A stretch of DNA of 64,000 nucleotides from Carpediemonas membranifera BICM (taxonomy: Eukaryota > Protista > Fornicata), in assembly GCA_019828565.1 (NCBI GenBank), contig JAHDYR010000062.1:1374421-1438420 (forward strand), given 5' to 3'. The translations under genes were made by a program, and so were the position numbers. Below, one piece after another: positions 1-64,000 of this stretch (its first letter is position 1; each line of letters starts with the position of its first letter). Under the pieces are notes generated by a model that did no database searches, was not told the origin of the DNA, and worked only from the letters and a program-made list of their open reading frames with translations.

Positions 1-1200
1 GATCGGAAGAAGCAGGGCAAGCTCGGCAAGCTCGAGTTCTTCCTCGCCATGCGCCTCATCGCCCTCGCCCAGCAGAACAAGGCGATGTCTCTCGAGGCAG
101 TGATGGCAGTGTCCTTCGCCGGCATCCCGCGCTTTGTCGGCGTCCCCTGCCCCAGCGACTCCCAGCCGACCGACCTCACCCCCCAGGCCCAGCCCCAGCC
201 CCAGGCACAGATCACACCTCAGCACCACCCCCAGTCCGCCGTACCGCAGCTGAGCGCAGCGCCAGCCCACAGCTCACCGATGGCGTCGGGCGGCGTCCCC
301 TCCAAGGCTCCCCTGACCCGGGCGCAGACTGCAAACTCCCTCGATCACGCTGAGAAGCTCATGGGCAGCGTCCAGGTGATGCGGCGTGCGGCTATGGAGC
401 ACACTGGCATGCTCGCCGTGAAGGACCGGCTGCCCGACCTCAAGCCGATGCTCGACGCCCTCGACGACGCTAAGCAGGCCACCGCACGCTCTCTGCAGCA
501 CCTTTCCAACGATTTCGAGGAGGTGCGCAAGGAATTCGAAGATGCGCGCGCGCAGGTAGACGCCAAGCAGCGCGAGTTGGTCGACATGCGGGCCCAGAAG
601 GCAGCTCTCACCGCCAAGATCCAGCTCGTTCGTGACGACATCGAGCGCATGACCCAAGATGACCGAAAGCTCGACGAGGCCGTCCGTGATCAGCAGCGCG
701 AGGTTGCCGTACTTCAGCAGGAGTTCGACGAGCAGGTCAGTCTCCTCGCTGCACGCCAGGTCACACGCGCCAGACTACTCAGACAAGCTGTCGACGCGGC
801 CAAGCGCCGTGCGGAAGCCATTGCTGATGCTGAGCTGCCCGCCCCTGTGCCCGACGTCGTTGTCGCCACGCAACAGCCCGATATGTGGGATCCCACGCCC
901 GCAAACTCATCCCCCGTCGCCTCTGTGCACGCTGTGGAGCACGAGGAGGCCCAACCACCCGCACCCGACCAGACCCAGCCTGAGGCAGACACTCAACCCG
1001 AACCCGTCGTCGTGAAAGAAGAGCAGACAATCGAGGAGCCCGTAGTCGACCCCGAGGCGCCCGAGGAAACTGAGGAGAAGGTGGCCACCCAGGGCGCAGT
1101 GGAGGACCTGTTTGATGCGATGGAGATGGAGCAGTTCCCGGAACAACCCCCAGCCCCCAGCGGGGCCGCGGACGAGTTTGACTGGGATAGTTTCAATTGA
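1..1200 (+). CDS. EH-domain/coiled-coil endocytic adaptor (Eps15-like), 5'-truncated by the window edge
   Basis: Frame is open from base 1. DRKKQGKLGKLEFFLAMRLIALAQ matches the second EF-hand/helix of an EH domain, followed by a coiled coil and an acidic Pro-rich tail. Confidence 0.7.
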   Translation, partial: DRKKQGKLGKLEFFLAMRLIALAQQNKAMSLEAVMAVSFAGIPRFVGVPCPSDSQPTDLTPQAQPQPQAQITPQHHPQSAVPQLSAAPAHSSPMASGGVPSKAPLTRAQTANSLDHAEKLMGSVQVMRRAAMEHTGMLAVKDRLPDLKPMLDALDDAKQATARSLQHLSNDFEEVRKEFEDARAQVDAKQRELVDMRAQKAALTAKIQLVRDDIERMTQDDRKLDEAVRDQQREVAVLQQEFDEQVSLLAARQVTRARLLRQAVDAAKRRAEAIADAELPAPVPDVVVATQQPDMWDPTPANSSPVASVHAVEHEEAQPPAPDQTQPEADTQPEPVVVKEEQTIEEPVVDPEAPEETEEKVATQGAVEDLFDAMEMEQFPEQPPAPSGAADEFDWDSFN

Positions 1201-1271
1201 GGTAAAGTGTTTCTGTATACATGGTGGTCTGATCTGTTTATGTGACAGTAAATGAGCCATGTAGCAGCTGT

Positions 1272-3701
1272 TCAATCTCTAGTCTGCTCATGGATGTAGA
1301 TGGGGACCCTGCTCGTGTCCATGACTTGGTGTCTGTTCGCGAGGGCGTCTATCCGTCGTGCTAGCGACTCGAGAGTCAGAGTTTTGGCATGCCCGTTGCC
1401 GAGGTCGATCTGGAGCTGCGAGGTGAGAGGTTCGGTCGGCGAAAGGTCCTGGGCACCGGATTCGACACGGAGACTGGCTGTGAGGGGATCAACGTCGTCG
1501 CCAACGATGCCTGATATGTCAATCTGGATGCGATAACGCGCCCCTCCGACAAGTCGACCGGCCCTGATCTGGGACTCAAGGCCGGTCACTCCAGTCACAC
1601 GACGCTCAGTAGAGATGCCGAAGGACGATGTCCCCAAGTTTCCCGAAGAGAACATCGACACTGAACGATCGCCCAAAGTTGACGACTGCCTCGGCCTGTG
1701 TGAACATACCGCCACGGGTGATGGAGTCCGGCCGACCCTGAAGCTGAAGCTGCTGCCGCTGATGTAGCCGTCATTAATGGCTGGAGAGTGCGGGTTGGGA
1801 GTCTGAGGAATTCCGGAAATGTATGAATCAGCAACCGACTGTGGTTCTTTGTGGCGACGGAATCGTCCCCTAAGCCTCGCCCCGGTCCTGAAAAATCCAG
1901 TTGCGGAACCCTTCACCGATCGCCCAAGCAGGGTCGACCCGCCATGGGCTGAGAACTTCGCACCACTGCTGAACCCGCTGATTGAGGACGAGATAGAAGA
2001 TGACACGATCGACGAGCTGGTCGAGGCTGCCGTCTTGAACAGCTTGGGGACGATGAACCTGGCCGCGCAGAGACAGACGAGGACTAGTACGACTGCAACG
2101 GCTAGGAAGCCGGCCCCTCCGATGATGCACGAGAACACTGACGAGCAGACCGAGCCGGTCAGGTCTGTGAGGTAGGGCAAGTTAAGGGCCCAATCGGGTA
2201 GGACACTACCACCGCCGCTGAACGTCGTCTTCTCCAGGTCTGTTGCTTCCAGGACAACGGAGGCGCTGTCGAGCTCCTCTGCGGTTGAGGCCGCCTGTAA
2301 GAGCACGGAGCAAGTGATTGAGACGGATTGGTCAATGTCGATGAGCGCCACCTCAAATTGGAAGGACTTGGACTCTCCTGCAGCAATGGTTGCAGTCTGG
2401 GAATCGGGCATGGCGAGGCCGTCAAGGTCACATTCCGACACTGACAACACATAGGTCGAGTCCAACGAGCCTTCATTCGTGACAGAGCAGGCGATTGTGC
2501 CCACCCCCGTGCCCTCGGTGAACGACGAGCCCTCCGCCTCAGTGATGCTGGCGTAGCTGACGGTCGTGCTCTCGAACAGACCGTGGCCTTCAATGTCGAC
2601 TGTGATCTTCACAGACATGTCCGCGGCAACGGACAGACCGCTTGGAATGATGCTGCAGTCTTCGTTGATGCAGCGCATAAACTCGGGCAGATCGCCCTGC
2701 TGGATGGCGGTGGTGTCTTTGTTAATCAAATCCGCGATTTGATTGTTCAATCCAGTGCCAACCTTGCTCGAGCAGAAGCCGGCCTGTTCCCTGTACGCCT
2801 CGAGGAAATCGGGCACGCTACCAATACAGTTGACCTCGCCTGCCTTGCACATGTAGTCGGATGGTACGATGAGAATATCGCTCGAGTAGTACGCCCCTTC
2901 ATGCGGGACCAGCAGATAGCGGCCAGTGTAGTCGATGGCGTCATCGCCCCCGACTGACTGCAGAGTCATGGTGACGTTGGACTCTGACGCAGTTTTTGAG
3001 GCGATGGACACGCTTGCGGTGACGGACTCGTCTCCGATGAGAAGCAGACAGTCGACCCCGGCGACCTGGTTGCGGCTGTAGATGAGGGAGCCATCATAGT
3101 ACTTGCCAGACAGCACGGGGCAGTGGGCCACGCTTGTCACCACATTCGTATTCACCGTCAGCCCGAAGCCAGTGTACCTGCAGTCGTTGGATGCAACGCT
3201 CGACAACAAGCAGGATATGTCGCAGCACCGGCCTCTACCCGCAGCAACGACCACCTGAGTCTCTGACCCGTCCTCCATGATACTCGCCCTGACCTCAGGG
3301 CAGGAGTAGTCGCTCAAAGAGTCGCTGCATTGAGTACTGAAGAGAGAGTAAGTGTACATCGTCTCGGAAATCTGGGCATCATACAGCTTGCCAGTATCCT
3401 TGAGAGTGTACAAATGCGAGGAGCTGGACAGGCTGCACTTGACGGAGATGTATTCGGAAGTATCGTAAGAATTGCCGTCAGTGTCGGAGGCACCGGTCAC
3501 TGTGATGGTGTTTGTGTCCGATGAATCGACGTTGAAGTACAAACGGACCTTATCAATACATTCTTCGGAGCCATCGCGGCCGTCCCTCGTCGAATAAGAC
3601 GTGCACTGGTTCAGAACAGTAGCACTGAGAAGCGTGCTGCAGACGCATGTTCCGATGAGTAATACGATCAATATGAAGTGTTTTGGCTGCAATAGCGGCA
3701 T
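1272..3701 (-). CDS. HAP2: HAP2/GCS1 class II gamete fusogen
   Basis: Signal peptide, then a Cys-rich ectodomain with HAP2-like blocks (LNQC...ECIDKVRL, GRCCDISC, SVAHCPVLSGKYY, NCIGSVPDF, CSSKVGTGLNNQIADL). An Ig-like domain III, a single TM with juxtamembrane Cys and a basic cytoplasmic tail follow. Confidence 0.8.
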   Translation of the reverse strand: MPLLQPKHFILIVLLIGTCVCSTLLSATVLNQCTSYSTRDGRDGSEECIDKVRLYFNVDSSDTNTITVTGASDTDGNSYDTSEYISVKCSLSSSSHLYTLKDTGKLYDAQISETMYTYSLFSTQCSDSLSDYSCPEVRASIMEDGSETQVVVAAGRGRCCDISCLLSSVASNDCRYTGFGLTVNTNVVTSVAHCPVLSGKYYDGSLIYSRNQVAGVDCLLLIGDESVTASVSIASKTASESNVTMTLQSVGGDDAIDYTGRYLLVPHEGAYYSSDILIVPSDYMCKAGEVNCIGSVPDFLEAYREQAGFCSSKVGTGLNNQIADLINKDTTAIQQGDLPEFMRCINEDCSIIPSGLSVAADMSVKITVDIEGHGLFESTTVSYASITEAEGSSFTEGTGVGTIACSVTNEGSLDSTYVLSVSECDLDGLAMPDSQTATIAAGESKSFQFEVALIDIDQSVSITCSVLLQAASTAEELDSASVVLEATDLEKTTFSGGGSVLPDWALNLPYLTDLTGSVCSSVFSCIIGGAGFLAVAVVLVLVCLCAARFIVPKLFKTAASTSSSIVSSSISSSISGFSSGAKFSAHGGSTLLGRSVKGSATGFFRTGARLRGRFRRHKEPQSVADSYISGIPQTPNPHSPAINDGYISGSSFSFRVGRTPSPVAVCSHRPRQSSTLGDRSVSMFSSGNLGTSSFGISTERRVTGVTGLESQIRAGRLVGGARYRIQIDISGIVGDDVDPLTASLRVESGAQDLSPTEPLTSQLQIDLGNGHAKTLTLESLARRIDALANRHQVMDTSRVPIYIHEQTRD

Positions 3702-3902
3702 GCTAACGCGAAAATGTGGAATAGTTCAACCCCATAGCTGGTGGAAGATGACCGGCGAAATTTTCGGCGCTAATCTGCGGGGTCGGTCAGCCTCTCTGAC
3801 TGTACAAGCTGCGAGGACTCACTTCCGTAGCCCACTCCAATGGTGCTCACGGCAGCTCAAAGGAATAGCGTACATCGAGAAACAGTACGGATTTGATCGG
3901 AA

Positions 3903-4520
3903 TTGTCGGCCCGCGGAAAGGACCTAATACCCCACCCAGAAGCACACCAATTGCAGTCTCAGATGCTCAGGGGGGCGGGTTTAGTTTTCGAGTCGTACGG
4001 TCAGCACAGGCAATTGGCGCGCATGGATGAAAGAACGTTCATCGTGCCCCATGGCACCTTTAAGGACTTCAAGAGTATCACCGATAAGCATGGATTAGCA
4101 TCCTATGGCGTGGTTTCAGGCCGCGGTCAGGATGGGCATCCTACAGCCGTCATCTGCCAACTGTCGGAGATCGACAACGCTATGAGCTCCATCACCGATG
4201 CAAACGTTGCCCCCTATGCATTCACATTCGCCGCCCAGGCAGATATCTCCGCAGCGGTGCCGTTGCCGGGCAAGATGTCCCTCGAGGAGGCCGTCGATGC
4301 AATCACTGCCGGTAACGCCATCATCTCGGACGCTCAGCACCACGCCAAGTCTGTTCAGAGGCCGAAGGCTGCCGTGCCCTCTAAGCCTGTGTCGAGACCT
4401 GCGTCGAAGCCCGCTGCCGCCAAGGGCAAGGTAGCGACAAAGACCGCCAAGCCAGCGATTAAGAAGACGGCTAAGAAGAAGAGTGCCCAGTCTTCCATGG
4501 CCATGTTCATCAAGAAGTGA
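3903..4520 (+). CDS. Possible DNA polymerase delta subunit 3 (Cdc27/POLD3)-like protein with C-terminal PIP box
   Basis: Lys/Ala-rich linker and terminal QSSMAMFIKK (Qxx[M]xxF PCNA-binding motif). The true start may be ATG 3840 via a putative 36-nt intron at 3885-3920. Confidence 0.45.
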   Translation: MSARGKDLIPHPEAHQLQSQMLRGAGLVFESYGQHRQLARMDERTFIVPHGTFKDFKSITDKHGLASYGVVSGRGQDGHPTAVICQLSEIDNAMSSITDANVAPYAFTFAAQADISAAVPLPGKMSLEEAVDAITAGNAIISDAQHHAKSVQRPKAAVPSKPVSRPASKPAAAKGKVATKTAKPAIKKTAKKKSAQSSMAMFIKK

Positions 4521-4587
4521 GCGATGGGCCTATATCTCTGAATTTCGTTCCGGCGTCATAAACTGCGTGTGAACAAAATTTCCTGGA

Positions 4588-5211
4588 ATGAGCGTTGTGG
4601 ACGGCCAGAAAGCGTTTCAACGGTTGAAAACAGAAGTTCGGGAGCTAGATACTGAGGTTCGGTCATTGATAACGAAAAGCCGATCCCCAGAGGAGCAAAA
4701 GCGGTTATTCGGCCTCATTTCCCGTAACAAGCAGATTATTGGCGAATTCGAGCAGATCACAGAAGCAGCAAAGCACAATTCTCACCGCGCTCGTCATTAC
4801 GCGAAAGACGAAGTTGAATCAAGCGTCAAGCAGCTCGCGGACCTCAAGGAGTCATACAGGCTCATGCTCAAGGCGTCCGAGCTCAGTGGTGACGCCCCAA
4901 TCGCAGACAGCAAGGAGATGCACGAGGAGCGGCGGAAGGCTATTGAGCTGGAGGGCATTCTGGAGATTGAGCAGCTCGATACCGAGATTTCCACCCTGAC
5001 CAAGGACAGCACCAGCCTGACTGACGTCGAGAAAGCTGCCAGCAGTGCCTTATCAGCCGTAGAGAAAGAGATCGCCGCGCTGTCTGCCGAGATCGCCGAC
5101 TCAGAGGCCCGCTACCAGCGGGTCGTCGAGGAACTCTGTCGCAGAGTCGGTGTGGGTCGAGTCAAGGCTGCCCTGCCCCAGCTCATGCCCCAGAAGGGGG
5201 GTAGGGCGTGA
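4588..5211 (+). CDS. Hypothetical coiled-coil protein
   Basis: 207-aa ATG-initiated ORF with heptad-like charged composition. Confidence 0.6.
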   Translation: MSVVDGQKAFQRLKTEVRELDTEVRSLITKSRSPEEQKRLFGLISRNKQIIGEFEQITEAAKHNSHRARHYAKDEVESSVKQLADLKESYRLMLKASELSGDAPIADSKEMHEERRKAIELEGILEIEQLDTEISTLTKDSTSLTDVEKAASSALSAVEKEIAALSAEIADSEARYQRVVEELCRRVGVGRVKAALPQLMPQKGGRA

Positions 5212-5533
5212 GTGTGTGGTGGGCGTCTTGGTTGACGTAGTTCATGTTGTTGTCCTTGGAAAGCCGCCCGTTTATTGTATAAAACGCGCAGACCAGTGAT
5301 GACTGGGTGACTGAGTGTAACTGTATCTCCATCCGGCTGTGCCATATCGCAGTCCATTCAAGCGCGAGCGGGCAGACACACAACTCTCAGCATGAAAAGA
5401 TAGTCTGATACAGAATGGTGCAGAGGGTTGTTGTGGTGGTCTCCCGTGCTCCTGTGAGCCTGCCCAAGCACGGCCATGGGACGACTCCAACAAAGTCGAC
5501 GACGCCGGAACTAAACGCAAATCGGCCTTCAGG

Positions 5534-7400
5534 ATGCGCCAACGAGTGCTTCATGTGGCGGAAAAGCCTTCTGTAGCCAAGATATGTAGCCCTTTCTCTT
5601 TTCATCCCAATTACACAGGAGATTAGCCGCCTTCTGTCCAATTCCACCGCCAGGTCCCAACGCGGCGAATCAAAGTACAATCCGCTCTATGTTTTCAACC
5701 AGAAGTTCTTTGGAAGAGACGCTGAGTTCGTCTTCACTTCTGTCAGTGGCCACATCCAGGAAATGCAGTTCCCGCAAGGCACGAAGGACTGGAACGGCGT
5801 CGACCCCGCTGTTCTCTTCACATGCCCCGTTACCAAGCATATCACCAAGGACGCGGCGAAGATTGCCCGTCAGATTGAGAAAGAGGCTCGACGCGCCGAC
5901 CATCTAGTGCTGTGGACCGATTGCGATAGGGAAGGCGAGAACATCGGCGCGGAGATCGCCGATACCGCGGGTAGGGCCAACCCTCGAATCGACGTGCACA
6001 GGGCGCGGTTCAACGCTGTCACCGGCTACGATGTGACACGAGCCCTGGATAATCTGGACAAACTCGACACAGCCCTAGCCGCAGCAGCAGACGTGCGAAG
6101 CGAGCTCGACCTACGTATCGGCGCCGCCTTTACCCGCCACCTGACTCTCTCTGCCCGTCGCCACATGGGCATGAGCGCCCCCAAGCTCCTCTCCTACGGG
6201 CCCTGCCAGATCCCCACTCTCGGCCTCGTCATTGAGGCTGCAGACCGACACGACACGTTCATCCCTCAGTCGTTCTGGTACCTCAAGCTCTTCGCCACTC
6301 TCCCATGGGGCAAGGTGCCGTTCACTTGGACTCGAGGCAGACTCTTTGACCAAAGAGCGGTTGAAATACTACACGCGAGAACAGTGGACCGCCCGGTGCT
6401 GCTTGAACGGGTTGAAGAGGCTGAGTCGAAGGTCGTGAGGCCAAGGCCGATGGATACGATTGGACTGCAGACAAGCATGGCCAGGAGATATCGCGTGCCG
6501 GCGTCTACCACGATGAAAGTGGCAGAATCACTGTACCAGCGCGGCCTTCTGTCATATCCCAGAACCGAAACCACGATATTCGCTCAAACAATAGATTTAG
6601 ACCGTATCTTATCCGATATTTCATCCACCCCCGAGGTGGCCCGCATGGCTGCCCGGCTACGAGAGCTAGGACGCGTTTCCCCCAGGAACGACGGCCGGTC
6701 GGACGGGGCTCACCCGCCCATCCACCCGACTGGGCCTGCTACTCTGCCAGGTGGCAGTGTCGAGCAGAAGCTGTATGACTTGGTAACTCGTCGGTTTATG
6801 GCGTGTCAGGCGCCCGATGGTGTCGACTCGACCATGCGGCTGTCTGCTACAGTCGGCCCTGAACGGTTCCACGCCTCATTCCGTTCAGTGAAGAGCAAGG
6901 GCTGGCGTGAGTTCGAGGGCAGCGGGGGAAACGAACGAGGCCTGCCCGAGGCATCCCAAGTGAGAGGTCTGCGGGAGCTCCCGAGCACTGGTGTGAAGCT
7001 CGAGTCGGGCCAGACCGAGCCCCCTCCCCTGCTGGACGAGGCGGGGCTGATCCGAGCTATGAACGACAGGGGGATCGGGACGGACGCCACTACTGCTGAG
7101 CACGTTAACACAATTATCAGCAGAAACTACGCGACGCGAGAGACTTCCGCGATCAAGCCGACGCCACTGGGTCGGGGGTTAATCAGCGGTCTCCTTGGCT
7201 GTGGCGCGAGTGCCCAAGCCTTGGTGAAACCCACCGGACGGGCTTTGACTGAGATGCGGATGCGACGCGTGGCGGGAGGGCTGGAACGGCCAGGTGATGT
7301 GGTGAGGCAGACGGTGGACGTCCACACGGCGGCATGGCGGGAGGTGCTTGGCGGTACGAGGGCTATTGTAGCCAGGATGCAGGAGCAGATGAACGCGTAG
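5534..7400 (+). CDS. TOP3: DNA topoisomerase III (type IA), two exons (5534-5581, 5619-7400)
   Basis: TOPRIM motifs VAEKPSVAK|EISRLLS, TSVSGH and WTDCDREGENI; SYGPCQIPTLG; catalytic LSYPRTET; AHPPIHPT; GIGTDAT. No C-terminal zinc-finger tail. Confidence 0.93.
5582..5618 (+). other. Putative non-canonical AT-AG spliceosomal intron (37 nt) in TOP3
   Basis: ATATGT...TTACACAG. Its removal restores the frame and the conserved AEKPSVAKEI motif. Confidence 0.6.
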
Positions 7401-7457
7401 CATCAGAAGGCCTCTCTGCCGCGGGATAAAAGCAGCTTACGAAACGACGACAAAGGA

Positions 7458-9608
7458 GTGATGAATCAGGTTGAAGGGCTTCGACAAGCCCTCGACGAGG
7501 CTGATAGGCGATACAAAGCGATGCTGGTGGATAAGAATGGTGAGATCGACATCGTCGTCGCAGAAAGGGACGCCGCTCGCGCTCAGCTGCGCACAATGAT
7601 GCTGGCCGGGCATGACAGCGGCTCTGAGCCGAAAGAACGTGTCCGAGCCCTCAGAATACAGCTTACCAGGGCTGAGAACGATGTTGATGACTTGCATGTC
7701 GCTCTTGAAGTCGCCGAGCGCCGCATCAAGGAGGCCAACGACCAGGCAGCAGCCTCCATGGTCGAGCTTAGGCAACAGCGTGAGGTGGAAGTGGCCGAAC
7801 TGAATGAAGTTGTCGTCGGCCTTCGCGCAGACGTTTCGGCGCGCCAGAGCCGTGTGTGCGAGCTAGAGCAGCAGCTTCTCGAGGAGTCGGAGGCCAGTGT
7901 CAAGGCTAATGCAGTCCATACTCAGGTGGAGGCTCTGCTGAACGTCGAGCTCGAGACCGTGACCGAGGAGGCCGGCATACTTCGAAACCGACTTGCCCAA
8001 GTCGAGAAAGAGCTTGAAGATGAGATCGACAGCAACACCATATCCATTGAGAATTTACGAATCAGACTAGGTGATGCTGAGGGTGTGTTGGCGATCGCCA
8101 AGACCGCCCTCGTGGAGGAGAAGAAGAGATCGGGACATCTTGCCGACCGCCTTGCAGATCAGCCGGGGGAAATGGCGGCCATCGATGCAGAGATCGAGGA
8201 GCTTCATGCCGAAGTGTCAGAGATGCACGAGCAGCTTACGGCCGCCCGCATCGAACGTGAAGTTGCCGAGTCGAGACTAGCCAACGTACAAGGAAGAACG
8301 GACGAGTACAAGGCCGAGATCGCACGGCTGACAGCAGTAGTCACTGAGCAGAAGCTGGAGGCAAGGGAGCAGGCTAACCGGGCCGCGATCGCCCAGGAGG
8401 AGCTGAGGAACGAGCTGCACGAGGCCACTGAGACAGACGCTGTGCTCAGGACCCGTCTGGAGCAGCTCACAGCGTCCGCCTCGAGGGATAGGGAGCACTA
8501 CCAGGCTGACCTCGACCGCCAAGCGGCAGACTTGGCGTCCACGCGGGACAAGCTGGTGAAGACGGAGGACGCCCTCGACCAGGCGCATGCAGACATCGCA
8601 GCGATGAACAACGAGCTCGATGTGCGGACCCGAGCTATTAACGACGCCAACAGTCGGTCCGCCGGGCTCGAAAGGTCGGTGGAGGATGCCCGGCGAAAGC
8701 TCGTCGAGGTCGAGGAGAGATACACGCATGAGGCTGCCGAGTCACGGCGCAGGATCAGCGAGCTGAAGACCGCCCTGGCAGAAGCAGAGGCCACCGCCTC
8801 TGAACCTGAGTCCGATTCTGATCCAACCGGGCTCGAGGTCGACAGGGAGTCTGTCATTGAACAACTTAGGCTATCCCTCGCGGATGCCCATGAGTCCATC
8901 ACCCGCCTCCGCACCGAGGCCGAGTCCCGTGTCCGTCTCTCGGCCGACAGGGAGCGCACGCTGGTCACCCAGCTGGCCGACGAGAGGACCCGGTTGGCTG
9001 CCGAGACCGAGCGGCACGGGTCTGCTCTCGAGGAGCTGCGGGCACAGCTCAGGGATGCCAACATGCGGCGGGCGACGGTTGAGCACGAGAAGACGATGCT
9101 TTCGACTCGGGTGGCGACTCTGGAACGGAGTCTGGCTGACTCGAGGGGAGTCGACCGGAGTCAACGTCCGGATGTCCGGCAAACCCACGTCTCCGGCACC
9201 GGTGTGGACGATCGGCTGAGGATCGCCCAGCAGGAGGCATCTCGGGCCGCCATGCAGTACGAGACCGAGCTCACCACGCTCAAGCCCAAGCTCCAGCGAC
9301 TCGAACTCCGTGTCGACCAGCTCAGAAGGGAGTGTGATCGCCACAAGGTGCAGCATAAGGCAGACCGTGAGCGGATGGCAGAGATGGAGCGGGCCTACTC
9401 GACCGAGGCCAGCCAGCTCAGAGCCCAGTGCCGAGCCGCGGAGCACCACGCCTCAAGGTGTCAGGACGAGACTTCGGTTGAGTCGGAACGGAGTCGGCGT
9501 CGGATCGCGGAGTTGGAGATGCGGGTGAAGACGACGACAACGTCGTTCAAGAGTCAGCTTAGCAGATTGAGGTCGCCGGGATACTCCCCGCGACGGAGCA
9601 TGCAGTGA
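7458..9608 (+). CDS. Long coiled-coil protein (cytoskeletal/centrosomal-like)
   Basis: 716-aa ORF with E/A/L/R-rich heptads; TGTAAAT follows the stop. Confidence 0.75.
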   Translation: MMNQVEGLRQALDEADRRYKAMLVDKNGEIDIVVAERDAARAQLRTMMLAGHDSGSEPKERVRALRIQLTRAENDVDDLHVALEVAERRIKEANDQAAASMVELRQQREVEVAELNEVVVGLRADVSARQSRVCELEQQLLEESEASVKANAVHTQVEALLNVELETVTEEAGILRNRLAQVEKELEDEIDSNTISIENLRIRLGDAEGVLAIAKTALVEEKKRSGHLADRLADQPGEMAAIDAEIEELHAEVSEMHEQLTAARIEREVAESRLANVQGRTDEYKAEIARLTAVVTEQKLEAREQANRAAIAQEELRNELHEATETDAVLRTRLEQLTASASRDREHYQADLDRQAADLASTRDKLVKTEDALDQAHADIAAMNNELDVRTRAINDANSRSAGLERSVEDARRKLVEVEERYTHEAAESRRRISELKTALAEAEATASEPESDSDPTGLEVDRESVIEQLRLSLADAHESITRLRTEAESRVRLSADRERTLVTQLADERTRLAAETERHGSALEELRAQLRDANMRRATVEHEKTMLSTRVATLERSLADSRGVDRSQRPDVRQTHVSGTGVDDRLRIAQQEASRAAMQYETELTTLKPKLQRLELRVDQLRRECDRHKVQHKADRERMAEMERAYSTEASQLRAQCRAAEHHASRCQDETSVESERSRRRIAELEMRVKTTTTSFKSQLSRLRSPGYSPRRSMQ

Positions 9609-10235
9609 TGTAAATTAGACAGTGGGCTGTGTCAGATGACGCGGTTTATGTCAGGTGAGGTAGGGTAGAGAAAGGAGCGGGTCAGGTCTGTATTGTGGCC
9701 GTGGCCGCTGGGAGCATAGGTGTTATTGCCTTGGATGGCAGTGAGAGACACGCTCTGGTCGGCACAACAGACTGGTTGATCCAAGGTTATGGTTGAGCAT
9801 GGGCAAGCCTCTCTCCCCTAATCATAAGATCAGAACTAAATCAACCTGACTCAGCCTGACTCGAAACCTGGGCCAACCCGTTGTCAACTCGGAGGTCAAA
9901 AGCAGGGGCCAAGTCAGTGTTATCTCACGCCCCAACTTGAACAGACCCCCCTGTCGTCATGGCCAGAGGAAAGTGCTTGGTAGAGTCACTCACCCCGACG
10001 ATCGAAACTACCTATGTCACGAGCGAGAGCGTCACGCTCTTGTGCGTGAGTTGCGTTTTATTTTGCCACTTTTGGTCATAAACCCATGTTGGTCAGGATG
10101 AGCTTGGTCAAGCTTGGCCAGGAACATGCGTCTACAGCCACCTTGCTGCATCCGATGGGTGCTTCCATGCAGTCTTCTTGAGTCAAGAGTCAGGAATCAA
10201 TCAATCTGAGCCGAATCTTGTCCACAAGTAACGAA

Positions 10236-10748
10236 ATGCAAACGACGCTGAAGATCTTCGACCCTCTTCGCCGCTATGGCCCTGTTAGTGCAGAAAAGAG
10301 GAAGTCTAAACCGCCAAAACCGCAGTCACAGGAGGCCAAAACCATTCACAGGGCGAATGTCCTCCTCAAAGGCCACTTCTCAGAGAAAGAAGCAGCAAAG
10401 ATCCTCGGAATGGAACGCAAGGACCTCAAGAAGCTTCTAAACCAACCAAGGCACACTGTACACCACCACCATGGTCATCACCGAAACAGCGTATCGAACT
10501 CGGACCAGCCGGTGGACAAGCGAAGCCCCTCCATACGCAGGGCATCCATAGCGACACCGGTTCCATCACCGTGCCACAAGTCTCCGTCGAGTCATAGAGG
10601 GTCGAGGGAGAGGTCGAAGAGCATGCACACGTCGAAGCCTGTATTCTCTAGCGACTCTAGCACCGGGGAGCTGGCCGCAGACATCAGTCATGTTCACCAT
10701 GTATCGCCCAGGCGTAGCTCTGGCCGTGAGCGGCATCGTTCGAAATAG
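10236..10748 (+). CDS. Hypothetical basic, Ser/His-rich protein
   Basis: ORF 10218-10748 with first ATG at 10236; no recognisable domain. Confidence 0.5.
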   Translation: MQTTLKIFDPLRRYGPVSAEKRKSKPPKPQSQEAKTIHRANVLLKGHFSEKEAAKILGMERKDLKKLLNQPRHTVHHHHGHHRNSVSNSDQPVDKRSPSIRRASIATPVPSPCHKSPSSHRGSRERSKSMHTSKPVFSSDSSTGELAADISHVHHVSPRRSSGRERHRSK

Positions 10749-10907
10749 ATCCGGAGCTTTGTACATGCTGCTGAGGACGCGGTTGGCTGAGGACACTCAA
10801 AACTCGCATAAATCACTCTTATTAGACAACAGGCGTCTGTCTGCTGGGATGGTTGGCTCGGCCGGAAAGTTGGAGAACTTGGCGCGGGTTACGGCAACGA
10901 CGGCCTG

Positions 10908-11396
10908 ATGCCCGCGGAAGTGAGACTTAACAAGGCGTATCTGGCGCATTCAGCATACACCAGAGAGAAGTATGAGAACGTTAGTAACAACAGAACCCGT
11001 ACAGGCGATCAATTGCTCGAGAAATCCGTTGCCCCCTCGCTATTCAACCTTGGAGGTGAGAAACCGACAAAACGACCAGCGTTCAGGCCAAGGTGTTCAG
11101 AGGGCTGCCAGACAGAGTGGTCACTCATGGACATCGAACCGCCCTTGCCCCGGCGCTATCGTCCCACCCATTCCAGCGAGCCAGTGAACGTCCCACGATC
11201 TACTGACCAGCCTGTGAGGCCAGTATACATCCCAGAGTATCACCCCAGCGCTTTCTTTCAGCCGAGCTCCTCGTTTTCCTCGAGCTCGGTTGGCTCCCGG
11301 CTGTATCCAAGTCTTGACCCGGCGAGCTTCATGCTACCAGAGAGCGCATACAGCATGGACGGCACCGACTCGTATCAGGGATGGGAGTCGCGCTGA
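10908..11396 (+). CDS. Hypothetical protein
   Basis: 162-aa ATG ORF filling the gap before METTL5. Confidence 0.5.
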   Translation: MPAEVRLNKAYLAHSAYTREKYENVSNNRTRTGDQLLEKSVAPSLFNLGGEKPTKRPAFRPRCSEGCQTEWSLMDIEPPLPRRYRPTHSSEPVNVPRSTDQPVRPVYIPEYHPSAFFQPSSSFSSSSVGSRLYPSLDPASFMLPESAYSMDGTDSYQGWESR

Positions 11397-11454
11397 TCCA
11401 GTATTGCCAATCATCGCTCTACGTATTTTGCAAAGCCAAAGAGCCTTCCGGCCA

Positions 11455-12069
11455 ATGAAGAAGAATTGGCAGCTTGAAGCTGATTTAGGCCACGTCAAAA
11501 TCTGGGAGACACCCAATGTGAAGCTTGAACAGTACCCTACAAGCCCCCACGTCGCTGCCATGCTCGTTCAGCTGGCCAGCGGCACGTATGGCGATATAGA
11601 GGGCAAGAACATCACTGATTTAGGATGCGGTGGTGGTATTCTTGGCATAGCAGCGCTTCTCATGGGCGCGGAGCACGTTACCTTCGTCGACATCGACGAT
11701 GCTGTGCTAGAGATCGCGAAGGAAAACGTCGCCCTCTTCGAGCTCACAGACCAAGCAACGTTCATCAACCAGGATGTAAGCGAGCTGTCCGTCCCCGAGA
11801 CTGACGTTGTGATCATGAATCCCCCCTTTGGTACCAAACGGAAGGGCATCGACGTCGTCTTCCTCGAGCAGGCATGTAAGATCGGACCGGTGGTCTACAG
11901 CCTCCATAAGATGTCCACAGACGAGTTCCTCGTCCGCAAGGTCGTGTCCTGGGGCTGCAAGGCGACTGTGGCGGCCCACGTGTCGTTTGATATCCCGGCG
12001 ATGTATAAGTTCCACAAGAAGGGCAAAGTCGCCGTAGAGGTCAGCCTCATTCGCATTGAACGCGGGTGA
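11455..12069 (+). CDS. METTL5: 18S rRNA m6A methyltransferase METTL5-like
   Basis: KLEQYPTSPHVAA, SAM-binding DLGCGGG, NPPFGTK and VYSLHK motifs. Confidence 0.92.
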   Translation: MKKNWQLEADLGHVKIWETPNVKLEQYPTSPHVAAMLVQLASGTYGDIEGKNITDLGCGGGILGIAALLMGAEHVTFVDIDDAVLEIAKENVALFELTDQATFINQDVSELSVPETDVVIMNPPFGTKRKGIDVVFLEQACKIGPVVYSLHKMSTDEFLVRKVVSWGCKATVAAHVSFDIPAMYKFHKKGKVAVEVSLIRIERG

Positions 12070-12439
12070 GGGGCTGCCGGATGCATCCTTAGAGACAAGG
12101 CGTGGTGAAGTGTTATTAAACGGCTCTTTACGCGTGGAGCAGCATCTGTATTGTCACCACTGGTGCCATGATTGACACAGCCGAGATCTAAAGATGATCA
12201 GGCGAATGTCTTGACGTGCCAGTAGCGATACCAGAGAAGGCGGTGTAGTAGAGACGGTAGTTTATTTGCAAAAACGTCCTTTTATGGAGTATCATAGAGT
12301 GCACAGTGCAAGCAGTAAAGTAACTCTCAATCGTCTATAGCAGACTTCGTTTTATTTAGGAGCAGTTTATGTCACTGCGCGTGTGGTATTTAGAGGGTTT
12401 ATGTGGAGGATTCATGTAAAGGTGACTTAAGCTGTCGAC

Positions 12440-14710
12440 CCCCCTGGGATGAACTCCAGAGGACTGAACAGGTTCAGTCTGACGGCCCACCTGTCGTACA
12501 CCAGAAGGGTAGCGGACATGAGGGCGTCGGCGATGGTAAGAGCGACGGTTCTGGGTCGTGGAAAGCGGTTGTAGCTAGTAGTAATGACGCTTTGTGTTGT
12601 ATGATGCTGGTTTCTTGTGTTTTGAGGGATGCTGCCAGCTGATGAACCCTGAAAAGAAATGATCGATGCAGGCAGCTCAATATACTCCGATGCCTTCCAA
12701 GATATACACGGTGAAGGCTTCCGTTAACAAGGCCATTGGCGAGATTAACGGTGGAGGCGATAAGAACGCGCCGCGGCGAGGAAATCTTGAACCCGACATG
12801 CGTTCTTTCACGCAGGCTAAGTACACATTCACTTGCCTGCTTGCGTGCGTCTCTGCATCTGCGCACGCGTTGACCCCACCGAGGACGGTCAACCTGTTCG
12901 ACCAGGAGGTCCTCAAGCAGATCGTCAGCATTGCTCAGCAAAAGGTGTCGAAGGCAAAGGCAGCGGATCGGTGCAGGTGGATTGGCGACCTGGCGATGTG
13001 GAGGGACCCTGACATAACCCCACTCGTCCAGGACTTCGTCACGGCTTATAGCTACCTTGGCTTGTGCAAGCCATTTGACACCTGTTGGGCGAGTACTCCA
13101 CAGCCACCCGGGTCAGGCTCTCGCGCGCGTCACCCGGGTACCTGACCCGTCTTCGTGCTGGATTAGAACGGGTGCGTCCGCTCCTCCATGATGAGGGTGT
13201 TCGACAGGATTTTCTCGACACCCTAGGCGAGCTCGACACTGAGGTTGCCGCAATATCCGCCGATCATGACATGCATCATCGACAAATGCATGCATTGCCC
13301 GAGGAGCAGCGGGTGGGTCGCACTGGTACCGTGGCCGAGGCCCTCGTCGGCGTGCTGTCGTGCGTCACGCGCATGAGTGCTGCAGTAACCAAGCTGGTCA
13401 CACTCGCTCGTGCCGTGAACCTCGAGTTCAGCCAGGCTCTGCCAGAGCCGAAGCTCATTCCGTTCGTGCCGATGGCACCGGCCAAGCCTGGGTTCATGAC
13501 CATCGAGCGCGGAGTAACAGCGCTCACCCCAGCGATGAAGAGGCGCCTGCGTGTGCACGTGAATTGGTCAGCAACCAAGAATTTGACCGACGAGCAGGTG
13601 GCTGAATACGAGCGTGATCACGGCGACATCACCAAGCTCCGCAGAGTGCTCTCTGTGAAGACTGACGGGGTCTCTGTTGCTGTGACGGTTTGGGTGGGTC
13701 GCGAGAAATACAGTGGCGGTCGGGTGGCTGACCGGCCCACGTACAAAAAGGGTAGCAACAAGCGGGCTCGGCTCGGTCAGGATGACGCCGAGGCTACTCC
13801 TGCCCCGGACATTCAAGCTCTCATGGGCTTCGACCCTGGTGCTCGGTCGCTGGGCGGCTACACGATCCGCCGCCCAGACGGGCAGAGTGTATCTGGCGTA
13901 CTCGCTAAGTGTGGCTACACTGCCACCCCCTCTTTCCGCGTGAATATGAGCGCAGCATCGTTCAAAACGACAAGTCTAGAGGCTCTCAAACAGTCGATTA
14001 GGTTTGTCCATGAGAACATCGTTCAGATCATCAACGAGGGGACGAGAAAGTGTTTCCGCCGTGCGACTTTTGCCAATCACTGTCTGCGCCTGAAGCACTT
14101 CGCCCGGGCTGGACGTCAACTCCTGGATGATCTCGGCGGGCGCCCCCCGGAGCCCATTCATCTCGAAGTCGCGTATGGGGCTGCACTGTTCGGTTCCGCC
14201 GGCACTCCCTCCTGTGCTCCGTACCGCCACTTTGCTCGAGCTCTTCCTGGCATCATGCTCCGGCACAACGTCGTCGTGAGTGTCAACATGGTCTCCGAAT
14301 TCCGCACTTCCATCGTGTGCCCACACTGCAAAGCACACTTCAGACGTGTGGTGTACATACACCGCACCATGCTCTGCCAGAATCCCGCGTGCGAGGGAGC
14401 TCCATGGCGCGTTGAACGGCTTCGTCGGCATCCCGAGCAGAGAGACACACTTCTCAATCTCTCTCACCGAGATAAGAGCGCCAGCGAGAACATCCTTTGG
14501 TGCACCTACGATGCAACTTCAGATCAGATAGAGCAATCTCCTTTCCACTACGACTCCCAGAGAGGTGCTCTTCCTCGCTATCATTAACTTGCTAAGTTGA
14601 GCAAACACGCGCTGCAGCGCGCGTGATATGCAGCGCACGATTGATAGAGTATGATGAACCACACTGCGATCCTGATGCTGCTTGGATCACTGTGTTTTGG
14701 ACTCAACAAT
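12440..14710 (+). mobile_element. Probable Fanzor-carrying non-autonomous transposon; termini not resolved
   Basis: The Fanzor ORF sits between housekeeping genes with an unusually long (~600 bp) upstream non-coding tract. No transposase is adjacent, and a second partial copy lies at 54675-54849. Confidence 0.45.
12666..14587 (+). CDS. Fanzor1-type RNA-guided endonuclease (eukaryotic TnpB/Cas12 relative), split over two overlapping frames (12666-13145 and 13085-14587)
   Basis: N-terminal YTVKASVNKAI; PFVPMAPAKPGFMTIE; SVKTDGVSVAV; RuvC-I MGFDPG (D codon 13832); VAYGAALFG; RuvC-II VSEFRTSIVCPHC (E codon 14297); zinc-finger LCQNPAC; RuvC-III HRDKSASENI (D codon 14471). About 630 aa if joined. 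Confidence 0.88.
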
Positions 14711-14730
14711 TCTAATCCTGCGCAGCACAG
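14588..14730 (+). ncRNA. Candidate Fanzor omegaRNA (scaffold plus 3' guide)
   Basis: Directly after the Fanzor stop. GTTGAG-C-AAACAC (14596-14608) can pair with GTGTTT-TGGA-CTCAAC (14692-14707). Internal hairpin options are CACGCGC/GCGCGTG and GATCC/GGATC. Confidence 0.5.
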
Positions 14731-14746
14731 CGCGACAGCGCCCCAA

Positions 14747-16630
14747 ATGGATCGAGGTGGCGATGATTGGAACTTTTATCACGTCAACGATCATCACAAT
14801 GGCATCAAAGACAGCCTTGAGACTTGGCCTGTAGATTCGACCGGCCAGGAAGACGATCTCGATGAACACGCTAGCTCTGGGCATTCTTCGCTCTCTACGT
14901 CCAAAGATTCGAATGAAACGGGTCAGTATGAGAGCACAATTGACCTCGGCTCCGCTCTTGATCGGTTGATCAATCGTGTGAACGGTGGAGGAAGATCATC
15001 AGCCAATTCCTCTCGCCACCGTGGCTCCCGCCCTTATAACGGGAGAAGACCCACGGCTACACCACCACTTGACTCCATCATGGCTGTTTCAGAGATTGAC
15101 AAAATCGTTGGCCGATACAACATCGGTCTGGCACACACAATGACCTGGCGCAATGGCCTCGCCCGCCGCCTTGAGACGGGCGGTTCTCGGTCCCAGAGCA
15201 GAGAGGTACAGCGTATGACGTGCAACATGCTCAACGAGCTGGCTCAAAAAGCTGCCGGAAAGCAGGCTGTCGTGTCATCCTCTGGCATCTTCTACCCGTT
15301 CATCCATGGTAATGCCAGGATCAGGGGCAAAATTTCCGACGGTGTCGCGTGGGTGGCCAAGTATCTGGCACATCAGGGGGTGCCGGATGAAGATTTGCCG
15401 GAATGCGTCTCAGTACGGACGTATGGACACAACTACGACCGGGCTGCCGGATCCAGAGGCAGCCAGAGGATAGCCCAGGCGTCACAATCCATGTCTGACA
15501 CACTTTTCCCAGTGACAACCCCATGCCGGAAACTCCAGTCAGACCCGTTTATCCGGGACCAGACTCTGATCGCCCAGTTTGGTATTAACATCGCCTCCAG
15601 GGCTGCCAGCAACTCTGGGGTCCGCATAGAGTTTGACATGACTCCGGTCGCGATCCAGCAGTTTAAGGCAGCGGTTGAGCTCCCCTGTGAGATCAAGCCG
15701 CCGGCCCAAGACGAGCACGCGTCGCAGTCAGACAGCGAGTTTGACGAGCCCGCGCCCGCATCTATCCCCGATGCTCGCAAGGTGATTCTGCTCCGCTTCG
15801 ACTCCCCCGGCGGAGTCTACCCGTGGCTCCGGAACGACGGGGTTTACGTGACGGTGGATGGACAGTCCAGGATGGTCGGCCCCAAAGAGATGGAAGCTGC
15901 GAGTGCGTCAACGAAGGCGGTATATGGCATGCCGCTGTCGAGGGTCATTCCCCGATCAGTGGATCTTACAGCCACCGTGAGCAGAGCTCTAGGCGCTACA
16001 CGGGACCAGAAGCATATTATCATTGAGTATAAGCCCGCGCCTGGGAGAGACCTGCCCAACCCTGGTGCTTTCGCCAACGGCATTCTGTTTGTGGAGACGG
16101 GCACCCTGTACTCGCCCTGGGCCCTCGGCCAAGTCATCAGCAACTCGCCCGACAAGTCAATATCGTCGAATCCTGCTCTGAGCGATGAATCTGAATGTGA
16201 GGACGATTTCCATCAGGAACTTACCCGAATCTCACTCGACGACCCCCTCGCCTTCACCAGAATTAAGATTCCCGGCCGCTCTGTCAATTGTCGCCACACG
16301 CAGTGCTTCGACATCGCCGTGTTCCTGGAATTCGTTCGGGAGACAGCCAACTTCAACTGCCCGATTTGCACCCAGCCGACCGCCCCGGAAGACCTGAGGG
16401 TCGACAGCTTTGTCATATACCTACTCGGCATGCTGCCGGATAAGGACCAGGTGCTTGTTGACCGGGCTGGACGAGTTGTCAACGAACCGGTGCACGGTCG
16501 ACGGTCGAGGGCGAGGGCGGGTCACATGTCGAGGGAGCCACCTCTTCCGATCGCGAAGAAGCGAGAGCCTGACCCGTGGCCGTCTGGAGTGAATTCTGGG
16601 ACAGCTGAAGACCCTTGGGAGATTGAGTGA
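14747..16630 (+). CDS. SP-RING (MIZ zinc finger) SUMO E3 ligase, Siz/PIAS-like
   Basis: ISLDDPLAFTRIKIPGRSVNCRHTQCFD...FNCPIC is an SP-RING domain. The ORF is open from 14651, but ATG 14747 is preferred because the upstream part overlaps the structured RNA candidate. Confidence 0.8.
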   Translation: MDRGGDDWNFYHVNDHHNGIKDSLETWPVDSTGQEDDLDEHASSGHSSLSTSKDSNETGQYESTIDLGSALDRLINRVNGGGRSSANSSRHRGSRPYNGRRPTATPPLDSIMAVSEIDKIVGRYNIGLAHTMTWRNGLARRLETGGSRSQSREVQRMTCNMLNELAQKAAGKQAVVSSSGIFYPFIHGNARIRGKISDGVAWVAKYLAHQGVPDEDLPECVSVRTYGHNYDRAAGSRGSQRIAQASQSMSDTLFPVTTPCRKLQSDPFIRDQTLIAQFGINIASRAASNSGVRIEFDMTPVAIQQFKAAVELPCEIKPPAQDEHASQSDSEFDEPAPASIPDARKVILLRFDSPGGVYPWLRNDGVYVTVDGQSRMVGPKEMEAASASTKAVYGMPLSRVIPRSVDLTATVSRALGATRDQKHIIIEYKPAPGRDLPNPGAFANGILFVETGTLYSPWALGQVISNSPDKSISSNPALSDESECEDDFHQELTRISLDDPLAFTRIKIPGRSVNCRHTQCFDIAVFLEFVRETANFNCPICTQPTAPEDLRVDSFVIYLLGMLPDKDQVLVDRAGRVVNEPVHGRRSRARAGHMSREPPLPIAKKREPDPWPSGVNSGTAEDPWEIE

Positions 16631-16925
16631 GGTGACAACCTGACGCCGGCGATAAATTATTCCACAGTTCCAGGTGTGGGGCCAAGTAGTGTGAGGTTGT
16701 ACCACCTACTATCGGTTGTCTTGGCAAGACTGGGGTCGGCTTCAACATCACAGCGTCTCGTTCGAGTGAATGAGTGACACCAGCCTGCTAGATGGTTGCG
16801 TCAACAAATAAACACGTCAACAGCGCCGTTGACAGGTCTCGGCACATTCAATTGTCCCCAGTTTCTAAGCGTCATGCTCATCAGGCCATGGCATATTCTG
16901 CGCGTTGAGCTGTCATACAAGAAAC

Positions 16926-17708
16926 ATGAATTCGCCCCAAGGACGAGTAGAAGGACGAGAAGAGGCCGAAGATCAAGTTCAAATCGACCTAAACGAGAAT
17001 CTATCGCCAGAGCCCGCGAAGGTGACGACATTCGTGCCTCCACAGCCTGAGGCTTCAGAGCCGACGCCAGCGTCAGATATGCCGGTCCCAATGGCCCCAA
17101 TGGCCTTCCCAAGCGACAACAGCGACCCTAAGGAGCGGATGTCCCTCAGAGACCAATTGCATGCTGAAACACTCCCAGATCTTGTCCGTTCCCTCTCTGA
17201 AGAAGCGGTGGCGACGTACCGCCAGGTCATGGCGATGTCTCTGCCCATGAAGAAGGAGCGGTGGCTGGTAGCTGCTGCCCTCTCGGCAATCTTCTTCCTT
17301 CGCGTGCTGATTGCGAGGAAATGGGTCTTCATTGCCTACTGTCTGAGCATCTACCTGCTTTCCAGACTCCTCCTCTTCGTCACACCCAACGTGGACCCCG
17401 AGGACAGCCCGTCCAACTCCCTGCCGACGTATGAGAATGACGAGTACCGTCCCTTTGTGTCCCGGCTGTCTGAGTTCAGGTTCTGGCAGAGGTACATCGA
17501 GGCGCAGATCGTCGCACTCTTCCTCACGTTGACGACGCTTACTAACATCCCTGTGGTGTGGCAGATGTTGGTCATCTACTTTGTTCTCCTCGCAGGCTTC
17601 TCGCTGACGCGGGAGATTAGCAGGATGCGCCGCTTCAAGTACGCTCCGGACATTCCCTTCCTCCGCAAGCTTGTGGGGATTGCGTCAAAGCCGCAGTTTT
17701 CGAAGTAA
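16926..17708 (+). CDS. RER1: Golgi-to-ER retrieval receptor Rer1
   Basis: RW...IYLLSRLLLFVTPNVDP, LPT.ENDEYRPFVSRLSEFRFW, IPVVWQMLVIYF and MRRFKY motifs. Confidence 0.92.
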   Translation: MNSPQGRVEGREEAEDQVQIDLNENLSPEPAKVTTFVPPQPEASEPTPASDMPVPMAPMAFPSDNSDPKERMSLRDQLHAETLPDLVRSLSEEAVATYRQVMAMSLPMKKERWLVAAALSAIFFLRVLIARKWVFIAYCLSIYLLSRLLLFVTPNVDPEDSPSNSLPTYENDEYRPFVSRLSEFRFWQRYIEAQIVALFLTLTTLTNIPVVWQMLVIYFVLLAGFSLTREISRMRRFKYAPDIPFLRKLVGIASKPQFSK

Positions 17709-17907
17709 AGTGTTTTGAACCTCGCCCGAGTACTTTTTTGCTCGTCACCGTTAGCCAACCCTGGGGGTTTTGCCGAAAACGAGCAGATAATGCACGCGTA
17801 CTCTTCATACAGTCTGCCTTGACGACATTGGTGGGCTCCGTCCGATTCCGTTCGATTGATTAGGACTAATCAGATGATGCGTGTCAAAGGATCGTTTGCT
17901 TGATATA

Positions 17908-18592
17908 ATGCCACCCATCACGACAGGCTCATCGGTATTAGCCATAAAGTACGCTGACGGCGTCATGATTGCGGCTGATACTTTGGTATCATACGGAAGC
18001 CTCGCCAGGTTCAAGAACGAGAGTAGATTGAAGAAAGTGAGCGAGAATTGCATCCTCGCATTCACAGGAGATCACTCAGACTTCCAGTACATCTCTGAAA
18101 TGATAGAAGACGAAATGTATGTACATCATGTCCCTTTTCTCACACAGAGAGCGCGATCGCTTCATCGACGATGGTGTCGTCCGCTCACCCGCCGAGATCC
18201 ACTCTCTTCTCGGCCGCATAATGTATCACAGACGCAGCAAGATGGAGCCTCTGTGGGACACGCTCATTGTCGCGGGGCGGGACGCCTCTGGCACGTTTAT
18301 CGGAAACACTGACCTCCAGGGCACCGTCTTCTCCGATGACTTCATGGCCACGGGGTACGGCGCATACATGGCTCTGCCTATTATCCGTAAGAAGTGGCGG
18401 GCAGACATGGACCAGCAGGCGGCCCTCGGACTCCTAGAGGAGTGCCTCAAGGTACTGTTCTTCAGAGATGCAAGGTCGACCGCGAATGTGCAGCTCGCTA
18501 AGGTTACCGCGGACGGCGTGCAGATTACGGAGCCGTACCGCATCGATCAGGAGGCGTACTGGGAGTTCGGCCGCCAGGTTGTGGGCATTTGA
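17908..18592 (+). CDS. PSMB4: 20S proteasome subunit beta type-4/beta7 (Pre4), two exons (17908-18116, 18148-18592)
   Basis: PITTGSSVLAIKYADGVMIAADTLVSYGSLARF, MYHRRSKMEPLW and ATGYGAYMALP. A 31-nt intron joins the two ORFs. Confidence 0.93.
18117..18147 (+). other. Spliceosomal intron (31 nt)
   Basis: GTATGT...CTCACACAG; removal joins the two PSMB4 frames. Confidence 0.85.
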
Positions 18593-18708
18593 GGGTGGTA
18601 AATAGCTGAGTTGGGACAAGAGGTTGGTGAATGGCGAGATTTACATGATTTATGTGCTGTCAACATTTCATCGAATTGCAAACTCCAAAACCTCACCAAA
18701 CTCACAAT

Positions 18709-19530
18709 ATGAGCGACGCGCAGTACGAAGCTGGCCTCGATTTGGTCCGCCGTCTTGCTCCTACCAAAATCCCAGAGCTTGTCGGCCATCTGTGCAGCCT
18801 TTGCCCGGATCTTACTGATGATTGGCTTACATCCATCGATCAGCCCCTCCAGGTGAAGAGATGCGCTCAGACCGGCCGTGATTTCATCCTTTGCGACTAT
18901 AACCGCGACGCTGACAGCTACCGTTCGCCCTTCTCCAACGAGTACGAGCCTCCGCTCGAGGACGCCGTCCTTCCCCCGGACAACCTCCGCCAGCTCGAGG
19001 CTGAGGCCAACGACATCTTCGCCACCTTCACGAAGCTGTACTACGAGAGCGGCGTGTGCTCCGTATACGCCTGGGACCCCGCCACCGAGGACGGGGCCTT
19101 TGCCATGGGCGTATTCATCCACAAGGTCGGCGAGGGCCACCGCGGCCTGGACCAGGGTGTGTGGGACTCCATCCACGTCTTCGAGGTCGTCCCCGAGGGC
19201 GATAAGTTCGCCTACCGCCTGACTACCACCGTGCTTCTCTCCATGAACGCCAGCGGCACCGGCCTCAAGACCCTCGCCGGCAGCTACACCCAGCAGGCGG
19301 AGAACAACCTCAAGGCAGGCTCTGGCTGGCACGACCACGTGGTGAACATGGGCAAGATGGTCGAGACAATGGAGAACCAGATGCGGAACAGCCTGCAGTC
19401 CGTGTACTTCGGCAAGGCCAAGGACGTCCTGGGTGAACTCCGGGATGCGGCGGGTGCCAGCCAGACCCAGCGGATGGCCGCCCTCCAGAGCTCCCTGGCG
19501 GCCCAGCTTAAGGCCAGGAACGCCATGTAA
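18709..19530 (+). CDS. CAPZB: F-actin capping protein beta subunit
   Basis: LDLVRRLAP, SIDQPLQV, LCDYNRDADSYRSPFSNEY, WDSIHVFEV and HVVNMGKMVE. Confidence 0.96.
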   Translation: MSDAQYEAGLDLVRRLAPTKIPELVGHLCSLCPDLTDDWLTSIDQPLQVKRCAQTGRDFILCDYNRDADSYRSPFSNEYEPPLEDAVLPPDNLRQLEAEANDIFATFTKLYYESGVCSVYAWDPATEDGAFAMGVFIHKVGEGHRGLDQGVWDSIHVFEVVPEGDKFAYRLTTTVLLSMNASGTGLKTLAGSYTQQAENNLKAGSGWHDHVVNMGKMVETMENQMRNSLQSVYFGKAKDVLGELRDAAGASQTQRMAALQSSLAAQLKARNAM

Positions 19531-19902
19531 AGAAGGATATTGGGGGCGTTGGTCTAGCTTGGTGGTCAGTTTTCGCTGTTTTAGGAGTGGTCAACGGCGG
19601 GGACATTGGTCGAATATTATTGAGTTGATGACTTGTGATTTCTGTAAATGATTGAGCGAATGAGATGAAGCGATCATGGAGTCAAGCAGGCATGCAAGGG
19701 GAGTGGGTGGGACGGCTGGCACCTCGCGAAGATGAACGGGAGGAGGTTGCGGTGGCGGCGGCATAGGATCATGGGCAGACAAAGCAGCTAGCATTTGTTG
19801 ACTGTCAAATCTCTAGATACGACTCGACTACAAGTAATTGGTCATGCCAAGTCCTCTCAGCTCATTGTCTGCATTTATTATAGAATACAAGATCAGCCTG
19901 CC

Positions 19903-22900
19903 TCATTCTTCTGGGAACGCCTCCACGAGTTTTCCCAAAATTCCGGCAGGGATTCCGGCACGCGGCACCGACCGGAACATGTCGCCGAGCTGGCGCCGTG
20001 TGCGTCCATTCATGACCATGGGGCGGTAGAGGTGGGTGTAGTAGTAGACCGCCAGCATGAGGATGAAGCCGCCCAGGAAGTACCCAACGTTTGACCGAGT
20101 GGCGGCGAGCTGGGCATCAAGTCGGGCTATGAGGAGATCTCTGGACTTGATGAAGCCGCTGGTTATGTCCAGGTTAACAATGCCCGCCAGCGTGAGCAGG
20201 TCAGCGATGATCGGGGTGCCGCTCTGGAGATCTGAGAGCAGTGACGCGATGAACGTATCAGCGGCAGACACGGCGTTGATGAGGCCACTGCCACTCGAGG
20301 TGTACATCGTAAAGGGCGCCTCGCACATGTCGTCGAAGAACCGCAGACACTCTTCATTGTGGAGCAGCTCGGCGATGTCGTCCTCGGAGCCACCCTCGAC
20401 CCAGGAGTCACCGCTACCGAGCAGCGTATTCGCCCATTGGCTAGACCTGGCCAGCTTCGGGTCGACTAGGGCCCATGTGTCTGTCACAGTGGCCTCGTCC
20501 GCGGCCGAGTGCCCTGATAGATGAGACACTAGACCTTCTTCCATGCTGCTGAGCTTGGTGCAGAGGTCGAGCGTGTAGGCCTGGGTGACCGGGGTTGGCG
20601 CCCAGGCGGACGTGAGGGCATGCGACATGATCGTCGTTGACGCGCCCTGGAAGTTGTTGAGGGCGACGTACTGGTAGAAAACGGTCATGGCTGTCGTTGT
20701 AACGACACCTGTGCGGTAAACGACGACGCCGATCATGGTCAAGAACATGAAGCCGAAGATCCCCGCCCACGCCATGTCGCCGACCAGCATTCGAGCGAGC
20801 GCCTTGGCTTGCGTGGTTGCCCGGTCGACCCTGCTGACTTCGGTAAAGTCGCGACCGTCACCGGGTGTGACACCAGACTCGCCGTCGTCACTGCTGCTCG
20901 ACTCCGTCCGCCCAGAGCAGACTGACCCGACCAGTGCGCGGGGTGCGAGGTCAGTGGAGCTGACGAAGTTCTCGTTGATGATGGCCTGGGAGATTGTTCT
21001 CGGCACCGAGTCGAGCAAACACGCGGTGCTGTCCTGGGCGTCAGCTTCGGGCAGGATAAACTTCATCGAGCCACGACTTTGGGTGCGGGTGTGGGCGATC
21101 GGTGTCGCGTCCGACTCGTGGTCCGACTCGGCCCGAGTCATCGGCTGGTCTCTGCTCCGGATAGACCGCTTGAACTCGTCAATTTGATCGATCATGGTCT
21201 GAAGAGTGGCCTCGGGCAGGCTGTTGAGAAGGTGTATGGCGCGCATGGAGAAGGCGTTCTGCTTAAGCACAGGGAGAACGTATAGGGCAATTGCGGCTAA
21301 AACTGCGCACGAGTCTGCCACAAGCAGGATGACGATGAGCATGGAAAGCTCGAGGACAGGGAACACCTGGGTCAATACGAACGGATTCGAGTCGACCTCA
21401 AGAATACCCATCATGACAGGCTGGAGCAGCGCTTTTTCGTAGCCCATGATGGTGTCGACCTGGCCGGCAGTGCAGTCTTGGGCAGCAGTGGTTGACCCTG
21501 AATCAAGCTCATCGACCACACAGGCGGCGATAGCCTCAGCAGCGTGCACTATGCTCGAGTAATAGGCCATGAGAGAGACGTCCCCGGTTCCCGTTTCGAC
21601 CTGGCCCTCGAACACGGGCACGGTGATGATCTTGTCCCTGAGAAGCTGGGGGATGTTCACTGCAAGGTGGGTTGCCGAGATCGTCAGCTTGTCTATGACG
21701 CCATCGACCCAACTCTCACTGAGCTCGAGGACCTCATATGGCTCGACGTCTGCATAGTCAGTGTAAGGAGCCCCACCGAGAGCATACATGGCGGTAGAGA
21801 AGTTGTCGAGGCTGTGACGATGGTAGCGGTCGGACATTTCATTGATCGCGGCCTTCCATGGAGCACCGGCGAATGAGCTGGTCGAGACGATGAACGAAGG
21901 ATCCCCAGCCCGCAACACGGCAAAGGCTGCGGCAATGCGCTGTGCTCCAGCGGTGGTGTGCATGAGACCAATCGTCTGCCACAGCAAGTTTGTGTGGATG
22001 TACGTGAATCCAACAACAGACAGCACGCTCAAGTGAATGATGGCAGCAATGACCGCGATGGCGATAATGCCCGGCACATGCTGGCGGGCGTTATCCCTGC
22101 TCGACCCGTGCCCTCTCGCGCCCACGAGCCCAACCCTGATCCTGCCCTTCTCCCCCTCTCCCGGGGCGACCTCGAGCTCGTCAGCGACGCCGTACAGCTC
22201 CTCGCAGTACGCGGCGACAGCGGGGGACGGGTCAATGATGGAGAGGTACTGGGCGTACGACCGAACGACGCGGGACGAGGGGTGGCGCAGGGCCTTGCCG
22301 TAAAGTGCGTCGATCTGGACCCTCAGGGCTGAGATTCGGCTGACGGTCTTGATGTTGTACTTGAAGTTCGATGTCGAGGAGCGGCCGCCAGTGGTGTACA
22401 TGCGGCGCCAGAGGTTGGCCATCTCGTCTGCGAGGGAGCGCTGTGATTTCATCAGCGTGTGCTGGTTACGCTGGGCCTCGAGCTTCGTCAGAACGTTCGC
22501 ATCGCTGTGAAGAGAGTCAGTGTAGTTCTTGCAGAGGAAACGGGCGTACTGGAAGTCGATGCTGAACGACCTGCTGACGGTGCTGGCCGTGGAGTGCATG
22601 ACCGACTGGAGGGATTGGGTGCGGTAGGCGGCCGTGTAGATGATGTACGTCAGGGCGAGGTAGGCGCTGTGCGGCCAGCGGGAGCGGGTGATCGAGAACA
22701 GCCGCATGCCGTACGCCGTCTCAGCCTCGATGGTCTGCCGCGCCTGGGCGATGACGGCCAAGTCATCGTCGGAGAGTCGGGTCGGGTCAAGGACGCCGGC
22801 CTCGTCGACAGCGCCGGAAAACTCAAAGATGGCCATCGGCACGCGCTTGTTGACTGCAGCGATGTCCTTCTTCGCCTTGGCGATCTTCTTGCGAGATTCC

Positions 22901-23943
22901 CTCAGCGCGACCTCGACCTGGCATGGGAAGAGCAGGAAAGGCCTGGTCTCCGGCACCTGGTCAGGGCTCTCCAGGGCCATGACCTCCGCCCTGTACTTCC
23001 TCGTGGCGAGTGTGGTGAGCTTAACCGTGCCCATCGGGAGTAGGGCGACCACTGGTGTGAGGGAGAGCAGGCACAGGGCGAGCCAGGGGGTCACGGCGCA
23101 TGTGGCAGCGGAACCGAGTGCCCATAAGATAGCGTTGACTAGGATCATCGGGAGGATACGGTAGTACGGCGTGAACACGGACACAAGGAAGACGAGGAAA
23201 GCGCAGGCTAAGAACACCACGATGCCCTTGATGGTAGGGGCAAGGACATCATTACTGACACTGATCATGCCCATGCCGACTGAGAGCAAGACATAAGCTG
23301 TTGGTTCGACCCTCGCATGCTGTCGACCCAAGGGGTGATGTGTAGTAAATGCGAACTGATGCGACATGAAGAGCACAAACGCCGTCTGCACCGTAAACAC
23401 CGCCGACCCGACCGCGAACAGACCGGATATGACCAAGTCTGCCGCGTCGAGAGACAGTCGAGTGGCCACTTGGTTGTCCATGATGACGAGGACGGGGAGG
23501 AACATGACAGACGTCCTAGCCATGAATGAGGCCGTCATTGCCCTGATCAGCCACCTGTTAGGCAGGGTCTGGCTGCTGGTTGTCATTTGACGTACGGCGA
23601 TAACGTGGATTCCTAGCATCGCGAACACGACGAGGAGGGTGATACCGCTGACCACGTTCATGGCGGTAGTGCTGAGTACATCAGGGAGGGGACCCATGCG
23701 TGACCACATCAGGGCCCGCTGGATTGTGTGGAGGGCGCCGGGCCAGACGTAGATAGTCTCGTCGCAACAGAGGGAGAGGGCGTGGACGGCGACCATGAGG
23801 AGGCAAACTGTAACTATTTGCCGCAATATCATGTTCTTGGGCACGCTGAGGTACGAGAGCTCAAATACTGGGTGAGAACGGCGAAGACGCCGACAAACCT
23901 GCAGTTCGGAAGGAAGAGGCAATTCCGTGCCCTGAAGAATCAT
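19903..23943 (-). CDS. Large multi-pass membrane protein, TmcB/TmcC (tiny macrocyst)-like
   Basis: N-terminal multi-TM bundle, helical cytoplasmic region (RSYAQYLSII), then two pairs of TMs flanking extracellular loops. Likely start at 23832. Confidence 0.55.
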   Translation of the reverse strand: MILQGTELPLPSELQVCRRLRRSHPVFELSYLSVPKNMILRQIVTVCLLMVAVHALSLCCDETIYVWPGALHTIQRALMWSRMGPLPDVLSTTAMNVVSGITLLVVFAMLGIHVIAVRQMTTSSQTLPNRWLIRAMTASFMARTSVMFLPVLVIMDNQVATRLSLDAADLVISGLFAVGSAVFTVQTAFVLFMSHQFAFTTHHPLGRQHARVEPTAYVLLSVGMGMISVSNDVLAPTIKGIVVFLACAFLVFLVSVFTPYYRILPMILVNAILWALGSAATCAVTPWLALCLLSLTPVVALLPMGTVKLTTLATRKYRAEVMALESPDQVPETRPFLLFPCQVEVALRESRKKIAKAKKDIAAVNKRVPMAIFEFSGAVDEAGVLDPTRLSDDDLAVIAQARQTIEAETAYGMRLFSITRSRWPHSAYLALTYIIYTAAYRTQSLQSVMHSTASTVSRSFSIDFQYARFLCKNYTDSLHSDANVLTKLEAQRNQHTLMKSQRSLADEMANLWRRMYTTGGRSSTSNFKYNIKTVSRISALRVQIDALYGKALRHPSSRVVRSYAQYLSIIDPSPAVAAYCEELYGVADELEVAPGEGEKGRIRVGLVGARGHGSSRDNARQHVPGIIAIAVIAAIIHLSVLSVVGFTYIHTNLLWQTIGLMHTTAGAQRIAAAFAVLRAGDPSFIVSTSSFAGAPWKAAINEMSDRYHRHSLDNFSTAMYALGGAPYTDYADVEPYEVLELSESWVDGVIDKLTISATHLAVNIPQLLRDKIITVPVFEGQVETGTGDVSLMAYYSSIVHAAEAIAACVVDELDSGSTTAAQDCTAGQVDTIMGYEKALLQPVMMGILEVDSNPFVLTQVFPVLELSMLIVILLVADSCAVLAAIALYVLPVLKQNAFSMRAIHLLNSLPEATLQTMIDQIDEFKRSIRSRDQPMTRAESDHESDATPIAHTRTQSRGSMKFILPEADAQDSTACLLDSVPRTISQAIINENFVSSTDLAPRALVGSVCSGRTESSSSDDGESGVTPGDGRDFTEVSRVDRATTQAKALARMLVGDMAWAGIFGFMFLTMIGVVVYRTGVVTTTAMTVFYQYVALNNFQGASTTIMSHALTSAWAPTPVTQAYTLDLCTKLSSMEEGLVSHLSGHSAADEATVTDTWALVDPKLARSSQWANTLLGSGDSWVEGGSEDDIAELLHNEECLRFFDDMCEAPFTMYTSSGSGLINAVSAADTFIASLLSDLQSGTPIIADLLTLAGIVNLDITSGFIKSRDLLIARLDAQLAATRSNVGYFLGGFILMLAVYYYTHLYRPMVMNGRTRRQLGDMFRSVPRAGIPAGILGKLVEAFPEE

Positions 23944-24299
23944 CTACAGATGAAGATGTGCCCGTTTGGAGTGTTGAGGTTTCGCTTGTGGGCATGCGGC
24001 GACTTACTTCGCCTTGGATATGGGAAGGATATGGGATGCAGAAAAAAATCAAAAATTGCGTCCAAATCACGGCTGGGTTGATTGGTTCTCAGAAAGGAGT
24101 GCCCAATGATGCATTCTGCCAACCCGAATTGCTCCGGTTGAGTTCAGTTATGCGTTTCGTCTTGACTGAATCATTTTGGTAACGGGCGAAATGAGAGAAG
24201 CTGGTGCTCTACCGCATAGAAGGGACACAGATGAGCAAATGAATAGTTTTGCCGGCTTGGGCGAGTTCTACAGAAGTCAACGCGAGTCAAAGTTAACGA

Positions 24300-24590
24300 C
24301 TCGACACAAAGAATAGACGTTTGTAGCATAATGGGCTGTGGATTGGTACTCATCTTCGAATAGAGATGAACTATTCGGCCTAAAGAATTCATATTCATCT
24401 CATACAGGAATGGGCGCCCAGAATTCTACGATTCCCGATTCCTACAACCCGCAGAGAAGCGCTGATGTTGATAGCAGAGGTGGCGGCGGTGGTTCCGGCG
24501 GCAACGGCAACAGCGAGGGCGGTTGCGGCGGTTGCAGCGGCTGGTAAATGATCTGAAGCCACAGAAGATGATTCTGACTTTGCACGAAGG
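24300..24590 (+). repeat. Diverged ~290-bp repeat, copy 1, containing Gly-rich mini-ORF 24410-24547
   Basis: Co-linear similarity to 24965-25260, e.g. TATTCGGCCTA, TTGATAGCAGAGGT and CTGGTAAATGATCTG. Confidence 0.8.
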
Positions 24591-24643
24591 ACCTTTGCTC
24601 GATCAAAAGCATGTACATGCAACGCCAGGACGACCTTCTGCCA

Positions 24644-24840
24644 GTGCTGGCCGTGGAGTGCATGGCCGACTGGAGGGATTGGGTGCGGTAGGCGGCCGTG
24701 TAGATGATGTACGTCAGGGCGAGGTAGGCGCTGTGCGGCCAGCGGGAGCGGGTGATCGAGAACAGCCGCATGCCGTACGCCGTCTCAGCCTCGATGGTCT
24801 GCCGCGCCTGGGCGATGACGGCCAAGATATCGTCGGAGAG
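24644..24840 (-). pseudogene. 197-bp duplicated internal fragment of the TmcB-like gene (source 22580-22776)
   Basis: Same orientation as the source; 3 mismatches in 197 nt by manual alignment. Confidence 0.9.
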
Positions 24841-24964
24841 GCAGTCGTTGAGGTCCGGAGAAATTGGCGCCACCAGGTCCTTCCGCCAAGTCCTTCCCGC
24901 CCCACATGCCAGCCGAGAGAACGGCTTGGGCCCGGTCTGGAGTGGTCAAATGGTCAAAGAAAGC

Positions 24965-25260
24965 AGCCACACAAAACAATGAACATTTGTTTGTTGCACT
25001 ATGGGCTGCGGATAGATCCAGTGTTTGAGCACAGATGGAGTATTCGGCCTATAGGACTCATATTCAGCTGATACAGTTAAGGGTGTCCAAAATTCTATGA
25101 TTCCTGAAGCCAATATACCGCAGAGCGCGGATATTGATAGCAGAGGTAGTCCTGGTGGCGGTTCTAGCGGCAACGGCCACCACGATAGCTCCGCCTCCGG
25201 CGGCCATGGCAGCAACCACTGGTAAATGATCTGTAGCTGATGACTCTTACTTTCCACGAC
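24965..25260 (+). repeat. Diverged ~290-bp repeat, copy 2, containing Gly-rich mini-ORF 25097-25225
   Basis: Co-linear similarity to 24300-24590. Confidence 0.8.
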
Positions 25261-25356
25261 GTATCATCGGTCGAACAACGGGATGTCCTTGATAGGGCAG
25301 GATGCACTCACGGCATGATGTGATGGGACATCCACCAAACTCATTGGCTCTCCCAT

Positions 25357-26683
25357 TTACTTACGACCCACATCCACGGTCTTCTTGAACACACGCTTCC
25401 CTCCACTGTACACAGAGTCCAACGGCACGTCGGCCAGCTGGTATACCACGTGCTCCCACCTAGGGGAGTCCAGAACGATGAAGTCACCCTCCTTGCCGAC
25501 CTCGAGGGACCCAACTTTGTCTGAGACGCCCAAGGCAGCCGCTGCGTTAATGGTGCAAGCAGTAAGGGCCTCGGGAAGCGTCATGTGCATGGCAACACAA
25601 CCAAGGTGCATGATAAAGGGAAGCGACAAGCATGGCACATTAGGGTTGTAGTCAGAAGCCAAAGCGACTGGTACTCCAGAGTCGATGAGCTTCCTGGCAG
25701 GAGGCTGCTCGATGCGGAGGATGTACGCCGTGGAGGGGAGGAGGACGGCGACAGTGCCGGACATGGCCATGGCCTTGATGCCGCCATCTGACACACACTC
25801 GAGGTGTGAGACTCCGCAAGCCCCGAGTTCGGCACCAAGCTCGGCGCTGGCGGTGTTGCTGAGTTCGTCGCCGTGGAAGTTGATACGGAGGCCGGCCTTG
25901 GCACCAGCTTCCAGGATGACCTTGGTCTCGTCGTGGTTGAACACGCCCTTTTCGCAGAATACGTCCACGATCTCAACATCAAGTCTGCCAGCCGCCTTGG
26001 CCTCGAGAACGGCGGGAAGCTGTACATTGATGACATCATTCACCGCCTCAGCTGAGGTCATCCCCTTCGGCACCGAGTGTGCAAGGTATGTCGGGATGAG
26101 GCGAGCCGGGTGTGTCTTGGATGCCTTGTGAACAGTCTCGAGCATCTTCACCTCGGTCGCCGCGTCCAGGCCGTAGCCGCTCTTAACCTCGATCGTGGTC
26201 GACCCATGGGCTACCATGGCGTCAAGACGGGTCATGAGGTCGTGGTGAAGGGCTTCAGGTGTGGCCTCGCGGGTGGCAGCAACTGTAAACCCGATCCCAC
26301 CGCCCGCCTTATGCACTTCCATGTATGTGGCGCCGGCCAGCTTCATCGCGAACTCGTGGGCCCGGTCACCGGCGTACACGGCGTGCGTATGCGCCTCCAC
26401 AAGCCCGGGGAGAATGACCTTTCCTTGGGCCTCAACTACTTGTTCAAACGACGCCTCGGACATGGATTTGGTAGAAAGTGCAGCCATAACGTCAGTGGTT
26501 GTCCCAACAGCGACGATCTTGCCTCCACTGATCGCAAGGGCGCCATCTTCGTACACCACGATGTTGTTCATTTGCTCGCGGACAAGAACGCGTTCACAGT
26601 TATTACAAACCGCTACAACCTGAGCGGCATGCTTGATCTATCCGTAAAAAGAGTAGGGGCGGACAAACGAGGATCGAAGACAT
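25357..26683 (-). CDS. hutI: Imidazolonepropionase (HutI/AMDHD1), two exons (26683-26669, 26637-25357)
   Basis: PGLVEAHTH, GDRAHEF, EVKSGYGL, DVFCEKGVF, HGDEL and ASDYNP. A 31-nt intron (GTTTGT...ATAG, 26638-26668) gives the N-terminus MSSILIKHAAQVV. Confidence 0.93.
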
Positions 26684-27132
26684 TATTGTCTGGTCGTCAG
26701 CGGTCAAACTGCGCTTCAAACCGGCATCGGGGTGTGACTACGGTGTAGCTTCTGCCTATTGCCCAGCCTGTGTCAGCTTTTAGTGTTTAGTGTTTCTTCT
26801 TGTTTCGAGACGATGTCCAAATTTCGATCTTAAGATACAGCCAACAAACACTCCCCCGGCACCCGAAGAAAAGACTTGCGCGAGAACGTGTATGCAACTC
26901 ACATATCCAATGCTTTTTATCCCGTGAGGCGCAAGCAGCGTCAAGCCGCACCATTTGCGGCAGTTTAGGGTCGAACAAAACACTCCCAGTTGGGTCGATG
27001 AAGAAAGGCCTAGCTCGTGGCTCCTTTCACCCTGAGACACCTCGCACCCCTTTTTGAGTGTCTCGGGGTAGGCCAAATCTCAAGATTTGGAGCTGGGTCG
27101 CATGAGCACAATAGACATCATTCACCAACAAT

Positions 27133-27468
27133 ATGAACCAACCTCAAACGCCAATGAAATGCCAACTAACCGCCGAACAAATGCAACAACTTGACGAAAT
27201 GGAGCGTGTTGCCTTCGAGAACACCGGCATGCGTGTGAACCGCACCGCCTTGATGCGGAAGATGCTGCGGAACCGCGGCCAGCACTTTGACAGCGCGGAG
27301 TTCGTTCTTGCACACAACAACCAGAACATCAGCAACATCCCGCAAGTAACCTTTACTCTGGCTCCCATCTATGAGCCGGAAAAGCTATCTCCGCGAAGAA
27401 TGGCGCAGTCGGCCCCGGTAGGCTCTCCGCTCGGGTCTGACTGCCTCAGCTACAGCGACGGGCTGTAA
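27133..27468 (+). CDS. Small hypothetical protein
   Basis: 111-aa ATG ORF with coding-like codon usage. Confidence 0.5.
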   Translation: MNQPQTPMKCQLTAEQMQQLDEMERVAFENTGMRVNRTALMRKMLRNRGQHFDSAEFVLAHNNQNISNIPQVTFTLAPIYEPEKLSPRRMAQSAPVGSPLGSDCLSYSDGL

Positions 27469-27571
27469 GCTGAGCTTGTATTGTACTGTAGATATTTTAA
27501 ACAATGCCGCATCGCCCCGCTGTCATGGTTGGTGCTTGAAGACCGAAAATAAACATCTTGCCGCACGCGCC

Positions 27572-28528
27572 TCAGAAGAGCAAGGCACGCTGCTTGGACG
27601 GCCCCGCGTTCGTATCAAGGTCCATGGCACCCTCATCGCCAGCGTCCGAAGTCAGCACGTGGCTGGTAAACCCGACGGGTGGCCCAACGGGCAGTAGTGA
27701 TTGGACAGTGGTGTCGATAAGCCGAGTCAAGCCGACAATGTCCTCATCGTTGGTGACTACCATGGCTAGAAGCACTTGGCCATCGAGGTCGGCAGTGTTT
27801 CGGAGAGTGAAGGGGACATCTGCAAGGGGCGCGACCACGTGTGGGTCGACGCAGAGTAGCTGGCTTCCAACCACGCCGAATGCCAGTAAAACCCGGCTCT
27901 CAATGGACACAACCGCACCTACACAGTACTGGCAGCCAAGGACCGCGGCGAGCAGACGCTGTAATGGCTCTGGCTCCATCCGTCCGAGAGTGAGCACTGA
28001 AGGCAGGAACAGGACGTGCGGGGTGTGGGTCCGGCCCTCAGTGTCGGCTAAGGGGCCAGTTGGGGTCATGCCCACCCTTGCGCTGAGGTCATCAACGTTG
28101 ATCGAGCCGCTGGAGGAAACGACGGCGCCCATGCCCCACAGCGAGGAGGAGTTGATGATACGCGCCACAGACCCGCATACGACTGAAGGAAAGCCGTGTC
28201 TGCCTCCGCATCCGGCCAGGATTGCCCGCTGAGAGAGGGGGGCGCTGGGGCCGGGATCGGGGCCGAAGAGGGCGGCGATGGATGCAACAATGGGGTCAGT
28301 TGGCGCTGAGATGCGTTGATCTGTAGTATTATACACCGTCCGCGTGATGGCGGCCGCTGTGAGAGACTGTACGGCTGCGACGAGGGGGGCATCCCTCGAA
28401 GTGACTAAAGGGTACGTGTTTGTGAGATACTGGTCCAACTGAGCTACATCATTAGGCAAACTGAGCACAACTCCACCGGCCAGCTGCACTGGTTTGTCCT
28501 GCGGGAGCTGTTTGATTTGAAGGCTCAT
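27572..28528 (-). CDS. Atg4-like (peptidase C54) protein, apparently lacking the catalytic Cys
   Basis: VLFLPSVLTLG, CQYCVGAV...LAFGVVGSQLLCVDPH align by eye to the Atg4 C-terminal half; the SDxGWGC motif is absent. Confidence 0.6.
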   Translation of the reverse strand: MSLQIKQLPQDKPVQLAGGVVLSLPNDVAQLDQYLTNTYPLVTSRDAPLVAAVQSLTAAAITRTVYNTTDQRISAPTDPIVASIAALFGPDPGPSAPLSQRAILAGCGGRHGFPSVVCGSVARIINSSSLWGMGAVVSSSGSINVDDLSARVGMTPTGPLADTEGRTHTPHVLFLPSVLTLGRMEPEPLQRLLAAVLGCQYCVGAVVSIESRVLLAFGVVGSQLLCVDPHVVAPLADVPFTLRNTADLDGQVLLAMVVTNDEDIVGLTRLIDTTVQSLLPVGPPVGFTSHVLTSDAGDEGAMDLDTNAGPSKQRALLF

Positions 28529-28687
28529 CCTGCAACTTCTCGCAATTCCTCGAGCGGCCAAGAGTCGAGGAGAGCACCTGGGTGGCTCGAGCCAGTGTCG
28601 GGTGGCACGTCGAATCGGTGTAGATGGGCAATTTAGGCCAAATCGGTCCCTCCCAAAATATCCCAGAAACTACACAACCCCAACATC

Positions 28688-30274
28688 ATGTCCGCGACGA
28701 CACCGAGACTTTTGAAACGAGATACTTCGGAGATGCTATTCGTTGCGCCTGTTCCCGGCTCCCGCCTTGAGAAACTGGTAGAATCGCGCCCCGAAGACAA
28801 GAAGAACTTCACGGCCATTCTTCAGGCCGTGTTCATCGGTGTGCGCCTCATCATCGACCACGAGCACGCTTTGAAGAACGAAACCGGCGACGCCTCTGAT
28901 TCAGAAGAGGACATGCCTCGTCCCCAAAAGACGCTTGGTCGTCGCCTCGCCCGCGGGACCCTCAAGGCCATGCGCCAGTCCCGCGTCAAGCCCGAGCTCC
29001 TCCCTGTCGTTCAGGACTTCGAGCTGCCCTCTCTTCAAATCTCTGAGGAGAAACTGGCCATCATGGACCAGGGTCAGTCTCTCACCCTCAACCACTCCCT
29101 CGAGGACGTCATCGACAGAATCAAGGGCGTAGCCAAGCGCCTCCTTGACCTGGACGAGTCCCCCGTCCGCGAGATCACACGCACCGACCCCTCTGGCGCA
29201 GACATCCCCGTCGAGCACCTCGCCGCCATGTGCGGCAGCCTGTCATGCATCGTCATCGACCAATTGACCTCGCTCACGCCAATCGAAGAGCTCTTCAAGA
29301 AGTCCCCCGCCGAGGTCCGCGAGATGACTACCTCTATGGTCACCGGCGTCCTCGAGGGCTTGACCCTCGCTAAACTGCCCCCGACTGCCGAGACATTCTT
29401 CCCCAGCTCGAAGCATATCATATCCATTGATCTCGAGCAATCTGGAGATATAGAGGCTATGCGCCAAGAGCTCATCACAAAGCTCGAGGCCCACCCACTT
29501 GTCCGCGAGCACAACCTCCTTTCGTCGGGCGCCGTTCTCCTCTCCATGCAGGCCAACTTCGCCTCAACCCTCACCCAGATGCTCCTGACCCAATTCCCCT
29601 CCAGGGCTTCCCATATCGGTCTTATTCTGCGTGGTCTTGTGGACGCCGACGGACGTGATCTCCCCTGCCTCTGGGCGGAGACGGAGAGTCAGTCTACTAT
29701 GGCGCGCTACAACCCCCTACCTGACACGGATTCAGAGTACTCGGCTTACTTTACGAGCGGTACTGGCGCCAGATACCCCAAGACAAGATCCGGGACCGAT
29801 CTTCACGATCTTGCAACATATCTGCTCAATCTTGACGTCAAGCGCACCCGCGTGATGCTCCGTGGTCTGTCTGGCACTCCTGTTGTCCGAGGCACCCCAG
29901 CCCACGCTGCCATCAAGAAGAGCATCGACAGCGTCCTGCTTCAGGGCCTGGCCAGGGCCCACGGCGAGCTGCCCGAGATGGTGGCCGACCTGCCCTCTCA
30001 TATTGCGATGGAGACTATGAGGCGAGTCGCTGTGTTCCAACGAATCCTCCCCCACGCCGACAGCTACGGCCACGTGTCGGCCATGCCCGTTGTCGAGGTG
30101 CTCGAGGCCGCGGGCCTGATTGTTGGGCACCCAGCGACCTTCATGCCATACCACTTTACCGTGAACAACTGCTCATCGATGATGCCCGGTGGTCTGGCCC
30201 GAGTGGACGAGACCCAGGACCACTACCAGCCCCTCCTGCGGCCTTTCGAGTTCGAGCTCAAGATCAACAAGTAG
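28688..30274 (+). CDS. Hypothetical protein (528 aa)
   Basis: Long ORF with strong C-ending codon bias; TGTAAAT downstream. Confidence 0.75.
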   Translation: MSATTPRLLKRDTSEMLFVAPVPGSRLEKLVESRPEDKKNFTAILQAVFIGVRLIIDHEHALKNETGDASDSEEDMPRPQKTLGRRLARGTLKAMRQSRVKPELLPVVQDFELPSLQISEEKLAIMDQGQSLTLNHSLEDVIDRIKGVAKRLLDLDESPVREITRTDPSGADIPVEHLAAMCGSLSCIVIDQLTSLTPIEELFKKSPAEVREMTTSMVTGVLEGLTLAKLPPTAETFFPSSKHIISIDLEQSGDIEAMRQELITKLEAHPLVREHNLLSSGAVLLSMQANFASTLTQMLLTQFPSRASHIGLILRGLVDADGRDLPCLWAETESQSTMARYNPLPDTDSEYSAYFTSGTGARYPKTRSGTDLHDLATYLLNLDVKRTRVMLRGLSGTPVVRGTPAHAAIKKSIDSVLLQGLARAHGELPEMVADLPSHIAMETMRRVAVFQRILPHADSYGHVSAMPVVEVLEAAGLIVGHPATFMPYHFTVNNCSSMMPGGLARVDETQDHYQPLLRPFEFELKINK

Positions 30275-30774
30275 GGAACGCCCAGGTAATTGTGTAAATA
30301 CTGCTACCCGAGTTCGCTGACCTGGTGCGGCTATAAAAGTGGCAACAACAATCATCAAAGCCACCACTGCATAATTGCATGTTTATATACAAGAACCGCT
30401 TACATTGGGGCGATGAGGAACGCCAGACTGGGGCATCTGTGGATTGTGATGCCAAAGCTGCGTGATTTGAACATCACCCTGCACACTCCTCCGTTTCATC
30501 GCGGGCGTCCGTGCTCGGATGCGCGGCAAGCGCATGCTGCGCGGAGCAGCACAGAGCGAGGAACCTGGGAGGCATCTCCCCTCTTTCCCGTTTTTGGGCA
30601 TCGTCCCCCGCTGGTGGACGCCCATTTGGTCGTCGGCGTCTGCAGTGCCATAAACTGCACCAGACAGAAAAGCCGCGGATGGCCTACGCTAGGTACTACA
30701 CAGCCTTTATTAGACACTTTGGGATTGTTCTACAGTTGTAGACGTGCGCCAAAGTTTTTTTGCGGAAATAATTT

Positions 30775-33318
30775 TTATTCTGGGCAGACGTCGAGCTCAG
30801 CCTGGGTGCGGGGGCGCATGGCGAGCGCGTCGGCGGGGCACAGCTTTGTGCACAGACTGCATCCGATGCACAGGCTGGGGTCGATCGTCACGGTCTTCTT
30901 GGCCTGGTTGACCTCGATCGCCATGTAGGGGCAGCGAGAGCAGTTGCCGCAGAAGACGCATTCGTCGGGCTCGGCCCAGCTGCTGATGCGCTTGACGGGG
31001 GTCTGCTCCATGAAATCAATGACGGGGCCGCCCTCCTTGGCGCAGCCGATGAGCTCGGCGACGGAAGACATGCCGCGGTCAGCGAGCAGGTACGAGAGGC
31101 CGGAGTTGAGCTCGTCGATGATGCCGTAGCCGTGGCGCTCGGGGAGGGTGCAGAACTGGACGGTGCGGGTGCCGAGGGCGAGGAAGTCGGCAGCCGCCTT
31201 GTAGTTCATGGGCCCACCGTTGCCCGAGATGTGGATGTCGTAGCGTGCGACAGACGCGAGCGACAGGTTGGAGATACCAGTGACGCCCTCGCCAGACATG
31301 CCGACGACGACAGCGTCATCCCACTTGTGGCCGGGACGGTCGGTGGGGCGGAAGAAGGCGGAGGGGAAGGAGTTGGCGAGGGTGACGCCGGCCATCTTGT
31401 TGGGGTAGCGAGCAAAGACCTCGAGGATGGCCTCGATGATGACCTCGATAGACGTGACAGCACCGGTGAGCTTGAAGAGCTTGGGGACCTCGGGGTCGGA
31501 GACCTGCATGACCCAGTCGATGACCTTGGCCGCCTGCTTGGCGGACTGGGAGACGATGGCGCCCTCAGTGCCGTCACCGCCCTGGGGGCACGAGAGAGAG
31601 TACTCAATGGCCATGGCGCCGGCCTTCTCGAGGCGAGTGGTGTTAGCCTGCCAACCCTTGGCGTCCTCGGCGTCGTCACCGGAGACGGGGCCACCAGTGG
31701 AACCGATAGTGAGACGGTCAGGCCATTCTTTGATCAGACGGCCAATCTCCTCGCATACGCGGTCAAGGTGGTGACCGCTGACGTTGTCCTAATGTAAGCT
31801 GAGGTGAGGTAAGGAACTTACGCTGTTGCCCCACGTGTCCTTGGTGTAGCAGACCATATAGTCGGCGGGGATGTGGATGGGGACGGCCTCGTTGAACGAA
31901 GTCTTGAGCACAGCGCCGGCCCAGCCAGCCTTGTACCCGGCGACGCACTGGTCGTAGCCGTCGGAGGCGGGGGAAGCGGAGAGGAGGAAGGGGTTGATGA
32001 TGCGGCGGCCGAAGAAGTCAGTAGTGATGTCAACCTTGGGGTGCACGGGGTTGAAGCCGGGGATCTTGGTGTCGGTGGACTTGGCCTGCTTGGTGACGAA
32101 GGCCTCGACGTCGAGGGCAGCGTTCTTGCCAGCAGCGGCGGCCTCGACAACGGTAGAGGCGCCAGTGGCCATGTCGCCAGTGACGAAGATGCCGCTCGCG
32201 GCCTCAGTCTGGAAGTCGACCTCGGTGCGCTGGCCGACGGCGACGATTACAGATGTGATGTCGCTCCAGTTGTACTCAGAGCCCTCGATGGGGGTGGGGC
32301 GGCCGGGCTGGCCACGGGCGGGGGCCTTGACTCGGACAGTGGTGAGGCCCTGGCCGGGGGTCCACTTGGCGGGCAGGGTGCGGCCGATGACGTCGACACG
32401 GTGGTCCATGAGGTCAGCGCGCTCGTTGGGGGTGACGGGCATGTCGACGGCACCACGGCGGTAGACGATGACAACCTCCTCGACGCCGGCCATGCCGGTG
32501 GCAGTAGTGGCGCAGTCGACGGCGACGGCACCGCCACCGATGACGGCGACCTTGGAGCCGAGCTTAGCGGCGTAGGCAGAGGGGTCAGCGAGGAAGGGGT
32601 AGGCCTCAATCGCCTCCTCCTCGCCCTCGAAGCCGGACTTGCCGGCAGCGTAGAGGCCAGCGGCAACGACAACGGAGTCGTACTCGTTGCGGAGGGCCTT
32701 GATGTCCTCGACACGGTGGTTGGTCTTCACGGTGATGTCGCCGAGAGAGAGGATGAAGTCGATGTCGGCAGCGAGAAGGGGGGCGGGCAGGCGCTCCTCG
32801 GGGATGAGGGCGACGGCACCACCGATGCGGCTGCGGGCCTCGAGGATCTCGACCTTGAAGCCCTTCTGGGCGAGGACACCGGCGGCAGCGAGGCCAGCGG
32901 GGCCAGCGCCAACGATGGCGATCTTCTCGGAGCGGGGCTCGGCCTTCTCGAACTGGGGAGCCTTGCCAAGCTCGCGGGCCTTGGCGACGATGGAGGCCTG
33001 GCACTCGGGGATGTTGATGGGGCGATCAAGGGCGCCACGGTGGCATCCGGCCATGCAGAACTTATCGGGGCAAACCTTGCCGCAGATACCGCCAAGAGGG
33101 TTAGAGGCGAGGATCATGCCGGCAGCACGCTCAAGATCAGAGGGAGCGCCAAGCTTGGCAGCCGCCAGGAAGTCAGCAGGGGAGCAACCAACGGGGCAAG
33201 CGTTCAGGCAGCCCTTATCCTCGCAATGGAGGCAACGATCAATCTCAGCAGCGAGGTTGAAAGGGGTCTTCTTCTTCTGCTCACTGTGTACGTTCTCTGC
33301 AGGCATATTGCTAGGCAT
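30775..33318 (-). CDS. Dihydropyrimidine dehydrogenase-like flavo-iron-sulfur protein (PreT-PreA fusion), two exons (33318-31822, 31788-30775), about 836 aa
   Basis: N-terminal Fe-S RCLHC...CP...CGKVCP; Rossmann motifs GAGPAG and GGGAVAVD; FMN barrel INPFLLSASP, EYSLSCPQG and ISGNGG; C-terminal 2x[4Fe-4S] CxxCxxC motifs. Confidence 0.88.
31789..31821 (-). other. Spliceosomal intron (33 nt)
   Basis: GTAAGT...CTTACATTAG; removal deletes the in-frame stop and joins TWGNS|DNVSGH. Confidence 0.88.
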
Positions 33319-33665
33319 CGTTCGTTCTGAACAGTCGGTCCGAAAAAGTCAAAGTCGCCCCTGCGTCAGTCTGGCCAGCCAATCGGCCCATGTGTGTGCG
33401 TCTAGCATCTGGACCGTGTTTCATGCGCAAAGCTCGATTTTTGGCAACTTCGAGGCAATCTTTTCAAGATCATCAATGATCGACTCAATCGAATTGGTCA
33501 ACGCACTTCACTGAATACTCATTCCACCCAAACAGCAACAGCAATGTTTAAGACACCCGCGGCAGACATTAGTTGACTTGATTCTTGATTCTCGATCGTG
33601 ATGTGATTGAATGACGGCGTCACTATTGCTCGGAGACATTAGCGATAAGCTGCACGACCGCATAC

Positions 33666-34128
33666 TCACGCCTTTTTCAGTAGCACGCGTCCAACATTGG
33701 CGGCCAGCTCTGTGTAACGTTACTGTCCTGTGATACGAACCATAGAAGCGGGGGTTGGCCAGGACCTCCTCTATGGAGCTCTCGGTAATCCGGCCTGGCT
33801 CGGATGCCCCCACTGGGGCGGCGGCAATGGCTGTCGCTGGGTTGATTATGAGACGGCCGGCTGGGGCGATCGGAAGAAGCGTGTTGAAGAGCGAGATGAC
33901 CTCTTTTGCTGATTCAAATTGGAGGATCACGTCTTCTGGAGGCTTGTTAAGCTGTAACCTTGTTATTTTCAAGAATCTGTTCAGCAATTCGCCCCGAAAC
34001 CCCTCGTCGACGGGGATCTGGAGGAGTTGGGAGTGCGTTGACGGATCCAGGATGATGATCGTCTTATCGCGGACAAATACATCACATTCAGTTGCATTGT
34101 CTGTGTGTGGCGTGAATGCAAGCACCAT
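33666..34128 (-). CDS. Small hypothetical protein with a probable 31-nt intron (33710-33740)
   Basis: The intron GTTCGT...TTACACAG gives the C-terminus RFYELAANVGRVLLKKA*. Confidence 0.5.
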
Positions 34129-34447
34129 GTGACCACCGGCGAGCGACTGGCGGCTTTGTGTAATCTGTGTTGCGGTCGATGAGGTTGGTCCAACCTATTT
34201 GTACCCAAGAGCGATCGACTTGCCCTTGAAAGCGGCAGGGAAGGCCTGGTTGCCCCTCACTGTCTTCAACTAGTGTCCATCGTCCACAGTCTCATCCTTT
34301 CAACCCTGCCCTCGACCCACCGGTCGAAGTCCGCCCTAGCAGCCAGTAGAGCATGTCAAAGATCCTCCACAAGGTCGAACTCCCAGATCTCGTTCGAGCA
34401 TTTTATGGAAGAAATTCTCAACGCCGTTACGCTAGTCAGGACGGGCT

Positions 34448-37400
34448 ATGAACCAAACTGTACCAATTAGCGTGCTTTCCGCAACGCCATATAAGCAGTC
34501 GTTGTTCGAATGGCTCTCTAGTGAGACTGTAGCATACTCTGCTGGCAGCTCGATCGTATTGTGGAACCCGTTCGGCGGTGAGCCCGATTTCCAGTTCATT
34601 TCGGGTATCTCAGGAACCATTTCAGCTCTCACAAGCACTAACGACGGCGAGTATCTTGCAGCAGCATCAGTGTTCGGCCCTGACAGCTCTGTTCTCGTCT
34701 TCGACACCTTCGCCCGTCGTGTTGTGGCCAAAACAGCCGTACGGGGGCACATCATGGACACATCCTTCTCGTCTGATGGCTTCTACCTCGCCCTGTGCCA
34801 TGCCACTGGTGGGCAGGCCCACCTGACCATACTCGACTGGTCACACGGGATGAGAACAGTAGCCACAGCCCAGTTACACGAGGCCACACTGCCTCTGAGC
34901 AGGGCAATATCATCCGCGGCCATGCAGCTGCGAGCACATATCGAATTCCTGCCATTACAGAGCTCCATTGTAGCGTTGACAACATCAGTCGGGAGTGACG
35001 GGAGATCGACCTCAGATCTGCAGATATGGACAGTATCTAATGACATACTCAAGTGCACCACAGCCAAGAGCCATGCGCTATCCTTCTCCCAGCTGACCCA
35101 TGCCGCGGTATCCCCCTCCTCCGGCCTTATATTCGCTGTGACCCGGAACAAAGTCATTGCTCTTGATTCGACTGGGCAGCTTATCGGCCAGGTGATTGCA
35201 GACAGACTCGGGGTCGACTCTGCTCTGTGTGGTCTGGCTGTGGCGGCCGACCTCGCCATTGTCTCGACCGATGACGGGCGACTCGTGTGCATTGACCCAG
35301 CGTCTTTCGCCGTCCTGGGTGTAACTCCACCGCTTTCGTCCGCAGCAGACGTCATACAGCTCCCAGGCGGCAAGGAGAGCATGGTTAGAGAGCGGATACG
35401 CCAGTCATTCCTCACAATCAAATCCCTCGCCTTCAGTAAGTCCGGCGCACACGTTATTGCCAGATCAGACCGTTCCACGTGTGTCCTGGACGTCGGCCGG
35501 ACCTCTGTCGTCGCCTCACTGTACCATGCCCCATCCAACGTGAGCTGTTCATCCACGCCGAATTCAGACGACGACCGCGGTGACCTTCTCGCCCAAGGGA
35601 CGGGGGAGGGCCTGCTCTACATGTGGAGGAGGATGGGAGGCAGCCTCATTCCCACCGTGGTCGACGCCGCCCCCCTGATCGACCCGTCCCTTGACCCGAC
35701 CACTGAGTCAAGTCCAGTGTCAATATCAGCGGTCCAACTCGGGGCAGAGTCGGTGATATTCGCCACGAGAAATGGGTTTATGATGCATCTATCGGCCGAC
35801 CTCCGCACTGTATACGCAGTCTCTGCACTTGGCCAGAGGGTCACGGCGATCACGGCCGCAAGCGACGGGCTCATCTGCGTCTTGGCAGGGCAGACGCTCT
35901 CCTTGCACAACACGAACGCCGGCCTCCGCACAGTATGCAGGGCGGATGTACCGGCTTCAGGTAGACTGCAGCCCGCCCTCATGCGGCTCCCGGGGCCTGG
36001 AATGACAGTGCTCGTGTCCATGGGCGGTCCTGGGGTCTGGCTCTACCGAATGGCACCTGATAGAAGCGGGTTGGCCGTTGTTGGCGGCCTCGACATACCG
36101 GGCGGGTTCGTTGCCGCGATGTGTATGCACCCAAGCAAGCAGTACGCCGCTCTCATGGCTGATAATGGATGCGTCCACCTGCTGCACCTGCCCACTCTGT
36201 CACTACGCGGCTCTCTGGTCAGCGGTATCCCACCACTCGTGGATCCGTCTGTATCTATGCGATATATCGTATCTTTTGACCCGGCCGGACTGTATCTCGT
36301 GGTAGCAGGCGGTCCGTTTATATCTCCAATTGTCAACATCTTTGAAACTGGCACGACGGAGTATATCGGCCGAATCCAGATGAACTCTGCCCTCAAGGCC
36401 CTATGCTTCGCTCGGCCCTCCTCTCTCCTATTCGAGCTGAACTCTGGTGCTATCCAAGCAATCGACCTCCGCCCAGACCTGAAGCGGAATATCGAGAACA
36501 CGATGCTTATGGGGGTCGACCTGGGCGATCTTTGGTCCCGCTTCCCCCTGTACTTCCCCGACCGCGTTGTTCAACCGGTGGTGCCTCACCAAGTGGTTCC
36601 CTCGACGAACATGATGAAGTGGGACCTGAATGGTGGGCCCACCGCGTTCGACCCTGAGCGAGAGCTGTCGGACGTCAAGGGGCTCGAGGCGTCGCTGGCA
36701 GGGCTGGAGGCAATCCCTCCTGCGTTCGACGATGACCCCGATGCCCATGCTGTGCCGGACAAATCATACTCAGAACCACCGGATGTGAGCCAGTCCGTAT
36801 CAATGCCGATGGACCAATCGCTGCCCAAAACTGCACCGTTTGAGTCTGAGTCGGCCCAACCCCAATCCGCCCAGAGTCGGCCTGACCCCATGCCCCGGAC
36901 GGATTCAACCCCTCTGCCAGCCCCGATGGTCCAGACCGCTGTTGTGTCAGATCCGGCCGTGAAGTCGGGAGATGAGCAGTCTGTCCCAGCTCCCGAGCAA
37001 ACGCCTCCGCTGCAGCAGTTCGACCCATATCTCATCGCTACAGTAGTGCCAGACGAGACATTTGACCCTGCCGAGCCGAACAACGAGCGCTACAAGGTTC
37101 TCGACGAGACGATTGCTGAGCTCCCACCCCGAGATATGACTGGTTCAAAACTGTGGCGGCCCACTGTCACTGCTGTGCGGTCGAATAGAGATTACATCGA
37201 GGACGGCGACGACGAGTATGCCGCTGAGCCTGTGGACAAGCACAGGCGAGACTTGACTGCCAGCAGCGGGAGCTCAGGGAGGAAGGAAGAGATGGTGATC
37301 ACACTCACTGGGGCAGACCTTGGCAAGGCCCCGAGTGGTAAGCATGTGCCGTCGGATGAAGATATGACGCTTGTGTCGACCGCGCTGGCGGACTTTGAGA

Positions 37401-37507
37401 GGATGCATGGGATGGGGTCGAGGGGGACCAGCGTCGTGGCCAGTGTGGTTGGAGACCGCGAGGCTGAGGTCGAGCAGGAGCAGGAGCTCGAAAGCGCTGG
37501 GGAGTGA
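34448..37507 (+). CDS. WD40-repeat protein with disordered acidic/Pro-rich C-terminus
   Basis: Beta-propeller-like repeats (ISALTSTNDGEYLAAAS, SFSSDGFYLA, MHPSKQYAA, SFDPAGLYLV). Confidence 0.75.
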   Translation: MNQTVPISVLSATPYKQSLFEWLSSETVAYSAGSSIVLWNPFGGEPDFQFISGISGTISALTSTNDGEYLAAASVFGPDSSVLVFDTFARRVVAKTAVRGHIMDTSFSSDGFYLALCHATGGQAHLTILDWSHGMRTVATAQLHEATLPLSRAISSAAMQLRAHIEFLPLQSSIVALTTSVGSDGRSTSDLQIWTVSNDILKCTTAKSHALSFSQLTHAAVSPSSGLIFAVTRNKVIALDSTGQLIGQVIADRLGVDSALCGLAVAADLAIVSTDDGRLVCIDPASFAVLGVTPPLSSAADVIQLPGGKESMVRERIRQSFLTIKSLAFSKSGAHVIARSDRSTCVLDVGRTSVVASLYHAPSNVSCSSTPNSDDDRGDLLAQGTGEGLLYMWRRMGGSLIPTVVDAAPLIDPSLDPTTESSPVSISAVQLGAESVIFATRNGFMMHLSADLRTVYAVSALGQRVTAITAASDGLICVLAGQTLSLHNTNAGLRTVCRADVPASGRLQPALMRLPGPGMTVLVSMGGPGVWLYRMAPDRSGLAVVGGLDIPGGFVAAMCMHPSKQYAALMADNGCVHLLHLPTLSLRGSLVSGIPPLVDPSVSMRYIVSFDPAGLYLVVAGGPFISPIVNIFETGTTEYIGRIQMNSALKALCFARPSSLLFELNSGAIQAIDLRPDLKRNIENTMLMGVDLGDLWSRFPLYFPDRVVQPVVPHQVVPSTNMMKWDLNGGPTAFDPERELSDVKGLEASLAGLEAIPPAFDDDPDAHAVPDKSYSEPPDVSQSVSMPMDQSLPKTAPFESESAQPQSAQSRPDPMPRTDSTPLPAPMVQTAVVSDPAVKSGDEQSVPAPEQTPPLQQFDPYLIATVVPDETFDPAEPNNERYKVLDETIAELPPRDMTGSKLWRPTVTAVRSNRDYIEDGDDEYAAEPVDKHRRDLTASSGSSGRKEEMVITLTGADLGKAPSGKHVPSDEDMTLVSTALADFERMHGMGSRGTSVVASVVGDREAEVEQEQELESAGE

Positions 37508-37967
37508 GACAGGGTCGAGTAGGGTCGAGTAAACACATTAGGCGGTCTCTGGCATGCGTTGTGGATTGAGGATTGTGGCGTGCAGCTGTGTGTTTGAGTC
37601 ATTATTGTTATCAGGGTCTCTGTGCGGGGTTAGCCCTTATCTGTGCGGTATGCTCCCTGTTTGAATGCCTGTCCCAGTCAACCCCTGTAACGACCATGGT
37701 CGACAGAGTCTAACGACTAATTTCATGTGGTCAAGTCGATCGAGACTCGACCAGGATAGGCTTTCGTCACTCATCAGAGAGTTGCGCTGGCGACTTAGTA
37801 GTCTGTGGGTTCGGTACCTTTTGGCATTGGTGCTGAGTGCATGTCCGCAGAGCAACAACCACATGGGTTTTTTCATCAACATTGGTGTCACATCCTCATT
37901 TACGGGTGAGCACTTGGCATCCCTTTCTCTTCCAAACCAACCGTAAAAAAAATAAATGAAAAATCAT

Positions 37968-40900
37968 TTACAGCAGGCTCTGCCTCTTATCAGCCTCCTT
38001 CCTCGCCCGCCTCAGCGACCTCACCACCTCCTCCATGGACGGGCGGGCACTGGGACTCTGAGCCCAACACCGTTTGATAATGGGGATTAAGGGGCGGGGC
38101 ACACCCTCAATGGGCGGTCTCTCGCCGTTAATCATGCGGGACTGGACGACAAATGAAGAGTTCTCCTTCTCAAACGGCTGCATGCCCGAGAACAGGGTGA
38201 ATATCGTCATCCCGAAAGAAAAAACATCAGTGGACGTCTCATAGTGGGTCCCAGAGAGGACCTCGGGGCTGCTGTACCCAACAGTACCGATGTTAGTCAT
38301 CGTCATGGCCTTCTTCGACACCGCCAGGCCAAAGTCGCCAATCTTGCCCACAACGCTGTTGGTCTTGCCGCTCTGCCTGGCTTGTGTGTGTACGCCGACG
38401 AAGAAGTTGTCGGGCTTGATGTCGCGGTGGATGACGCCTCTCGAGTGGATGAAGGCGAGACCCTCGCCGCAATCAATGAGCAAATCAACGAGCTTGGCGT
38501 GGCTGTATGTCCCATCGCTCTTCATCTTGGCGACATACTTATCGAGGCTCCCGAACGGGCAGTACTCAGTGAGCAGGTGGACCACACCGTCGATGATGGT
38601 CGCCCCGAGAAATGGCACGACGCTCCTGTGCCGCAGAGACACCATGTGTAAGGCCTCTCGGGCGAACTCGTCCATGGACTGCGGGTCTGCTTGGAGCATC
38701 GGGTGAAGCCGCTTGAGGCAGACGATGCCCGCCCCGTAGGCGGCCACGGACACTGTGCCGAAGCCGCCCGAGGCGATGCTGTGGACCTCAGTGATCGAGC
38801 TGGGGGGGATGTAGAAATCGATGATCGAACGGTAGAGATCGTTGCGGACGTCCGCGCCGATCTTCATCAGCTCGCCCCTAGCCCTGGTGCGGAGTCGACC
38901 CTCCTTGCGGCGACGGAGCTGGTGGCGAAGGCAGCCGAGGCAGGCGGCACAGGCGCAGCAGAGGCAGCACAGCATGACGACGAGGATGAGAAGAATCACC
39001 GCGGGTATGGAGACGATCTCGACGTACGGCAGCAGACTGGCCGGGTTGTCTTCAGGCGTTGGGGCGACCACGAGGATGGTGCCCTTGAGAAGAGCCTCGT
39101 CCTTGAACAGAACGGTGATCGGGACCTTGCCCGTCGTGCCCCGGGACAGCTCGACGTTGTGTGCGCACGCCTGGTTATCTACGCGCGTCCCCTCGAACCT
39201 CTTGCCCGAGATAGTAAATGTGAAGTCCGCCGCGGCATCCTCGTCCACATTGATGAAATCAAACGTCAGACAGACGTCCTTACCGAGCTCGAACGAGTTA
39301 GGCAGGGTAGGTTTGAACGCCAGGAGCACCTGTGAGGTCGGGCTTGACCGACTGCACACACAAGTGACCTCATCGTCAGTGCCTGAGATGCCCCGGGTGA
39401 CGTTGAGCGGGTACTTCTCCGCACCGCCGAATACTACACCATAGGGGCATATAGGGCCTAAGATCATGGAATGGAGGCCCTGCTGGTCGAGGGAGATGGT
39501 CCCGGTGGGTAAGAGGCTCACGTCCTTGGCCAACTTCAGCACGCGGCTGTACGTATTCGCGTCATTCTCGCGGGTGACATTGATCTGGAACGTGTCGCCA
39601 GCCTTGTACGCACCCGGGGCTACGAGCGGCACGAGGAAGTACAGGTCCGACGACCCCACTTCGAGCACTGCCCTGCCGTCGTGAGTTGCCGCGGACAGCC
39701 TGTGGTCTGCGGAGAGGCTGTTGTTGAAGTACACCAGGCCAGTCGTCGGCGTGGGAGGCATGATCGGGGTACACGCGGCGAACCCTTGACCGGCCAACTT
39801 GGGCGTTCCCTCGAGAGTGGGGCACGGGAGGCAGGTGGTCTTGCCCGCACTAGGCTGGTAGAGCCCGTTGTTGCAGGGCGTCTCCGTCGTATGGGCCTTG
39901 CCGTCGTCGGCAACGACATAACCTGCGGCGGCCTGGGAGCAGAGGAACCGCTGCCCAGGGCCGTAGTAGCCGTTGTTGCATGCGGAGCATACGTGGTAAG
40001 CATCGCCGGGGTGGATGCCATACCCGCTACCGCATGCCCTCTGGCGCGTGGTGATGTGTGTTGTGTTTCCCAGCACAAGGCTGCGTCCACTGTCATAAAG
40101 TGTCATAAACTGCACCGATGGAAGTAGTGTGACAGAGCTCGGCGTCGTCTGGGCCGTCTCGAGGAACGTGCCCACCATCATCGAAGTCGAGGACGACGAG
40201 TTGTCCAACGCGACCAGTGTGGTGCCCTGGAAGTCGACCAGGGAGCCCAGGGCTGGAGCAGAGGCGGTGTACAGGTCTCTCATGTCGTTCATAGTGACGA
40301 TAGAGGTGTAATGATACACGTGGCCTTCCGAACCGACCGCGAAGCCGGCGTCTGCAGTGTTAGGGCGGGTGGCCACAGTCTCGCCGAGCCGTTTGCTGTC
40401 TGGGACCGAGATGGTTGATGATGATCCTACGTGGGCGCCGTCACCGTCCCGTGTAAGGGAGTAGAACACGGCCTTGTTAGCGTCGGGCATGCCGACGACA
40501 ACATGCCCGGCCAGGTTGCCAGTGGGGGCCATGAGGGCCGTTCCCCCGAGCTCGGCGATGGTGCCCGTGCCGTACTCTCGGGCTGGGTCGATGGTGACGT
40601 TCTTGGCGAACCCGTACTTGCCGCTAAAGTCGTAGTAGACGAAGACGCGGCAGTTCACTGGCCCCAAAATACCCTGACTGTCTACTACACCGGCCGCGCC
40701 GACTGCTAGGAAGTTCTGGTTCATCGATATGGTCGTGCCAAAGGTCTTCTCGTACGTATCGGCGGCCGAGGTGAACGCCGGCTGATGGTGTGCCACCGCG
40801 GGGCATGCATCGCTCAGCATGTACACCGTGAAGGCGTGTTTGCCGTCCGAGGTGGAGTGGACGACGGCTACGGCATTCCCGTCGGTCGCGAGGGCCTTGA

Positions 40901-41165
40901 TTGTTTGGCCTGGGCGCACAAAACGGCAAATCGGAGTTTCCTTGCCGGTTGCGAGCGTATAGACGTACAGACTATCTGCTTTTGACGAGGATCTCACGGT
41001 AGTAACGACTAATGAGCCGTCTGTGGCGCTAGGTCCGAATGAATCGTATCCATCGGGTGGCGGCATCACAAGAGCGTCCAGCCATGAACCAACCTCACTA
41101 TCCGCCTTAACGCGTACAACAAAGAGAAGAACGCTTATCAGAAGAGCGAACACGGCCGCCTTCAT
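37968..41165 (-). CDS. Receptor-like TKL protein kinase with Cys-rich (GCC2_GCC3/ephrin-receptor-like) ectodomain
   Basis: Signal peptide, CxxGxYQP repeats, TM with Cys-rich juxtamembrane, and kinase motifs SGGFGTV, CLK, HRDIKPDN, DFG, SPE and DVFSFG. Confidence 0.9.
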   Translation of the reverse strand: MKAAVFALLISVLLFVVRVKADSEVGSWLDALVMPPPDGYDSFGPSATDGSLVVTTVRSSSKADSLYVYTLATGKETPICRFVRPGQTIKALATDGNAVAVVHSTSDGKHAFTVYMLSDACPAVAHHQPAFTSAADTYEKTFGTTISMNQNFLAVGAAGVVDSQGILGPVNCRVFVYYDFSGKYGFAKNVTIDPAREYGTGTIAELGGTALMAPTGNLAGHVVVGMPDANKAVFYSLTRDGDGAHVGSSSTISVPDSKRLGETVATRPNTADAGFAVGSEGHVYHYTSIVTMNDMRDLYTASAPALGSLVDFQGTTLVALDNSSSSTSMMVGTFLETAQTTPSSVTLLPSVQFMTLYDSGRSLVLGNTTHITTRQRACGSGYGIHPGDAYHVCSACNNGYYGPGQRFLCSQAAAGYVVADDGKAHTTETPCNNGLYQPSAGKTTCLPCPTLEGTPKLAGQGFAACTPIMPPTPTTGLVYFNNSLSADHRLSAATHDGRAVLEVGSSDLYFLVPLVAPGAYKAGDTFQINVTRENDANTYSRVLKLAKDVSLLPTGTISLDQQGLHSMILGPICPYGVVFGGAEKYPLNVTRGISGTDDEVTCVCSRSSPTSQVLLAFKPTLPNSFELGKDVCLTFDFINVDEDAAADFTFTISGKRFEGTRVDNQACAHNVELSRGTTGKVPITVLFKDEALLKGTILVVAPTPEDNPASLLPYVEIVSIPAVILLILVVMLCCLCCACAACLGCLRHQLRRRKEGRLRTRARGELMKIGADVRNDLYRSIIDFYIPPSSITEVHSIASGGFGTVSVAAYGAGIVCLKRLHPMLQADPQSMDEFAREALHMVSLRHRSVVPFLGATIIDGVVHLLTEYCPFGSLDKYVAKMKSDGTYSHAKLVDLLIDCGEGLAFIHSRGVIHRDIKPDNFFVGVHTQARQSGKTNSVVGKIGDFGLAVSKKAMTMTNIGTVGYSSPEVLSGTHYETSTDVFSFGMTIFTLFSGMQPFEKENSSFVVQSRMINGERPPIEGVPRPLIPIIKRCWAQSPSARPSMEEVVRSLRRARKEADKRQSLL

Positions 41166-41344
41166 TGAAGATCTCGGATGGTGTTCGATGCTTTCCAACC
41201 ACACAGTCGATTCAGATCCAGGCAGCGCTTCGGGCCATGGACTGTAGGTCAGGGGGCATGTGACAGTATAGTACTCCAGCACATGCTGATGAGACAGACA
41301 GCCTGCAACCTCATTTACACCACCTCATTCACACCGCCCCTCCA

Positions 41345-43315
41345 TTAATGGCTGTTAGGCACCACGAGAGAACCAGGGGCATACGATACATACTGCGGCA
41401 GTTGGACTGGGGGCAGATGTTCATGGGCCGAGGGGCCGTAGCTGGCAGGGGGCATAGACATGATGGGCCGGGTGCGGGCGTACATGGCAGCGGCCGACTC
41501 AGTGCCGCCCCTGGTCTTCTTTGTCTTTTTGCCGCGGCGCTGGGAGATGCATCCGACGATGAGGCCGAGGGGCAGACAGACCAGGCAGACTCCGACAAAG
41601 CAGGGCATGCAGCAGCACCCACCCCACACGGCGACAAAGAGAGCGCCTGCGATGAAGTAGCCGAACCAGTCGTTCTCTTCGGGCTCGGTCTCCTCCTCAG
41701 CACTGTAGGTGATGAAGACAGTCTTCGCGGCAAGTCTATAGCCGCCAGAGTAGAGTCTGAACGTGCGCTGCTCGGTGTGGGTGTCGTAGTCGGGCAGACT
41801 GTCGGCACTGGCAAGGGTGGGGACAGTGAAGCACAGCTTGCCGTCCTCGATGTGCGTCCAGACAGTCTGCTCGCTGGTCTGGTCGCCAGAGTACATCTTG
41901 ACTGCGAAGTTGGAGTCGGAGGCGAAAACTGCACGATCCAACTCGAAGCAGAGCTCGGAGCCAGAGTAGACGTATTCCGCGGTCAGGCTGGGAGAGAGCT
42001 CATTGGCAAAGTCAGACGTACTGACGCTGGTCTCATACTCGCAGGTGGTGGTGTTCGGAGTCGCCGTGACCGTCGTCAGTGTGACAGTGCGGCCAGCGAA
42101 GGTCTGGTTTGTCATGCATACCGTGCCGTCAGTAGAAGCTGACACGCCCAGACCATCGACTGACACGGTCTTGTCACCAAACAGGGCCAGGGCTGTGGCA
42201 TGGGCGGTCACGGAGACGCCGTTGCTGAGGTTGACCGTAACGGTGTTGTTCTGACCGAGCTGGAGCGCCTCATCAAACGATGAGACGACAGGGACGACCG
42301 CAAAGTCGCCGCCGTTTGAGCCAATAGCCTTGACAAAGCATTCGACAGTGTAGTCGGCGGTCGAGATAGAAGCTGACACGGCAGAGCTCGCCCCGACCAC
42401 CCAAGGCTTGACAATGAGGGGAGACCCTTCGCTCAGCACAGAGTTATCTTCGACGGCCGAGTAGCAACGAGCATAGCCGTCAGCGTCGTCGGGTGTGCCG
42501 GTGTTGGCGGGGCAGGTGAGGCAGGCGGTGTGGCCCGTGCTGGGCTGGTACTTCCCGTCGTTGCAGGCGACAGGAAGGTCAGTCGTACTGGGAGCAGCGT
42601 AGCCAGCGGGGGCAGTTATGCAAGCGCTGCAGCCGGTGACGTTGGTGTACGAGCCAGAGGTGCAGGGAGTGGAGGCGGTGTGGGGTTGGGTGTCGTTCGG
42701 GACAAAGAAGCCGGCCTGGGCCTCGAGGCAGACAGCCTGGCCGACGTCAGGCTGGTACTTGCCGTTGTAACACATGGTAAGCTCATCGCCGTCGGCGGCG
42801 TACCCGACTGGAGCGACCGTGCAGGTCGAGTCGGTTGTGTTGAAGAAGTATCCGGAGTCACAGCGCTTGATGTTGAAGGTGAGCTTGACGCTGTGAACTC
42901 GGAGGTAGTCTTCCGCGGCGCTGTCACTGAAGAACACGTTCCAGACCCCCTGCTGGTTGCCGAGGGCTGCCAGCGAACCCTCAGCGGGAACATCGCAGCT
43001 GGCGGTCGCGTTGTCTGAGTAGCAGAAGACTGTAGATGCACTGATGTCACCACTTCCGCCAGACCTATCGCGGATGAGGGCGACGTCAGATGGGCTGTAG
43101 ACGGCGACAAGCACGTCATTCGCATACGTCGTTTCAAACTGAATCTCCACCTTTGCTAGGCCGTTGTTGTTGTCGGGGGCCGCCAGTGAGAAGTTGTACC
43201 CTTCAGGGCGTCCGTCCGGTATCATCTGGTCGCCGGACCACGAGACAGTTTCCGTGGCGGCGTGTACAGAGACGCTGGCAAGAAGAAGGAGGAAGAATAC
43301 AAGTATTGCTCGCAT
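41345..43315 (-). CDS. Type I surface protein: P-domain-like N-terminus, Cys-rich GCC2_GCC3-like repeats, TM, Pro/Tyr tail
   Basis: Signal peptide MRAILVFF; DVLVAVYSP...GVWNVFFSD; CYNGKYQP and CNDGKYQP repeats. Confidence 0.7.
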   Translation of the reverse strand: MRAILVFFLLLLASVSVHAATETVSWSGDQMIPDGRPEGYNFSLAAPDNNNGLAKVEIQFETTYANDVLVAVYSPSDVALIRDRSGGSGDISASTVFCYSDNATASCDVPAEGSLAALGNQQGVWNVFFSDSAAEDYLRVHSVKLTFNIKRCDSGYFFNTTDSTCTVAPVGYAADGDELTMCYNGKYQPDVGQAVCLEAQAGFFVPNDTQPHTASTPCTSGSYTNVTGCSACITAPAGYAAPSTTDLPVACNDGKYQPSTGHTACLTCPANTGTPDDADGYARCYSAVEDNSVLSEGSPLIVKPWVVGASSAVSASISTADYTVECFVKAIGSNGGDFAVVPVVSSFDEALQLGQNNTVTVNLSNGVSVTAHATALALFGDKTVSVDGLGVSASTDGTVCMTNQTFAGRTVTLTTVTATPNTTTCEYETSVSTSDFANELSPSLTAEYVYSGSELCFELDRAVFASDSNFAVKMYSGDQTSEQTVWTHIEDGKLCFTVPTLASADSLPDYDTHTEQRTFRLYSGGYRLAAKTVFITYSAEEETEPEENDWFGYFIAGALFVAVWGGCCCMPCFVGVCLVCLPLGLIVGCISQRRGKKTKKTRGGTESAAAMYARTRPIMSMPPASYGPSAHEHLPPVQLPQYVSYAPGSLVVPNSH

Positions 43316-43589
43316 TTTGGTACAAGCCACGATCTCGAGGTGAGATCGACTTTGAGATCGAGATATCGACAATATTGCGCTATTTTTGGTGACACCCAAG
43401 AGTCACCTCTCAGGCTATTAGTCGCTATAGAGCACCGCACTCTGGAGTTGAAAGACCAGTCATGGTTTAGACACTGTGTCGATATATCTTAAAACTGCGA
43501 AAACGGAAAACCAAGGTTCCTGGGAGCAATACGTCACCACAACAGTAGCATACTATGACAAATTTATAGACACAATGCTCCACTAGCGC

Positions 43590-44162
43590 TCAGAGGCCCT
43601 CCTTGGTGACACCGAGGTCCACCATCTTGCCCGGCACGAGCGACTGGACCAGACCATGTATGGCGATGGCCTGGCCATGGCGCCACGCCTCCTGGACCAC
43701 ATGCATCTGGGCGATCGTGTTGACCTGGGCAATGACGTTGAGCTCGACGACCTTGTCCCACTTCTCTTCCTTCGTCAGGCTGGAAAGCTCATCGCGGTGG
43801 TTGTCGACAACCTTGCGCAGAGGAGCAAGCCAGCGATGAATAGATCCCTGGGTGTTACCTTCGAGCGCAGCCATGCATCCACCGCACTTTTGGTGGCCGA
43901 CGATACAGATGTGGCGGACATGCAGGTGCTCCACGGCGTACTCGAGCACGGCTTGAGAATTGTCGTCCATCTGGAGCATGTTGGCGATGTTTCTGTGGAC
44001 GAAGAGCTGCCCCGGCTCGCTCTTTGTCTGAAGATTGGGCGCAACACGGCTATCACTGCAGGCGATCCACAGCACCTCGGGAGATTGGCCTTGAACAAGC
44101 TTGGACAGAAGCTCGTTGTTTTCTACAGCCCAGTTCTCGTAGTTATTCAGAATCGTCTCCAT
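43590..44162 (-). CDS. Beta-class carbonic anhydrase
   Basis: WIACSDSRV, LFVHRNIAN, LEYAV and GHQKCGG zinc-ligand motifs. Confidence 0.95.
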   Translation of the reverse strand: METILNNYENWAVENNELLSKLVQGQSPEVLWIACSDSRVAPNLQTKSEPGQLFVHRNIANMLQMDDNSQAVLEYAVEHLHVRHICIVGHQKCGGCMAALEGNTQGSIHRWLAPLRKVVDNHRDELSSLTKEEKWDKVVELNVIAQVNTIAQMHVVQEAWRHGQAIAIHGLVQSLVPGKMVDLGVTKEGL

Positions 44163-44287
44163 TGGCCAACCGATCAGTCCTGTGCTTTTTCCAGGTCAAC
44201 AACGGTCAAGGGTGAGGGAATAAAAAGGGGACAACGGTCAATAGCGTCTACCATGGTCGATGGCCCAAATCTATTGCTTTTATTCGT

Positions 44288-45256
44288 CTACCAGAGCTTC
44301 GGCTTCTTGATGTGAATGTGCTTCAGTGCGTCATTCACCGCCTTCTTGGCCTCGTTGGCAGCCTTCTCGGCAGTCTTCTTCGCCTCGGCGGCAGCTTGGG
44401 CAGGGTCCTTGATGGCCTTGCCTACCTCGGTTACAGCCAGGTTAGCAGTGTCCTTCGCGGTGTCAGCGGCCTTGCCGATCTCCTTGGCGGCATCGTTCAC
44501 GATCTTCTTGGCTTCGCCGGCTGCAGCCTCAGCGGCCTTCTTAGCTTCACTGGCGGCGGCTTCGGCAGCCTTCTCGGCAGTCTTCTTCGCCTCGGCGGCA
44601 GCTTGGGCAGGGTCCTTGATGGCCTTGCCTACCTCGGTTACAGCCAGGTTAGCAGTGTCCTTCGCGGTGTCAGCGGCCTTGCCGATCTCCTTGGCGGCAT
44701 CGTTCACGATCTTCTTGGCTTCGCCTGCTGCAGCCTCAGCGGCCTTCTTCGCCTCAGCGGCGGCCTTCTCGGCAGTCTCCTTCGCGTGGTCCGCGGCGTT
44801 AGACACTCCACCAACAACACCCTCGGCGACCTTCTTGGCGCCATCTGCGGCGTCCCCGGCAAGGTGCACGGAAGCCCCAGCCACGTCGCCAGCGGCGTTG
44901 AGCGCGGCCTTGGCACCATCGCCGACGAACTCCATGACCTCTTCGGCAGCGTCACCGGCAGCATCAACGGCGGCGCCAGCGACCTTTTGGGCGTTTTCGG
45001 CGGCATCACCGATAGCCGCCTTTCCCGCTTCAAATCCCTTGCCAACTGTCTCAGCTGCATGCTTAGCGCCGTCAATAGCATGTCCCGCGAATTCCTGGCC
45101 CTTCTCGAATGCCTCACCGCCCATGTCGGTGGCCTTCTTGGCGAGCTGGCCAGCCTTCTCGCCAGCGACGCTCGAAATCATCATCTCGGCCATATTCGGC
45201 GCTGCTGCCTTCATGCATGACTGGAAACACGATGCAAAGAGATTGATTCTGACCAT
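44288..45256 (-). CDS. LEA-like Ala/Lys/Glu-rich repeat protein
   Basis: 11-mer-like amphipathic repeats with an internal 69-aa duplication. Start uncertain (ORF open to 45352). Confidence 0.7.
   Translation of the reverse strand: MVRINLFASCFQSCMKAAAPNMAEMMISSVAGEKAGQLAKKATDMGGEAFEKGQEFAGHAIDGAKHAAETVGKGFEAGKAAIGDAAENAQKVAGAAVDAAGDAAEEVMEFVGDGAKAALNAAGDVAGASVHLAGDAADGAKKVAEGVVGGVSNAADHAKETAEKAAAEAKKAAEAAAGEAKKIVNDAAKEIGKAADTAKDTANLAVTEVGKAIKDPAQAAAEAKKTAEKAAEAAASEAKKAAEAAAGEAKKIVNDAAKEIGKAADTAKDTANLAVTEVGKAIKDPAQAAAEAKKTAEKAANEAKKAVNDALKHIHIKKPKLW
44357..44749. repeat. Near-perfect intragenic duplication, 207-nt period
   Basis: 44357-44542 matches 44564-44749 with one mismatch seen. Confidence 0.9.
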
Positions 45257-45490
45257 TTCGAGTTTCACCTTCTTTCTCAATGAGCAGATTTCCGATCTCC
45301 GATCTTTCCACATCGAAGATCCGCTTAGCCCGACAAGATACTCATCATACACGAGCCTGGCTCAATCCACTGTTTCTCATTTCCATTGAGGCAGTCTTGA
45401 GATAAATTTCTGATCGGGACTGATTCTTGGAATTGGATTCTGACACTGCTGATTCACTCATCGAGCAATACGACATGCCATTTACATACA

Positions 45491-46057
45491 TCAGTGAGCT
45501 CCACACTGCTGGTAGCCACTGGGCTCCTGGCCGCTGGGCTGGTACGCCCCAGGGGGCGCGTAGGGCTGCGCCTGCATGGGGGGGTAGGGTGCCTGCGGCT
45601 GGCCCTGCTGGAACTGCTGGGGGGCCATGCCGAGGGGCTGGTAGCCGTAGCTGGGGTTAAGGGCGCGGGCCTTGACGCCGTTCTTCTGGTAGAAGCCGAT
45701 GAGGACGAGGATGATGCCGACCGCGAACAGGATGAAGCCGAAGTTGGCAAGGAAGGGACTGAGCATGATGCAGATGATCCCATAGGGTATGAGGGTTTGC
45801 TTGGAGTATGTGCCCTTGAAGGCCTTGATGAGGCAGAAGAAGAGGACGACTTCCGCCACAATAACGATAAGAATAAATGCGATAACGACAAGAAGGGGAG
45901 AGATCGCGATGAGGAAGTAGATGACGAAGACGACGAAGAGAGAGATCAACGCGCCGACGCCGTCGCCAGAATCGCCAGAATCGTCGTCATCATCGCACAT
46001 GACAGTAGCGAACAAGAACGTGAAGAGTATAGCCTTCCAGAGGAGAGATGAACGCAT
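45491..46057 (-). CDS. Small membrane protein with signal peptide and Pro/Gln/Tyr-rich tail
   Basis: Signal peptide, acidic patch, several hydrophobic helices and a YQP-rich C-terminus. Confidence 0.7.
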   Translation of the reverse strand: MRSSLLWKAILFTFLFATVMCDDDDDSGDSGDGVGALISLFVVFVIYFLIAISPLLVVIAFILIVIVAEVVLFFCLIKAFKGTYSKQTLIPYGIICIMLSPFLANFGFILFAVGIILVLIGFYQKNGVKARALNPSYGYQPLGMAPQQFQQGQPQAPYPPMQAQPYAPPGAYQPSGQEPSGYQQCGAH

Positions 46058-46178
46058 GTGTTTGCTTGGACAAGAAATCTACAATCTCGAGATCCCGAGA
46101 TTGTAGAATTTACGGGGATTTAACGAAGAATCTACAGTGCCATCGCGACTTGATATTGTCATCCGGAAGTTTATAAAC

Positions 46179-47309
46179 CTACTTGTACTGCCTGTTAATG
46201 TTCGTGACCATGGCGCCCTTGGTGACGTAAATCGTCGTCCCCGACGCTCCAGGCTCCTTGCTGAACGTCACATGCAGCATTTCCTCAATAACCCGCTCGA
46301 GCTCCTCGATGAACGGGGTCATCAGGCCGACCCTCAGCTTGGACACCTCTGGGCAGAGGGCCATGAGGCACAGGGCGAGGGGGACGAGCTGGGGCGAAAC
46401 ACACCCGCCGCCCGCAATTACACCGAGAGTGCGTCGGGCAGCAAGCGTGCCCACGCGGATGGCGGGGTTGACCGCGTCTGTGTCGACCCTCGCCTCGGGG
46501 AAGCACATCGAGGACGCCTCGGCCACGCGCGTGACCTCGGCGTCCGTCTGGGTGACCGTGAAGACGCCATATCCGCCTGCTGAGTGCTGCGGCTTTGCCT
46601 TGACGGCCAGATTGTTGGATGAATCGGCGTTGATGTACTGGCGCATGACGTTGTTGGTCGTGGCCATCGCAGTGGTGGGCAGGTCGTTCGCGGCGATGCC
46701 CCATGCATACGTCAGCAGCCGCTTCACCTGACCCTCGTTGACCAGGTCAATCGGCTCAAGGTTCTTGACACAAGGCATAGTCACGGCCACCTCGCCCTGA
46801 GGGATCGCCTTCGAGTCCTGACTGGGGTCCATCACAGCACGGGTGGCGATGTGTATCCGGGCGCCGTCGATACCCGCGGCCTTGAGCACGGGCAACCCGC
46901 CGGTCTGAAGGACGTCGGCGGATAGGTCAATCGCATTGTGGGTGGCGCCGAAGAGCTTAATGCGCGTGGTTGCTGTGATATTCTGATCCTCACCGCTGGA
47001 GAAGGCCAGCATGACGAGAACAGGCTCCAGGTACCAGGCTATGGTCCTCGAGGGGTGGAGGCGGTAGGATCGGCCGCCGACGGTGGGAATGGATCCGGGG
47101 GGGTTGAAATGGAACGTGCGACCAGAAACCCACCAGAAACGCCCATATTCCTGGCCAACGACCTTAGGAGTACAGATCTTGACGACGAAATTAAGAAAAG
47201 ACTCTTCATACGGCTTCACGCGCTGTGTCTCATCCGTAAAGTCTGGGATGAGCAATGGATTCTTTGTGATGACGGATAAGACGACTCTATAGCGAAAAGC
47301 ATCGGCCAT
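46179..47309 (-). CDS. RCL1: RNA 3'-terminal phosphate cyclase-like protein Rcl1
   Basis: FRYRVVLSV, YEESFLNFV, RTIAWYLEP, GATHNAIDLSADV and TNINR terminus. Confidence 0.8.
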   Translation of the reverse strand: MADAFRYRVVLSVITKNPLLIPDFTDETQRVKPYEESFLNFVVKICTPKVVGQEYGRFWWVSGRTFHFNPPGSIPTVGGRSYRLHPSRTIAWYLEPVLVMLAFSSGEDQNITATTRIKLFGATHNAIDLSADVLQTGGLPVLKAAGIDGARIHIATRAVMDPSQDSKAIPQGEVAVTMPCVKNLEPIDLVNEGQVKRLLTYAWGIAANDLPTTAMATTNNVMRQYINADSSNNLAVKAKPQHSAGGYGVFTVTQTDAEVTRVAEASSMCFPEARVDTDAVNPAIRVGTLAARRTLGVIAGGGCVSPQLVPLALCLMALCPEVSKLRVGLMTPFIEELERVIEEMLHVTFSKEPGASGTTIYVTKGAMVTNINRQYK

Positions 47310-47522
47310 TGTATCAAACTCGCCTCTCGATCCTCCTCGTCGGGTCCGTTAATGGTAAACATATGGACATGTATATCAGCCATAAAACAGCCAGCAACAC
47401 CTAGACATGAGCTTAGAGACTACTGGTGAGACTATCTTCTTTCAGCCCCAGGAAACAAGTCCCTCCGCCGAGACCCACACCCGTAAGTACCCCGCTGGTT
47501 TACTCCATCAAGCTATGATACA

Positions 47523-49653
47523 CTACCGCCTGCCCTCGGACACCAGCCCCCGGGCCAGTGGGATGTCCCCACTCCCACTCCGCTTCATCCTGAGTCCAGA
47601 CATCGGCCGGGTGGGAGCAGCACTGCGCTGGTTCGTGTGGCCCTGGTTATACTGCGCTTCGGTGTTCTGAACAGCAGAGGCGGGCACCACGTCAGGCCCC
47701 GTGGGTCCTAGGGCGTCCTCGGTCGTGTACCGCGTGTTCGTGGGGTACTGCTGCTTCCTCTGGTGTGTGAAAGCTGACACAGGCCTCTTGGACGCGGAGT
47801 CGATCTGCCGGACCTGCGGCCTGAGGATATTCCCTGCCTTATCCTGCGAAGTTAAGTACCAGATCTGCTCGACCTCGTCCCACTGGGCCAACGAGAGCAC
47901 GGCGTCCTTCATGTCGGCGGGCAGCAGACAGTCCGAGATGAGGGCCTCGAGGTTGAGTTCTCTGAGGAACTGGCTCTGTTGTTCGAGAAGCTCGGCGTTC
48001 TCCTGGCGGAGCTGGGCGGCGATCTCGTACGCCTCCTCGAGTGCCGCGTCCTTCTCCATGAGCGCCCTCTCTCTGTCCGCGAGCACCCCATGGGTCTGTT
48101 CAAGCTCAGACTCGAGCGACTCCACTGCCGCCGTCTTCTCGTCGAGTTCCTCTTGCAAGCTGTTGTACGTCGCCTTGAACGTCTGCTCGCGGCGCTTGTA
48201 GTGGTTCTTGATCTTCCCAAGGTCATCGTGGAACTTCTGCTGCAGCTGCACCTTCTCCTTGCTCTTTTCACGGAGTTTCAGCTTAGCCTTCTGCAGCAGC
48301 GCCTTGTGCTCGTGGGCCCTTGTCTTGAGGCTCTCCTCGACAATCCCGCCCTTGACCAGCTGTGCCTCCTTCTCCTCCAGCTTCGACTTCATCGCATCGA
48401 GTTGCCTCTGAGCCTCCTTCGCCGCTTCCGTGTCTGCCGCGGGCACGCCGTTCACTGGCGGTGAGGCGACTACACCGGCGACCACGCCCACCTGCTGGCC
48501 GAGCATGGCCTTAAGCTGCTCGATCTGGTCCCTCATCTGTCTGAGCATAGCATCCTTGGGGTCCTCGTTGATACGCGGCTTGTTCTTGATCTGCTTAGCT
48601 CTGTCTGCAAACCGCAGCGTGCTGAGCGTCTCGTCGTAGTTGTAGCCTGCAGGACCAATATTGGCGATCATCACGGTCTTAGAATTCCCGCCGAGCGAAT
48701 CCTGGAGGAGCTTGGTCAACTTAGAGTCGCTGTACGGCACATGCTCCTTGGGGTTGTCTGCCCGCGCCACGAGGGCTGTGATACACCGTCCGAGCGTCGT
48801 CAGTGACATGTTGATCTTCACGCCCTCTTGGAAACGGGCACCCTCCGCGCCGGTCTTCTTCTGCCGCTCCGAGCCTGCCAGATCGACCAGATTGAGCTTA
48901 CCGACCTTGAACGTCTCCTTGCCGTCAATGACCTCGCGACATTCCATGCGAAGTGTGAAGATCGAGTGAGATCTCGACGACTGCTTGTTCATGGCCGTAG
49001 CGGCTGTGACACGGGCCTTGTTGCCCCGCTTGACAATCTGGTCGACGTCTGCCTCACACTTGACTGTGTGCGCAGACAGGCCTTCGACGAAAAAGGCCTC
49101 GATGTTTTTGTCGTAACGCAGCTTCAGCTTCTCTCCCTTTTTCGGCTCCAACAGGTCTCTGATCTCCTCATTGTAGATCTCGAGGAAGGAGGCCTGGATC
49201 AGGAACTGATGGTCTTTCGGGGCGTCCCCCACTGTGTCGAAGAAGTACTGCATGGCGTTGGGAATGATGCCTCGCTTGTCAGGGGGGGAGTTCTCACCGG
49301 ACATGGTGAAGGTCTTGCCTGTGTGAGGGTGGTGGGGTGTACTAACCAGAGCCGGTCTGGCCGTAGGCGAAGATGGTGCCGTTGTAGCCCTTGATAACGT
49401 CGTCAACAATGGGCTGGATTGAGCCCGCAAAAACATCAATCTGAGTGCTATCGGCATCATATACACCGTCATACGTGAACGTCTTGGTTCCAAACTTCTT
49501 ATCGGGGTCAGGGTTGCGGATATGTACCTGATTCATGTTGGGATCCATCTGCACGATGGCCTCGCCCTCCTCGTGACCACCAATCGGACGAACACGAACG
49601 ATAACCTTCACATTATCGGCGGAGGAAGAGTTTGAGCTGTGCTTCTTCGCCAT
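47523..49653 (-). CDS. Kinesin-2 (KIF3/FLA10-like) motor, two exons (49653-49347, 49318-47523)
   Basis: NVKVIVRVRP, GQTGS|GKT P-loop split by an intron, SSRSH, LVDLAGSE and NKPRINEDPKDA neck. Confidence 0.9.
49319..49346 (-). other. Spliceosomal intron (28 nt)
   Basis: GTTAGT...CTCACACAG; removal restores GQTGSGKTFTM. Confidence 0.92.
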
Positions 49654-49996
49654 GCGTGATGTTGAGTACTAAACTGCGAATTTTGGGTCCGACGTTCCTG
49701 AGCCCGAGGAGCGGCCCGTGACGAGCTTGGATGATGCTTTCACGTAAGCCGCTGCCGAGGATTTGTGGGATTTGCACAGAAATTTCTGCGTTCCTTCTTC
49801 CAACTCGATCTTCTAAAATCCATTTTAGCCAACACGCTCCGCCAAGCTAATCATGCAACACTGCCGCGCAATCTGACCACGTGCAGCATTCCGCAGTTTT
49901 AGACACCATCGGAGGCAAATCTGACGAAACCTGTCAGTGACCTGCTGCGGCAGTTACAGCAATGTCATTCAATCATCACGAGCGATACCACCTGCA

Positions 49997-51976
49997 ATGA
50001 CGCGATCTATGCAGAATGACTACTCGTCGTCGGACTATTCATCGGATTATTCATCATACGACTCTGAATACGACAGCGAGTACGATTCCTCGGCATCAGG
50101 CAGCTCATCTGACGGAAACATGGCAAAACTTAAGCAGCTAGCGAGATTGAGGGCCATGCAGCACAACCCCGGCCCGGCACAGGAGCTGCGCCAGGTGAAC
50201 CAGCAGCCCCAGGCGGTACAGAGCCAGCCCATCCAGCAAATCATTCAGCCCGCCATCATCGCCCCATCCGAGGCGAGTCGTCGCATCGTGCACTACTCTT
50301 CCAAGATGTCTTACGACGAGGTATGGGACTACACGCAAGAGTTCTTCGGCCGGTGCAACGACAGAATCAAGGCCAAGCACAGAGCTGCGTTCGCCCGCGA
50401 CGAGTCTATCCGGTGGCTGCACCTGATCTGGCTTGCGGCGTGGGGAATCACCGTCGGCACGATAGTCGCCATCGTCCTCATCTACCCAGGCCTGCTCGCG
50501 GACATTCTCGACTACTCCACCTACGGCTACTTCTTGTTCACTGCGATCGAGTACGCGCTCATCCTCCGGTCGCTGAAAACGGCAGTTTATGACCCGCCCA
50601 TCGTGCTGGAGGAGGAGGAGGAGGTGCAGCGGCTGCCCAAGGGCAAGGTATGTCTCATGCTTGCCTTTGGCTGGAACACGATTGGGCTATCTGACGAGGA
50701 GAAGGCAAAGGTCCGTGATTCCCGCCTTGCCGCTATTACGGACTCCATTGAGGCTGCAGGGAGGGTGTTCGAGCCCCAGGACATATTTGTCGTCCACAAC
50801 AGCAACGACGTCCAGTTCGACGAGGAGGACGGCACCAAGACTTCCGCCCTGCCCGACACGGTCGTGCAGGAGTTCCTTCGGGGCAAGGCAGTGTATGCTG
50901 GCCTCGAGATCGCCAACAAGTCCGTCGCCGTGTACTACTGCGCCGAGCTGGTCGACAGGCTGGGCTACGAGTACTCTATCGTGATGGACGACGACTGCGA
51001 GGTCCCCCCGCAGCTGACGGAGGTTCTCAGAGGGAACCTCGAGGACGACGCCTACTGCTTCGCCATCACTGCCGCCAGGAGCAATGAATCGTTCATGCCC
51101 CAGCTCCTGGCCAACGAGCAGGCGATCGAGTACGCCCTGTCCGATCTCGCCAAGATCTCCCAGGCCGCGTTCAGCCCCAAGGCCTCCGTCCTCTCGCCGC
51201 ACGGGGCCGCCAACATGTGGAAGGCGCACCTCCTGCCCCAAGTCATGGCCCAGCACAACTGCATATTCGACGGCGAAGACTACCAGATGGGGAAGATACT
51301 CCGCGAGAAGTTCCCCAAGGGCCGTATGTCGATGATCTCCTCCTGCCACGTCCCCACGAACGTCCCCACCGCCATCAGGGCGCTCACAAGGCAGCGGAAG
51401 AACTCGTGGGACCTGGCCGCCCACCAGTTCCTGTGCGGCGGGCTCTGCGGCAGTCCCCACACCGCAGAGTACCTGCAGGTGATCCTGTGCCTGCCGTTCA
51501 ACATCAGGAACATGGTGCTGCGCGTGTACACCGCCCAGGACGTCTGGACGGCGATTCAGGATTACTTTAGGGTGCCCCTGCTTGTCTGGTACATGTGGAA
51601 GACGGTGCTCAACCTCGAGATCAACTTGTGGGTTGTCGCGTCGTTCGCACTCATGTTTATCACTCAATGGACCGTCGCCTTTTCGTTCCAGCACTTTAAG
51701 GTCAAGAATCGGCCCGAGTTACAGATGAAGGGTGGCGCCGGCATGACCACTATGTGCTGCCTCGCCTTCCCCTTCTACCGATTCTATCTCTCCTTCGTCC
51801 GGGTCGCGTCGTTACTGACGTATCTGTTTTCGTACCAGTCGATTAAGCGGACGGCCATACCGGTCGCCCAAACCGGAGTCGAGTCGACCTTGCCCGAGTA
51901 CTTCACACTCGAGGACATCCCCAAGCGGGAGAGACGGCATCCGGTGACTACGCCCAGCCTAAATCAATCCCGCTAA
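49997..51976 (+). CDS. Membrane-embedded processive family-2 glycosyltransferase
   Basis: Two N-terminal TMs, NKS, MDDD, GED, RQRKNSW (QxxRW-like) and C-terminal TMs. Confidence 0.75.
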   Translation: MTRSMQNDYSSSDYSSDYSSYDSEYDSEYDSSASGSSSDGNMAKLKQLARLRAMQHNPGPAQELRQVNQQPQAVQSQPIQQIIQPAIIAPSEASRRIVHYSSKMSYDEVWDYTQEFFGRCNDRIKAKHRAAFARDESIRWLHLIWLAAWGITVGTIVAIVLIYPGLLADILDYSTYGYFLFTAIEYALILRSLKTAVYDPPIVLEEEEEVQRLPKGKVCLMLAFGWNTIGLSDEEKAKVRDSRLAAITDSIEAAGRVFEPQDIFVVHNSNDVQFDEEDGTKTSALPDTVVQEFLRGKAVYAGLEIANKSVAVYYCAELVDRLGYEYSIVMDDDCEVPPQLTEVLRGNLEDDAYCFAITAARSNESFMPQLLANEQAIEYALSDLAKISQAAFSPKASVLSPHGAANMWKAHLLPQVMAQHNCIFDGEDYQMGKILREKFPKGRMSMISSCHVPTNVPTAIRALTRQRKNSWDLAAHQFLCGGLCGSPHTAEYLQVILCLPFNIRNMVLRVYTAQDVWTAIQDYFRVPLLVWYMWKTVLNLEINLWVVASFALMFITQWTVAFSFQHFKVKNRPELQMKGGAGMTTMCCLAFPFYRFYLSFVRVASLLTYLFSYQSIKRTAIPVAQTGVESTLPEYFTLEDIPKRERRHPVTTPSLNQSR

Positions 51977-52278
51977 ATTTGCGGCTATAAATAGAGTTGA
52001 GATTGCGGCTTTCTGGAGTGGGCGAAGGAAGTGTGCCGAGTCTGGTGGGTCCCGAGGCCGATGTTGGTATGGCTGGGTTAAGACTCGAGAAGGTCCCCAA
52101 TCTTCACCGAATCAACAAGGAAGAGAATCAACAGAAGAAGTTTTTGCGTGGGAAGATTTTCAGCTTCCACTTTTCAGACAGTATCGATATCGATTTCGAA
52201 CGCGACCAGACAATGCGTTCCACCAAAGTGGTGTCCATTGGTGCCTACTTCTCCATCATTGTCAATGCCGCTTCGAAG

Positions 52279-54528
52279 ATGCGCGTCGGAACTCATTCTC
52301 ACTTTCTGACACATCTTCTTCTGTTCCTCGCCTTCAATATCAGTGCAACGGCGCTCGCATCTAGCATTGCTGTTCAACAGACACAAACGCTGGAAAATCC
52401 GAACCTATACACTGGCGGGACGGTCGATGTGGGCTTGCACATGGTGAGCTCCAGTTTCGCTGTCGTTGGGCAGTACGCAAGCCTCAGCAGCGCCGGCCAA
52501 TCGTATCTGTTCTCTCTTACCAACGGAGAATGGACCTACGTCCAGGAATTCGCCCGCCCGTCAGACGTGGGGTCGTACGATTACTTCGGCCGCATGATCA
52601 CGAGCAACGGGAGTACCGTCGCCATCAGCGCCCACCAGGACGACGACGGAGGTAGCGAGACAGGCTCTGTCTACATCTACGAGCCTGACGAAGCTGGCGT
52701 CTACGGTACTCCGACGAAACTTTACTCATCCCCCCAGGAAGAGGGCTTCGGCCTCTCAGACCGGCCAGAGCTCATGCACCGCAGCGTCAGTCGGCTACTA
52801 CGTCGACTCGACCGAGGCGACCGCCCATGTCGAGTGCGAGACTGGCAAGTTCCAGAACGAGACGGGTCAGACGAGCTGCTTCACCGCCGAGACCGGGTAC
52901 ATCGCCGCCGGCCCCCACGACAGCCAGCAGACCCCGTGCGACAGCGGCACCCACGCCCACCGCGGACCTGAGCACATGCGAGCCGTGTCCGCGGCTCCAG
53001 CACAGCCTCGGACGGCAAGCCTCACAGCACATGCACTGAGTTCATCCAGTCGAGCACGGTGGTTGATACGGAGTGGTACATCACGGTCGACACGTCCGAC
53101 ATGACGGGCGACGTCGCCACTGCTGAGCTGGGGTCGACCTTGTACCGTGTATGGTTTAATGAAAGCAACGAACTTCCGCAGTTTAGGGTCACAACCTCTT
53201 GTGCTGTGGTCAAGAACGGGTCGGCCACTGTCATCGTGCCGTTCGTAGACACGACCACAGACTATTCGGGGACGCACACCCTCTCGTACAGCCTCACGAC
53301 GGGGCCCACAGGCTCGTCTACTGTCGTTATCCCCAGCTCATTCGCCATACCAGACACCAAGGTGACTATTACCGGCACACAGGCGACTGGCGTCGTCTCA
53401 AGCCCAGTGTGCCCCACGGCCACCATGGTGCTCGGCTCATTACAAACCTGCTCGACCGCAACAATAGTCGATGGAGCTGTCAAGTGTATCTCGGATCCAG
53501 AGATAATCAACGCCGCCACTATCGCCAGCACCCTGTCGCCGTCAGTTGGCGGGACCATTGCGTCTGGCGAGACTGCATTCATCGCCCTGACCGGCGCGCA
53601 GTTTACCAGCACTGCTCAGCTCTCGGTAGGGTATGATGGCGTCCTCCTCGGCGTAGACGTGGGCGACCGCATTACCTTCACTGTCCCGGCCTCTTCTGAC
53701 TCGACAAAGCAGGAAGCTCATGTGATTACGGCCGAGCTCGACGGCGCCGCCTTCCTGACCGAGACTGTCACCGTTACTGTCCCAGTTGCCCCGACCCCGG
53801 CCGGTTTCGACTGGGTCACGGTGACAATCGTGGGTGTGTTGGTCGCCGCCTTCGCGACTGTCATCATTCTCGTCGTGGTGCTGCTCGTCATGCTGCTGCT
53901 TGTCGCCATCGTCAGCTCGGGCGCGCTTGCCATCGCCCAGAAGGTGATGGCGAAGAAGGCCAACCCGGTCGTCAAGCTCAACGCCCTCCAGCTCGCATCC
54001 ATGGACGGAAACGCCGAGACCCTCCTCAAGCTCTGCACTGACACCCCCACCTCGTTGCTCGAGTCCCAGATCAACGCACGGGACGCTGACGGTCGCACTG
54101 CTGTCTTCTTCGCGACTCAGGGTGGGTTCGCCGGGTGTGTCACAATCCTGGCAGACAACGGTGCGGATGTTGACATTGCGACAAACTCACACTGGAAGAA
54201 GGGCCGCAAGAGGGCAGTGAAGGGCATGGGGATGTTCAACGGCGATGCCCCCATTCATGTGGCGGCATCATCAGGTGACATCGACTGCCTCCGCGCCTTC
54301 CTCGCTGCCAAGGCTGACACGACGCTCGCGAACGACGACGGCTGCACTGCCCTGACCCTCGCCTTGGCCGGACTTCACGACGAATGCGTCGAAGTCATCA
54401 GGGAGGCCATGCCGGCCAAGAAGCTGTCTGACGCTACTGAAGTCCAGAGCGGTAGCGACACCGACGAGCTCGGGGACATCGGGCTGGGGGTTCCAGAGCG
54501 TCTGGACCAGTGTGAGGGGGATATGTAA
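52279..54528 (+). pseudogene. Frameshifted surface receptor gene: FG-GAP-like + Cys-rich repeats + TM + ankyrin repeats
   Basis: FG-GAP-like DYFGRMI...AISAHQDDD..GSVYIY; Cys-rich repeats read across three frame changes at about 52757, 52950 and 52992; ankyrin motifs DGRTAVFFA and GDAPIHVAA. Could be a consensus error rather than a true pseudogene. Confidence 0.6.
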
Positions 54529-54674
54529 CATGGGATGGGATGTATATATGTAGCATTGGTAATGACGTAAATGGATAGCTGGGTGAGGTGACGTGCCTTC
54601 GGTGATTCACTGCGACCTCAATGGAGGAGGTCAGCCACAGCCGAGGCCGAACTGTGTTGCCAGTGCCGTAGACA

Positions 54675-54849
54675 GGAGCCCATTCATCTCGAAGTCGCGT
54701 ATGGGGCTGCACTGTTCGGTTCCGCCGGCACTCCCTCCTGTGCTCCGTACCAACACTTTGCTCGAGCTCTTCCTGGCATCATGCTCCGGCACAACGTCGT
54801 CGTGACTGTCACGATGGTCTCGGAATTGCGCACTTCCATCGTGTGCCCA
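54675..54849 (+). pseudogene. 175-bp remnant of a second Fanzor copy (RuvC-II region)
   Basis: Aligns without gaps to 14149-14323 with 7 mismatches. Confidence 0.92.
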
Positions 54850-54921
54850 TTCGACAGTATTCTTATCCTGCGCGGCACAGTGCCGAACCAAACAACAGCA
54901 ACGAGACATTAAGCGCAGCGC

Positions 54922-56580
54922 ATGTCTCAACCCATCCAAATCCGGTGCCTCTTGTGCGATGGCATGAAGAAGATCAGAGGTACACTCTCGTTACTCCATT
55001 ATGCCATCCAATTCGAGCCAGATGCCGATGACAGCTACGTCACAGCCGAGGATGCCGTTAACCCGGGCAATGGGCATCTCAAATACCTTGTGAACATCAA
55101 ACCATCATGTGTGCGGCATAGTGCACTGGCTACGCATCTTCCAACGACCGATGTGGAGCACATCTACTACGAGCTCGAGCACATCGTTAGCAAGTCCATC
55201 GCCGCCAGGTACCACCGCAGAGGCTCACTGGAGAAGATATACAGCCCTGTGCACCGCTCCGTGTCGCGGCATTCCCTGGATATGGAGCGTACGTCCCTCT
55301 GGACGGGAGACGAGCCGATCAAGGCTCAGCCACGCCTGCCCCGGCACTATCTGCTGCTCAGCTATAGGAGGAGAGACGCTAGCAGCAAGAAACGGCGCGT
55401 GGTTCGTTCGCATGCGTACTTTTTAGCTGACGCAGCCCAGTTGCTTGGGCTATACGGCGCACTCATCGCTTCTGTAGTATCATCAAAGCGGTACGACCGG
55501 AAGCTAAAGGAGCAGCGGAGAAAGGGAGTCTCTCTCATGGAGCCCCCGTCCGGGGCGGGACTCAGCCCGCCCCACACTGACGAAGCCGTCGTCGCCCTCT
55601 TCAATCGGGCAGCAGAGCACCTTCCCATTCCCGTAGCCGACGACAACAGGAAGCAGCTGGCGGGGAAGCTGGCAAGAAGCAGAGACGGGCTGCAGCAGGT
55701 CAGGACGCACTACCAGCTGCCGCCCCTGCCGTCCCACCGCAAGCCGGTGTATGACTATCCATCGGACGTGACAGTCGACTCGTTCGCATCATCTGATGAG
55801 GAGATCGGCATTAGGATGCGTGCATCGACCAACGAAGAGGAGCCGACTCCGCGTTCGAGGTTCGGACGCGGGGCAATCCGTCGAGACCATCCCGCAGCTC
55901 ACAGGAGCCCCCAGAAGGAGCGGACTCTACCGGTGTTCGAGCCCGTGACAGGGGAGGCGTCAGTCGACCACGAAATCGAGCAGGTCATCCCCTCGCTCGC
56001 ACAGGCGCCGTCAGTTCCGATGACCCCGAACCGGCCGGCAGTTATGACCACTGTGGCCTTCCAGACTGTGCTGAATGCAGCCCCGCGGGTATTTACTGCT
56101 ACGGCGCCGACCCTGCTGTATTCAGACCAGACGCACGGCCGGTCGCTGAAGACGCTTTACCGCAACTGTGAGGGGTTCGACGCCACTGTCCTGTGCATTG
56201 AGACCGAGCTCGGCGGGGTCATCGGCGCCTTCGTCACGAGCGAGTGGAGACCGCACCAGCACCGCACGTACTACGGGACCGGCGAGAGCTTCGTGTTCAG
56301 GGCCAAGGGGCGGGCATGCACGCTCTTCCCATGGTCGGGCGCCAACAACTCGTTCCAACTCTGCTGTAACGACATCCTCGCAGTCGGCGGGGGCGGGCCA
56401 GGATTAGGGGCGGCAATTTATTTAACGCGGACACTGGAGAAGGGCGAGTCGTGCGACTGCCCGACATTTACCGCACCATGCCTCAGCCGCTGGGCCGGTA
56501 GCGAGGACAGGACGCACTGCGAGTTCGCCGTGGCATCCATAGACGTGTGGGGGCTGCATAGAATGGCGACGGGACGGTGA
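54922..56580 (+). CDS. TLDc-domain protein (OXR1/NCOA7-like)
   Basis: LLYSDQTHGRSLKTLY, VIGAF, YYGTGESFVF, WSGAN, LAVGGG and CPTF. Confidence 0.88.
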   Translation: MSQPIQIRCLLCDGMKKIRGTLSLLHYAIQFEPDADDSYVTAEDAVNPGNGHLKYLVNIKPSCVRHSALATHLPTTDVEHIYYELEHIVSKSIAARYHRRGSLEKIYSPVHRSVSRHSLDMERTSLWTGDEPIKAQPRLPRHYLLLSYRRRDASSKKRRVVRSHAYFLADAAQLLGLYGALIASVVSSKRYDRKLKEQRRKGVSLMEPPSGAGLSPPHTDEAVVALFNRAAEHLPIPVADDNRKQLAGKLARSRDGLQQVRTHYQLPPLPSHRKPVYDYPSDVTVDSFASSDEEIGIRMRASTNEEEPTPRSRFGRGAIRRDHPAAHRSPQKERTLPVFEPVTGEASVDHEIEQVIPSLAQAPSVPMTPNRPAVMTTVAFQTVLNAAPRVFTATAPTLLYSDQTHGRSLKTLYRNCEGFDATVLCIETELGGVIGAFVTSEWRPHQHRTYYGTGESFVFRAKGRACTLFPWSGANNSFQLCCNDILAVGGGGPGLGAAIYLTRTLEKGESCDCPTFTAPCLSRWAGSEDRTHCEFAVASIDVWGLHRMATGR

Positions 56581-56807
56581 TGTGGCTGGATGGGCTCTAG
56601 TATGTTACTGGCCCTCATGCTTGTAATAATAAACGCAACCAGGGGTTTATTATAATAATTGAGACTGGTGTGATCATTTTTCAGCATTGACCGAAGGACT
56701 GTTGCGAACCGTCATGGCGGAACGATGGTAACCCAGGTTCAAGGCCTTCAGGTAGAGTGGCAATCCTCAGGATTAACACTGGCGGTCGACTATGACTCGT
56801 CTTAAAC

Positions 56808-58361
56808 TCAGATTAAATTATACACACCGCCTGGGGTCGAGATAATCGGCGTATTAGGGGCATTGAGCATATCAATTGTGTCCAGCAGAGGCAGCCGCTC
56901 TGTACTCTGGGCTTCCCTGATCATGGTGTGCAGCTCCCGCTGTCTTCTGATCTTCATTGTCGCGATCTGCCCGTGGGCCTTTCCAGGCTTCTCAATCATC
57001 GCAGAGAAGTAAAGCCCGCGGAACGCCACCCACATGAACCTGCGTAGGATCTCTAGCAGGCCAAGGACGAGGTTGAGAGTCTGCGGGTAGGGCCACAGGC
57101 CATGCGGGGTGAGGGTGAGGGCCCACGCGAAGCGGAGGGGGATATTGGCGAGCGGGATCAAGATGTAGGGGAGTACACCGGGGTACAGGCACTCTCTCAG
57201 TCTGATACGGCCGCCCTCGAACGAAATCATGCCCCAATCGGCGAAAATGTCCCAGATGTAGCAATATGCGGTCGATATGATGACGAGAATGAGGTTGACG
57301 GCGACTACCCAGTCCCATGGTACCATGCCGGCGTTCTCAAACACACCAATCGTGCCAGATACAGCAACTGCGACTATGCACGTGAGGTACTTGACCGCAT
57401 TGAGAGAGGGCATGATCCTCTCGCGGTGAACGGGCTTGCGGAAGCACTGGGAGAGGCACTGGATGAATCTCCAGAGGTATGGAACGATGGAGACGACGTC
57501 AGAGAGCAGGGGCGCCAGGGTGATGCAGACCGGCATGCGGGTCGTCGCAGTAAAGGTGAAGAGGCCGCCCGTAAACACGAGACAGGTGCCCTCCGCGAAC
57601 ATGCGCAGGGGTATGACGAGGGAGGTCGTGATGTCTGCGAGCATGGTGCGTCGGAAGATGGGCACGGCAAATGGGCCGAGGAAGAAGCTGGCAAGGTCCT
57701 TGATGATGACACGGCGGGAGGAGCGGTGGAAGCCGTGGAAGGGCCACACGTAGATCAGCAGGGATGCGTAGTTGACTGCTGTGAAGATGGTGGAGGGCAC
57801 TCGGATGGTGCACAGCCCGAGAAGGTGCAGCGTGATATGGTGTCGGGTGCCCAGCGTGAACAAGAAGAAGGAGCTCAGCCAGAGGTTGGCGAGGACAAGG
57901 GCGTTCTTGAACACCTGGACTGAGGTAATCAGGCGGCCCTTGAGGTCGAGTACGATGTGAAACGGAATCGAGTGGCGTTCAAAGAAGAAAAGGACCAGTG
58001 CCCAGCATAGTATGGGGCTGAAGAACATCAGGTTGGCGTAAAATATGGGGGCAGACACATAGTAGGCCGGGAGCGCCATGATGGGCGGGTTGAAGGCATT
58101 GGTGAGGGTCGCAATCAGCAATGCGGCGAGAGTGCCAAGCGAAAGGCCGAGTTTGAAGCTATCAGTCCGTTTGACACGGATTTGCCTGACATACTTCCAG
58201 TATGAGGGATACTGGATGAACGTGCCCTCCTGAACAACGCCCATGGGCGTTAACGGCGTTCCTGCTGCCAACAATGGACGTTCCAGGCCTAATGCATCCG
58301 AGGAAAGCGACGATTCACTGCCATAGCTGTCCTTGGGAATCGGAACCTCAATCGTTGGCAT
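56808..58361 (-). CDS. EXS-domain membrane protein (XPR1/SYG1/ERD1-like), no SPX domain
   Basis: LADITTS, PYLWRFIQC, NAVKY, YIWDIFADWG, LRFAW and LEILRRFMW. Confidence 0.88.
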   Translation of the reverse strand: MPTIEVPIPKDSYGSESSLSSDALGLERPLLAAGTPLTPMGVVQEGTFIQYPSYWKYVRQIRVKRTDSFKLGLSLGTLAALLIATLTNAFNPPIMALPAYYVSAPIFYANLMFFSPILCWALVLFFFERHSIPFHIVLDLKGRLITSVQVFKNALVLANLWLSSFFLFTLGTRHHITLHLLGLCTIRVPSTIFTAVNYASLLIYVWPFHGFHRSSRRVIIKDLASFFLGPFAVPIFRRTMLADITTSLVIPLRMFAEGTCLVFTGGLFTFTATTRMPVCITLAPLLSDVVSIVPYLWRFIQCLSQCFRKPVHRERIMPSLNAVKYLTCIVAVAVSGTIGVFENAGMVPWDWVVAVNLILVIISTAYCYIWDIFADWGMISFEGGRIRLRECLYPGVLPYILIPLANIPLRFAWALTLTPHGLWPYPQTLNLVLGLLEILRRFMWVAFRGLYFSAMIEKPGKAHGQIATMKIRRQRELHTMIREAQSTERLPLLDTIDMLNAPNTPIISTPGGVYNLI

Positions 58362-58476
58362 CGATGATCGCGGTCACCCGATTTCCAGAAGATCTCACAA
58401 CGATGGTTCAGCTGACTATTCATGACCACATTGATCCCGGCCCTGCTTGCCGTGTGTGTAAGCTGATTTACAATAC

Positions 58477-59652
58477 CTACCCAAGCTGCTGTAGGGCGTT
58501 TTCAAGAACAGTTCTTTCGCAACGAACAATGGGCGCTCCCTTCCCGCGCGGTTCGCCGAGCAGACCCAGACGCCGGCTAACAAGGTCGATACACGCCTGC
58601 CTCACGCTCAGCTCGGCTGGGGGCCAGACTGGTTCGTCGCTGAGGCCTATGGCGCTGCTGACAAGGACGAGAATCTCGTCAGCCTCAATAACGCGTGAAG
58701 CCGGGTGGTAGTTGATCGGCAAGTCAATATCAGTCAACGGAACGCCCTTCTCGACGTCGAGGAAACCTGCTATAAAGTCGGGATCGATGTCCTCGACGGC
58801 GGGGCAGACCTCCACCAGCAGCCCGCCCGCTACCCGGACAACCTCACGGGGCACGGGGTCGTGCGGTACGAATCCGTACTTTAGCAGCAAGTTGGGTGTA
58901 TCCAGGTCACCGTAGGAAAGCCAGAGCTCCTCGCCGGGGGAGATGGTGGTGTCGGTGACGATCTGGTAGCTGTTGCCTGTCTGTACAAGGCTTACAGTGT
59001 GCCCGGACGGCCTGTGGTTGAAAGCTGAGACGAATGGCGGGAGGACGGTGCCCCAGGCCCCGTGTTGGAACGAGTACGACATCAGCACATGGCATACGTG
59101 CCTGAACATGGTCAGGGTCACGGGGCGGGGGAAGAAGTCGGTGTGGGCCGCTGTGAACGGCTGGACCAACTCTACAAAGGCGGCGTCCATGCGCTGTTGG
59201 TTGTCTCTGATGTCGCCGAGCAGGTCGGTGCCGCTGAGCGTCTCAATCTCGTCCTCAGACCAGTGGAAGGGGAGCCACTTGGTTGTGGGGGCGGGCAGTG
59301 TTGCTAGGTAAGGCTCCCACTGTGAGTTGGGGCTGTAGTGGAGCTCAAAGAGGAGGGCAAGGGCAAGGGGCACCCAATCGCCACTGGAATCGTTCAAAAG
59401 AACATCAATTCGGTCCTCAATGATGTGCTTGATAGTCGTGTTGCGGTAGGTGAGGATAGAAGACGCCGGGATGGTGGCTACAACCGTCCCAGCGGTGATA
59501 TGGTTGTTGGAGACAACCCCGAGCCCTGAAACGCTCCTAGTGGATAGCTCCACCTCGGGTATAACCTTAAACCCTCTCTCCTCCATCCACATCGCATATT
59601 CATCGTTCATTATCGTTAGTTGTTGTCGTGTTGTGCAGTCATGGCCGGTCAA
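58477..59652 (-). CDS. SET-domain lysine methyltransferase (SETD6/Rubisco-LSMT family)
   Basis: SGLGVV, SQWEPYLATLP, SAFNH, GEELWLSYG and LLLKYGF. Confidence 0.85.
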   Translation of the reverse strand: MTGHDCTTRQQLTIMNDEYAMWMEERGFKVIPEVELSTRSVSGLGVVSNNHITAGTVVATIPASSILTYRNTTIKHIIEDRIDVLLNDSSGDWVPLALALLFELHYSPNSQWEPYLATLPAPTTKWLPFHWSEDEIETLSGTDLLGDIRDNQQRMDAAFVELVQPFTAAHTDFFPRPVTLTMFRHVCHVLMSYSFQHGAWGTVLPPFVSAFNHRPSGHTVSLVQTGNSYQIVTDTTISPGEELWLSYGDLDTPNLLLKYGFVPHDPVPREVVRVAGGLLVEVCPAVEDIDPDFIAGFLDVEKGVPLTDIDLPINYHPASRVIEADEILVLVSSAIGLSDEPVWPPAELSVRQACIDLVSRRLGLLGEPRGKGAPIVRCERTVLENALQQLG

Positions 59653-59744
59653 TGACTACTGGTGACGCTGCCACCCTGCCTGCTGGCCCAGCCTACGTAG
59701 CTCACCCCATACAAGTATTGAAGGCAGGTTTTTAAAAGAAAAAC

Positions 59745-61667
59745 TTAGAAAGCCTCGACCTCCTCGGCCATCGCCTCGAGCATATCAACCTCGCTATGCG
59801 GTGCTGTCTTGATGATATGACGCCTATGAAGCACGGCACGCCTCCACAGCCGCCACACGGCGACACCCGACATGATGACGGTGAGCACTGTGGCGACGGT
59901 GTCGGCGATGGGGTTTGTGGCCATGATGGACTCTGGGGTCTTGATGGTGAAGGTGAAGAGGATGATGAGTGGTATGGCGACGACCATCTGGCGGGCGAAC
60001 ATGGAAACCATGCCGAGGAGGGGCATCTTAATAGCTATGAATGTCATGGAGATGAGCATCTGGTAGCCGACCACCCAGAACATGGCCGCCTGGATGCGGG
60101 CAAACAGCGAACCGATGCGGAGGGTCTCGGCGTCGTTGGTGAAGAGGCGCAGGTAGACGTACGGGCCGGCCATGAGGATCGCCCAAGCGACAATGCCGAT
60201 GGCGATACCGACAGCAAGGGCGAAAGCCACAGCCCCTGCCAGTCGGCGGTAGAGGTGGGCACCGTAGGCGTATCCGATGATGGGTAGCTGACCCTGACCT
60301 ATGGCCATGAGGGGGACAAAGAGGAACATGACGCTGCGGGAAACAATCTGGGAAGCAGCGAGGTACTTGCCGATCTGGTCCTCGTCGATAATGTAGCTGA
60401 ACGAGAGGTTGGCTACGAACATCTTGAGACTGCCCCCGATTCGTTGGACGAAGAGTGCGACAGAGACGAGGACGATGTGGAACATCAGGCGGGGCTCGGG
60501 GATGAAGCCAGAGAGGCGGATACGGACGCCAGACTCGTTAAAGAACGTGTAGAAAGCAAAAATGACGGCGGCCGGGACGACTTGGGCGGTGACGGTGGCA
60601 ATTGCACAGCCTGTGGTACCCATGTCCAAGGCGAGGATGAGCACGAGGTCGAGGGTGACGTTGATGGCGGCACTGCATGTCATGGAAACCATCGCCCAGT
60701 TGGGCCGGCCGTCTGCGCGGAGGATGTTGTTGGCACAAATATAAAGCACTTGGCCGAAGGCACCGGCGAGGAGGATGCGGCCGTAGGGGAGGGCGTGGGC
60801 CATGATGTCGTCATTTGCACCGGAAATGTCAAAAAAGAACGGCAGCAGGAAGAAAAGAGCTGCCGGGTATGCGATGCAGATGATGATACCAAGGAGGAGG
60901 GTGTTGCACACCGTGCGGGACGTCTTGGTGTAGTCTCGCTCGCCGAGTGCCTGGGACACGCCGGCGTTGAGGCCCATGCCCAGACCCGACCCGATGCCGC
61001 CGGCCAGACTCTCGATGGGGTAGAACAGACTGATCGCAGCCACTGCATCGTCGCCACCGCTGGATGAGCGGCCCACGACGGCGATATCGATGATCGCGTA
61101 GAGCATCTGAACAAAGAGGCCGAAAGCTGCGGGGACACAGAACTGCATGAATAGGAGAGGGATGGAACGATTGGCCATGAAGGCGTGGGCGCCCCTGGAA
61201 TGGTCGGGCGAGGGACTGGGGGCCTCAGTGACGGAAGAGACGGAAATGGTCTGCCCGGAGCCCGTACTGCGGGATTCGGTCAAATGGTCAGCGCCAAAGC
61301 TGGGTTCCGGCATGTAGTTGTTCGGATCGTCGGCATCCTCGTCAACAGCGGGATAAGGCTGCTCACGGAGCGTTTTGATGCTTTCCTTGGTGAGCTCAGT
61401 GATTGTATGAGGTTCGTTCTCCTCAATGTCGTCAGGCACCGTGATACTGATTTCGGAAGAGCCAGAATCAGTCTCGGAAACGGAGTCGTAGGCGCTGGTT
61501 TCACTAATGGACTGTGAATCCTGCTCACTGTCGCTAGAAAGCGTCGATCCTGAATCATCCGTTGGCATTTTGGATATTCGCCGGGACCCTGTAGAGTAGC
61601 AAGTCGATTTCGACTTGATCAGAGTTACCAGGTAAGGAGCCGGCGTGACCATGTCAACATCAACCAT
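59745..61667 (-). CDS. MATE family efflux transporter
   Basis: VPAAFGLFVQMLYAIID, LRADG, NVTLDLVLI and GCAIAT; about 12 TMs after an acidic N-terminal extension. Confidence 0.92.
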   Translation of the reverse strand: MVDVDMVTPAPYLVTLIKSKSTCYSTGSRRISKMPTDDSGSTLSSDSEQDSQSISETSAYDSVSETDSGSSEISITVPDDIEENEPHTITELTKESIKTLREQPYPAVDEDADDPNNYMPEPSFGADHLTESRSTGSGQTISVSSVTEAPSPSPDHSRGAHAFMANRSIPLLFMQFCVPAAFGLFVQMLYAIIDIAVVGRSSSGGDDAVAAISLFYPIESLAGGIGSGLGMGLNAGVSQALGERDYTKTSRTVCNTLLLGIIICIAYPAALFFLLPFFFDISGANDDIMAHALPYGRILLAGAFGQVLYICANNILRADGRPNWAMVSMTCSAAINVTLDLVLILALDMGTTGCAIATVTAQVVPAAVIFAFYTFFNESGVRIRLSGFIPEPRLMFHIVLVSVALFVQRIGGSLKMFVANLSFSYIIDEDQIGKYLAASQIVSRSVMFLFVPLMAIGQGQLPIIGYAYGAHLYRRLAGAVAFALAVGIAIGIVAWAILMAGPYVYLRLFTNDAETLRIGSLFARIQAAMFWVVGYQMLISMTFIAIKMPLLGMVSMFARQMVVAIPLIILFTFTIKTPESIMATNPIADTVATVLTVIMSGVAVWRLWRRAVLHRRHIIKTAPHSEVDMLEAMAEEVEAF

Positions 61668-61917
61668 ACCTCCAAGCGCACCCTCAGAGCAGTAGTAGCC
61701 TCAGGATCGTATGTGGCTCGAGCTTAGGGGAAATGACTTTTCGAGACCGGCGATCAATCAACCGAGTGAAATACACGGGGCCGTATCTGGCTGGAATAAC
61801 AAGCTGCACATGAGCAAACCATCCACATGGACCCTATTCCGCCAATATCATCAGTGATGATCTCCATTTGATGTCAAGATATCACCAAATCTAGGCTGCG
61901 AATTTATGATCGTCTGC

Positions 61918-63228
61918 TCACTTTCCCAACGACCAGTCCACCGTGCGGTACGGCTGCGCGCTGGCCTCATTCTTTCGCCGCATCAGCGACGCTCTTGGGG
62001 TCCTTCCCGACGTTGTCCGAATCACCGGCTTAGCCAACCTCTCCGTCTTGTCGGCCTTGGTCCGCGCCCGTCTGCATCGCCTGTACATCTCGACGAAAGA
62101 AGGGCTGGGTGCATCTTCTTGCTCGGGTCTGGCGGCTTTGATCCGTCTGATGTGACGGGAAAACGACGCGTTCTGACGCAGAGCAACCGTGTGGGCATCT
62201 GAAGGGGCTGGAGTGAACACACTCCGCCTGCGCTGAGTGGTCGGGTGAGGCGTCGCCTTGACCTTATCCTGCACCGGAGTCTGGGGTTTCCAGACTTCCG
62301 GAGTGGTGTTCTTCTGAGCCGCTCTCCGCCGCTCAGCAGACTGCGCCCTCTCTGCTGAGTCCGGCTCCATGTCTCGCTGCAGCATGGTGGTGACGGCTTT
62401 CTCGAGGTCCTCAATGACTGTCGACATCGGAGACTTCGGCGCCGCGGATTTCTCTCGAACAGCACCGAGGACCTCGTTGATGACGTTATCCATCGATGAA
62501 ATGATGGTTGGTAGCCCCTCTCCAGGGGAGTTTGGGGAGGCTTCCTCGTCGCTCAGCCGCAACATCCCGCTGTCCGGCGTTGGCACCCGCGAGAACTCGC
62601 CGCTATGGATGCTGGGCGAGTAGTGGCTGGCCGGCCGGGGCGTTGTGCGGCTCGGTGATATTGCGACGCTGCGGTTCATCGCAGACACGGCCAAGAGCGA
62701 GTTTGCCGAAGAAGGCGTCAACCCAGGAGATTGCTGCACCGGAGACACCTGTGAGACATGCTGCGGAGTGTTGGGTGAGTTTTCCAACGACTCGTCCGTG
62801 TCTTCGTCTCCCCGATCGGGGTATAGCAGAGTCATCAGCGGGGAATCAGGGCCTAGCGCGCTCAAGAGGAGGTCGAACTTAACAGCTTCCTGCAGTACCT
62901 CGTTCGGACTGGGCTTGTGCGGCGTCTTGCTTCTGGGTGAGGGGCTTAACTCGTCGTTTTGCCGCAAGTTGCTTGGATGGAGATGGCCAACCTCATGCGT
63001 TATCCACTTCTTGTACCGTCTGCTGAGTCTCGATAGATAGAAGTCGGGACTATCGACATTCTGCTCAGTAATAGCCGAGAGGCCTGCTTTGAGGTGCTGC
63101 ATTCGTGGTTCAAGCCGTCGCGCAAGCTTAATGTGTTCATTCATCACAAATCGTGGAGAATCTATCGAATGCCGTCTCATCTGTGCTCTATTTGGCCATG
63201 GAACCATCGTAGATCCCTCCATCGCCAT
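61918..63228 (-). CDS. Hypothetical Ser/Pro-rich protein
   Basis: 436-aa ATG ORF, largely low complexity. Confidence 0.65.
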   Translation of the reverse strand: MAMEGSTMVPWPNRAQMRRHSIDSPRFVMNEHIKLARRLEPRMQHLKAGLSAITEQNVDSPDFYLSRLSRRYKKWITHEVGHLHPSNLRQNDELSPSPRSKTPHKPSPNEVLQEAVKFDLLLSALGPDSPLMTLLYPDRGDEDTDESLENSPNTPQHVSQVSPVQQSPGLTPSSANSLLAVSAMNRSVAISPSRTTPRPASHYSPSIHSGEFSRVPTPDSGMLRLSDEEASPNSPGEGLPTIISSMDNVINEVLGAVREKSAAPKSPMSTVIEDLEKAVTTMLQRDMEPDSAERAQSAERRRAAQKNTTPEVWKPQTPVQDKVKATPHPTTQRRRSVFTPAPSDAHTVALRQNASFSRHIRRIKAARPEQEDAPSPSFVEMYRRCRRARTKADKTERLAKPVIRTTSGRTPRASLMRRKNEASAQPYRTVDWSLGK

Positions 63229-63529
63229 TTTGTCCGAGAATTTTGTTGAATTTTGGCAAATGGTGGCTGGCGCAGACGGGTTGACTGCCGCGCCAGCATT
63301 GGGCTATGGAGCATGAGCATGCCATGCTCTGACTGCGATTTTCGCCGCCTGTCGCTGCGGTGCGTCATGCCAGGTTGGGTTATGGGTTGGGTGATTCCAT
63401 CCTTAAGGACAGCCGCCCACTTGATCTATGGACGGCTATGGGGGATGCACTCTGACCGCACTGGCTCAGGCGATGCAGTCGGGTCGAGTTTGATACAACC
63501 GACAAACCACAACAACACGACGATAACCA

Positions 63530-64000
63530 ATGACACAACCCGAGTTCACAAATGAGGACGGCAATAAGATCGAGTTACACCGTATGGACCCTGAAAATGG
63601 CGAGGTCCGCGGGACAGCGCTCATCATTCACGGCCTTGGGGAGTATGCCGAGCGATACTCCCACATCGCCAAGTATTTCGCTGAAAAGTGCGGTCTTGCT
63701 TGCTGGTACTGCTCTCTCGAGGGTTATGGACTCTCTGACGGCAAAGCTGGCCTCGTGCGCAGCTTCGAAGAAGTCTACTACCGCGACCTGCTCGCTATCT
63801 TCCGCATGGTCGAGGCAGCGTTCCCTGACGTACCCCGCTTCGTCATTGGCCATAGTATGGGCGGCCTTATCAGCCTCGACTTCGCCCAACACCACCCCGA
63901 GGCCATCGCCAACGGCGGCGTTTATTGCTCGGGTCCCTGCCTCGCCCTGCACCCCAGCCAGCTCATGCCGGGACTCAACCTTATCCTCGCTGTCTGCAAC
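63530..64000 (+). CDS. Alpha/beta hydrolase (monoglyceride lipase/lysophospholipase family), 3'-truncated by the window edge
   Basis: Translated by hand: IIHGLGEYAERY, GYGLSDG and nucleophile motif GHSMGG. Confidence 0.9.
   Translation, partial: MTQPEFTNEDGNKIELHRMDPENGEVRGTALIIHGLGEYAERYSHIAKYFAEKCGLACWYCSLEGYGLSDGKAGLVRSFEEVYYRDLLAIFRMVEAAFPDVPRFVIGHSMGGLISLDFAQHHPEAIANGGVYCSGPCLALHPSQLMPGLNLILAVCN

Follow-up and report, generated by a model that had tools for sequence, protein, structure and literature searches.

The window, a 64,000-nucleotide stretch of the genome of Carpediemonas membranifera, contains a broken copy, 2348 bp long (12382..14729, + strand), of a high-copy mobile element that runs from TGTGG to GCACA, has no transposase gene, and carries a Fanzor gene. 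Its ends recur in eight other copies in unrelated flanks, and the 5-bp target-site duplication (TSD) GCGCG stands on either side (12377..12381, repeated at 14730..14734). Upstream of the element lies an ordinary host gene for a METTL5-like methyltransferase (11455-12069, + strand; Pfam MTS/PrmA), and downstream of it a host gene resembling SP-RING/MIZ SUMO ligases (14747..16630, + strand; PF02891, E 8.7e-16). A second derivative of the same family, internally deleted to 212 bp and flanked by the TSD GTGCC, occurs at 54668..54879 (+ strand).

The nuclease gene is present in two pieces. The 5' piece (12666..13145, + strand; 159 aa) encodes the WED/REC start with the motif YTVKASVN in a frame of its own and is out of frame past 13083, and the 3' piece (13085..14587, + strand) encodes the TDG motif, the RuvC-I aspartate (13832), the rearranged RuvC-II glutamate (14297), a C4 zinc finger (about 14318-14392), and the RuvC-III aspartate (14471). 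The motif order given by an earlier sequence-only reading of this DNA was recovered in full, including the codons GAC, GAA, and GAT of the triad, all in frame with the ORF 13085-14587, and the four zinc-finger cysteines. Its description of an intact RuvC triad holds for the codons but not for the gene, which is split by a frameshift in this copy. Alignment with an intact copy revealed a one-base loss in a GG run (13083..13084, + strand) as the sole frame break, along with two in-frame 3-nt deletions, and other copies, in contigs from public runs, have one extra G after 13083. Because the assembly was made from Nanopore R9.4 together with Illumina reads (PMC8516963), the missing base may be a true mutation or a Nanopore assembly error. 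On paper, splicing at one of several GT..AG pairs could put the gene back in frame; an intron at this position was rejected because the additional G is retained in other copies and because intact copies code through this region and conserve it. The window copy also has a deletion junction at 12555..12558, where the inner 34-nt left block, the antisense polypurine tract (PPT), and about 260 nt following the block, all present in other copies, are gone. With its PPT lost and its frame shifted, the window copy is dead and can neither move nor make nuclease; the candidate omegaRNA region is whole.

More than 100 annotated gene models (cluster sizes sum to about 105, some being pieces) make up three families, namely A, to which the window copy belongs, and B and C, which are 42-46% identical to A at the protein level. 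Every named homolog belongs to C. membranifera, in agreement with the metamonad-like host that had been predicted. A natural intact family-A copy, P0035 (L002:10001-11929; 642 aa), served as the search protein in place of the joined window gene, and the window pieces were searched by reference. HMMER against 1.84 billion representatives gave 28 hits and no distant relative; sequence searches returned Carpediemonas proteins only, viral and metagenome scans for outside relatives and sequence searches of the PDB were blank, and Pfam gave a sub-threshold PF07282 only. One Fanzor fragment, P0001 (L001:10001-11599), is named 'cytosine deaminase' at NCBI, which is probably a mislabel; a true deaminase gene lies close by in that locus.

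Identity as a Fanzor, together with the Fanzor1-like size proposed from the letters, was borne out by the intact 642-aa copy. The published Fanzor/TnpB signature, D-x(125,275)-[TS]-[TS]-x-x-C4 finger-x(5,50)-RD (PMC3627910), is found in P0035 as D392, T550/S551, C554-C578, and R604-D605. The rearranged RuvC-II glutamate specific to Fanzors, located six residues ahead of the zinc finger (PMC13565253), occupies that place in all three families (EFRTSIVC in A, EFRTSLVC in B, EDRTTVVC in C). The Atlas model of P0035 aligned with giant-virus Fanzor-like clusters at TM 0.59-0.64 over about 500 residues, with a feature score of 0.98, and with IS605 TnpB at TM 0.39-0.40, both sides being predicted in each comparison; the modelled overall fold is TnpB/Cas12f-like. 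Two AlphaFold models had pLDDT values of 37 and 32, a confidence too low to read convergence of the triad, and the outcome of Foldseek on one of them was meaningless. Size, the lack of an adjacent serine recombinase, and the nearest Atlas clusters, which are 600-700 aa long and carry PF07282/PF26935, favour Fanzor1 over Fanzor2. This CRISPR-Cas12-related nuclease is probably RNA-guided, and its presence here extends the range of Fanzors to metamonads.

The full 642-aa frame was present in only one of nine sampled A copies. Amino-acid changes were depleted among these nine, the rough omega being 0.42 (p about 0.006) where variants were shared and 0.61 (p about 0.011) where they were private, a pattern that, at the level of the aligned copies, demonstrates purifying selection on the nuclease. 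Residues D392, E547, and D605 were invariant in 9/9 A copies, and both this triad and the CxxC..CxxxxC finger are kept in A, B, and C; across three families at 42-46% identity, such conservation is, as judged from the alignments, more than chance. The suggestion that the gene might be a domesticated nuclease is contradicted by the more than 100 gene models, the precise ends, and the target duplications at unrelated sites. The GT..AG pairs described above could be cited in favour of one domesticated host nuclease whose gene has an intron where the frame breaks, but the same gene models and TSDs, and the coding, conserved state of the candidate intron region in intact copies, leave that explanation a negligible probability.

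The layout of the element was revealed by comparison of copies. In family A, a 30-34-nt block at the right end recurs in direct orientation close to the left end, and families B and C have the same direct-block layout with sequences of their own. In the window, the right end block (14691..14729, + strand) resembles a miniature LTR with TG..CA termini, its last 30-34 nt being a repeat of the left block of other copies, and the left end is formed by a segment of variable length, here called U (12382..12555, + strand), which may have been donated by a helper element. The TG..CA ends are accompanied by a 5-bp TSD, which is perfect at seven of the eight tabulated A sites. In all three families, the strand antisense to the Fanzor gene carries a PPT that abuts the left block on its inner side, the position immediately preceding the 3' LTR when the minus strand is read (deleted in the window copy); these tracts contain 14-16 purines in 18 and are placed like gypsy PPTs, with G-rich ends like theirs. 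A solo left block of family B lies at 12285..12349 (- strand) between copies of the TSD TTTTA (12280-12284 and 12350-12354), and with two further blocks in L009 and L010, also with TSDs, the three solo B blocks resemble solo LTRs at the sequence level. Terminal inverted repeats were absent beyond 4-6 bp, and the non-autonomy expected from the lack of a neighbouring transposase was upheld, none being found within the element or beside any copy in 12 loci.

These features bear on whether the element is an ordinary non-autonomous cut-and-paste DNA transposon, either Ginger-like or with an unknown DDE transposase, whose Fanzor restores the element after excision. TGT..ACA ends with 5-bp TSDs fit Ginger-type transposons too, the end blocks are partly independent in inheritance, and internally deleted derivatives with perfect TSDs look like the products of gap repair. 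Moreover, all documented Fanzor carriers are DNA transposons (PMC13565253). Against this origin, inverted repeats do not extend past 4-6 bp, no such transposase adjoins any copy in the 12 loci, and direct end blocks, PPTs in three families, and solo blocks would be unexpected, as would the near-identity to a gypsy LTR end and the family-matched insertion geometry described below; we consider such a transposon quite unlikely.

The insertion sites share a host sequence. At nearly every insertion site that was read, an 8-mer, GCAGTTTA or close to it, is found 6-8 bp from the left TSD and behaves as the target-site determinant; in the window this promoter-like motif is at 12362..12369 (+ strand), 7 bp ahead of the TSD, and has served two insertions, with the solo B block lying 7 bp away on the left and the A element 7 bp away on the right. 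Among host genes not adjoining an element, 24 of 82 have the motif, in either orientation, 12-50 nt ahead of the ATG; by comparison, it occurs in 4.1% of coding windows, shuffles gave 6.4 +/- 2.6, and the enrichment at promoters has p about 1e-12. For family B, a TGC triplet occupies the same position in 6/6 sites and in the element gypsy-2. Two further gypsy-like elements (L002:230-5845 and L004:600-1500) have LTRs with GCAGTTTA about 20 nt from the start. The A element in the window splits the motif from the likely ATG (14747) of the SP-RING gene; its right end block contains the motif reversed, at a similar distance, as in L001 and L003, and this reversed copy may keep the SP-RING gene expressed. 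These observations reveal a core-promoter motif in Carpediemonas and promoter-targeted gypsy integration. A separate 53-bp TGT..ACA mini-element with 4-bp TSDs, of a family distinct from A, B, and C, holds the promoter motif internally and was seen at 53141-53193 of the window, L001:13382-13434, and L002:843-892.

The retroelements at these loci link the three families to Ty3/gypsy. Gypsy-1 (L006:4786-9431) is a full Ty3/gypsy element with gag zinc knuckles, reverse transcriptase (RT), RNase H, integrase, and a chromodomain between 92-bp LTRs, and it is inserted 8 bp from the motif, 1 bp inside the left end of an A copy at the same motif. The left end of C matches the U5 end of gypsy-1 at 30 of 31 terminal nt, and both insert at motif+8 in forward orientation. 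Gypsy-2 (L009:9883-18737) is likewise a full gypsy element, and its U5 end equals the left end of B over nine terminal nt; both insert at motif+7 reversed (6/6 sites for B), in L009 at the same site. Gypsy-3 (L009:13647-18173; 53-nt LTRs), nested in gypsy-2, has in common with A the last 8 nt of U5 and the GTGATC that follows the 5' block, GTGATC coming after the right end block of A on the minus strand as it does after the gypsy-3 LTR; its single site fits the motif poorly. The A left end also matches the U3 end of gypsy-2 at 21/31 positions, closer than the gypsy-3 match, and the helper of family A is therefore ambiguous between the two on sequence grounds. An autonomous partner with common att ends and target preference is, by these sequence matches, clear for C (gypsy-1) and likely for B (gypsy-2). 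In gypsy-1 as in gypsy-2, one att end is of the TGTG type and the other of the TGA type, but the two elements carry them on opposite LTR sides; a 14-bp palindrome crosses the LTR end and primer position in gypsy-3, and a 10-bp palindrome is found there in gypsy-1 and gypsy-2.

Taken together, we regard the element as probably gypsy-mobilised and non-autonomous, carrying a Fanzor1-like nuclease and a candidate omegaRNA as antisense cargo between miniature LTR-type ends, and spread by the Ty3/gypsy chromoviruses of C. membranifera. The insertion step would very probably be carried out by the integrase of gypsy, anchored through a factor bound at the promoter motif. The earlier sequence-only reading had noted neither the element ends nor the promoter-linked insertion site, nor the connection to Ty3/gypsy LTR retrotransposons, in which the unusual aspect lies. 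A Myb-like tethering factor, by analogy with motif 3 of Trichomonas (PMC4693282), is only a lead.

Several features depart from the textbook LTR cycle. Two identical LTRs were absent from all copies compared; the outer, U5-side parts of the two end blocks differ in every copy, and only about 25-34 nt are common. A tRNA-type (TGG) primer site after the 5' block was found neither in the elements nor in the gypsy helpers. Block haplotypes were discordant in three of eight A copies, and the L011 copy has the right-block haplotype on both sides. The left ends of A contain from 0 to more than 174 nt of segment U, with about eight different cut points, joined at one fixed landing point in all A copies except the window copy; a second donor type, U', about 78% identical to U, is found on a 96%-identical body. 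The donor of U was not found in the 12 loci or among the five gypsy-like elements seen. We file the element as a Fanzor by its protein features and, in its mode of working, as similar to a non-autonomous LTR element, although it lacks two of the traits by which such elements are defined.

The swapped, variable-length left ends and the missing tRNA primer site would be explained if an antisense transcript were co-packaged with a helper and reverse-transcribed, with helper strong-stop DNA priming minus-strand synthesis after jumping onto the element RNA at the left block, a route that we judge somewhat probable. The discordant end blocks, the absence of a primer-binding site, and the many deletion derivatives with short junction insertions could also arise if the ends were derived from gypsy and inserted by gypsy integrase, with a DNA intermediate formed by recombination or repair (for example at Fanzor breaks) and the PPT a relic. 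However, PPTs have persisted across three families whose proteins are only about 45% identical, the fixed landing and variable jump-off points suit template switching by a polymerase, and one haplotype was copied into both blocks in L011; such a DNA intermediate appears improbable to us, and reverse transcription is retained as the preferred route.

The omegaRNA that had been suggested for the 3' end of the element gained support as a candidate, a structured 3' end being found. The putative scaffold (14606..14729, + strand) opens with a 7-bp stem-loop (14606-14625), followed by a long rod hairpin that reaches the element terminus; solved Fz1 RNAs likewise open with a 7-bp stem-loop, SL1 (PMC11423790). 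The last 125 nt of the window copy folded with z = -2.6 and -3.2, the 3' end of family C with z = -5.7 and -6.6, and 3' conservation breaks off at the element end. Covariation was not detected in the 3' RNA among the compared copies because these are too alike, and Rfam gave no match for the 3' end. From the biology of Fanzors (PMC13565253), the right TSD (14730..14734) with the next 10-15 nt would be the guide. At the eight A sites, no conserved bases were seen in the TSD or the preceding 5 nt, a sample in which a short TAM could be missed, and the only conserved feature nearby was the motif 7-8 bp away. The putative guides of 14 copies had no meaningful second-site match in the fetched DNA. 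Given the variable sequence beside the guide site, the TAM is predicted to be unusual or relaxed, and this would be of interest for genome editing.

If the guide is the flank to the right of each copy, its natural target would be the empty allele. The host is predicted to be haploid, to be without NHEJ, and to have Hap2 and Gex1 (PMC8516963), and a HAP2/GCS1 gamete fusogen gene lies in the window itself (1272-3701, - strand; Pfam PF10699, E 6.5e-20); the host is probably sexual. In such a host, cutting of the empty allele by the Fanzor in the zygote after mating would lead homologous repair to copy the element across. This homing, guided by the right flank, is the weakest step of the proposed mechanism, possible though short of probable in our estimation. 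Alternatively, the vehicle may be retro-type, the point on which this explanation overlaps ours, with a Fanzor that does not home: it might be passive cargo, have a non-cutting role such as RNA binding, packaging, or promoter regulation, or cut for another purpose, aiding insertion or competing with gypsy at promoters. The lack of an adjacent TAM at insertion sites, the fact that retroelements never excise and so have no need of restorative homing, and an intact frame in only 1/9 sampled A copies would suit a non-homing Fanzor, but the D/E/D residues and zinc finger conserved in A, B, and C, omega below 1, and the retained structured 3' RNA argue against it, and these variants, considered jointly, seem to us rather unlikely. 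The fullest form of the preferred explanation, a retroelement-borne OMEGA system built of asymmetric mini-LTR units, replicated through helper strong-stop DNA, inserted next to a core-promoter motif that is replaced by the element's own end, and homing into empty alleles with a relaxed or non-adjacent TAM, is put forward tentatively. If true, no earlier case would exist of an RNA-guided homing nuclease borne by an element that does not excise.

Short TG..CA direct ends, a PPT, a 5-bp TSD, solo ends, and helper dependence characterise the TRIM, LARD, and VL30 elements. The Carpediemonas element is like them in each of these respects, and unlike them it has asymmetric end blocks, no tRNA primer site, a left end taken over from donors, and, as cargo, a nuclease gene in antisense orientation whose RNA scaffold overlaps one end. 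With Fanzor1 (SpuFz1, GtFz1, PpFz1; PMC3627910, PMC10432273, PMC11423790), it shares a protein of about 640 aa, the D-x-T/S-C4 finger-RD arrangement with the glutamate six residues ahead of the finger, multi-copy non-autonomous elements, and a 3' end whose structure opens with a 7-bp stem-loop and finishes at the element terminus. It differs from Fanzor1 in having no sequence-level hit outside Carpediemonas, no terminal inverted repeats, a variable TSD, no AT-rich TAM at the site, and LTR-type ends. Tf1/sushi chromoviruses of S. pombe integrate at promoters beside sites bound by a host DNA-binding protein (PMC7175516) and are comparable as chromodomain gypsy elements with no tRNA primer and with integration near a promoter site. 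Tf1 primes itself through an 11-nt complement of its own 5' end (PMC7175516), whereas in Carpediemonas short palindromes follow the LTR and no complement of the 11-nt type was seen.

Gypsy elements near or nested with Fanzor loci have been described by Jiang et al. (bioRxiv 10.1101/2023.06.13.544871) and Saito et al. (PMC10432273). In those cases, gypsy lies within 10 kb or a Ty3 has inserted into a Fanzor locus, whereas in Carpediemonas it is the element carrying the Fanzor that itself matches gypsy, in its ends, its PPT, and its target geometry. According to a 2026 review, no retrotransposon is known, or expected, to encode Fanzor, and in current theory OMEGA nucleases pay off only for excising elements (PMC13565253). 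A gypsy-type carrier is the kind this review calls not known for Fanzors, and the interest lies in the family and not in the window copy; the existence of three Fanzor families that have gypsy-type ends and retain their catalytic residues would open the claim to a direct test, and allelic homing, if true, would be a second reason to keep an OMEGA nuclease. Among the papers searched, apart from the supplementary catalogues of the Fanzor papers, we found none on Fanzor with Carpediemonas or Metamonada.

Two minor observations were made at the other loci. An unannotated 822-aa reverse transcriptase ORF in L011 (5640-8108, - strand) gave generic RT hits only and by eye looks like a telomerase RT. 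Near-identical inverted duplications (99.6%) occur in L010 (8643-11668 and 17318-20349), where they take in a C element plus flank, and in L008 (4628-5263 and 15375-16010), representing either recent duplication or an assembly artefact.
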